Shown here: piece after piece, positions 1 to 64,000 of the stretch | How the letters are laid out: every line of letters starts with the position of its first letter | Position numbering within the stretch: the first letter of the stretch is position 1 | Assembly (NCBI GenBank): GCA_965153355.1 | Contig: OZ231126.1 | Span: 7,998,001-8,062,000, forward strand | Direction: 5' to 3' | Source: Flaccisagitta enflata | Taxonomy: Eukaryota | Length of the DNA: 64,000 nt | Notes under the pieces: model-generated | What the model was told of the DNA's origin: nothing | What the model saw: the letters and a program-made list of their open reading frames with translations, nothing else | Databases searched by the model: none | Translations under genes and position numbers: made by a program

Positions 1-830
1 CTCGTTCAGAGGATAGACACTCGTTCAGAAGATAGACACTCGTTCAGAAGATAGACACTCGTTCAGAAGATAGACACTCGTTCAGAAGATAGACACTCGT
101 TCAGAAGATAGACACTTGTTCAGAAGATAGACACTCGTTCAGAAGATAGACACTCATTCAGAGGACAGACACTCATTCAGAGGATAGACACTCATTCAGA
201 GGATAGACATTCATTCAGAGGATAGACACTCATTCAGAGGATAGACACTCATTCAGAGGATAGACACTCGTTCAGAAGATAGACACTTGTTCAGAGGATA
301 GACACTCATTCAGAGGATAGACACTCATTCAGAGGATAGACACTCATTCAGAGGATAGACACTCATTCAGAGGATAGACACTCATTCAGAGGATAGACAC
401 TCATTCAGAGGATAGACACTCATTCAGAGGATAGACACTCATTCAGAGGATAGACACTCATTCAGAGGATAGACACTCATTCAGAGGATAGACACTCATT
501 CAGAGGATAGACACTCGTTCAGAGGATAGACACTCATTCAGAGGATAGACACTTGTTCGGAGAATAGACACTTGATCAGAGGATAGACACTTGTTCAGAG
601 GATAGACATTCATTCAGAGGATAGACACTCGTACAGAGGATTTACAATTATTCAGAGGATAAACACTTGTTTGGAGGATAGACACTCCTTCACAACCATT
701 CAGAGGATAAACACTTGTTTGGAGGATAGACACTCGTCCAGAGGAAATGACATCCTGAAGAGAGACGCGTCCTCAAGATAGACACGTCAAGAGAAGGGAC
801 ATTCGTCCAGAGGATGGACACCTGTCCAGA
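1..830. repeat. 19-bp minisatellite (ctcattcagaggatagaca)n
   Basis: Direct tandem copies that degenerate towards 830. Confidence 0.97.
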
Positions 831-1199
831 GGATATTGATCTTATTTATGGTTATCTCTAGCTCTTAAGCGCCTCCCAATCTAGGAACTTGATCACAGAT
901 TGGGGCAATTAACAGTCAACACCTTCTCTGACTTTGGAAACATCCATTCTGTGTCTGACCATAAACACTAATGCTTACCAAAAAAAGATAAGTGGAAATA
1001 TTTGTTAAATGTAACCAAACTTGGGAATATTTGTTAAATGTAACCAAACTTGGGAATATTTTTCAAATGTAACCAAACTTCAATAATTCACCCAAGGGCA
1101 GCATTGTTCAGATAACTTGTTAAATTTTCTGAATCGAAACAAATGCAGAAACCTAATTAAAGTCTAAAAACAGTCGCAGAAACATGTTTCTAAAAATAT

Positions 1200-4100
1200 T
1201 TAACAGAAACTAATTCCATTCATAACCACCTTTTAGGCCCTCCCAATCCAGAAAGTTTTTCCTAGAACTAATCAAAATTTATCTTTTAATGAATGACAGA
1301 AACAGAGATAAAATCATTTATGCAGTAAAAGTGTTTCTTTGTAGGAAGCTAACTTGTACCAAAATGATTTACATGTTTATTTCTGTAAATGATTTACATG
1401 TTTATTTCTGTAAATTACAGAAACAAATTATTTCCCCCAAGAGTGAGTTCGCTTTTAGGTAGCTAGGTTAGATGTTTCTAGAAATAATTACAGAAATGGA
1501 TTTCATTTCTGAAGACTAAATCCCCAAAAAATCCCCACCTTTATAGCCCCGCTCAATCCAGGAACTTGATCCAATAAATGGACACTCATTTTCATTTACA
1601 GAAATAAACACAGAAATAAAATCATTTTTGTAAGTAATGTGTCTGCTTATAGGACGTCAATAAGTGATTTTATTTCTGAGTTTATTTCTGCTATTGAAAA
1701 TTCATTTTCAGGGTCAAGTTCCTTGATTGGGAGGGGCTAATAAGGTAGGGGTTTACAGGGGGATTTAATATTCAGTGATGGGAAATATTTCTGTGATTAT
1801 TTCTGGAAATAAATTCTCATTCCTGTGATTATTTCTGGAAATAAATTCTCATTTCTGTAACTATTTCTGGGTATAATAGAATAGGCTTAGAAAATATAAA
1901 TTAATGCAGAATAGATTTGAAGGTTTTTTTCATTACAGAAACAACTACAGAAAACTGGTCTCGTTTCTAGAAATAATTACAGAAATAGATTACATTTCTG
2001 ATGACTAAATCCCCCAATAAACCCCTACCTTTATAGCCCCTCCCAATCCAGAAACTTGATCCTAGAAATGGGCATAATGACACACATTTTCATTTACAGA
2101 AATAAACACAGAAATGAAATCATTTCTGTAAAAAGTGTGTCACCTTATAGAACAGGGATAATTACAGAAACGATTTTATTTCTGAGTTTATTTCTGCATT
2201 GAAAATTTGTTTACATGGTCATAAACTCATTTTCATTTACAGAAATAAACACAGAAATAAAATTATTTCTGTAGATAGTGTGTCATCTTATAGAACAGCA
2301 ATAATTACTGAAATAAACATATTTTTGAGTATATTTCTGCAATTGAAAATTCGTTTACAGGGTAAAGTTCCTTGATCGGGAGGGGCTAATAAGGTAGGGG
2401 TTTAGAGGGGGATTTAATGTTCAGAAATGGGAAATATTTCTGTGATTATTTCTGGAAATAAATTCTCATTCCTGTGATTATTTCTGGAAATAAATTCTCA
2501 TTTCTGTAACTATTTCTGGGAATAATAGAGTAGGCTTAGAAAAGAGAAATTAATGCAGAATAGATTTGAAAGTTTTTTTCATTACAGAAACAACTACCGA
2601 AAACTGGTCTCGTTTCTAGAAATAATTACAGAAATAGATTACATTTCTGATGACTAAATCCCCCAATAAACCCCTACCTTTATAGCCCCTCCCAATCCAG
2701 GAACTTGATCCTAGAAATGGGCATAATGACACACATTTTCATTTACAGAAATAAACACAGAAATAAAATCATTTCTGTAAATAGTGTGTCACCTTATAGA
2801 ACAGGGATAATTACAGAAACGATTTTATTTCTGAGTTTATTTCTGCAATTGAAAATTTGTTTACATGGTCAAACACTCATTTTCATTTACAGAAATAAAC
2901 ACAGAAATAAAATTATTTCTGTAAATAGTGTGTCACCTTAAAGAACAGCAATAATTACAGAAATAAATATATTTCTGAGTTTATTTCTGCAATTGAAAAT
3001 TCATTTACATGGTCATACACTCATTTTTATTTACAGAAATAAACACAGAAATAAAATCATTTCTGTAAATAGAGTGTCACCTCATAGAACAGCAATAATT
3101 ACAGAAATGATTTTATTTCTGAGTTTATTTCTGCGATTGAAAATTCGTTTACAGGGTCAAGTTCCTTGATAGGGAGGGGCTAATAAGGTAGGGGTTTACA
3201 GGGGGATTTAATGTTCGTAAATGAGAATTATTTCTGTGATTATTTCTGGAAATAGAATCTCATTTCTGTAACTATTTCTGGAAATAATATAATAGGCTTA
3301 GAAAAGAGAAACTAATGCAGAATTGATTTGAAGGGTTTTTTTTTTCATTACAGAAACAACTACAGAAATCTGGTCTCATTTCTAGGAATAACTACAGAAA
3401 TGGATTTCATTTCTGATTACTAAATCCCCCAATAAACCCCTACCTTAATAGCCCCTCCCAATCCAGGGACTTTATCCTAGAAATGGGCAAAATGACACTC
3501 ATTTTCATTCACAGAAATAAACACAGAAATAAAATCATTTCTGTAAATAGTGTGTCACCTTATAGAACAGTGATGATTACAGAAATGATTTCATTTCTGA
3601 GTTTATTTCTGCAATTGAAAATTCATTTACATGGTCATACACTCATTCATTTACAGAAATAAACACAGAAATAAAATCATTTCTGTAAATAGTGTGTCAC
3701 CATATAGAACAGGGATGATTATAGAAATGATTTCATTTCTGAGTTTATTTCTGCAATTGAAAATTCATTTACATGGTCATACACTCATTTTTATTTACAG
3801 AAATAAACACAGAAATAAAATCATTTCTGTAAATAGTGTGTCACCTTATAGAACAGCAATAATTACAGAAATGATTTTATTTCTGAGTTTATTTCTGCAA
3901 TTGAAAATTCGTTTACAGGGTCAAGTTCCTTGATTGGGAGGGGCTAATAAGGTAGGGGTTTACAGGGGGATTTAATGTTCGGAAATGAAAATTATTTCTG
4001 TGATTATTTCTGGAAATAGAATCTCATTTCTGTAACTATTTCTGGAAATAATAGAATAGGCTTAGAAAAGAGAAACTAATGCAGAATTGATTTGAAGGTT

Positions 4101-5880
4101 TTTTTTTCATTACAGAAACAACTACAGAAATCTGGTCTCATTTCTAGGAATAACTACAGAAATGGATTTCATTTCTGATTACTAAATCCCCCAATAAACC
4201 CCTACCTTTATAGCCCCTCCCAATCCAGGGACTTGATCCTAGAAATGGGCATAATGACACTCATTCTCATTCACAGAAATAAACACAGAAATAAAATAAT
4301 TTCTGTAAATAGTGTGTCACCTTATAGAACAGGGATGATTACAGAAATGATTTCATTTCTGAGTTTATTTCTGCAATTGAAAATTCATTTACATGATCAT
4401 ACACTCATTCATTTACAGAAATAAACACAGAAATAAAATCATTTCTGTAAATAGTGTGTCACCTTATAGAACAGCAATAATTACAGAAATGATTTTATTT
4501 CTAAGTTCATTTCTGCAATTCAAAATTTGTTTACAGGGTCAAGTTCCTAGATTGGGAGGGGCTAATAAGGTAGGGGTTTACAGGGGGATTTAATGTACAG
4601 AAATGGGAAATATTTCTGTGATTATTTCTGGAAATAGATTCTCATTTCTGTAACTATTTCTGGAAATAATAGGATAGGCTTAGAAAAGAGAAACTAATGC
4701 AGAATTGATTTGAAGGTATTTTATCATTACAGAAACAACAACAGAAAACTGGTTGAGTTTTTAGGAACAATTACAGAAATGGATTTCATTTCTGATGACT
4801 AAATCCCCTAATAAACCCCTACCTTTGTAGCCCCTCCCAATCCAGGAACTTGTTCCTAGAAATGGGCATAATGACACCCATTTTCACTTACAGAAATAAA
4901 CACAGAAATAAAATCATTTCTGTAAATAGTGTGTCACCTTATAGAACAGGGATGATTACAGAAATGATTTCATTTCTGAGTTAATTTCTGCAATTGAAAA
5001 TTCATTTACATGGTCATACACTCATTTTTATTTACAGAAATAAACACAGAAATAAAATCATTTCTGTAAATAGTGTGTCACCTTATAGAACAGCAATAAT
5101 TACAGAAATGATTTTATTTCTGAGTTTATTTCTGCAATTGAAAATTCGTTCACAGGGTCAAGTTCCTTGATTGGGAGGGGCTAATAAGGTAGGGGTTTAC
5201 AGGGGGATTTAATGTTCGGAAATGAGAATTATTTCTGTGATTATTTCTGGAAATAGAGTCTCATTTCTGTAACTATTTCTGGAAATAATAGAATAGGCTT
5301 AGAAAAGAGAAACTAATGCAGAATTGATTTGAAGGTTTTTTTTTCATTACAGAAACAACTACAGAAAACTGGTCGCGTTTCTAGAAATAATTACTGAAAT
5401 GGATTTCATTTCTGATTACTAAATCCCCCCATAAACCCCTACCTTTATGAACCCTCCCAATCCAGGAACTTGATCCTAGAAATGGGCATAATTACACTCA
5501 TTTTCATTTACAGAAATAAACACAGAAATAAAATCATTTCTCTAAATAGTGTGTCAGCTTATAGAACAGGGATGAACACAGAAATGATTTTATTTCTGAG
5601 TTTATTTCTGCAATTCAAAATTTGTTTACAGAGTCAAGTTCCTAGATTGGGAGGGGCTAATAAGGTAGGGGTTTACAGGGGGATTTAATATTTAGAAATG
5701 GGAGATATGTCTTTGAATAGTTCTAGAAATAAATTCTCATTTCTGTAACTATTTCAGAGTATATGTAATGGGCTTAGAAAAGAGGAATTAATGCAGAAAT
5801 GATTTGAATAGGTTTCTGCATTTTTTTCTAAAAATAAAAATGATTTCTGTAATTATATTTGTTGGCATGCCTGAATTTCC
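1200..5880. repeat. Complex fold-back tandem array, units of about 490-765 bp
   Basis: taaatcccc box at about 1518, 2006, 2656, 3421, 4183, 4800 and 5420, each followed by its inverted copy; variable number of ~145-bp subunits. Confidence 0.92.
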
Positions 5881-5907
5881 TGTGTCCAGAAATAGGTAAA
5901 GATACAA

Positions 5908-6238
5908 TTTTTAGTCGCGTGCAGGCGACTCTACAACCCGCTTTGTCGGTCCTTCGGTCTGTCACACTTTACTTTTTTATCATACTTTAAGTTATTTCTA
6001 GTCATTCTGAGTCATTTTAAGTCATTCTAAGTCATTCTAAGTCATTCTAAGTCATTCTAAGTCATTCTAAATTGTTTTAAGTCACTTAAGTCAAATAGGT
6101 CAAAGTAGTCATTTCAGTCATTTTAGGTCTTTTTAAGTCTAAAGTTGTCTTGAGTCATTTTAAGTCATCTTGAGTCAATAAAAGTCATCTTAAGTTACTT
6201 ATGTCTCGCACGCGACTTATAGGTGTTGGCCTTGTTTT
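5908..6238 (+). mobile_element. Helentron-associated (DINE-1/HINE-like) short element; family copies near 12930, 19420, 20615, 32636, 57728 (+) and 7060, 37700-37930, 39130-39400, 63570-63740 (-)
   Basis: ttttagtcgcgtgca(c/g)gcgact hairpin, GTCY microsatellite, internal tandem repeat, 3' gcacgcgact...ggccttgtt, inserted in T-runs without a TSD. Confidence 0.65.
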
Positions 6239-7719
6239 TCTAGAGATCATCACAAAAAAAAAATCTAGCTTCTGATGAAAAAAAAACCTGTAACCCCCCT
6301 GAAGTCGTAATTGGCATACTTACAAATCATTGAGGGCATACCATAAAATTGTAATTGGAAGATGTTGACATTGTTAGTGTCATACCTTGAAAATTGTATA
6401 AAGCACATCTTGGTATCGTCGATGGCACACCATGAAGTCGTGATAAGCATACAGTTGAACCTCACTAGACACATTTCAGGGGACTGTGCAAAATTATGCC
6501 TTATAATGTAGCTGCCTCATTGCCAATATAGAAATAACTGAAAAATTGCTCATGGGACAGCGAATTGTATGCCTTACAGGTGCCTTATTAGCTTGTGCGC
6601 TCTATCAGTGCTCCATTGATGCGATCTAACGCCACTAAGCAGACCTCTGTAGCTCAACTCTTTTAGATTTTACAGCAGAAATAGTAAAATGATTCATTTT
6701 GATCTCTAAGGTAAATATCATTGATTTCCTTTTTTGAAATTCCAGCAGTTTTATTTGGATATTTTCTATACATAGAAATTACAGACACATAAGAAAATCG
6801 ACGAGCGCTGTAAAGAACTTCAAAAGAGCTTTCATTTGCCACCAAGTAGAGCTCATTCGCTCAAATCGTTTAGAATTTCCAACAGAATTAGTACAAGCCT
6901 CACCATAAAACCAAAGTGGCAAAAACAGCTATATCTAATGCCAAAATACGCTAAAACAAATTTCTGTAAGAAGAAAACAGATTTTTCTGATCAATCTTCA
7001 AAGAACTAAATTCAATTGCGACTTAATTTGACCAAGATAGTATTAGAATTTGAATTTTAACAAGGCTGGATAGAAGTAGTGTGCTTACAAAGATAGAGGG
7101 GTATTTCAACTTTTACACTTGTGAGATGATGATCTTTTGTGAGCAAAATCTGATATGCGCGACCTTGAAATTGCGTCCTAACTCCCTTCCTCAGCCTCGG
7201 GGACTTCAATTCATATGTTTAGAAAGAAAAACACTCCTGGATGGAGTAGCCAAATGGATAGTTTCGGTGTACCTGACCTCTACTGGATACATGGCTACGC
7301 CTCTCACATGCAAATGGGCAGGAGCAGTGAGCTCACAAAGCTAATGAATACTGAACTAGTAAAACATAGCCAGGTGTCGCGAAGCTAACTAAAAATCAGA
7401 TTTCAAATTCTTAAAATATCAGTCAATTAATATCTTAAAATCAGAATACAAATTCCTAAAAATTGAATATGAAATCTGGATTGTATATTCAAGGATTAAG
7501 CTCGATTTTTAAAAAAATTAGAATTGGAATTAGAACTTGAATTGAAAAAAATTGGAATTAAAATTCTAACATTTAGAAGATATTTCACATTTTTTTAAAT
7601 GATCTTATTTCTGAATGCATGAAACATTTTTACCAGTATTCTGCAGAGATGATTACAGATATCGGTCTCTGGAAATGGTTTCAAAAACTTTAAACTTATT
7701 CTGTTTTTGTTAACAACAC

Positions 7720-8588
7720 CATGACAGCATACCTTGAAGTCCATGACGACATACCTTGCAGTCCTTGACGGCATACCTTGAAGTCCATGATGGCATACCT
7801 CGAAGTCCATGATGGCATATCTCAAAGTCCATGATGGCATACCTCGAAGTTCATGATGGCATACCTCGAAGTTCATGATGGCATACCTCGAAGTTCATGA
7901 TGGCATACCTCGAAGTTCATGATGGCATACCCTGAAGTCCATGATGGCATACCCCGAAGTACATGATGGCATACCCCGAAGTCCATGATGGCATACCTTG
8001 AGGTCCATGATGGCATACCTTGAAGTCCATGATGGCATACCTTGAAGTCCATGATGGCATACCTTGAAGTCCATGATGGCATACCTTGAAGTCCATGATG
8101 GCATACCTTGAAGTCCATGATGGCATACCTTGAAGTCCATGATGGCATACCTTGTAGTCCATGATGGCATACCTTGTAGTCCATGATGGCATACCTTGTA
8201 GTCCATGATGGCATACCTTGTAGTCCATGATGGCATACCTTGTAGTCCATGATGGCATACCTTGTAGTCCATGATGGCATACCTTGTAGTCCATGATGGC
8301 ATACCTTGTAGTCCATGATGGCATACCTTGTAGTCCATGATGGCATACCTTGTAGTCCATGATGGCATACCTTGTAGTCCATGATGGCATACCTTGTAGT
8401 CCATGATGGCATACCTTGTAGTCCATGATGGCATACCTTGAAGTCCATGATGGCATACCTTGAAGTCCATGATGGCATACCTTGAAGTCCATGATGGCAT
8501 ACCTTGAAGTCCATGATGGCATACCTTGAAGTCCATGATGGCATACATTGAGGTCCATGAGGGCACACCTTGAAGTCCATGATGGCAT
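7720..8588. repeat. 22-bp minisatellite (ccatgatggcataccttgaagt)n; second block at 9290-9503
   Basis: Direct tandem copies with variant blocks (gaagt/gtagt). Confidence 0.97.
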
Positions 8589-8769
8589 ATGAGTCTCTAC
8601 ACGACAGAATTTACTACCACACAGACTGTGTCAAATAATCGGTTTTACGTCAAAAAGTCAAGAACACGAGTCTACTTTCAATTTGAGGAATAAATATCAA
8701 TTACTAGCATCGAGATAAACAATTATTGCGCTCAATTAGTTGCAGTCAGACAGTTGAATTTAACTCATA

Positions 8770-9935
8770 TACAGTTGGAGTAAAACTCGAATACATTTGG
8801 AGTCAAACTAGAAAGCAATCGGAGTCAAACTCGAGTACAGTTAGAGTCAAACTCAAATACTCGAAAAGTTAGAATCAAACTCAGAGAGTTAGAGTCAAAC
8901 TCGATTATTAAGAGTCTAAAAATTCGACTAAGGTTTTGACTCTGAAAGGTAGTCCAAAAATTCGACTCTAATTTTTAGACTCTGAAAGTTAGAGTCCAAC
9001 TCGAAAAGTTAAAGAGTCTAAAAATTTGACTCTAATTTTGAGACTCTAAAAGTTAGAGTCAAACTCGAAAAGTTAGTCTAAAAATTCAACTCTCATTTTT
9101 AGACTCTAAAAGTTAGAGTCGAATTTTTAGACTCCAACTTTTAGACTCTAAAAGTTAAAGTCTAAAAATTTGACTCTAACTTTTAGACTCCAACTTTTCG
9201 AGTTTGACTCTAACTTTTAGAGTCCAATTCGAGCGTCAGCTTAAAATGTCATAAATTTCACAGAAGACGGCGTACTCCACCTGCGCGATCAAAGATGGCA
9301 TTCCTTGAAGTCCATGATGGCATACCTCAAAGTCCATGATGGCGTACCTTGAAGTCCATGATGGCGTACCTTGAAGTCCATGATGGCGTACCTTGAAGTC
9401 CATGATGGCGTACCTTGAAGTCCATGATGGCGTACCTTGAAGTCCATGATGGCGTACCTTGAAGTCCATGATGGCATACCTTGAAGACCATGATGGCGTA
9501 CCTCGGGGTTAGAAAATGAATTCTGAAAATTAGAGTTCAAGCTTCAATTTGAAAAATCAGAATTCGAATTCTAAAAATTAGGGTCCATACTTGAATTCTA
9601 AAAATCAGAAATCGAATTCCCAAAACTAGAGTTCAAGCCTGAATTCTAAAAATAAAAGTCGAATTCTAAAAGTTAGAATTTGAATTCTGAAAATTTGACT
9701 TCAAGCTCGAATTCTAAAAATTAGAATTCGAATTCTAGAAATTTGAGTTCAAGCTCGAATTCTAAAAATCAGAATTCGAATTCTGAAAATTAGAGTTCAA
9801 GCTCGAATTCTAAAAATTAGAATTCAAGTTCGAACTCTAAAAGTTAGAGTTCAAACCCGAACTCTAACAATTAGAATTCGAATTCTAAAAGTTAGAGTTC
9901 GAATTCTAACAATTAGAATTCGAACTCTAACTTTT
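8770..9935. repeat. Short palindromic-motif repeats (ttagagtc/gactctaa at 8770-9230; tcgaattct at 9510-9935)
   Basis: Dense recurrence of these motifs in both orientations. Confidence 0.8.
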
Positions 9936-10339
9936 CAAGCGGAAAATTTCCGCGGCTCATTTTTCACGGAAAACGGTGATAAATGAAGCCCCTCGCGTCG
10001 GGACAGGGTTCGCGTCGACGGGTAATCAACTCCAACAAAAAGGAAAAGTCGGAAAAACGCCTAAGTCTCGGTGCTAAAAACGCGCTAAAAAGTGCTAAAA
10101 AATCTGTGGCGTTCCTCCCCCTGCCTATAGGTGCATAATGGGGTAAAAAATTTTAGCTTGATTCCTAGCGGTTTGGCAGATATTGCTTCCCTGGAGTTGG
10201 TCAATTCTTCGATTCTCGTACTGTAAATCCAAAAGTATGAGGCTACACATACTCCTACTGAGCTGGCATCTAAGAACTAAGATGAAAAGGAAACAAAGGA
10301 TGACTAAATGATCAAATGATTACAGAACCAATGACATTA

Positions 10340-10705
10340 CAGTGAGAGGGGCAGTCAAAATCGCTAGCAACCCTACTTGCAGCTCAAATGGTTACTACCA
10401 CACGGACAATAAAGGTGGCGCCTAACAACTTGTACCAATTCAATTCCCGCCATCGAGGCGATTTCCTAATTTCAACGTAGTTTTCAAGATACAGCCCTTT
10501 TTAGGGTGAAAATCAGCCATTTTCTGAGGTGTTGATTTAGCTGATTTATGACCAATATCTTCGGAACTGAGAGGAAATTCGAAAAACGCCTCGATGGCGG
10601 GAATAGTAATGGGATAAGCTATCAGCCAGTACCTCAGTTTTCCCTTTAGTATTGTCCATCCAAGCTGTGGGTAGGGTTGCTAGCGATTTTGCTGCCCCTC
10701 TCATT
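10340..10705. mobile_element. MITE (CAGTG-type TIR, TA flank)
   Basis: gagaggggcagtcaaaatcgctagcaaccctac / gtagggttgctagcgattttgctgcccctctc, plus an internal inverted pair. Confidence 0.75.
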
Positions 10706-10899
10706 ATATTATCATCGAGACTGTAAATATGCTATGAATAGAAATGAGCTAGAAAGCACGATGAGATGGTACACATGAATTGTCTTTGATCATACAGAGA
10801 ATCGGGTCTTACAGAGGCATACAAATACATCGAAACAAAGGAAAAGAGATAGCCAAACAGCAAAAATGACAGAGTAAGATAATAGATGTACACACGTAC

Positions 10900-28219
<17,320 letters not shown>

Positions 28220-28291
28220 CGCCAAACGCGACGATGATTCACCTGGACGAGGACAAAATCTCTGTTGAGATTGAGAGAAAACAAAGACATT

Positions 28292-28996
28292 GGTCTACGT
28301 GAAGGAGACGGCCACACTAAGTTTATACCTCTCCAACCTTAGTTTTATCATCAATTTCAACAGAGTTAAACACTCGGAAAGGTTTGAATCAGGTTTTAGG
28401 GGTAGGGTTTGGTTTAGGGGTAGGGTTATGTTTAGGTTAAGTTTAGGGTTAAGTTTAGGGGTAGAGTTGGGTTGAGGGATAAGGTTGGGTTTAGGGGTGG
28501 GGTTGGGTTTAGGGGTGGGGATGGGTTTACGGGTGGGGTTGGGTTTAGGGGTAGGGTTGGATTTAGGGGTAGGGTTGGATTTAGGGTTAGGGTTGGGTTC
28601 AGGGGTAGGGTTCGGTTTAGTGGTTAAGTTGGGTTTAGGGATAGGGTTCGGTCTAGGGGTAGGGTTGGGTTTAGGGGTAGGGTTGGGTTTAGGGGTAGGG
28701 TTTGGTTTAGGGGTAGGGTTTGGTTTAGTGGTTAGGTTGGGTTTAGGGATAGGGTTCGGTCTAGGGGTAGGGTTGGGTTTAGGGGTAGGGTTGGGTTTAG
28801 GGGTAGGGTTGGGTTTAGGGGTAGGGTTGGGTTTAGGGGTAGGGTTGGGTTGGACTTAGGTGTAGGGTTGGGTTTGGGGGTAGGGTTAGGTTTAGGGGAA
28901 GGGTTGACCAAAAAAAATCAATGTCAAAGTGGTATCGCATGAAAAAATTCAAAAACATACGTTTACATAGGTGCGGCCGTCTCCTTCACCTTTGCC
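28292..28996. mobile_element. GG...CC TIR element with 8-bp TSD (Merlin/Mutator-like), containing a G-rich 18-bp tandem repeat
   Basis: gtgaaggagacggccacac / gtgcggccgtctccttcac; TSD aagacatt / atgacatt; internal (ggggtagggttgggttta)n at about 28395-28905. Confidence 0.7.
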
Positions 28997-29091
28997 ATGA
29001 CATTTTCAATAGGGGGACAAAACGAATTAAACGATATATCAAAGGATGAATTTCAACGTTTCGGGATGATAAGACGTTTTGAAGGATGTAT

Positions 29092-29248
29092 ACACTTTTT
29101 ATTTTTTATAAGAACGTCATTTTTTGGCCGAAGCCTTCAAAAGAGATAGAGATAGCTACTAATAAAATAACTACGATGTTCTTAATTTTAGGGCAATTTC
29201 AAGCCTTGATGTTCTTATAAACTAGGTTCTTATAAAAAATAAAAAGTG
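29092..29248. mobile_element. Small MITE (TA flank)
   Basis: cactttttattttttataagaac / gttcttataaaaaataaaaagtg. Confidence 0.7.
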
Positions 29249-29451
29249 TAATAGAATTTATCATAGGATTTTTTTTTCTTCTGTAAAGAGAAGCAAAAGC
29301 AAAAATGAGTCTAACGATCGAGATCCTTCAGACTCATGACATAGTTGCTGTCCGTTCGGTCGTTAACTGTTGCAATCACCCAGGAACTCTTAGTCCTAGA
29401 TGATTGCCATGCAACGGAACAATGATTTTTTTAAGTAAACGAACCAGAAAG

Positions 29452-29538
<87 letters not shown>

Positions 29539-29619
29539 TAATAAATGAGTCAAGTAATCAATCAATGAACATCAAAGAATAAATGGTACCATTTCTGCCA
29601 TCCACTTTTCCGTAACATC

Positions 29620-29765
29620 AGCTCCAAATCTGATAATAATCAAAAATCCAGTCCAATACACCAATATCCAACATCCTCAGCACAACGCGGATCCAGAATA
29701 GTAAACAGCAATTAGCAACGACGATATATGACAGCAGCGGTTCATATCCCAACGACAACTGAGAC

Positions 29766-29843
<78 letters not shown>

Positions 29844-31680
29844 AAAGTAAGCAAGTAAAAAGAAAGTAAGTAAAAAGAAAGTCAGTAAGTAAAAAGAAAG
29901 AAAGTAAAAAGAAAGAAAGTAAAAAGAAAGTAAAAAGAAAGAAAGTAAAAAGAAATAAAGTATAAAGAAAGAAAAAACGACAGGGGGTATTAGTAACATA
30001 GACACAGACGCAAAAAAGAAACCAGCCATAATCAAAGAACAGAGAAGGCAGAGAGACAAGCCATAAGGGGAGAGGGAGGAGAGAGGGGAGGGAAGGAGAG
30101 AGGGGAGGGAAGGAGAACGGGAAGAAGGGCAGGGGAGAGAGGAGGACGGGAAGAAGGGAGGGAGATGAGAAGAAGGGACCGAGACGGAGAGGCAGGGGAG
30201 GGAGACGGAGAGGCAGGGGAGGGGTAGGGCAGGGGCAAGGGAAGGAGCCCGCAAGTCGGTACCTCAAGGCGACGGGCGGGCACACGAGCGGCAGCCCCGG
30301 AGACCACAAACAAAAGCCCCATAAGGAGCCAAAAGGTCCACCTTGGACCTGCCCTTGAAAGCGGCCAAGCTTGGAGACTGCTTCAATTCAGAAGGGAGAG
30401 AGTTCCATATCTGGGGAGCAATACTGATAATGGATCTACCATCTGCTCGGCTGACATAGAAGTTACCCCTTGCTCCCCTGGTCAAATGACCATGATCTAC
30501 AAACTTAACAAAATCAGCCATCCCACCCGGTAGCAAACCTCTGGACATTTTGTAGCAGAATATCCTCACACTCTGGGTGAAAAGGTCATCCACTTTGAGT
30601 GTTTCCAGGTCAGCAAAAATAGGGTCCGCATGGGAAATACGATGTGAGCCACTGATTATTCTTACCAAACATTTCTGAAGGGTCAATAAACGATCCCTTA
30701 ACCCAAGGTTACGATCACCCTTAAAATTACCCCAGTTAATCAAACAGTACTGAAGATGGGGAAGGACCATTGTGTTATACAAAAGCAAAAGTTGGGGCCC
30801 ACTCATAAACCTCCTGGCCCGTCCTAAAATTCCTACCGTCTGACTTATCTTAGTTATAATCTTACCAATATGAATCCGCCAGGAGATATTCCTATCAATA
30901 TAAACCCCTAAGAACTTACTATTATCAACTTCTCTTATCGGCATACCATCAATCTCCAAGTCCCAACCCTTATCATTTTGTCCATTTGTTGGTTTGCTGA
31001 AGTTAACAAATTCGGTCTTACCATAGTTTAAGGTTAATTTATTGTGAGCAAACCAACCCGATAATTTCCCCAGCTCTGAATTAACCTCCCTTATCAAATC
31101 CCCCCTGTCCTTACCAGAAGCAAAAAGGTTAGTGTCATCTGCAAACAGGATACACCTGAAGAATGATGATGCGGCCGATAAGTCATTGATATAAAGGAGA
31201 AAGAAAAGAGGACCCAGGATGCTTCCTTGGGGAACTCCAACTGAGAGCACCTGGTGGAGTGACTCAGATTCCCCATATGCCACATACTGTTTCCTGTTTG
31301 TTAGATAGCTCCTAATAAGTTCTAGGGGCAGTCCCCTGACGCCTAAATGTTCCAACTTATCAATAAGGATAGAATGGTCCACGGTGTCAAACGCCTTTCT
31401 GAAATCTATAAATACCCCTAGGCAGTGTCTTCCGCTCTCCCATGCTTGCCTGATATTCTCTACCATGTCCATGATAGCCATGAAGGTGGAATGACCGCGC
31501 CGAAAACCATACTGACTGGCTAGGATGGAACCCCGTCTCCCAAGGAATCCAAGCAGCCTTGTTTGGATGACCCTTTCAAAAACCTTCGACAGGGCAGACA
31601 GCACCGAGATAGGCCGATAGTTTCCCAACTGGGTTGGGTCCCCATCTTTGAAAACGGGCGTCACCCTCGCCACCTTTAAT
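29620..31680 (-). mobile_element. 5'-truncated non-LTR retrotransposon (CR1/L2 group, Crack-like), ORF2 RT and C-terminus at 30264-31680
   Basis: NYRPISVL, QYGFR, DFRKAFDTVDH, GVPQGSILGPLFF, FADDT, KFLGVYID, LQKCLVRII..H..PIF. No endonuclease domain. The low-complexity 3' UTR end is approximate. Confidence 0.9.
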
Positions 31681-31939
31681 TTAATTAATTCCAGGATGAA
31701 GTGGATAGAAATTCGGATGATAAGAATGGATGGAGCGAAGGATAGAGAGAGTGCAGAAGACTACGAACCTTTGACAGAAATATTCAGTAGTTAAATATGG
31801 AAACGCAAATGCTGATAAAATGCCGATAACGTAAACAAGAATATCGTGTTGCGAATCAAGGTTTATTTTTCTACCATGGAAGGAAATGAAACGGATCCCC
31901 GAAAGATCTGACTAGCTAACTAAAGCATCCGGATGTACC

Positions 31940-32420
31940 AGTGTCCGGAAACCGGTATTTGAGCCGGTCCCGGACCTACAGTGACGTAGAAATGACGTAA
32001 TCAATGACAAAGTGACGAAATTTCATGGAATTGGTAAGACGAATGAGATTCCAGAAACCCACACCAGAGGGAAAACCGTCGATGCTCACTTCAAAATCAT
32101 CAACAAAAGATGCTAACTTACCTTCCTAACCATGGAACCATTACTGCATTACAATTACCAGCACGCAGCAGAGCGGCGATTAAAGACATGGGTGAGGTGA
32201 GACATGGGTGAGGATCTTTATTTCGAGTTGAGGAACGGGCAGAATACAAATCCCAATAGAAGAAAGACGACCCTCAAAACAGGTTGTGTCAATTTCATGC
32301 ACCCTCTCAAAGGAAGTCATGAACCAGTCAGAGATCAAAAGAGCAAGACTTTGCCTTACCTGGTTTCCCCACGAGAGGGAAAGTTTCCCTGGAGAACTTC
32401 CTTTTCCTCAGGTAGGCCCC
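31940..32420. promoter_or_regulatory. Candidate divergent promoter / 5' UTR exons of HMGCR (-) and the orphan gene (+)
   Basis: Unique sequence between head-to-head genes; minus-strand donors AAG|gtaagt (~32121) and CAG|gtaagg (~32359); plus-strand donors at ~32034 and ~32412; SRE-like CTCACCTCAC (-) at 32192-32201; CCAAT at ~32253. Confidence 0.35.
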
Positions 32421-32635
32421 AAAGCGAAGCAAAGCTAGGCAGGAATCCTCCATAACCGAAAATCATGGAAAACTTCGTTCATTTTCAACAACGTCGAAGG
32501 GCGCATGGGAGAGCATCGTGTTTTGGTCGGATACATCCGCCACATGACTGTCTGATGTTAATGATATGATTGAAGAAGCATAGAAATAAATACCTTCTAC
32601 CTGTAGACAAACGCATTTGACATAATTGTGTAATT

Positions 32636-32890
32636 TTTAGTCGCGTGCACGCGACTCTATGACCCACTCTGTCTGTCGGTTGGTCCGTCAGTTTGTTGTA
32701 GACGCTTAGCTTTTTTTCATCGTTTGACATTGTGTCCCATCATTGGGTCCCGACATTGTGTTCCAACAGTCCCAACGGTCATTCGTGTCCCAACAGTCAT
32801 TTGTGTCCCGATAGTCATTTATATTAATTCAGTTGACTGAAAAAAGATTGTATCGAGTCTGGCACGCGACTTATAGGTGTTGGCCTTGTT
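32636..32890 (+). mobile_element. HINE-like element (same family as 5908-6238)
   Basis: tttttagtcgcgtgcacgcgact ... gcacgcgacttataggtgttggccttgtt. Confidence 0.65.
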
Positions 32891-33141
32891 TAAATTCACG
32901 ATGAAAAAAACTGATCTGGGAGGAAGATGCAATGGTTGAGACCCGGCCCCGTCCTATGAATATGCAGTGAAAGACAGTGTGCTGTTTGTGTCCACAACGA
33001 TGATAAAAAAAGAGATTTTGCGAGAAAAAAAACTGAGTTTCTTTTTATCCTCTTATTTTTTTCGACTTCAAAGCAACCTAGTCATAAACCTTCCAATTTT
33101 ATGTTCACAGTGTCGCAATGGTTTGAACCATTTAATGGGTA

Positions 33142-36100
33142 ATGATGATGGCGGCGTCCTCGGCGGCGGCGGCGGCGTCATCTTCAACATCACGAGAGTC
33201 CCCAAATCACCAACCCTCCGTCAACATAGTCAATCCAACTTATTGCCAAAACAAGAGACTCTCGCCTTCTGACTCCACCGTAACGCGCTCCCAACAACAA
33301 TATCGGAGGAGCTCGACCATCATCTTGGCACCGAAGCCTTGGTCCCCGAACAAAGATGACGATCTTTCCAGGGCAGGAGGAGGAGGAGGAGGAGGAGGAG
33401 GAGGAACGCGTTTTCTGTCGGGCAAGGAGATCTTTCAGGCGATCGTTAATAAAAGCGAAACTGATACTGACTTTGGAGACGATGTCTCTTTACCACGCAC
33501 TGCCGCTCTGAAAAACGACACCGGTCCCCACGATTACGCAAATGGTGCCATTTACGCTTCGACGAACAACTTTCGTGGAAATGGAACGCGTACCGGAAGT
33601 AGACTGATGGCTGAAGACGTCGTCGCAGGCGTTGCATATCGTCACGACGAAAACGCAGATTTACCAAATCGGTTTATCCCCGAGAGGGAACCACCTGAGG
33701 TTTGTCGTTCATTATTTTACCATGGTGAAATGGTCACTAAACTGGCACAGTGGCATATATTCGTGACCATATTCTTGCACAAATTACACGCAAACACGTT
33801 TAAAATCTTTTCCTGTTTACAGATTTGCCACAATTGGAACCTTCAGCGAGACATTAACGCAATTACGACCAAAGACGATATCATTGACGATTTGAGGTCG
33901 CGGGATGAGACACATATCATGACAGGCGACCAAGAAGATATCGAGGGAATGAATTTGCGGACAGATGGACCAAACGCTGACGTGTGTAGAAAGTCGCTCA
34001 TCGACGGGCCATTTGATGCGCGTAGACGATCCCTAGTTGAAGGGCCAATCGACGTTCGTAGACGATCCCTAGTTGACAGTGTAATTAATGACGATCGGAG
34101 ACGGTCGCTCGTTGACGATCCCCCACAGTCGGATTTTGGCGCCGAAGATTCACCAGATCGGCGTGGCAGAGGCAGGTCGACAAGCCGAACTTCGGATACG
34201 TACAAAAGGCGTCATCGATCTGTACCATCGAGGAACAAAGCGGAAGAGGATTCATCGGCGATCTCGACAACCTCGACGCCGCGACGTCGGCGAGAATCCA
34301 TGGCGGAAATGAAGCGGAAGCAACTCGACTGCCATCAAAAGTTGCTGCAATGGAAGCAACAAATGCTCATCGCCGAGGACTTGCGGCGGGAGCGACTCAT
34401 GCAACGCGCGTGGCATTTGCTGAGCCTCGAAGATCGGCATCAACGGTTTGAAGAGGATCGCTTCGTTGTCGACGAAGAAGCAATCGAACGCAGTTACTAC
34501 GAGCGAAGCGCCGATAACCGAGGAACCTACGGTAGTGGGCATACCTCTGACGGTGCTTTAAAGATGAGCGACAACAAACCCGATGCCGTGGGGCATACGG
34601 AAAGCGAGGAAAAAAACAAAAACCTAGCAAAACGACAGGAAACCAAAGAAGAAAGAAAGGAATATCGTTTCATAACGAAATCTGGACAAGTGAAGACGAC
34701 GCGACGGCATCGCCGACTGGCGACGCACCCGCGTCGAGGAGAAACCGTCATCCAAGTGGCGCCGAGAAAAAACAAAAGCCAAGACGCGAACAAAAGAACA
34801 ATAGAGAAAGAAACTATGGAAAGAAATGCTCCAGATGATGGATCGAAAGACAAAGGAACGCCAATTAACAAGCCTATGAAAGGCGAAACGAAATCGCCGG
34901 CCGTTCAGCGAAAAAGCCAGGCGCGTTGTTTCCTCACGTCGCCTACGATGGCGCCTGCCTCCATCGAGAACAAGTCCCACCCACTAGCTTCTTTGATCAG
35001 CTCTCAAAACGCCACACATCGTAACGGCGAACGCGAATTCGGGCAACGAAGATCGATCGACGATTCGCAGCTGCTTCATGCCCAATACTGCAGCAGCGGC
35101 GGCAGTGGTCAAAGCAGCAGCGTCAGCGGCGGAAGAGGCAGCGGCGGCAGCAGCGGTCAAATCAGCAGCGCCAGCGGCGGACGGGGCAGCGGCGGGAGCA
35201 GCACGATCCGTTCACCGCTGCCATCCTCGCCGGAAGTAGATTTCGAGCGGGAAATTGACGAATTGGAATCTCTTCTCGGCTGGCCGAAGAATGGAGAAGT
35301 GATGACGCCCGCAGATTGGATGCGGGAAGCGTCAAACGCCGAGTCGACGGACGACTCCGCCGGCGCGAGAAGACGACGCTCGATGACGTCACCGACATCC
35401 TCGTCGACGACGAATTCGATGGAGGAAAGAAGCAACAGGCGTTCGATGGCCGCGCTGGTCGGCCGACATGTGGAAGATGGCGTCATCGATGACGAAACAG
35501 CGAGAAGAGAAAGAAGTCGTGTCTTGAACGTGGCTCAAATAATCGCGAGAGAAGCCCAACAAGAAAGAAATGAACGTAGAAGAGAGTTCGCCGCCAGACA
35601 TGCGAATGACAATCAACAGTTTCACCAACAACTTCAGGAACATCATTTTCAGAAGCAACAATATCAGGATCAGCTTGTCCAAAAGCAAAAAAAATATAAG
35701 GATCAACATTGTCAGAATCATCCCAGTCAACGATCTTTACATATTCACCATCAGCGACAATATCAGAATCCATATCATCAAAATCATCATTCTCAGGATG
35801 AACATCATCAAAATCAATATTATCTCGTTAGGCAATCGTATCAGGAACGAGATCATCAAAATAATCATCAACCCAATCAACAATATCCAGATCAACATAA
35901 AAAATGTGATCCATATTCTCAGGACCGGCTACAGAATCCTTATCAGTATCACTTCCTTTCGCAACAAAATCGCGATGGTTTTCTTAACGTGACGCCACAA
36001 AAGAACAATTCTCACCAAATGAATCATAGAGAAAATATCTACCGCGATGCAAATCATCAACAATCTACCTGGAATCAAATTGACTCGTGTGATGAGAATC

Positions 36101-36192
36101 TTCCATCGATCAATCCTCAGTCTAATAACCTAGAGGCTTATGAAGATCCACATCATGCGCAAAAACACCTCTATTTACAAAAACAACGAAAA

Positions 36193-36236
<44 letters not shown>

Positions 36237-36306
36237 ACAGAGAATAAGGAACCATCAGCGTGGCAGTTTGCCGACCGATTTTCAAGAAGAATCATTCTAT
36301 CTGTAA
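33142..36306 (+). CDS. Uncharacterised, largely disordered ~1,013-1,054 aa protein (S/R-rich, coiled-coil-like segments, Q/H-rich tail); probable in-frame intron 33700-33822
   Basis: 3.1-kb non-repetitive ORF; upstream acceptor ttcacag at 33110; GAG|gtttgt...tttcctgtttacag brackets a compositionally distinct 123-nt segment. Family not recognised. Confidence 0.75.
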
Positions 36307-36523
36307 ATGAGTCCTCCACTGCAGCTGCACTGCCTTTTGACTCGCCTCCAGTCATAGGCACTAGAGCTTTGGACTTCACTTTTGTATTGGCCTCATTTAG
36401 TTTTGGTCTTTTTTTTTTTGGCTAAAGCTTTTTTTGGGGTGCCTTGACCATCCATGATCGCATAATCTGACAGCTTCGACCTTTCCACGGCTTCATTCTT
36501 TCTTTTAAGTTGGACTTAGGATA

Positions 36524-36920
36524 CAGAGAAAAGGTTAATATAACGTGTGAACCCCCTGAAAACTCTAGCGCCCCCACTTACAGCTCTAACCGATTAAATC
36601 AAAGACACTTTAAAGGTAGAGGTGGAATGTTTATATCAATCCAAGTGGCGTCACCAGAGCGTTTTTTTATTTTTTTTAAGTCAAGATATGGCTTAATAAA
36701 GCACTAAAATTAACTATTATCAAAAGTACACAAAATCAAGAATTTTATATTATGATCTGAGACTGTAATGGAAATTGCAAAATCGCTCTAATGGTGCCCC
36801 TTGTACAGTAACAAACTTTAATTAGCAACATCCAATTCATTATTTATCACTGTAATTTGATCTGTAAGGGGGGTGCTACAGTTTTAGGGGGGTTCACATC
36901 TTATATTTCTCCTTCCTCTG
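36524..36920. mobile_element. MITE related to 13473-13880
   Basis: cagagaaaaggttaatataacgtgtgaaccccc / gggggttcacatcttatatttctccttcctctg with TA flanks. Confidence 0.7.
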
Positions 36921-37471
36921 TATTGGACGTAATGCTATGCTTCTGGGCAAATGGAGAGCTGTCGAGAGGCCTTGGGATGCCCATTATACTCCTCGCGCTT
37001 GTCACAGTTTCTTTTATTTTCACTAATTGAACAATCTGTCCTTTACACCACAATTCTAGTCCAGCACTGCACCAAATTTATTTCCTTCTCGATCCATTTA
37101 TTTTTCCTCTGTCTTTTTATATTCTACATAAATTTTACACTCTGTCCACCTATCTGCCCAAGTGTTTGTCACTTGCGCACTAAAATCGAACTTTCTTATG
37201 GTTCTCAACTTCTCACCAGAGAGTTTTCTCTCCATCTTATTCCAACGTTTACTATGAATATTCTCACCAACATAAAATAGAACCTTCGTCAGTCAGTGAT
37301 ATAAATCAATCGATGCTCATTTTTATAAAGAATCGTATTATAAGTAATTGTCAAGATGGCCGCTGCGTGAATTTTTTTTTGTTCTGCAAAGAAATCTAAA
37401 AAAAACGGGAGGCAAATAAATAAAAAACAACAAAACAATCAATATCGATGACACGTGTATTCTCTCTTTCA

Positions 37472-39166
<1,695 letters not shown>

Positions 39167-39534
39167 TCAGCGTGTATTGATCATGTGACATATGTATGGA
39201 GAGACAGATCGACGAACAGACGAGTGAAAACACTCTTAAAACATGTTGTTTGATCACTTGTTTCAGTGTAGGATCTCACCTTGGCCAAAAAAAGCCAAGA
39301 AATGCGGTTTTTGCACAGGCGTAACGGACCGACGGACGGACGGACAGACCGACGGACAGACCCTCTTATAGAGATGCGTTCCTGACGGACGCATCTAAAA
39401 AGTATTGAAAATATAAATACAACCAATCCAAGCAATGTACATCAACAATTTATGTTCGTTTCATCAACATAATGCGAATAATGCCCTAAAAAATCTGAAC
39501 AACAATATAGGTTTGCGACTCTCGACGGTCTCAT

Positions 39535-42500
39535 TTTTTCCAAGTTTTTGGAAGAATCGTCAGTTCTTCCAAATTTTTTTGGAAGAATCGTCATTTCTTC
39601 CAAATTTTTTTGGAAGAATCGTCATTTCTTCCAAATTTTTTTGGAAGAATCGTCATTTCTTCCAAATTTTTTGGAAGAATCGTCTTCAGTTCTTCCAAAT
39701 TTTTTGGAAGAATCGTCATTTCTTCCAAAATTTTTGGAAGAATCGTCATTTCTTCCAAAATTTTTGGAAGAATCGTCGTTTCTTCCAAAATTTTTGGAAG
39801 AATCGTCGTTTCTTCCAAATTTTTTGGAAGAATCGTCTTCAGTTCTTCCAAAATTTTTGGAAGAATCGTCATTTCTTCCAAAATTTTTGGAAGAATCGTC
39901 ATTTCTTCCAAATTTTTTGGAAGAATCGTCATTTCTTCCAAATTTTTTGGAAGAATCGTCATTTCTTCCAAATATTTTGGAAGAATCGTCTTCATTTCTT
40001 CCAAATTTTTTGGAAGAATCATCTTCAGTTCTTCCAAATTTTTTGGAAGAATCGTCATTTCTTCTAAAATTTTTGGAAGAATCGTCATTTCTTCCAAAAT
40101 TTTTGGAAGAATCGTCTTCATTTCTTCCAAATATTTTGGAAGAATCGTCTTCAGTTCTTCCAAATTTTTTGGAAGAATCGTCTTCAGTTCTTCCAAATTT
40201 TTTGGAAGAATCGTCATTTCTTCCAAATTTTTTGGAAGAATCGTCTTCAGTTCTTCCAAATTTTTTGGAAGAATCGTCTTCAGTTCTTCCAAATTTTTTG
40301 GAAGAATCGTCTTCAGTTCTTCCAAATTTTTTGGAAGAATCGTCTTCAGTTCTTCCAAATTTTTTGGAAGAATCGTCTTCAGTTCTTCCAAATTTTTTGG
40401 AAGAATTGTCTTCAGTTCTTCCAAATTTTTTGGAAGAATTGTCATTTCTTCCAAATTTTTTGGAAGAATCGTCATTTCTTCCAAATTTTTTGGAAGAATT
40501 GTCTTCAGTTCTTCCAAATTTTTTGGAAGAATTGTCATTTCTTCCAAATTTTTTGGAAGAATCGTCTTCAGTTCTTCCAAATTTTTTGGAAGAATCGTCA
40601 TTTCTTCCAAATTTTTTGGAAGAATCGTCATTTCTTCCAAATTTTTTGGAAGAATCGTCATTTCTTCCAAATTTTTTGGAAGAATCATCATTTCTTCCAA
40701 ATTTTTTGGAAGAATCGTCTTCAGTTCTTCCAATTTTTTTGGAAGAATCTTTAGTTCTTCCAATTTTTTTTGGAAGAATCGTCATTTCCTCCAAATTTTT
40801 TGGAAGAATCGTCATTTCTTCCAAATTTTTTGGAAGAATTGTCTTCAGTTCTTCCAAATTTTTTGGAAGAATTGTCATTTTTTCCAAATTTTTTGGAAGA
40901 ATCGTCATTTCTTCCAAATTTTTTGGAGGAATCTTGTCATTTCTTCCAAATATTTTGGAAGAACTGTCATTTCTTCCAAATATTTTGGAAGAATCGTCAT
41001 TTCTTCCAAATATTTTGGAAGAAATTTCCTATAAATGCACTTATCTCTGTCAATTCTTCCAAATTGGAAGAATCTGCTTCAGTTTGGAAGAAATTTCCTA
41101 TAAATGCACTTATCTCTGTCAATTCTTCCAAATTGGAAGAATCTGCTTCAGTTTGGAAGAAATTTCTTATGAATGACTTTTCTCTGTCTTTTCTGCCATA
41201 TATTTTGGAAGAATTTTGTCATTTCTTCCAAATATTTTTAAAGAATCGTCATTTCTTGCAAATATTTTGGAAGAATTGTCATCTCTTCCAAATATTTTGG
41301 AAGAAATTTCCTATAAATGCACTTACCTCTGTCAATTCTTCCAAATTGGAAGAATCTGCTTCAGTTTGGAAGAAATTTCTTATGAATGATTTTTCTCTGT
41401 CCATTCTTCTGAATCTTTGGAAGAATCTGCCTATATCTGCCTTTTCTTCCAAATATTTTGGAAGAATCTTGTCATTTCTTCTAAATATTTTCGAAGAATC
41501 GTCATTTCTTCCAAATATTTTGGAAGAATTGTCATTTCTTCCAAATATTTTGGAAGAAATTTCCTATAAATGCACTTATCTCTGTCAATTCTTCCAAATT
41601 GGAAGAATCTGCTTCAGTTTGGAAGAAATTTCTTATAAATGCACTTATTTCTGTCAATTCTTCCAAATTGGAAGAATCTGCTTCAATTTGGAAGAAATTT
41701 CCTATAAATGCACTTATCTCTGTCAATTCTTCCAAATTGAAAGAATCTGCTTCAGTTTGGAAGAAATTTCTTATGAATGACTTTTCTCTGTCTTTTCTGC
41801 CATATATTTTGGAAGAATTTTGTCATTTCTTCCAAATATTTTTAAAGAATCGTCATTTCTTGCAAATATTTTGGAAGAATTGTCATCTCTTCCAAATATT
41901 TTGGAAGAAATTTCCTATAAATGCACTTACCTCTGTCAATTCTTCCAAATTGGAAGAATCTGCTTCAGTTTGGAAGAAATTTCTTATGAATGATTTTTCT
42001 CTGTCCATTCTTCTGAATCTTTGGAAGAATCTGCCTATATCTGCCTTTTCTTCCAAATATTTTGGAAGAATCTTGTCATTTCTTCTAAATATTTTCGAAG
42101 AATCGTCATTTCTTCCAAATATTTTGGAAGAATTGTCATTTCTTCCAAATATTTTGGAAGAAATTTCCTATAAATGCACTTATCTCTGTCAATTCTTCCA
42201 AATTGGAAGAATCTGCTTCAGTTTGGAAGAAATTTCTTATAAATGCACTTATTTCTGTCAATTCTTCCAAATTGGAAGAATCTGCTTCAATTTGGAAGAA
42301 ATTTCCTATAAATGCACTTATCTCTGTCAATTCTTCCAAATTAGAAGTAAAAGGCTGCTGCTGCTGCTGCTGTTATTTTTTTCACACATTATAAAAGTTC
42401 TATAAAAAAGTACTATAAAGAGTATATATTAGGGAAGGTTGGGGCTAAAAGGCAGGGGTTTAAACAGGGGATTTAGACCGCAGCAGCAGCCACAGCAGAG

Positions 42501-44950
42501 CTGCATTTGAATCTTCCAAATATTTTGGAAGAATCTTGTCATTTCTTCCAAATATTTTGGAAGAATCTTGTCATTTCTTCTAAATATTTTCGAAGAATCG
42601 TCATTTCTTCCAAACATTTTGGAAGAATTGTCATTTCTTCCAAATATTTTGGAAGAAATTTCCTATAAATGCACTTATCTCTGTCAATTCTTCCTAGTTG
42701 GAAGAATCTGCTTCAGTTTGGAAGAAATTTCTTATGAATGACTTTTCTCTGTCCATTCTTCCAAATATTTCGGAAGAATCTTGTCATTCTAAATATTTTC
42801 GAAGAATCGTCATTTCTTCCAAATATTTTGGAAGAATTGTCATTTCTTCCAAATATTTTGGAAGAAATTTCCTATAAATGCATTTATCTCTGTCAATTCT
42901 TCCAAATTGGAAGAATCTGCTTCAGTTTGGAAGATATTTCCTATAAATGCACTTATCTCTGTCAATTCTTCCAAATAGGAAGAAACTGCTTCAGTTCAGA
43001 AGAAATTTCCTATAAATGCACTTATCTCTGTCAATTCTTCCAAATTGGAAGAATCTGCTTCAGTTTGGAAGAAATTTCCTATAAATGCACTTATCTCTGT
43101 GAGTTCTTCCAAATTGGAGGAATCTGCTTTAATTTGGAAGAAATTTCCTATAAATGCACTTATCTCTTTCAATTCTTCCAAATTAGAAGTAAAAGGCTGC
43201 TGCTGCTGCTGCTGTTATTTTTTTCACACATTACAAAAGTTCTATAAAAACGTACTATAAAGAGTATATATTAGGGAAGGTTGGGGCTAAAAGGCAGGGG
43301 TTTAAACAGGGGATTTAGACCGCAGCAGCAGCCACAGCAGAGCTGCATTTGAATCTTCCAAATATTTTGGAAGAATCTTGTCATTTCTTCCAAATATTTT
43401 GGAAGAATCTTGTCATATCTTCTAAATATTTTCGAAGAATCGTCATTTCTTCCAAATATTTTGGAAGAATTGTCATTTCTTTATTTTGGAATCAAATATA
43501 TCTCTGTCAATTAGGAATTTCGGATGGTTATCTCAGTGTTTCTTAAATTGGAAGAATCTGCTTCTCTATTGATTCTTTTTATGAATGATTTTGGAAGTCC
43601 ATTTATTCTAAATGTTTTCGAAGAATCATCATTTCTTCCAAATATTTTGGAAGAATTGTCATTTCTTCCAAATATTTTGGAAGAAATTTCCTATAAATGC
43701 ACTTATCTCTGTCAATTCTTCCAAATTGGAAGAATCTGCTTCAGTTTGGAAGAAATTACCTATAAATGCACTTATCTCTGTCAATTCTTCCAAATTGGAA
43801 GAATCTGCTTCAATTTGGAAGAAATTTCCTATAAATGCACTTATCTCTGTCACTTCTTCCAAATTGGAAGAATTTGCTCCAATTTGGAAGAAATTTCCTA
43901 TCAATGCACTTATCTCTGTCAATTCTTCCAAATTGGAAGAATCTGCTTCAATTTGGAAGAAATTTCCTACAAATGCACTTTTCTCTGTCAATTCTTCCAA
44001 ATTAGAAGTAAAAGGCTGCTGCTGCTGCTGCTGTTATTTTTTTCATACATTATAAAAGTACTATAAAGAGTATATATTAGGGAAGGTTGGGGCTAAAAGG
44101 CAGGGGTTTAAACAGGGGATTTAGACCGCAGCAGCAGCCACAGCAGAGCTGCATTTGAATCTTCCAAATATTTTGGAAGAATCTTGTCATTTCTTCCAAA
44201 TATTTTGGAAGAATCTTGTCATTTCTTCTAAATATTTTCGAAGAATCGTCATTTCTTCCAAATACTTTGGAAGAATTGTCATTTCTTCCAAATATTTTGG
44301 AAGAAATTTCCTATAAATACACTTATCTCTGTCAATTCTTCCAAATTGGAAGAATCTGCTTCAGTTTGGAAGATATTTCCTATAAATGCACTTATCTCTG
44401 TCAATTCTTCCCAATAGGAAGAATCTGCTTCAGTTCAGAAGAAATTTCCTTTAAATGCACTTATCTCTGTCAATTCTTCCAAATTGGAAGAATCTGCTTC
44501 AGTTTGGAAGAAATTTCCTATAAATGCACTTATCCCTGTCAATTCTTCCAAATTGGAAGAATCTGCTTCAATTTGGAAGAAATTTCCTATAAATGCACTT
44601 ATCTCTTTCAATTCTTCCAAATTAGAAGTAAAAGGCTGCTGCTACTGCTGCTGTTATTTTTTCACAAAAGTAAAAGTTCTATAAAAAAGTACTATAAAGA
44701 GTATATATTAGGGAAGGTTGGGGCTAAAAGGCAGGGGTTTAAACAGGGGATTTAGACCGCAGCAGCAGCCACAGCAGAGCTGCATTTGAATCTTCCAAAT
44801 ATTTTGGAAGAATCTTGTCATTTCTTCCAAATATTTTGGAAGAACTGTCATTTCTTCCAAATATTTTGGAAGAACTGTCATTTCTTCCAAATATTTTGGA
44901 AGAATCATGTCAATTCTTCCAAATATTTTGGAAGAATCCTGTCAGTACTT
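39535..44950. repeat. Palindromic ~30/33-bp satellite (tcttccaaa ttt tttggaaga atcgtcatt) developing into ~600-850-bp higher-order units
   Basis: Simple array at 39535-41020, then 63-bp subunits and long duplicated blocks. Confidence 0.95.
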
Positions 44951-44969
44951 CCAAGTTCATTGATCAGAC

Positions 44970-47900
44970 TCGAGACTCTTATCATTGTCCACCTTCGAGA
45001 CTCAATGTCATTGTCCATAATCAAGGCTCAACATCATTGTCCACAATCGAGACTCAACATCATTGTCCACAATCGAGACTACCTCACTGTCCACATTCGA
45101 GACTCAACATTGTCCACAATCGAGACTCAACGTCATTGTCCACAATCGAGAATCAACGTCATTGTCCACACTTGAGACTAGGTCTCCCAGAATAACTCAT
45201 TTTGTTAAAAAGTAATAATCCCTGCAGCTTTTTTTGAAGATAATACACCACAAAATAAGAATTCAGCAGCAAAAAATTTTTTTTGAAATTTTTTTATGGC
45301 GGAAGTATTAGGCCAAAGGTGATATAAGGTCAAAATTTCAAAATGAGAATTTCATTAATCTGATTGCAGATTCATAATCCTTGCAAAAAACTGCCAAAAG
45401 AAAGTGCTCTTCTTTTATTGATATTCCTTCAGGAACATTGTCAAAATTAAGGACAAAAATCTAGATCGAGTTAAAATTGCTCTTTTGTTTAAAATTTGTC
45501 TTATTTAAATCTTTGACCTCAATTTTGACAATCTTCCCAAAGGAATATCAAAAAAAGAAGGGCACTTTCTTGTGACAGTTTTTTGCAAGGATCATGAATC
45601 TGCAATCAGATTTGCAAAACTCTCATTTTGAAATTTTGACCTTATATCACCTTTGACCTAACACTTCCGCCATAAAAAAATTTTTAAAAATTTTTTTTCT
45701 GCTGAATTCCTATTCTTTGGTGTATTTTCTTTGAGAAAAGCTGCAGGAATGAGTACTTTTCCATAAAATAAGTTTTTCTGGGAGGTCTACTTAAGACTCA
45801 ACGTCATTATCCACACTTGAGACTCACATCATTGTCCACACTTTAGACTCACCTCATTGTCCACACTGGAGACTCACCTCATTGTCCACACTTGAGACTC
45901 ACCTCATTGTCCACACTTGAGACTCACCTCATTATCCACACTTGAGACTCACCTCATTGTCCACACTTGAGACTCACCTCATTGTCCACACTTGAGACTC
46001 ACCTCATTGTCCACACTTGAGACTCACATCATTGTCCACACTTGAGACCCATTGTCTCAAGAAATAGAGTCGACTCTTGATTTACAAAGAGGACAACCTC
46101 GACACTTGATTGACGAAGAGGACAACCTCGACACTTGAGTGATGAAGATGACAAGCTCGACACTTGAGTGACGAAGATGACAAGCTCGACACTTGAGTGA
46201 CGAAGAGGACAACCTTGACACTTGATTGACAAAGAGGACAACCTCGACACTTGATTGACAAAGAGGACAACCTCGACACTTGATTGACAAAGAGGACAAC
46301 CTAGACACTTGATTGATGAAGAGGACAAGAGACTCATGTCATTGTCCACACTTGAGACTCACGTCATTGTCCACACTTGAGACTCACGTCATTGTCAACA
46401 CTTGAGACCCATTGTCTCAAGAAACAGAGTCGACTCTCGATTTACAAAGAGGACAACCTCGACACTTGATTGACAAAGAGGACATCCTCGACACTTGATT
46501 GACGATGAGGACAACCTCGACACTTGATTGACGATAAGGACAACCTCGACACTTGATTGACGATAAGGACAACCTCGACACTTGATTGACGATAAGGACA
46601 ACCTCGACACTTGATTGACGATAAGGACAACCTCGACACTTGATTGACGATAAGGACAACCTCGACACTTGATTGACGATAAGGACAACCTCGACACTTG
46701 ATTGACAAAGACGACAACCTCGACACTTGATTGACAAAGACGACAACCTCGACACTTGATTGACAAAGACGACAACCTCGACACTTGATTGACAAAGACG
46801 AAAACCTCGACACTTGATTGACAAAGAGGAAAACCTTGACGCTTGATTGACAAAGAGGACAACCTAGACACTTGATTGATGAATAGGACAAGAGATTCAT
46901 GTCATTGTCCACAGTTGAGACTCACATTATTGTTCACACTTGAGACTTACGTCATAGTCTACACTAGAGACTCATGTCATTGTCCACACTTGAGACTCAC
47001 GTCATTGTCCACATTTGAGACTCACGTCATTGTCCACATTTGAGACTCACGTCATTGTCCACACTTGAGACTCACATCATTGTCCATATTTGAGACTCAC
47101 GTCATTGTTTAGGTTGAGACTCACATTGTTCACACTTGAGACTCACGTCATTGTCTACACATGAGACTCACGTCATTGTCCACACTTGAGACTCACGTCA
47201 TTGTCCACACTTGAGACTCACGTCATTGTCCACACTTGAGACTCACGTCATTGTCCACACTTGAGACTCACGTCATTGTCCACACTTGAGACTCACGTCA
47301 TTGTCCACACTTGAGACTCACGTCATCGTCCACACTTGAGACTCACGTCATCGTCCACACTTGAGACTCACGTCATCGTCCACACTTGAGACTCACGTCA
47401 TCGTCCACACTTGAGACTCACGTCATGTCCACACTTGAGACTCACGTCATCGTCCACACTTGAGACTCACGTCATCGTCCACACTTGAGACTCACGTCAT
47501 CGTCCACACTTGAGACTCACGTCATCGTCCACACTTGAGACTCACGTCATCGTCCACACTTGAGACTCACGTCATCGTCCACACTTGAGACTCACGTCAT
47601 CGTCCACACTTGAGACCCATTGTCTCAAGAAATAGAGTCGACTCTTAATTTACAAAGAGGACAACCTCGACACTTGATTGACAAAGAGGACAACCTCGAC
47701 ACTTGATTGAAGAAGAGGACAACCTCGACACTTGATTGACGAAGAGGACAACCTCGACACTTGATTGACGAAGAGGACAACCTCGACACTTGATTGACGA
47801 AGAGGACAACCTGGACACTTGATTGACAGAGAGTATAACCTTGACACTTGATTGATGGAGAGGACAACCTCGACACTTGATTGACAAAGAGAACAACCTC

Positions 47901-48660
47901 AACACTTGATTGACGATTCGGACCTCAACACTTGATTGACAATGAGGACCTCAACACTTGATTGACAATGAGGACCTCAACACTTGATTGACAATGAGGA
48001 CCTCAACACTTGATTGACAATGAGGACCTCAACACTTGATTGACAATGAGGACCTCAACACTTGATTGACGAAGAGGACAACCTCGACACTTGATTGACA
48101 AAGAGGACAACCTCGACACTTGATTGACAAAGAGGACAACCTCGACACTTGATTGACGAAGAGGACAACCTCGACACTTGATTGACAAAGAGGACAACCT
48201 TGACACTTGATTGACAAAGAGGACAACCTTGACACTTGATTGACAAAGAGGACAACCTTGACACTTGATTGACAAAAAGGACAACCTTGACACTTTATTG
48301 ACAGAGAGGACAACCTCGACACTTGATTGACAAAAAAGACTACCTTGATTTGATTGACGAAAAGGACTACCTCGATTTGATTGACGAAGAGGACTACCTC
48401 GATTTGATTGACGAAGAGGACTACCTCGGCACTTGATTGATGAAGAGGACTACCTCGGCACTTGATTGATGAAGAGGACCACCTCGACACTTGATTGACA
48501 AAGAGGACAACCTCGACAATTGATTGACAAAGAGGACTACCTCGACACTAGACTGATGAAAGGACTACTTCGGCACATGACTCCTGAAGAGGACAACTTC
48601 AACACTTGACTGATGAAGAGGACAACCTCAACACTTGATTGACAAAGAGGACAACCAATG
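44970..48660. repeat. Alternating 25-bp (ttgtccacacttgagactcacgtca) and 29-bp (gacaacctcgacacttgattgacaaagag) satellites
   Basis: Three [25-mer]n-linker-[29-mer]n modules. Confidence 0.95.
45179..45789. mobile_element. Palindromic hAT-like MITE inserted in the 25-bp satellite
   Basis: About 300-bp inverted arms; TAG...CTA ends; 8-bp TSD cttgagac / cttaagac. Confidence 0.8.
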
Positions 48661-48866
48661 TTGTCCTCTAAGAATACCTTAATTCCTTTAGGGAATTCCG
48701 GATTCCTTTCGCCATCCACCCCAATCGACGTGTGGGAATTCGCTCGTCGAAATCTCTCTCAGCGAAAATCCAAACAAAAGGATAAAGCTTTTCCGCCGAG
48801 CCGCATGGTGGCGGCTGGTCTGGGCCTGTCTGGCCATGAACAATAGCCCGTAGCCGGCGAAAAGCC

Positions 48867-51767
48867 TCACTCGTCTGAAGAAGGGGGGCCCTGGGGGGTC
48901 ACCCCCAAATCTCTGCAGTAGAAACGGAAAAACACTTCCGCCCCTGACCAGTCACCAGCTCGTAAAATAGCCTCTACGTCAACTCCACCTGCCAAGGCGG
49001 CGGAGGTGGACATGGCTCTGGTTGAGCCCGGAGGTGCATTAATTCCAGCTTGACTAAGAATTGACTTGAGCCGACGAGAAAAGGCTGATGAGGAAAGGCG
49101 GGCAAACGGTGGTTTGTCCTCGCAAAACAAGTAATCATGACTTATATTAAGCTTATTTCTTTCAGCAATGAGCGCCTCTAAGGCCGAAACAGGGCATATG
49201 GAAGAGTCATTAGGCAATCTGTAAATGATAATGGGCTTACCCATCCGGCCTGCTTTATCTGTCTTACTTAGTTGAGACGGGATAAATCTTGCACTAGTTG
49301 AATTAATGGACAGAAAATTGGCCGAAATTCGGAGGCTTGCTAGTTCGGAAGGTCGTCTAGTAGAAGCCATCGCTATGAGAAATGCAGTCTTTCGGATAAG
49401 AAGATGGAAAGGAGTCGGAGAAGGGAAATCGCGAAGTAATTTTATGACTTCTCCGGCGTTCCAAGAAGGAAAGAGGCGACGCGAAGCTGGGCGTCGGTTA
49501 TAAATACCTTTCATGAGACGTTTGATAAGAGGATGTTGACCCACATGAAAACCGTCAATTGGAGGAAGAGTCATGGAAATGGCTGATCTATGTACATTCA
49601 CCGAAGAGTATTTAAGACCTTTCTTGAACAACATGGAAAGGTAATCGGCGACATTATTTACAGAGACGGAATCGATAGAAATGTTGCGGGCACTGAGGAA
49701 GCGGGAGAAAGAGTCCCAGGCTCGATTGTATCTGTCTCCCGAAGATTTCCTCCATCCATCGGAGATAAGCTCGAAGGCTGCATCTGTAACTCCTGAGAGG
49801 TTGTACGCCCTCCTAAAATCTTCCAAGCGACGAGATGAAGAGACTCTAGAAGAGGAGGTGGAAGATCTGTTGACAGGTCTACTAAAAGGCGGCTGTTGAA
49901 AGGCAGACGTCGAACTTGGAGGACGCGTAGTTGTTGAAGCTTGGGAAACCACGACTGGGCGGTCCAAAATGGAATTATCAGGATGAACACTCCTTGAGAC
50001 AGAAGAAGCTTTTCTATCACTCTCGGAATCAGAGGAAGGGGAGGAAATACATATGCGAGGTTGAAGTTCCAGGGGAGAGACAGAGCATCGAATGCTTCTG
50101 CTGTTGGCGCTTCCCCCCACGCCACGAATCGAGGTAACTGAGCCGATTTGGGGGAAGCGAACAGGTCTATTTCCGGTACTCCCCACAACCGGCATATTTT
50201 GCGGAACACTTTGGGACAAAGGTGAAGGTCCGGAAGCTTCTTGAACCTCGACGCAAAATCGGCGTGAAGGTTTTGATCGGAGGGAACATAAACGGGAATT
50301 ATTGCTACCTGTAATTCCGCTGCCAGGAGGAGAATCTCCGTTGCAATTTTGAGAAGTGGCAGTGAATGTGTTCCTCCCTCCTTGGCGATGTACGACAGGG
50401 CTGTCGTTGAGTCTGTCTCCCAAAGGATTGTTTTTACTGGTTTGGTTAAGGAAGGAAAGTAATCCCGGAGGAATATCAACAATGTCATGGCTTCCTTCGC
50501 ATTGATATGGTGACGGGCAAGAGCACCCCATCGCCCGTTCACCATCTTCCCCATGTAAAACAGGCCCCAGCCCTCGTCTGAGGAGTCTGTTGCCACCGTC
50601 AAATCCGCATCCTCCAGACTCGGGTGCCAGATTGGAGCCTTGCAATTTTCCATTGTCAGGTTCAAGACCCATTTCATCTCCTGCTTGGCTTCCTTGGTGA
50701 GATGGAGATGTAGAAGAAGATCCGAGGAGGTCTTGTAGAATTTGTTTAGACACACTTGGATCTGACGGCAATGGAGACGGATTAAGGGTACTGCTGTTAT
50801 TGCTGCAGTCATTAGCCCCAAAAGCTTCATCACTGAGCGGCATGTCGGAGATGGAAGCGAGAGAAGGAGAGTGGCTTGAGATTGGAGAGCCAATAACTTC
50901 CGCTCCTCCAGAGACACTAACTTGGTCTTGCAATCCCACCAAAGACCTAGAAAGAGGAACCTCTGAGCTGGGATGAGATTCGACTTCTTCCAGTTGATCA
51001 CGAATCCAGCATCCTGAAAGGTTTTCAACGCTAATGTCACAAACCGTTGGCATTCCTCCAGAGTTGTTCCCAATATCAGAACATCGTCCAAATAAAGAAT
51101 TGCCCTGACCCCCTTTGAGCGGAGAAACGCGGCCAGAGGGCGGGTTATTTTCGTGAACAGGAATGGGGCTGTACAGAGGCCGAAAGGGAGCACTAGGAAT
51201 TCGTAGAGTATCCCTTTCCAAACAAAACGAAGAAACTTGCGATGAGTTGGGTGAATTAGAAGGTGAAAGAATGCATCTTTTAAGTCTATGGTGGCCCCCC
51301 AATCGCCGGGGCGAAGGAGAGAGGCCACGTCTCTCACAGTGTCCATCTTGAAATGGGGGGCTGAAATAAATTGGCTGTTTAGCGGCTTCAGATTTATTAT
51401 TGGTCGAAAACCTCCGTCTTTCTTTGGGACTACAAAAATGTTTGACGTGTAGCCCAGGGAGAATGGAACTTCTTGAATAGCCCCCTTTGAAATCAGAGAT
51501 TTTACCTCCTCCTCTATTATCAAAGTCTTCTCCTGAGAAAAGTGATGGCGACGGGATAGGTTGGGAAGGCTGAGGGGGGGAGGGCTTATGAACGGAATTT
51601 TGTAACCTTTTAGAGTGTTCAAAATAAATGGCGGGGCCTTCAGGTGATCTTTCCAGAAGTCCCGAAACAAACTTAAACGTCCTCCGACTATGGGTATTGT
51701 TGATGGCTGTCCCGGAGGAGGAAGGGAAGGAGGAGGAGGAGGAGGAGGAGAATGGCGGCCTTGTCAT
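48867..51767 (-). CDS. DIRS tyrosine recombinase ORF (966 aa; N-terminal part overlaps RT in another frame)
   Basis: C-terminal integrase-like motifs: SSVNVHRSAIS, HPLIKRLMKG, STRRPSEL, SKT, ICPV, GSTR, AGDW, FFRFY. Confidence 0.93.
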   Translation of the reverse strand: MTRPPFSSSSSSSFPSSSGTAINNTHSRRTFKFVSGLLERSPEGPAIYFEHSKRLQNSVHKPSPPQPSQPIPSPSLFSGEDFDNRGGGKISDFKGGYSRSSILPGLHVKHFCSPKERRRFSTNNKSEAAKQPIYFSPPFQDGHCERRGLSPSPRRLGGHHRLKRCILSPSNSPNSSQVSSFCLERDTLRIPSAPFRPLYSPIPVHENNPPSGRVSPLKGGQGNSLFGRCSDIGNNSGGMPTVCDISVENLSGCWIRDQLEEVESHPSSEVPLSRSLVGLQDQVSVSGGAEVIGSPISSHSPSLASISDMPLSDEAFGANDCSNNSSTLNPSPLPSDPSVSKQILQDLLGSSSTSPSHQGSQAGDEMGLEPDNGKLQGSNLAPESGGCGFDGGNRLLRRGLGPVLHGEDGERAMGCSCPSPYQCEGSHDIVDIPPGLLSFLNQTSKNNPLGDRLNDSPVVHRQGGRNTFTATSQNCNGDSPPGSGITGSNNSRLCSLRSKPSRRFCVEVQEASGPSPLSQSVPQNMPVVGSTGNRPVRFPQIGSVTSIRGVGGSANSRSIRCSVSPLELQPRICISSPSSDSESDRKASSVSRSVHPDNSILDRPVVVSQASTTTRPPSSTSAFQQPPFSRPVNRSSTSSSRVSSSRRLEDFRRAYNLSGVTDAAFELISDGWRKSSGDRYNRAWDSFSRFLSARNISIDSVSVNNVADYLSMLFKKGLKYSSVNVHRSAISMTLPPIDGFHVGQHPLIKRLMKGIYNRRPASRRLFPSWNAGEVIKLLRDFPSPTPFHLLIRKTAFLIAMASTRRPSELASLRISANFLSINSTSARFIPSQLSKTDKAGRMGKPIIIYRLPNDSSICPVSALEALIAERNKLNISHDYLFCEDKPPFARLSSSAFSRRLKSILSQAGINAPPGSTRAMSTSAALAGGVDVEAILRAGDWSGAEVFFRFYCRDLGVTPQGPPSSDE
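49658..51763 (-). CDS. DIRS reverse transcriptase-RNase H-methyltransferase-like ORF
   Basis: VGGRLSLF..W start, FVVPKKDGGFRPIINLK, DLKDAFFH, LPFGL, YLDD; RNase H TDSS/HINAKE/TDS/ADFASR; MT-like DLFAS..AYVFPP..W..QSWF. Confidence 0.96.
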   Translation of the reverse strand, partial: QGRHSPPPPPPPSLPPPGQPSTIPIVGGRLSLFRDFWKDHLKAPPFILNTLKGYKIPFISPPPLSLPNLSRRHHFSQEKTLIIEEEVKSLISKGAIQEVPFSLGYTSNIFVVPKKDGGFRPIINLKPLNSQFISAPHFKMDTVRDVASLLRPGDWGATIDLKDAFFHLLIHPTHRKFLRFVWKGILYEFLVLPFGLCTAPFLFTKITRPLAAFLRSKGVRAILYLDDVLILGTTLEECQRFVTLALKTFQDAGFVINWKKSNLIPAQRFLFLGLWWDCKTKLVSLEERKLLALQSQATLLLSLPSPTCRSVMKLLGLMTAAITAVPLIRLHCRQIQVCLNKFYKTSSDLLLHLHLTKEAKQEMKWVLNLTMENCKAPIWHPSLEDADLTVATDSSDEGWGLFYMGKMVNGRWGALARHHINAKEAMTLLIFLRDYFPSLTKPVKTILWETDSTTALSYIAKEGGTHSLPLLKIATEILLLAAELQVAIIPVYVPSDQNLHADFASRFKKLPDLHLCPKVFRKICRLWGVPEIDLFASPKSAQLPRFVAWGEAPTAEAFDALSLPWNFNLAYVFPPLPLIPRVIEKLLLSQGVFILIIPFWTAQSWFPKLQQLRVLQVRRLPFNSRLLVDLSTDLPPPLLESLHLVAWKILGGRTTSQELQMQPSSLSPMDGGNLRETDTIEPGTLSPASSVPATFLSIPSL

Positions 51768-53808
51768 TCTTTGCCGGCCCCCTTGCCGCGAGGGGGGCGG
51801 CTCGTAGCATTTCCCCGCGCAGAAGGCTTGCGGGAAGAAGCTGCCCCAGATTTAAAGTTTTTGCCCCTATTGAAACGAGACTGAGGCTGGCGAGATGCAT
51901 ATGAAAAACTTCCTTTAGCAGCAGGCAAGAAACGGCGGGAAGACTTGTCATCCAAGGACCGAAGCATGAAAGCACTTGAAATGGCTGAGTTGACTTTCTC
52001 TGATTCATTGCCAAAAAAATGAGAGGCAGATGGTTTGGCCTCTTTCAATGCAGACTTAAGTTGTCGGGCTTGAGGAGAGGCAATGACAAGCCGACGGACA
52101 TCTTTAACACAGTTGTTGGAAACAGCTGCAAAGCACGTAGTTGCATCAGAAATTGGCGAGAGAACACTAGACTTAAATGAGTCCTTCGTAGTTGATCGCC
52201 ATTCAGCCCACTCCTCTCTGGAGGGTGGGTTCTTGGGCAGCTCACTCAAGAAGCACTGAATAAAGGCCTTTGCCGATAAAATTGCGTGAGCAGCCGCACC
52301 GGTACAATTCATGGTCGAATTGAGCAAGTTGAACTGAGCCCTAGACTTGGTTTTGACATGTTCGAAGGCGGCGGAAAGAGAATCATCTGCCTTGGGAGCT
52401 GCAAAGGAAGGGGCACCAATTGCATGTGCCCATTTACGTTTGAAACGATTTGTTGAAATGCGGTCCCAATCAGAGGACATTTTACCAAAGGCCAGCTCTT
52501 TAGAAGGACCTTTGTCCGTAGAATCAGACTCGGTAGTTGCATCAGAGAGGCAACGGGCTGTAAGCCACTGGGATTTGACCCATTTGCCCTCTGTCACGTA
52601 CTTCCATGAACGTTTGGAAGACTGAATCGATTCCTTAGAGGAATTAGACTCGGCATCAGAAGGATGAACATCTTCTATGTCCGAGGCCGCACGGGATTGC
52701 TCCGACGAAGATAAAGGCGATTTATCCATCTGGCGATAACGTTTGGTTCGACCAGAGGATGTGCGGCAGGGGGACAAAGGACGCTTCTGTCCTCGACCAG
52801 AAGCCCCCCCTCCTTCTGCTTATAGTATGACGTCATCAGTCATAGAGCAGAAGGGAACACAATGGAGGGACCGGAAACATGGTTTCACAATGTGTTTTAC
52901 CGGAATGAATGGATGAGGGACCGGAAAACATGGTTTCGATCATCATTCCGGAGTCAAAAATCACGAGGAACAGATTGGAGAGAGAAAGCGCAGCAGGCGA
53001 AAGGAAAGTTGCGTAACACATGAAAGAAAGAAATCACAAAAAAATTTAACCCCAATATACTACGATGACTCCCAGCCTAATCCCCACCAGAGGTGGAGAC
53101 TAGGGGTGGAAGGTGGGAATCGATTGGGGTGGATGGCGAAAGGAATCCGGAATTCCCTAAAGGAATTAAGGTATTCCATTTCGCCATCCACCCCAATCGA
53201 CGTGTGGGAATATGCAAAGAACAGGAGGAAGCGTAGGAATGTAGAGCGGTGATTGGGGTGAGCAAGCGCAAGGAAGAAAACCGACCTGGCTGAGACGTTG
53301 GAATCTTAGATAGAGCGTCAGAGAGCAAAGAGCGCAATTGGCCAAAGTCGGCATCTCGTGATTTTGACTGACCAGGTCCACTTGACTGATCTGCAGGCGT
53401 CACGCGGACCGAGCGGTCAAGACGGGAGCGGCTGGCACGGGTCTGGTCACCTACTTCAGCTCTAGCTCCAGCAAGAGACTCCAAAAAAGCGGCCGAGCGT
53501 TTTGGAGATTTGTGTGACGAAGATTCGGGAGGACGAAAGTAGCCAGTAGGAGGAAGGTAACACTCCTCATCATTGGCAACGAAAGCGTCATATTGCGATC
53601 GATATTCGTCTTCGTATTCATTATGATCGGAAAAACTATCGTCCGGAGTGCGGTCCCACCGCGGCGAGAAGGCGCGTTCCTTACGACTTCGATCACGATT
53701 CTCGTCACATTCACGGAGAAGCCTACGCGCTTCGTCATAATCTTGATGAGCGCGAGACTCGGGAGACAAACTTTGCTCCCAGTTTTCATCATCAGAAATC
53801 TCATCCAT
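51764..53808 (-). CDS. DIRS gag-like ORF1, predicted two exons (53808-53286 and 52815-51764)
   Basis: Position upstream of RT; basic C-terminal tail; CAG|gtcggt ... aagcag|AA joins the two ORFs in frame (phase 1). Splicing is inferred, not shown. Confidence 0.7.
53120..53211. repeat. DIRS internal complementary region (ICR)
   Basis: 53120-53176 is the reverse complement of 48672-48728, and 53173-53211 is the reverse complement of 54137-54175; the two halves overlap at ATTC. Confidence 0.95.
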
Positions 53809-54175
53809 GATGGAAGAGTTTTCACTTGATTTAGATACGATTTCAAGTTCGATCGTTTAGAAGAAAAATGCGACTAAACGAGATAAATGGAAGTGCAATC
53901 AAGACATAAAATGCAATGCACGACGAAAAAGCAGATCAATGTTAATAAACATTTAAATAAAATAATCGAAAAATACGTGTTTACACGAAGCGTGAGCGAA
54001 TAGAAGTGAGGCTTTTCGCCGGCTACGGGCTATTGTTCATGGCCAGACAGGCCCAGACCAGCCGCCACCATGCGGCTCGGCGGAAAAGCTTTATCCTTTT
54101 GTTTGGATTTTCGCTGAGAGAGATTTCGACGAGCGAATTCCCACACGTCGATTGGGGTGGATGGCGAAATGGAAT

Positions 54176-55530
54176 TACGACATTCTCCTCATTAATAATC
54201 ACGACATTGTCCTCAGTAAGAATCAGGACTGTCCTCAGAAGAATCACAACATTGTCCTCATTAAGAGTCGCGACATTGTCCTCATTTCAGAGTCGCGACA
54301 TTGTCCTCATATGAGAATCACGACATTGTCCTCATATGAGAATCACGACATTGTCCTCATATGAGAATCACGACATTGTCCTCATTGAGAATCACAACAT
54401 TGTCCTCATAAAGAATCACGACAATGTCCTCATTAAGAATCACGACATTGTCCTTATTGAGAATCATCACATAGTCCACGTTAACAATCACGACATTGTC
54501 CACATTGAGAATCACTACAATGTCCTCGACATAGTCCCAGGGATGTATATAGTTCTATGATCTTTGATTAGTTGCCCCCCCCCGCCTTTGATTTTCTTCC
54601 CCTTGACGCGTTGCGTCGAATTACAAAATCAATGATTTTCTTCCCTAAATAGCAGTAAAATAGTATTTTTAAGGTTTAAATAGTGTTAAATTGTGTTTCA
54701 CTAATCATTTTTATGATTTGGTACTACGATAAGTTTTATTTTCCCCAAATTTTCTTTTTTTCTCCCCTTGATTTTTTCCCCAATCTCCAAACCCTTTATT
54801 TTCCCCCCCCCCACCGGGGGGGGGGGAATGTAAAACAATATACAGGCCTCCATTGTCCTCATCAAGAATCACGACATTCTCTTTGTTATGAATCATGACA
54901 TTGTCCTCATTAAGAATCACAACATTGTCCTCAATAAGAATCATGACATTGTCCTCGTTAAGAATCACGACATTGTCCTCGTTAAGAATCACGACATTGC
55001 CCTCGTTAAGAATCACGACATTGCCCTCATTCAGAATCACGACATTGCCTTGTTAAGAATCACAACATTGCCCTCGTTAAGAATCACGACATTGCCCTCG
55101 TTAAGAATCACGACATTGCCCTCGTTAAGAATCACGACATTGCCCTCGTTAAGAATCACCACATTGCCCTCGTTAAGAATCACCACATTGCCCTCGTTAA
55201 GAATCACCACATTGCCCTCGTTAAGAATCACGACATTGCCCTAGTTAGGAATCACGACATTGCCCTAGTTAGGAATCACGACATTGCCCTCGTTAAGAAT
55301 CACGACATTGCCCTCGTTAAGAATCACGACATTGCCCTCGTTAAGAATCACGACATTGCCCTCGTTAAGAATCACGACATTGCCCTCGTTAAGAATCACG
55401 ACATTGCCCTCGTTAAGAATCAAGACATTGCCTTGTTAAGAATCATGACACTGCCCTCGTTAAGAATCATGACATTGCCCTCGTTAAGAATCATGACATT
55501 GCCCTCGTTAAGAATCACGACATTGCCCTC
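54176..55530. repeat. 24-bp satellite (acgacattgtcctcattaagaatc)n; further blocks at 56975-57192 and 58578-62462
   Basis: Direct tandem copies. Confidence 0.95.
54538..54850. mobile_element. hAT-like MITE inserted in the 24-bp satellite
   Basis: Imperfect ends cagggatgtata / tatacaggcctc; flanks catagtcc / cattgtcc. Confidence 0.55.
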
Positions 55531-58004
55531 GTCTTGCTGCAATACAGATTGATGCTGTAGCGGAGTTTGTGTAAGTGATTTAAGAGGAATATGTGGGTGA
55601 TGAGACTGTCCACTCATTTGAATCTGTTAGATCGAATTCTAAAAGTTTTAGATCGAGGCTCGATCTAATCTCCTCTTGTGACCAGATTCTTCAATTCTCA
55701 TTTGTCTCTCTCCTGCATATGTGACAGATCCTTTTGTCATGTGACATGGATTGAGGATCGCGATTGCGATCTCGAGCTTGAGATTAGTTTAATTTAAAAC
55801 TAATCATCATCCAAACAACATTTTTATGAGATTTTTACATATAAATAAAGTATACACTTGGGCACATGAGCTGATTGAGTTTGACGAGATGAGATGTAGT
55901 TGAGGATGAGGATGAAAGAGAGAGGTCGGGATGAGATGTATTTTTGATTATTAAGGATGAGATTTGGTTGACTTGAAGTTATTTAACTTTTGCTTTCCTC
56001 ACTTCATTTGAATGTTGTTGTAGCAAACTTTTCTCTTTGACTTCACTCATGTTCATAAAACCCCATAGAGTGACATATCGACTGAATGCTCATGCCTACA
56101 TTAGTTCAGAGGCCGAAATCTTCCAGTGTTTGTTCTCAATAATGGACAGTTTGGCTGCTATGGCTCTGGGAAGATGTTGGAGTTGCACGTCGAGTTCGAG
56201 GGCGTCAACGGCGGAATTGAGACTATGGGAAGTTGATGCTGCTGCAACTCCTTGTCCAACTTGATGACTCTGGGTCGACTGGTTGAGGTGTAGTGGCTTG
56301 TCAAAGATGCAAAGTGCAATGGTCAAGTTTCAACAACTTTTGGTTGGGAGGACAAAATGCTTTGGGGTCGAAGCGGGCTGCATGCAGAGAGATGCTTGTA
56401 GAGATGATGTTAAATGACACTATACTCAAATTTGACGGAGATTGAGTCACTGGTGGCTGCATAGGAGTTGATTGAAACCAAATGTTCTCTGTTCTATGGG
56501 GATGATGAATCAAAAGAGAGACAGGAGAAAGAGTCAAGCATATAGGCGGCAGTCAAGGCACAACAACTTGATGACGTCAGCAAGGCAGTAGGCGGTCAAG
56601 TTGGTCAATGCCACTTTAGGTGCAGTTAGTCCACCACCTGAAGATGTTGAGTTTCAATTTTCATGATGATTCATAAAAAATTGGCTGTTTTGGAGTCGAC
56701 CAAGGTTGAAGGTGGCGGCGGTTGAGGCGCAACTACTTTTGAAGGCATCAACGAGGCACTTGGGAGTCGAGTTGGTTGATGCTGCTTGGTAGGTTGTTAA
56801 TCTACCATCTGAAGAGGTTATATCTCATGTTTTATGATGATCCCTTGAAAACTCTGTTTGACAGCGATTTTAATTGGCGTCCTAGGCGGAGGTTGTTGTG
56901 GGCGCGATCGTTGTCGTGGAAGAAGCAGTTGGGCGCAATCGTCAATGAAGAAGCAATTGAGACGTTTGGGATCATCAAGAATCATGACATTGTCCTCATC
57001 AAGAATCACAACATCTTCTTTATTGAGAATCACAACATGTTCGTTATTAAGAATCACAACATGTTCTCTATTAAGAATCACAACATCGTCCTCATTAAGA
57101 ATCATGACATCGTCCTCATTAAGAATCATGACATTGTCCTCATTAAGAATCACGATATTGTCCTCATTAAGAATCACAATATTGTCCTCATTAGAGGCCC
57201 TGCTGCAACTGTTTGTCGCTTGTGGAGGTGCTGGGGGTTGTCGTTCACGTTTGAGAGCGTTTCTTGTGACGGTTGGCCCGATGGTTGTGGTGCCTTGGAG
57301 TTGAAGCTGTAGACAAAGTGTTGGACGTCTTCAGCGATGTCACTATGGCTTTGTCGTTTCGAGGAGGTCATGGACTCGAATTCCTGATGTCACGGCCCTC
57401 GGGGTTCTCATTGATGTGTGAGAGGTTGTTGTGGCCACAAACATGCAGGAATAAAATGCAGGGAAGGGACCAAAAGTTTATTTCTGTTATAGTTGTTTGT
57501 TTTGATCTGTACCTCGGTCAGAGGGAAAGGAACGTGTTAGTTAATGTTGGTTACACTCTCTGCTTCAGCTCACCAAACTAGTGAGTGCTTTTTACCTGCA
57601 CTAAAGCCCCGCAAGGTAAATAAGGAACTTTAGTTGGTAGTTCACCATTTCGCCTTCAATCACAATCGCCATGTCCCGCGATACAGTTTGAAAAAATTCA
57701 ATATCACAAATTTAATCTTGTTTTTTTTTAGTCGCGTGCACGCGACTACAACCTGCTTTTTCCGTTCATTGGTTGGTCGGTCACATTTTACTTTTATGAT
57801 TTTATTTCTTTGACCTCACTTCAATTTGTAGGTGAATTACAATTGCAATTTTGAGACTCCTATCCAAACTGATTGACATCGAGAGTTACACATGTAGCTT
57901 AGCTACTAACGATGATAATCTAGCAAGTAGCTATATCAAATAAAAACACATCCAAAGTCGACTAGGCCCTTAGGCCAATACTTAAAGAGTCATATTTAAA
58001 ATGA

Positions 58005-58325
58005 CGTGTCTCAAGTGTGAACAATGACGTGAGTCTCAAGTGTGGACAATGATGTGAGTCTCAAGTCTGGATAATGATGTGAGTCTAAAGTGTGGACAAT
58101 GACGTGAGTCTCAAGTGTGGACAATGACATGAGTCTCAAGTGTGGACAATGACAAGAGTCTCAAGTGTGGACAATGACGTGAGTCTCAAGTGTGGACAAT
58201 GACGTGAGTCTCAAGTGTGGACAATGACGTGAGTCTCAAGTGTGGACAATGATGTGAGTCTCAAGTGTGGACAATGACGAGAGTCTCAAGTGTGGACAAT
58301 GATGTGAGTCTCAAGTGTGGACAAT
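58005..58325 (-). repeat. Inverted block of the 25-bp satellite (also starting again at about 63972)
   Basis: tgacgtgagtctcaagtgtggacaa is the reverse complement of the 25-mer at 45800-47610. Confidence 0.95.
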
Positions 58326-58577
58326 ACAAAAAGACAGATAGATGATCAAACAGAAACACAATAAACATGTTGCAGAGATTGAGGAAAAAGGCCTGTTGGA
58401 GAGCGGCCAACACTTGAGACTTTTTGGCATACGGCGATAGCCGCCATTACTGGTAAATACATCGTAAATTGGTCGCAAAATTGTCGCAAAATTGCGTCGC
58501 AAAATTGCATCGCAAATGCGTCGCAAATGCGTTGCAAATGCGTTGCAAATGCGTCAAAAAATGTGTCGCAAAATGCG

Positions 58578-61500
58578 TCGACATTGTCCTCGTTAAGAAT
58601 CACGACATTGTCCTCGTTAAGAATCACAACATTGTCCTCGTTAAGAATCACAACATTGTCCTCGTTAAGAATCACAACATTGTCCTCGTTAAGAATCACG
58701 ACACTGTCCTTGTTAAGAATCACGACATTGTCCTCGTTAAGAATCACGACTTTGTCCTTGTTAAGAATCATGACATTGTCCTCGTTAAGAATCACGATGT
58801 TGTCCCCATTAAGAATCACGACGTTGTCCCCATTAAGAATCACGACGTTGTCCCCATTAAGAATCACAACGTTGTCCCCCATTAAGAATCACAACGTTGT
58901 CCCCATTAAGAATCAAGACTTTGTCCCCATTAAGAATCAAGATGTTGTCCCCATTAAGAATCAAGACGTTGTCCCCATTAAGAATCACGACGTTGTCCCC
59001 ATTAAGAATTACGATGTTGCCCTCATTAAGAATCACGATGTTGCCCTCATTAAGAATCACAATGTTGCCCTCATTAAGAATCACAATGTTGCCCTCATTA
59101 AGAATCACGATGTTGTCCTCATTAAGAATCACGATGTTGTCCTCATTAAGAATCACAATGTTGTCCTCATTAAATATCACGACGTTGTCCTCAATTAGTA
59201 TCACAACGTTGTACCCATTAGGAATCGCGATGTTGTCCCCATTAAGAATCACGATGTTGTCCCCATTAAGAATCACGACGTTGTCCCCATCAAGAATCAC
59301 GACGTTGTCCCCATCAAGAATCACGACGTTGTCCCCATCAAGAATCACGACGTTGTCCCCATCAAGAATCACGACGTTGTCCCCATCAAGAATCAGGACG
59401 TTGTCCCCATTAAGAATCACGACGTTGTCCCCATTACGAATCACGACGTTGTCCCCATTACGAATCACGATGTTGTCCCCATTACGAATCACGACGTTGT
59501 CCTCCTTAAGAATCACGACGTTGTCCTCATTAAGAATCACGACGTTGTCCGCATTAAGAATCACGACGTTGTCCGCATTAAGAATCACGACGTTGTCCTC
59601 ATTAAGAATCACGACGTTGTCCTCATTAAGAATCACAACGTTGTCCTCATTAAGAATCACAATGTTGTCCTCATTAAGAATCACAACGTTGTCCTCATTA
59701 AGAATCACAACGTTGTCCTCATTAAGAATCACAACGTTGTCCTCATTAAGAATCACAACGTTGTCCTCATTAAGAATCACAACGTTGTCCTCATTAAGAA
59801 TCACGACGTTGTCCTCATTAAGAATCACGACGTTGTCCTCATTAAGAATCACAACGTTGTCCTCATTAAGAATCACAACGTTGTCCTCATTAAGAATCAC
59901 AACGTTGTCCTCATTAAGAATCACAACGTTGTCCTCATTAAGAATCACAACGTTGTCCTCATTAAGAATCACAACGTTGTCCTCATTAAGAATCACAACG
60001 TTGTCCTCATTAAGAATCACAACGTTGTCCTCATTAAGAATCACAACGTTGTCCTCATTAAGAATCACAATGTTGTCCTCATTAAGAATCATGACGTTGT
60101 CCTCATTAAGAATCACGACGTTGTCCTCATTAAGAATCACGACGTTGTCCTCATTAAGAATCACGATGTTGTCCTCATTAAGAATCACGACGTTGTCCTC
60201 ATTAAGAATCACGACGTTGTCCTCATTAAGAATCACGACGTTGTCCTCATTAAGAATCACATTGTTGTCCTCATTAAGAATCACAATGTTGTCCTCATTA
60301 AGAATCACAATGTTGTCCTCATTAAGAATCACAATGTTGTCCTCATTAAGAATCACAATGTTGTCCTCATTAAGAATCACAACGTTGTCCTCATTAAGAA
60401 TCACAACATTGTCCTCATTAAGAATCACGTTGTCCTCATTAAGAATCACGTTGTCCTCATTAAGAATCACGACGTTGTCCTCATTAAGAATCACGACGTT
60501 GTCCTCATTAAGAATCACAATGTTGTCCTCATTAAGAATCACGACATTGTCCTCATTAAGAATCACGACTTTGTCCTCATTAAGAATCACGACTTTGTCC
60601 TCATTAAGAATCACGACTTTGTCCTCATTAAGAATCACGACTTTGTCCTCATTAAGAATCACGACTTTGTCCTCATTAAGAATCACGACTTTGTCCTCAT
60701 TAAGAATCACGACTTTGTCCTCATTAAGAATCACGACTTTGTCCTCATTAAGAATCACGACTTTGTCCTCATTAAGAATCACGACTTTGTCCTCATTAAG
60801 AATCACGACTTTGTCCTCATTAAGAATCAAGACCTTATCCTCATTAAGAATCAAGACCTTGTCCTCATCAAGAATCACAACCTTGTCCTCATTAAAAATC
60901 AAGACCTTGTCCTCGTTAAGAATCACGACATTGTCCTTGTTAAGAATCACGATATTGTCCTCGTTAAGAATAACGACATTGTCCTCGTTAAGAATCATGA
61001 CATTTTCCTCATTAAGAATCATGACATTTTCCTCGTTAAGAATCACGACATTGTCCTCGTTAAGAATCACGACATTGTCCTTGTAAAGAATCACGACATT
61101 GTCCTCATTAAGAATCACGACATTGTCCTCATTAAGAATCACGACATTGTCCTCATTAAGAATCACAACATTGTCCTCATTAAGAATCATGACATTGTCC
61201 TCATTAAGAATCACGACATTGTCCTCATTAAGAATCACGACATTGTCCTCATTAAGAATCACGACATTGTCCTCATTAAGAATCATGACATTGTCCTCAT
61301 TAAGAATCACGACATTGTCCTCATTAAGAATCATGACATTGTCCTCATTAAGAATCACGACATTGTCCTCATTAAGAATCACGACATTGTCCTCGTTGAA
61401 TCACGACATTGTCCTCGTTAAGAATGACACATTGTCCTCATTAGAATCACAACATTGTCCTCTTAAGAATCATGACATTGTCCTCAGAGAATCACAATTG

Positions 61501-62462
61501 TCCCGTTACACATTGTCTCGTGGCAATCACTATTGTCTCAAGAATCACGACATTGTCCCCGCGTAAGAATCACGACATTCTCGTTAAGAATCACGACATT
61601 GTCCTCGTTAAGAATCACGACATTGTCCTCGTTAAGAATCACGACATTGTCCTCGTTAAGAATCACGACATTGTCCTCGTTAAGAATCACAACATTGTCC
61701 TCGTTAAGAATCACAACATTGTCCTCGTTAAGAATCACAACACTGTCCTCGTTAAGAATCACAACGTTGTCCCCGTCAAGAATCACGACGTTGTCCCCAT
61801 TAAGAATCACAACGTTGTCCTCATTAAGAATCACGACGTTGTCCTCATTAAGAATCACGATGTTGTCCTCATTGAGAATCACGATGTTGTCCTCATTAAG
61901 AATCATGATGTTGTCCTCATTAAGAATCATGATGTTGTCCTCATTAAGAATCACAACGTTGTCCTCATTAAGAATCACAACGTTGTCCTCATTGAAAATC
62001 ACGACGTTGTCCTGATTGAGAATCACGACGTTGTCCTCATTAAGAATCACGACGTTGTCCTCATTAAGAATCACGATGTTGTCCTCATTAAGAATCACGA
62101 CGTTGTCCTCATTAAGAATCACGACGTTGTCCTCATTAAGAATCACGACGTTGTCCTCATTAAGAATCACGACGTTGTCCTCATTAAGAATCACGACGTT
62201 GTCCTCATTAAGAATCACGACGTTGTCCTCATTAAGAATCACGACGTTGTCCTCATTAAGAATCACGACGTTGTCCTCATTAAGAATCACGACGTTGTCC
62301 TCATTAAGATTCACGACGTTGTCCTCATTAAGATTCACGACGTTGTCCTCATTAAGAATCATGAAGTTGTCCTCATTAAGAATCATGAAGTTGTCCTCAT
62401 TAAGAATCATGAATTTGTCCTCATTAAGAATCACGACGTTGTCCTCATTAAGAATCACGACG
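58578..62462. repeat. Main 24-bp satellite array (~3.9 kb)
   Basis: About 160 units with homogenised variant blocks. Confidence 0.97.
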
Positions 62463-62994
62463 TGACTTGAGACTCACGTCATTGTAGGACGATTACACAT
62501 TCGATGTGTAGGATGAGGGATGTTTAAGATGATTGTCATTTTAGTTTTAAACTAAATTCGAGCTCGAAATCGCGATCTTGATTCCAGGATTGTGACAATG
62601 AGATTTGTCTCATGTGGAGAGAAGAACAAAGAAGCTTGAAGGCAATCAAGGACAAGGAGATTTGTTTTAGATTTCGATGTCAGACTCTTTGGAATTCGAG
62701 TGGGAGATGATAAGAAACAGGTTGAACACGATTGAATTATGTGCAAACGATCACAGGCACTTATGTATGTAATAATCATACAGCATAGTTGAGCTACATG
62801 AGCACATGAGCGAGATCGTTGAGAATTGAGTACATTGACCATTTATTTGAGGTTGTAGAGGTCGAGTTGAGTCGTCATGCATAATTTTTCTCTTGGCTCC
62901 TTTATATGTTCTTTTAATTCGTCAGCATAAAGAGCGACAGATACATACAAAATTCAATCATCATTCAAAAGAAATATAACACAATGGAAAAGAA

Positions 62995-63026
<32 letters not shown>

Positions 63027-64000
63027 AATCATCAGTTATTCGGGATATCTTTCAATGTGACGAGCAAGATGAGTTATCACAGGGTTACGATGAGATAGAA
63101 GAGAGGCATCAAATTTTCTTTTTGACGTATCAAAGATTTCAACCAGGGACTTGAAACCAAAAGACTCGACAGTTGCTGAGATATGAGCGGCTGCATTGTG
63201 AAGTTTCTGCAACTGCCCGTCAAGTTTGAAGGCGTCTACAGCACTCGACAATGATGTCGGAGGGTGGGAGATGACAAAAACTCGAAGTAAGAATGAAGTT
63301 GTAAGTCAATCTTGGGCTTGCTGACTCGAGCCGTTTGGATTTTAACAGCTTTCAAAGATGGGTAACACAGCTGGCGCGGTACCTTCGAGTTTGGTTGCAT
63401 TGACAAGGGTGTTGGCAGCCAAGTTGGATGATGCTGGTTGAGATGCAGTTACTCTCTCTATAGGCAAGTGCACCCTCTCCTTTAATTTCACGATCATAAC
63501 TCACAAACTCCGCCGTCAGGAGACATTTAAAGTGGCGTCTTCGGCGGCGGTTGCGGCGGTCGTGATGCCATCACGTTTGGTCGCAGGGTGGGCAGGGGCA
63601 ATATTTGAGGTCACCAGATCATTTGGGCAGGAGCAGTGAGGTCAAAGAAATAGTCATAAAAAAAAGTAAAGTGTGACCGACGGACGGACCGACCAACCAA
63701 CGGACAAAGCGGGTTGTTGAGTCGCGTGCACGCGACTAAAAATTCGTTCTTGGCGCCATTTTGAGGAAAATTTGAAGCTCTTTAATTTGCTCATGGTTAT
63801 CAAGTAGCTGTGACAATTCTGAATTGCATTACTAAGAAAAACATCAAGACAAAAATTACTTATAGAAAAATGACTCAAACGAAAGATCTTTCGTAGGGCT
63901 TTACAGGCATCACCAATTTTAATCCATTTTTCTTACGTTATGGTTCAAAAGAAAGGTTTTAAAGTTTGTCCTACAATGACGTGAGTCTCAAGTCTGGATA

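Follow-up and report, generated by a model that had tools for sequence, protein, structure and literature searches.

A DIRS1-like retrotransposon of Flaccisagitta enflata with its ICR near the 5' end, inside a candidate intron between two reading frames

The element and its insertion site

The window analysed here is a stretch of 64,000 nucleotides from Flaccisagitta enflata (contig OZ231126.1, positions 7,998,001 to 8,062,000), and all coordinates below are positions within it. A complete retrotransposon lies on its minus strand, so that the 5' (left) end of the element has the higher coordinate.

48672..54175, minus strand: complete DIRS1-like retrotransposon of 5504 bp, lying at a single ATTC within a 24-nt satellite, target duplication absent
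54005..54175, minus strand: left terminus, made up of a conserved ITR of 165 nt (54005-54169) and six terminal nt
48672..48871, minus strand: right terminus, made up of a 165-nt ITR (48707-48871) and a right extension of 35 nt

The two ITRs are 100% complementary over their 165 nt, ATT is present at both ends of the element, and the sole match of the right extension is the internal complementary region (ICR) described below. When the satellite flanks are joined they give one 24-nt unit with a single ATTC, which means that target duplication is absent. Self-comparison of the element found no long direct terminal repeats, and its layout is not the split-direct-repeat layout of PAT/Ngaro elements (A1...B1A2B2). 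No further copies were found in the window by tblastn with the proteins of the element as query. The copy looks young, as its ITRs and ICR arms are perfect and every open reading frame (ORF) is open; it is a recently inserted, intact tyrosine-recombinase retrotransposon of the DIRS1-like type.

Coding layout

Four ORFs are arranged along the element, the first two separated by a spacer that contains the ICR.

53286..53808, minus strand: ORF1a up to the proposed splice donor, 174 codons plus 1 nt, ATG at 53808, conserved in three related families
51767..52815, minus strand: ORF1b, Gag-like, 350 codons after the proposed splice acceptor, opening at 52819 after a TAA
51764..51766, minus strand: TGA stop codon of ORF1b, in the pol frame, with C as the next base, overlapping the ATG of the recombinase ORF (51765-51767)
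49661..51763, minus strand: pol ORF, 701 codons in the frame of ORF1b, with RVT_1 at residues 112-274
48870..51767, minus strand: recombinase ORF, 966 codons from its ATG, in another frame and overlapping all of pol

The reverse transcriptase (RT) domain of pol was identified by Pfam (RVT_1, E 1.8e-22, 80.5 bits against a cut-off of 29.6), as were the tyrosine recombinase domains that form the last 344 residues of the recombinase ORF (Phage_integrase, E 1e-06, 29 bits against a cut-off of 27.1; Phage_int_SAM_1, E 2e-05). Together with the ITRs and the ICR, the RVT_1 and Phage_integrase matches support the DIRS1-like identity that had been proposed in the initial annotation. The 427 residues after the RT domain have no Pfam match up to E 10 and leave room for RNase H or methyltransferase-like domains, to which the motifs TDSS..GWG and DLFAS...FPP in that region may relate.

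Neither ORF1a nor ORF1b has a Pfam family. ORF1a has no match in the Atlas, a PDB profile search with ORF1b returned 0 matches, and the AlphaFold model of ORF1b has a mean pLDDT of 42.4 and is unusable. The Atlas cluster of rank 13 for ORF1b has LAP2alpha, to which DIRS1 Gag is related, on 22% of its members with a score of 0.89, which is a lead only. ORF1b precedes pol in the same frame, a position that agrees with Gag.

ORF1a is the only ORF with a conserved start region. ORF1b has no ATG between the TAA and its invariant N-terminal motif (GQKRP..SP.R), its first ATG being at codon 32, and a conserved Met column is absent from the alignment of the ORF1b family. Pol has no Met before the RT domain and its first Met lies inside that domain. 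Since neither ORF1b nor pol has a usable start codon of its own in this copy, both depend on an upstream start.

Structure and position of the ICR

53120..53211, minus strand: ICR, 92 nt, with left arm 53173-53211, right arm 53120-53176 and a junction overlap of 4 nt

The left arm of the ICR (39 nt) is 100% complementary to the left end of the element (54137-54175) and the right arm (57 nt) is 100% complementary to the right end (48672-48728). The initial annotation had described the ICR as a copy of the joined element ends lying near the 5' end, and this description is accurate: the distance from the ICR to the 5' end is 964 nt, that to the 3' end is 4448 nt, and the right ITR lies 4248 nt downstream. 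A core of 22 nt shared by the ICR and the ITRs occurs four times in the window, each time inside the element, with a chance expectation of 0; the same core had no matches in the genome and viral contigs searched. When folded as RNA, the ICR gives a long perfect hairpin, and the folding z-score of the spacer is -7.6.

The available text of two DIRS1 descriptions places the ICR at the 3' end (PMC3266345, PMC8969392), in agreement with the canonical position assumed at the outset. In this element the ICR does not lie at the 3' end and does not adjoin the right ITR; in those descriptions the 3' position is a feature of layout and not a criterion of membership.

The position first read in this copy extends to relatives. 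Protein P0008, which has 66% identity to ORF1a, reads into the ICR in frame directly after ORF1a, with three residues differing from those encoded by the ICR of the element, and P0012 reads the ICR left arm and junction directly after ORF1a in another frame. Because two relatives read into the ICR at this point, the 5' position appears to be a family trait, as far as proteins can show. When the tail encoded by the ICR was used as the query, P0008 was the sole database match.

Only one copy is present in the window, as would be expected if the element were a one-off rearranged or defective copy, with the ICR placed by recombination in this copy alone and the split between ORF1a and ORF1b representing damage. 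That explanation is highly improbable, however, as an ICR after ORF1a is also found in P0008 and P0012, both ORFs recur as separate ORFs of similar size in related families (P0009, 213 aa; P0014, 373 aa), and the copy has perfect ITRs and ICR arms with every ORF open.

The proposed intron: sites and composition

52816..53285, minus strand: proposed GT-AG intron of phase 1, 470 nt long (467 nt with the AG at 52819 as acceptor), 64% pyrimidine
52821..53059, minus strand: AG-free zone before the acceptor cluster, 0 AG against 7.1 expected, including the distal pyrimidine tract at 52959-53008
52862..52937, minus strand: pair of 25-nt direct repeats, part of the motif of which is found again, translated as KPCFRSL, in a relative with about 63% Gag identity

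The ICR had been read initially as lying between two ORFs that a GT-AG intron of 470 nt would fuse in frame, and the features behind that reading are all present. The proposed donor is cAG/GTCGGT, with G/GT at 53286/53285 inside a Gly codon; the proposed acceptor is aagcAG/AA, with cAG/AA at 52816/52815 and CTGAT at 52839-52835; an in-frame TAA (52822-52820) lies directly before the opening of ORF1b; and the predicted join is in frame, with 523 + 1049 nt giving 524 codons. The acceptor originally assigned to 52816 has an AG that fits the donor, but it is one of four in-phase AGs (52819, 52816, 52813, and 52810) that are 3 nt apart and all compatible with the donor, so the acceptor is ambiguous; splicing to the first AG (52819) would insert an extra Ala codon. 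An open in-frame fusion is given by 106 of the 859 GT..AG pairs, and for this reason the in-frame fusion was dropped as evidence in itself.

A stretch of 241 nt before the acceptor cluster (53061 to 52820) is free of AG. No gap between occurrences of any of the 16 dinucleotides is longer anywhere in the element, in which AG is spaced at 18.8 nt on average. All dinucleotides but AG occur in the 239-nt stretch, and zero AG was obtained in 19 of 100,000 shuffles of that stretch; when the intron was shuffled as far as the first AG of the acceptor cluster (465 nt), an AG-free tail this long was obtained once in 20,000 trials. The spacer as a whole is 64% pyrimidine, compared with about 52-53% in the flanking coding parts. 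The acceptor had been credited with a weak pyrimidine tract, which is correct for the proximal region, as the last 30 nt before the acceptor are purine-mixed rather than pyrimidine-rich and no tract adjoins the acceptor; the description was incomplete, however, in that a distal tract (53008-52959, 80% C+T) is present and is followed by the 241-nt zone without AG. Introns whose branch points lie far from the acceptor show this arrangement, in which an AG exclusion zone follows a distal pyrimidine tract.

Introns of the host provide a standard of comparison, as exons of HMG-CoA reductase are located in the same window (PF00368, E 5.8e-38). The three host introns have the donors GTACAA, GTAAGT, and GTACGT, and all three acceptors have a strong pyrimidine tract ending in CAG. 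By this standard the donor of the element (GTCGGT, with C at +3) is weak, as is the acceptor.

Weak splice sites are what would be expected if the RNA is not spliced at all. ORF1a and ORF1b would then be separate cistrons and the ICR would lie in an intercistronic spacer, with translation of ORF1b either beginning at a spacer ATG or taking place on a subgenomic RNA made from an internal promoter, and with the ATG of this element lost to the TAA. Two features of the spacer could be promoter elements: a perfect 10-nt palindrome containing TGACGTCA, located 10 nt before the CAG acceptor, and the conserved 25-nt motif that is repeated at 52862-52886 and 52913-52937. The Gag-like clusters named in the Atlas have 248-391 aa, the size of ORF1b alone, although this too is a lead only. 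Separate cistrons leave the 241-nt AG-free zone unexplained, and the bearing of start codons on this reading is considered with the relatives below.

Conservation at the proposed splice sites

Relatives of ORF1b form six clusters with 62-85% identity and lengths of 343-373 aa. Their conservation starts with the residue whose codon spans the proposed acceptor. Pairwise comparison of four families gives identity at 68 of 120 positions over the 20 residues that follow the acceptor, compared with 4 of 60 over the 12 residues (eight in P0002) that precede it. The change is visible even between P0004 and P0013, members of one 90% cluster, whose sequences diverge before the boundary but match at all 20 residues shown beyond it. 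Judged from the residues, the boundary positions (A/L/I/V then E/V) are compatible with ..A/G.. in every family that shows both.

The first 174 residues of ORF1a were searched by a full HMMER scan of 1.84 billion representatives, which gave five related proteins of 116-237 aa. Gly is present at the donor codon, GGT in the element, in all three of the relatives that reach the boundary (P0008, P0009, and P0011), and identity is 50/126 before the donor and 11/60 after it. P0009 ends eight residues past the donor Gly and P0011 ends 17 residues past it. Between the donor and the ICR, P0008 is in a different frame from the element and then returns to the frame of the element, which implies frame-shifting indels within about seven codons of the donor.

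These observations also bear on whether ORF1a might be translated through the ICR, which would then double as coding sequence. Unspliced ORF1a is open across the ICR to a stop at 53077-53079, which would give a protein of 243 residues, and the frame is open across the ICR in P0008 as well. Such a role is quite unlikely, however, given the loss of identity past the donor, the early ends of P0009 and P0011, and the different frame used by P0008 before the ICR; moreover, similarity within the ICR is accounted for by its role in replication. Because the frame of P0008 differs before the ICR, the open frame of ORF1a across the ICR was dropped as evidence of coding.

P0009 (ORF1a-like, 213 aa) and P0014 (ORF1b-like, 373 aa) come from contigs of equal size, 5577, which is near the size of the element, and this pairing indicates that a family with about 65% ORF1b identity shares the two-ORF layout. 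A fused protein of ORF1a and ORF1b was not found among the six near-length matches (343-373 aa) or the five ORF1a matches (116-237 aa), nor among the 36 of 38 cluster members listed (109-389 aa), and the database search gave 0 matches to proteins longer than the ORF1b relatives. No related DNA was found by searches with the ORF1b alignment (metagenome and viral contigs) or with pol (metagenome contigs). Overall, the pattern of conservation in relatives suggests that the spacer is non-coding, with sharp boundaries at both proposed sites.

Start codons in the ORF1b relatives count in favour of separate cistrons. An in-frame ATG is located 8 to 38 codons upstream of the boundary in P0002, P0004, P0005, P0013, P0025, and P0035, all of which have been called with these starts, and in the closest relative MTDDVI.. 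continues without a break into ORF1b, whereas in the element MTDDVIL is followed by a stop. On the other hand, the positions of the upstream starts vary, and the sequence from start to boundary is as unconserved as the 4/60 figure implies, with indels even within one 90% cluster. P0016/P0017 have no upstream start, nor does the young copy described here, and translation from the first ATG of the element, at codon 32, would leave the invariant N-terminal motif untranslated. Separate cistrons without splicing are considered a doubtful, though serious, explanation.

For the 470-nt spacer itself, the sequence features and the boundaries in relatives incline us, by a modest degree, to regard it as probably a real intron. 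None of the 12.16 million records read from a single RNA run matched 48872-54180, a result that has no bearing on splicing either way.

Proposed working and significance

On the favoured reading, the ICR has moved from its usual site beside the 3' repeat, so that a 470-nt non-coding spacer within the 5' coding region now holds it. That spacer would most likely function as a GT-AG intron that is weak and regulated, its pyrimidine tract being distal and its AG-free zone long. Transcripts from the left repeat would be spliced inefficiently. Splicing would join ORF1a, with its ATG at 53808, to the start-less ORF1b and give a protein of 524 residues, and readthrough of the in-frame TGA (then C) would give Gag-Pol from the same spliced RNA. 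Unspliced RNA would encode ORF1a only and would retain the ICR. Only cDNA made from unspliced RNA could use the ICR to rebuild and join the ends, and hence only that cDNA would integrate, while cDNA of the spliced RNA, having no ICR, would be a dead end; this would explain how a retrotransposon has retained an intron.

The last step has an experimental parallel in Dictyostelium, where, according to the portion of the report available, DIRS-1 without an ICR still makes cDNA but does not complete retrotransposition (PMC7192593). If DIRS-1 cannot complete retrotransposition without the ICR, then cDNA of the spliced RNA would likewise be expected to be a dead end and the intron would be inherited. 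We infer from this analysis that the RNA may be partitioned into a spliced messenger and an unspliced genome.

The full reading is that of a DIRS1-like lineage with a true spliceosomal gag intron that holds the ICR. Spliced RNA would give Gag and Gag-Pol without an integrable cDNA, and unspliced RNA would replicate without giving Gag-Pol, so that the split between messenger and genome would be obligatory and the intron would be shielded from loss. This combination is put forward tentatively, as a credible working model.

Retrotransposons are expected to lose introns, since spliced RNA can be copied back to DNA, and the few retrotransposons that keep introns each need a special explanation. If the spacer is spliced, then the problem of intron retention has a simple solution here, in that the sequence needed to finish replication leaves with the intron. 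In DIRS elements, too, translated RNA would then be distinct from replicated RNA, as in retroviruses and some LTR elements; to our knowledge, the expression of DIRS elements is almost unstudied outside Dictyostelium. An ICR that works far from the 3' repeat would further constrain models of how single-stranded cDNA folds to restore the ends. Even without splicing, a family-wide 5' ICR is absent from the DIRS descriptions compared, in so far as their text was available, and it has consequences for annotation software that expects the ICR close to the 3' end.

Comparison with known systems

The element has much in common with Dictyostelium DIRS-1 and with the published metazoan set of DIRS1-like elements (PMC3266345): an RT and a tyrosine recombinase, ITRs, an ICR with two arms that share a short overlap at the junction, an ATT at each end and an AAT junction, a right extension (35 nt in this case), and no target duplication. 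In the sections of that survey available, most catalogued DIRS1-like elements start and end with ATT, and a long overlap of the recombinase ORF with pol is a known trait of DIRS1 (PMC3266345), which the element shares. The ICR arms of 39 and 57 nt are within the published range for DIRS1-like elements. The differences lie at the 5' end, where the ICR is 964 nt from the terminus and between two 5' ORFs, unlike the layout given in the available text of those descriptions, and where two ORFs, one with a start and the other Gag-like and start-less, take the place of a single first coding region.

The literature searched, with the founding DIRS reviews, Repbase, and Dfam outside its coverage, contained no paper describing a 5' ICR or a DIRS intron. 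Apart from engineered marker introns (PMC7192593), the passages available made no mention of an intron in DIRS or other tyrosine-recombinase elements. Mobility of the internal sequence that pairs with the termini does have a precedent within the DIRS order, as the excerpted account of PAT and Kangaroo elements has their terminus-pairing internal repeats at different internal positions by lineage (PMC4157794). PAT and Kangaroo elements have split direct repeats, however, whereas the element described here has inverted termini and a palindromic ICR.

Retroviral packaging signals are the familiar case of a replication signal that is kept on unspliced RNA only. Splitting of RNA pools by splicing has also been described, in the extracts available, for BARE (PMC3735527) and for Ty1/Copia elements of Arabidopsis (PMC5580714). 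The logic shared with these systems, to the extent that the extracts cover them, would be that a cis-acting replication signal stays on unspliced RNA while spliced RNA serves for translation. Two differences stand out: the signal in retroviruses and, judging from the extracts, in BARE and Ty1/Copia elements governs packaging or the dosage of gag, whereas in this element it would template the rebuilding of the ends; and both Gag and Pol of this element would come from the spliced RNA, not from the unspliced RNA as in retroviruses and LTR systems. Novelty is provisional, being relative to the literature coverage given above, and on that basis the principle appears to be known while its embodiment in a DIRS1-like element, with the ICR itself carried by the candidate intron, appears to be new.

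Gag stop and recombinase start

In the DIRS1-like element, the stop codon of the Gag-like ORF1b overlaps the start of the recombinase ORF:

51764-51767, minus strand, ATGA overlap of gag stop and recombinase ORF start

Next to this TGA stop come a C and then a CCT-rich run, with pol behind it in the same frame. The arrangement suggests read-through to produce Gag-Pol and re-initiation for the overlapping 966-codon ORF.

Surroundings of the element

In its flanks (48600-48671 and 54172-54527), the element is inserted at the margin of a 24-nt satellite, which is met head-to-head by a 29-nt satellite at most about 15 nt from the element's 3' end; a short palindrome lies at the junction of the two arrays. 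Related satellites of 24 to 30 nt make up most of the window from 40 to 64 kb. Long open frames on both strands at 14164-17227 and 23950-25780 consist of minisatellites whose periods range from 18 to 118 nt, have poly-N/T/Q-like and His/Asp-rich translations, and are probably non-coding arrays that are open by chance. Two further ORFs probably represent another retroelement:

30267-31760, minus strand, second reverse-transcriptase ORF, 498 aa (RVT_1, E 8.4e-33)
33136-36303, plus strand, nearby 1056-aa ORF without a Pfam match

Splice standard, spacer, and database relatives

The minus strand at 10735-13446 carries exons from an HMG-CoA reductase gene of the host (PF00368, E 5.8e-38 and 1.8e-09). 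The gene's three introns there are canonical, so the window derives from an intron-bearing eukaryote, and these introns served as the splice-site yardstick for the window. The spacer between ORF1a, the 5' ORF, and ORF1b contains the following:

52827-52836, perfect 10-nt palindrome containing TGACGTCA, 10 nt ahead of the proposed CAG acceptor
52862-52886 and 52913-52937, two copies of a 25-nt direct repeat

The palindrome occurs once in the window and in 10 of 100 shuffles; MTDDVI, the N-terminus of the closest relative, is compatible with its conservation, and it could be a promoter element or a splicing element. Part of the repeat is found again, translated as KPCFRSL, in the database proteins P0025 and P0028, whose family shows approximately 63% identity in ORF1b; because of this recurrence the repeat is a conserved non-coding motif. 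Another database relative, P0010, lies outside the window. It is 97% identical to ORF1a across 33 residues, beyond which its sequence is unrelated and contains motifs resembling a DNA-methyltransferase or transposase-like protein; P0010 is a chimeric or interrupted copy.
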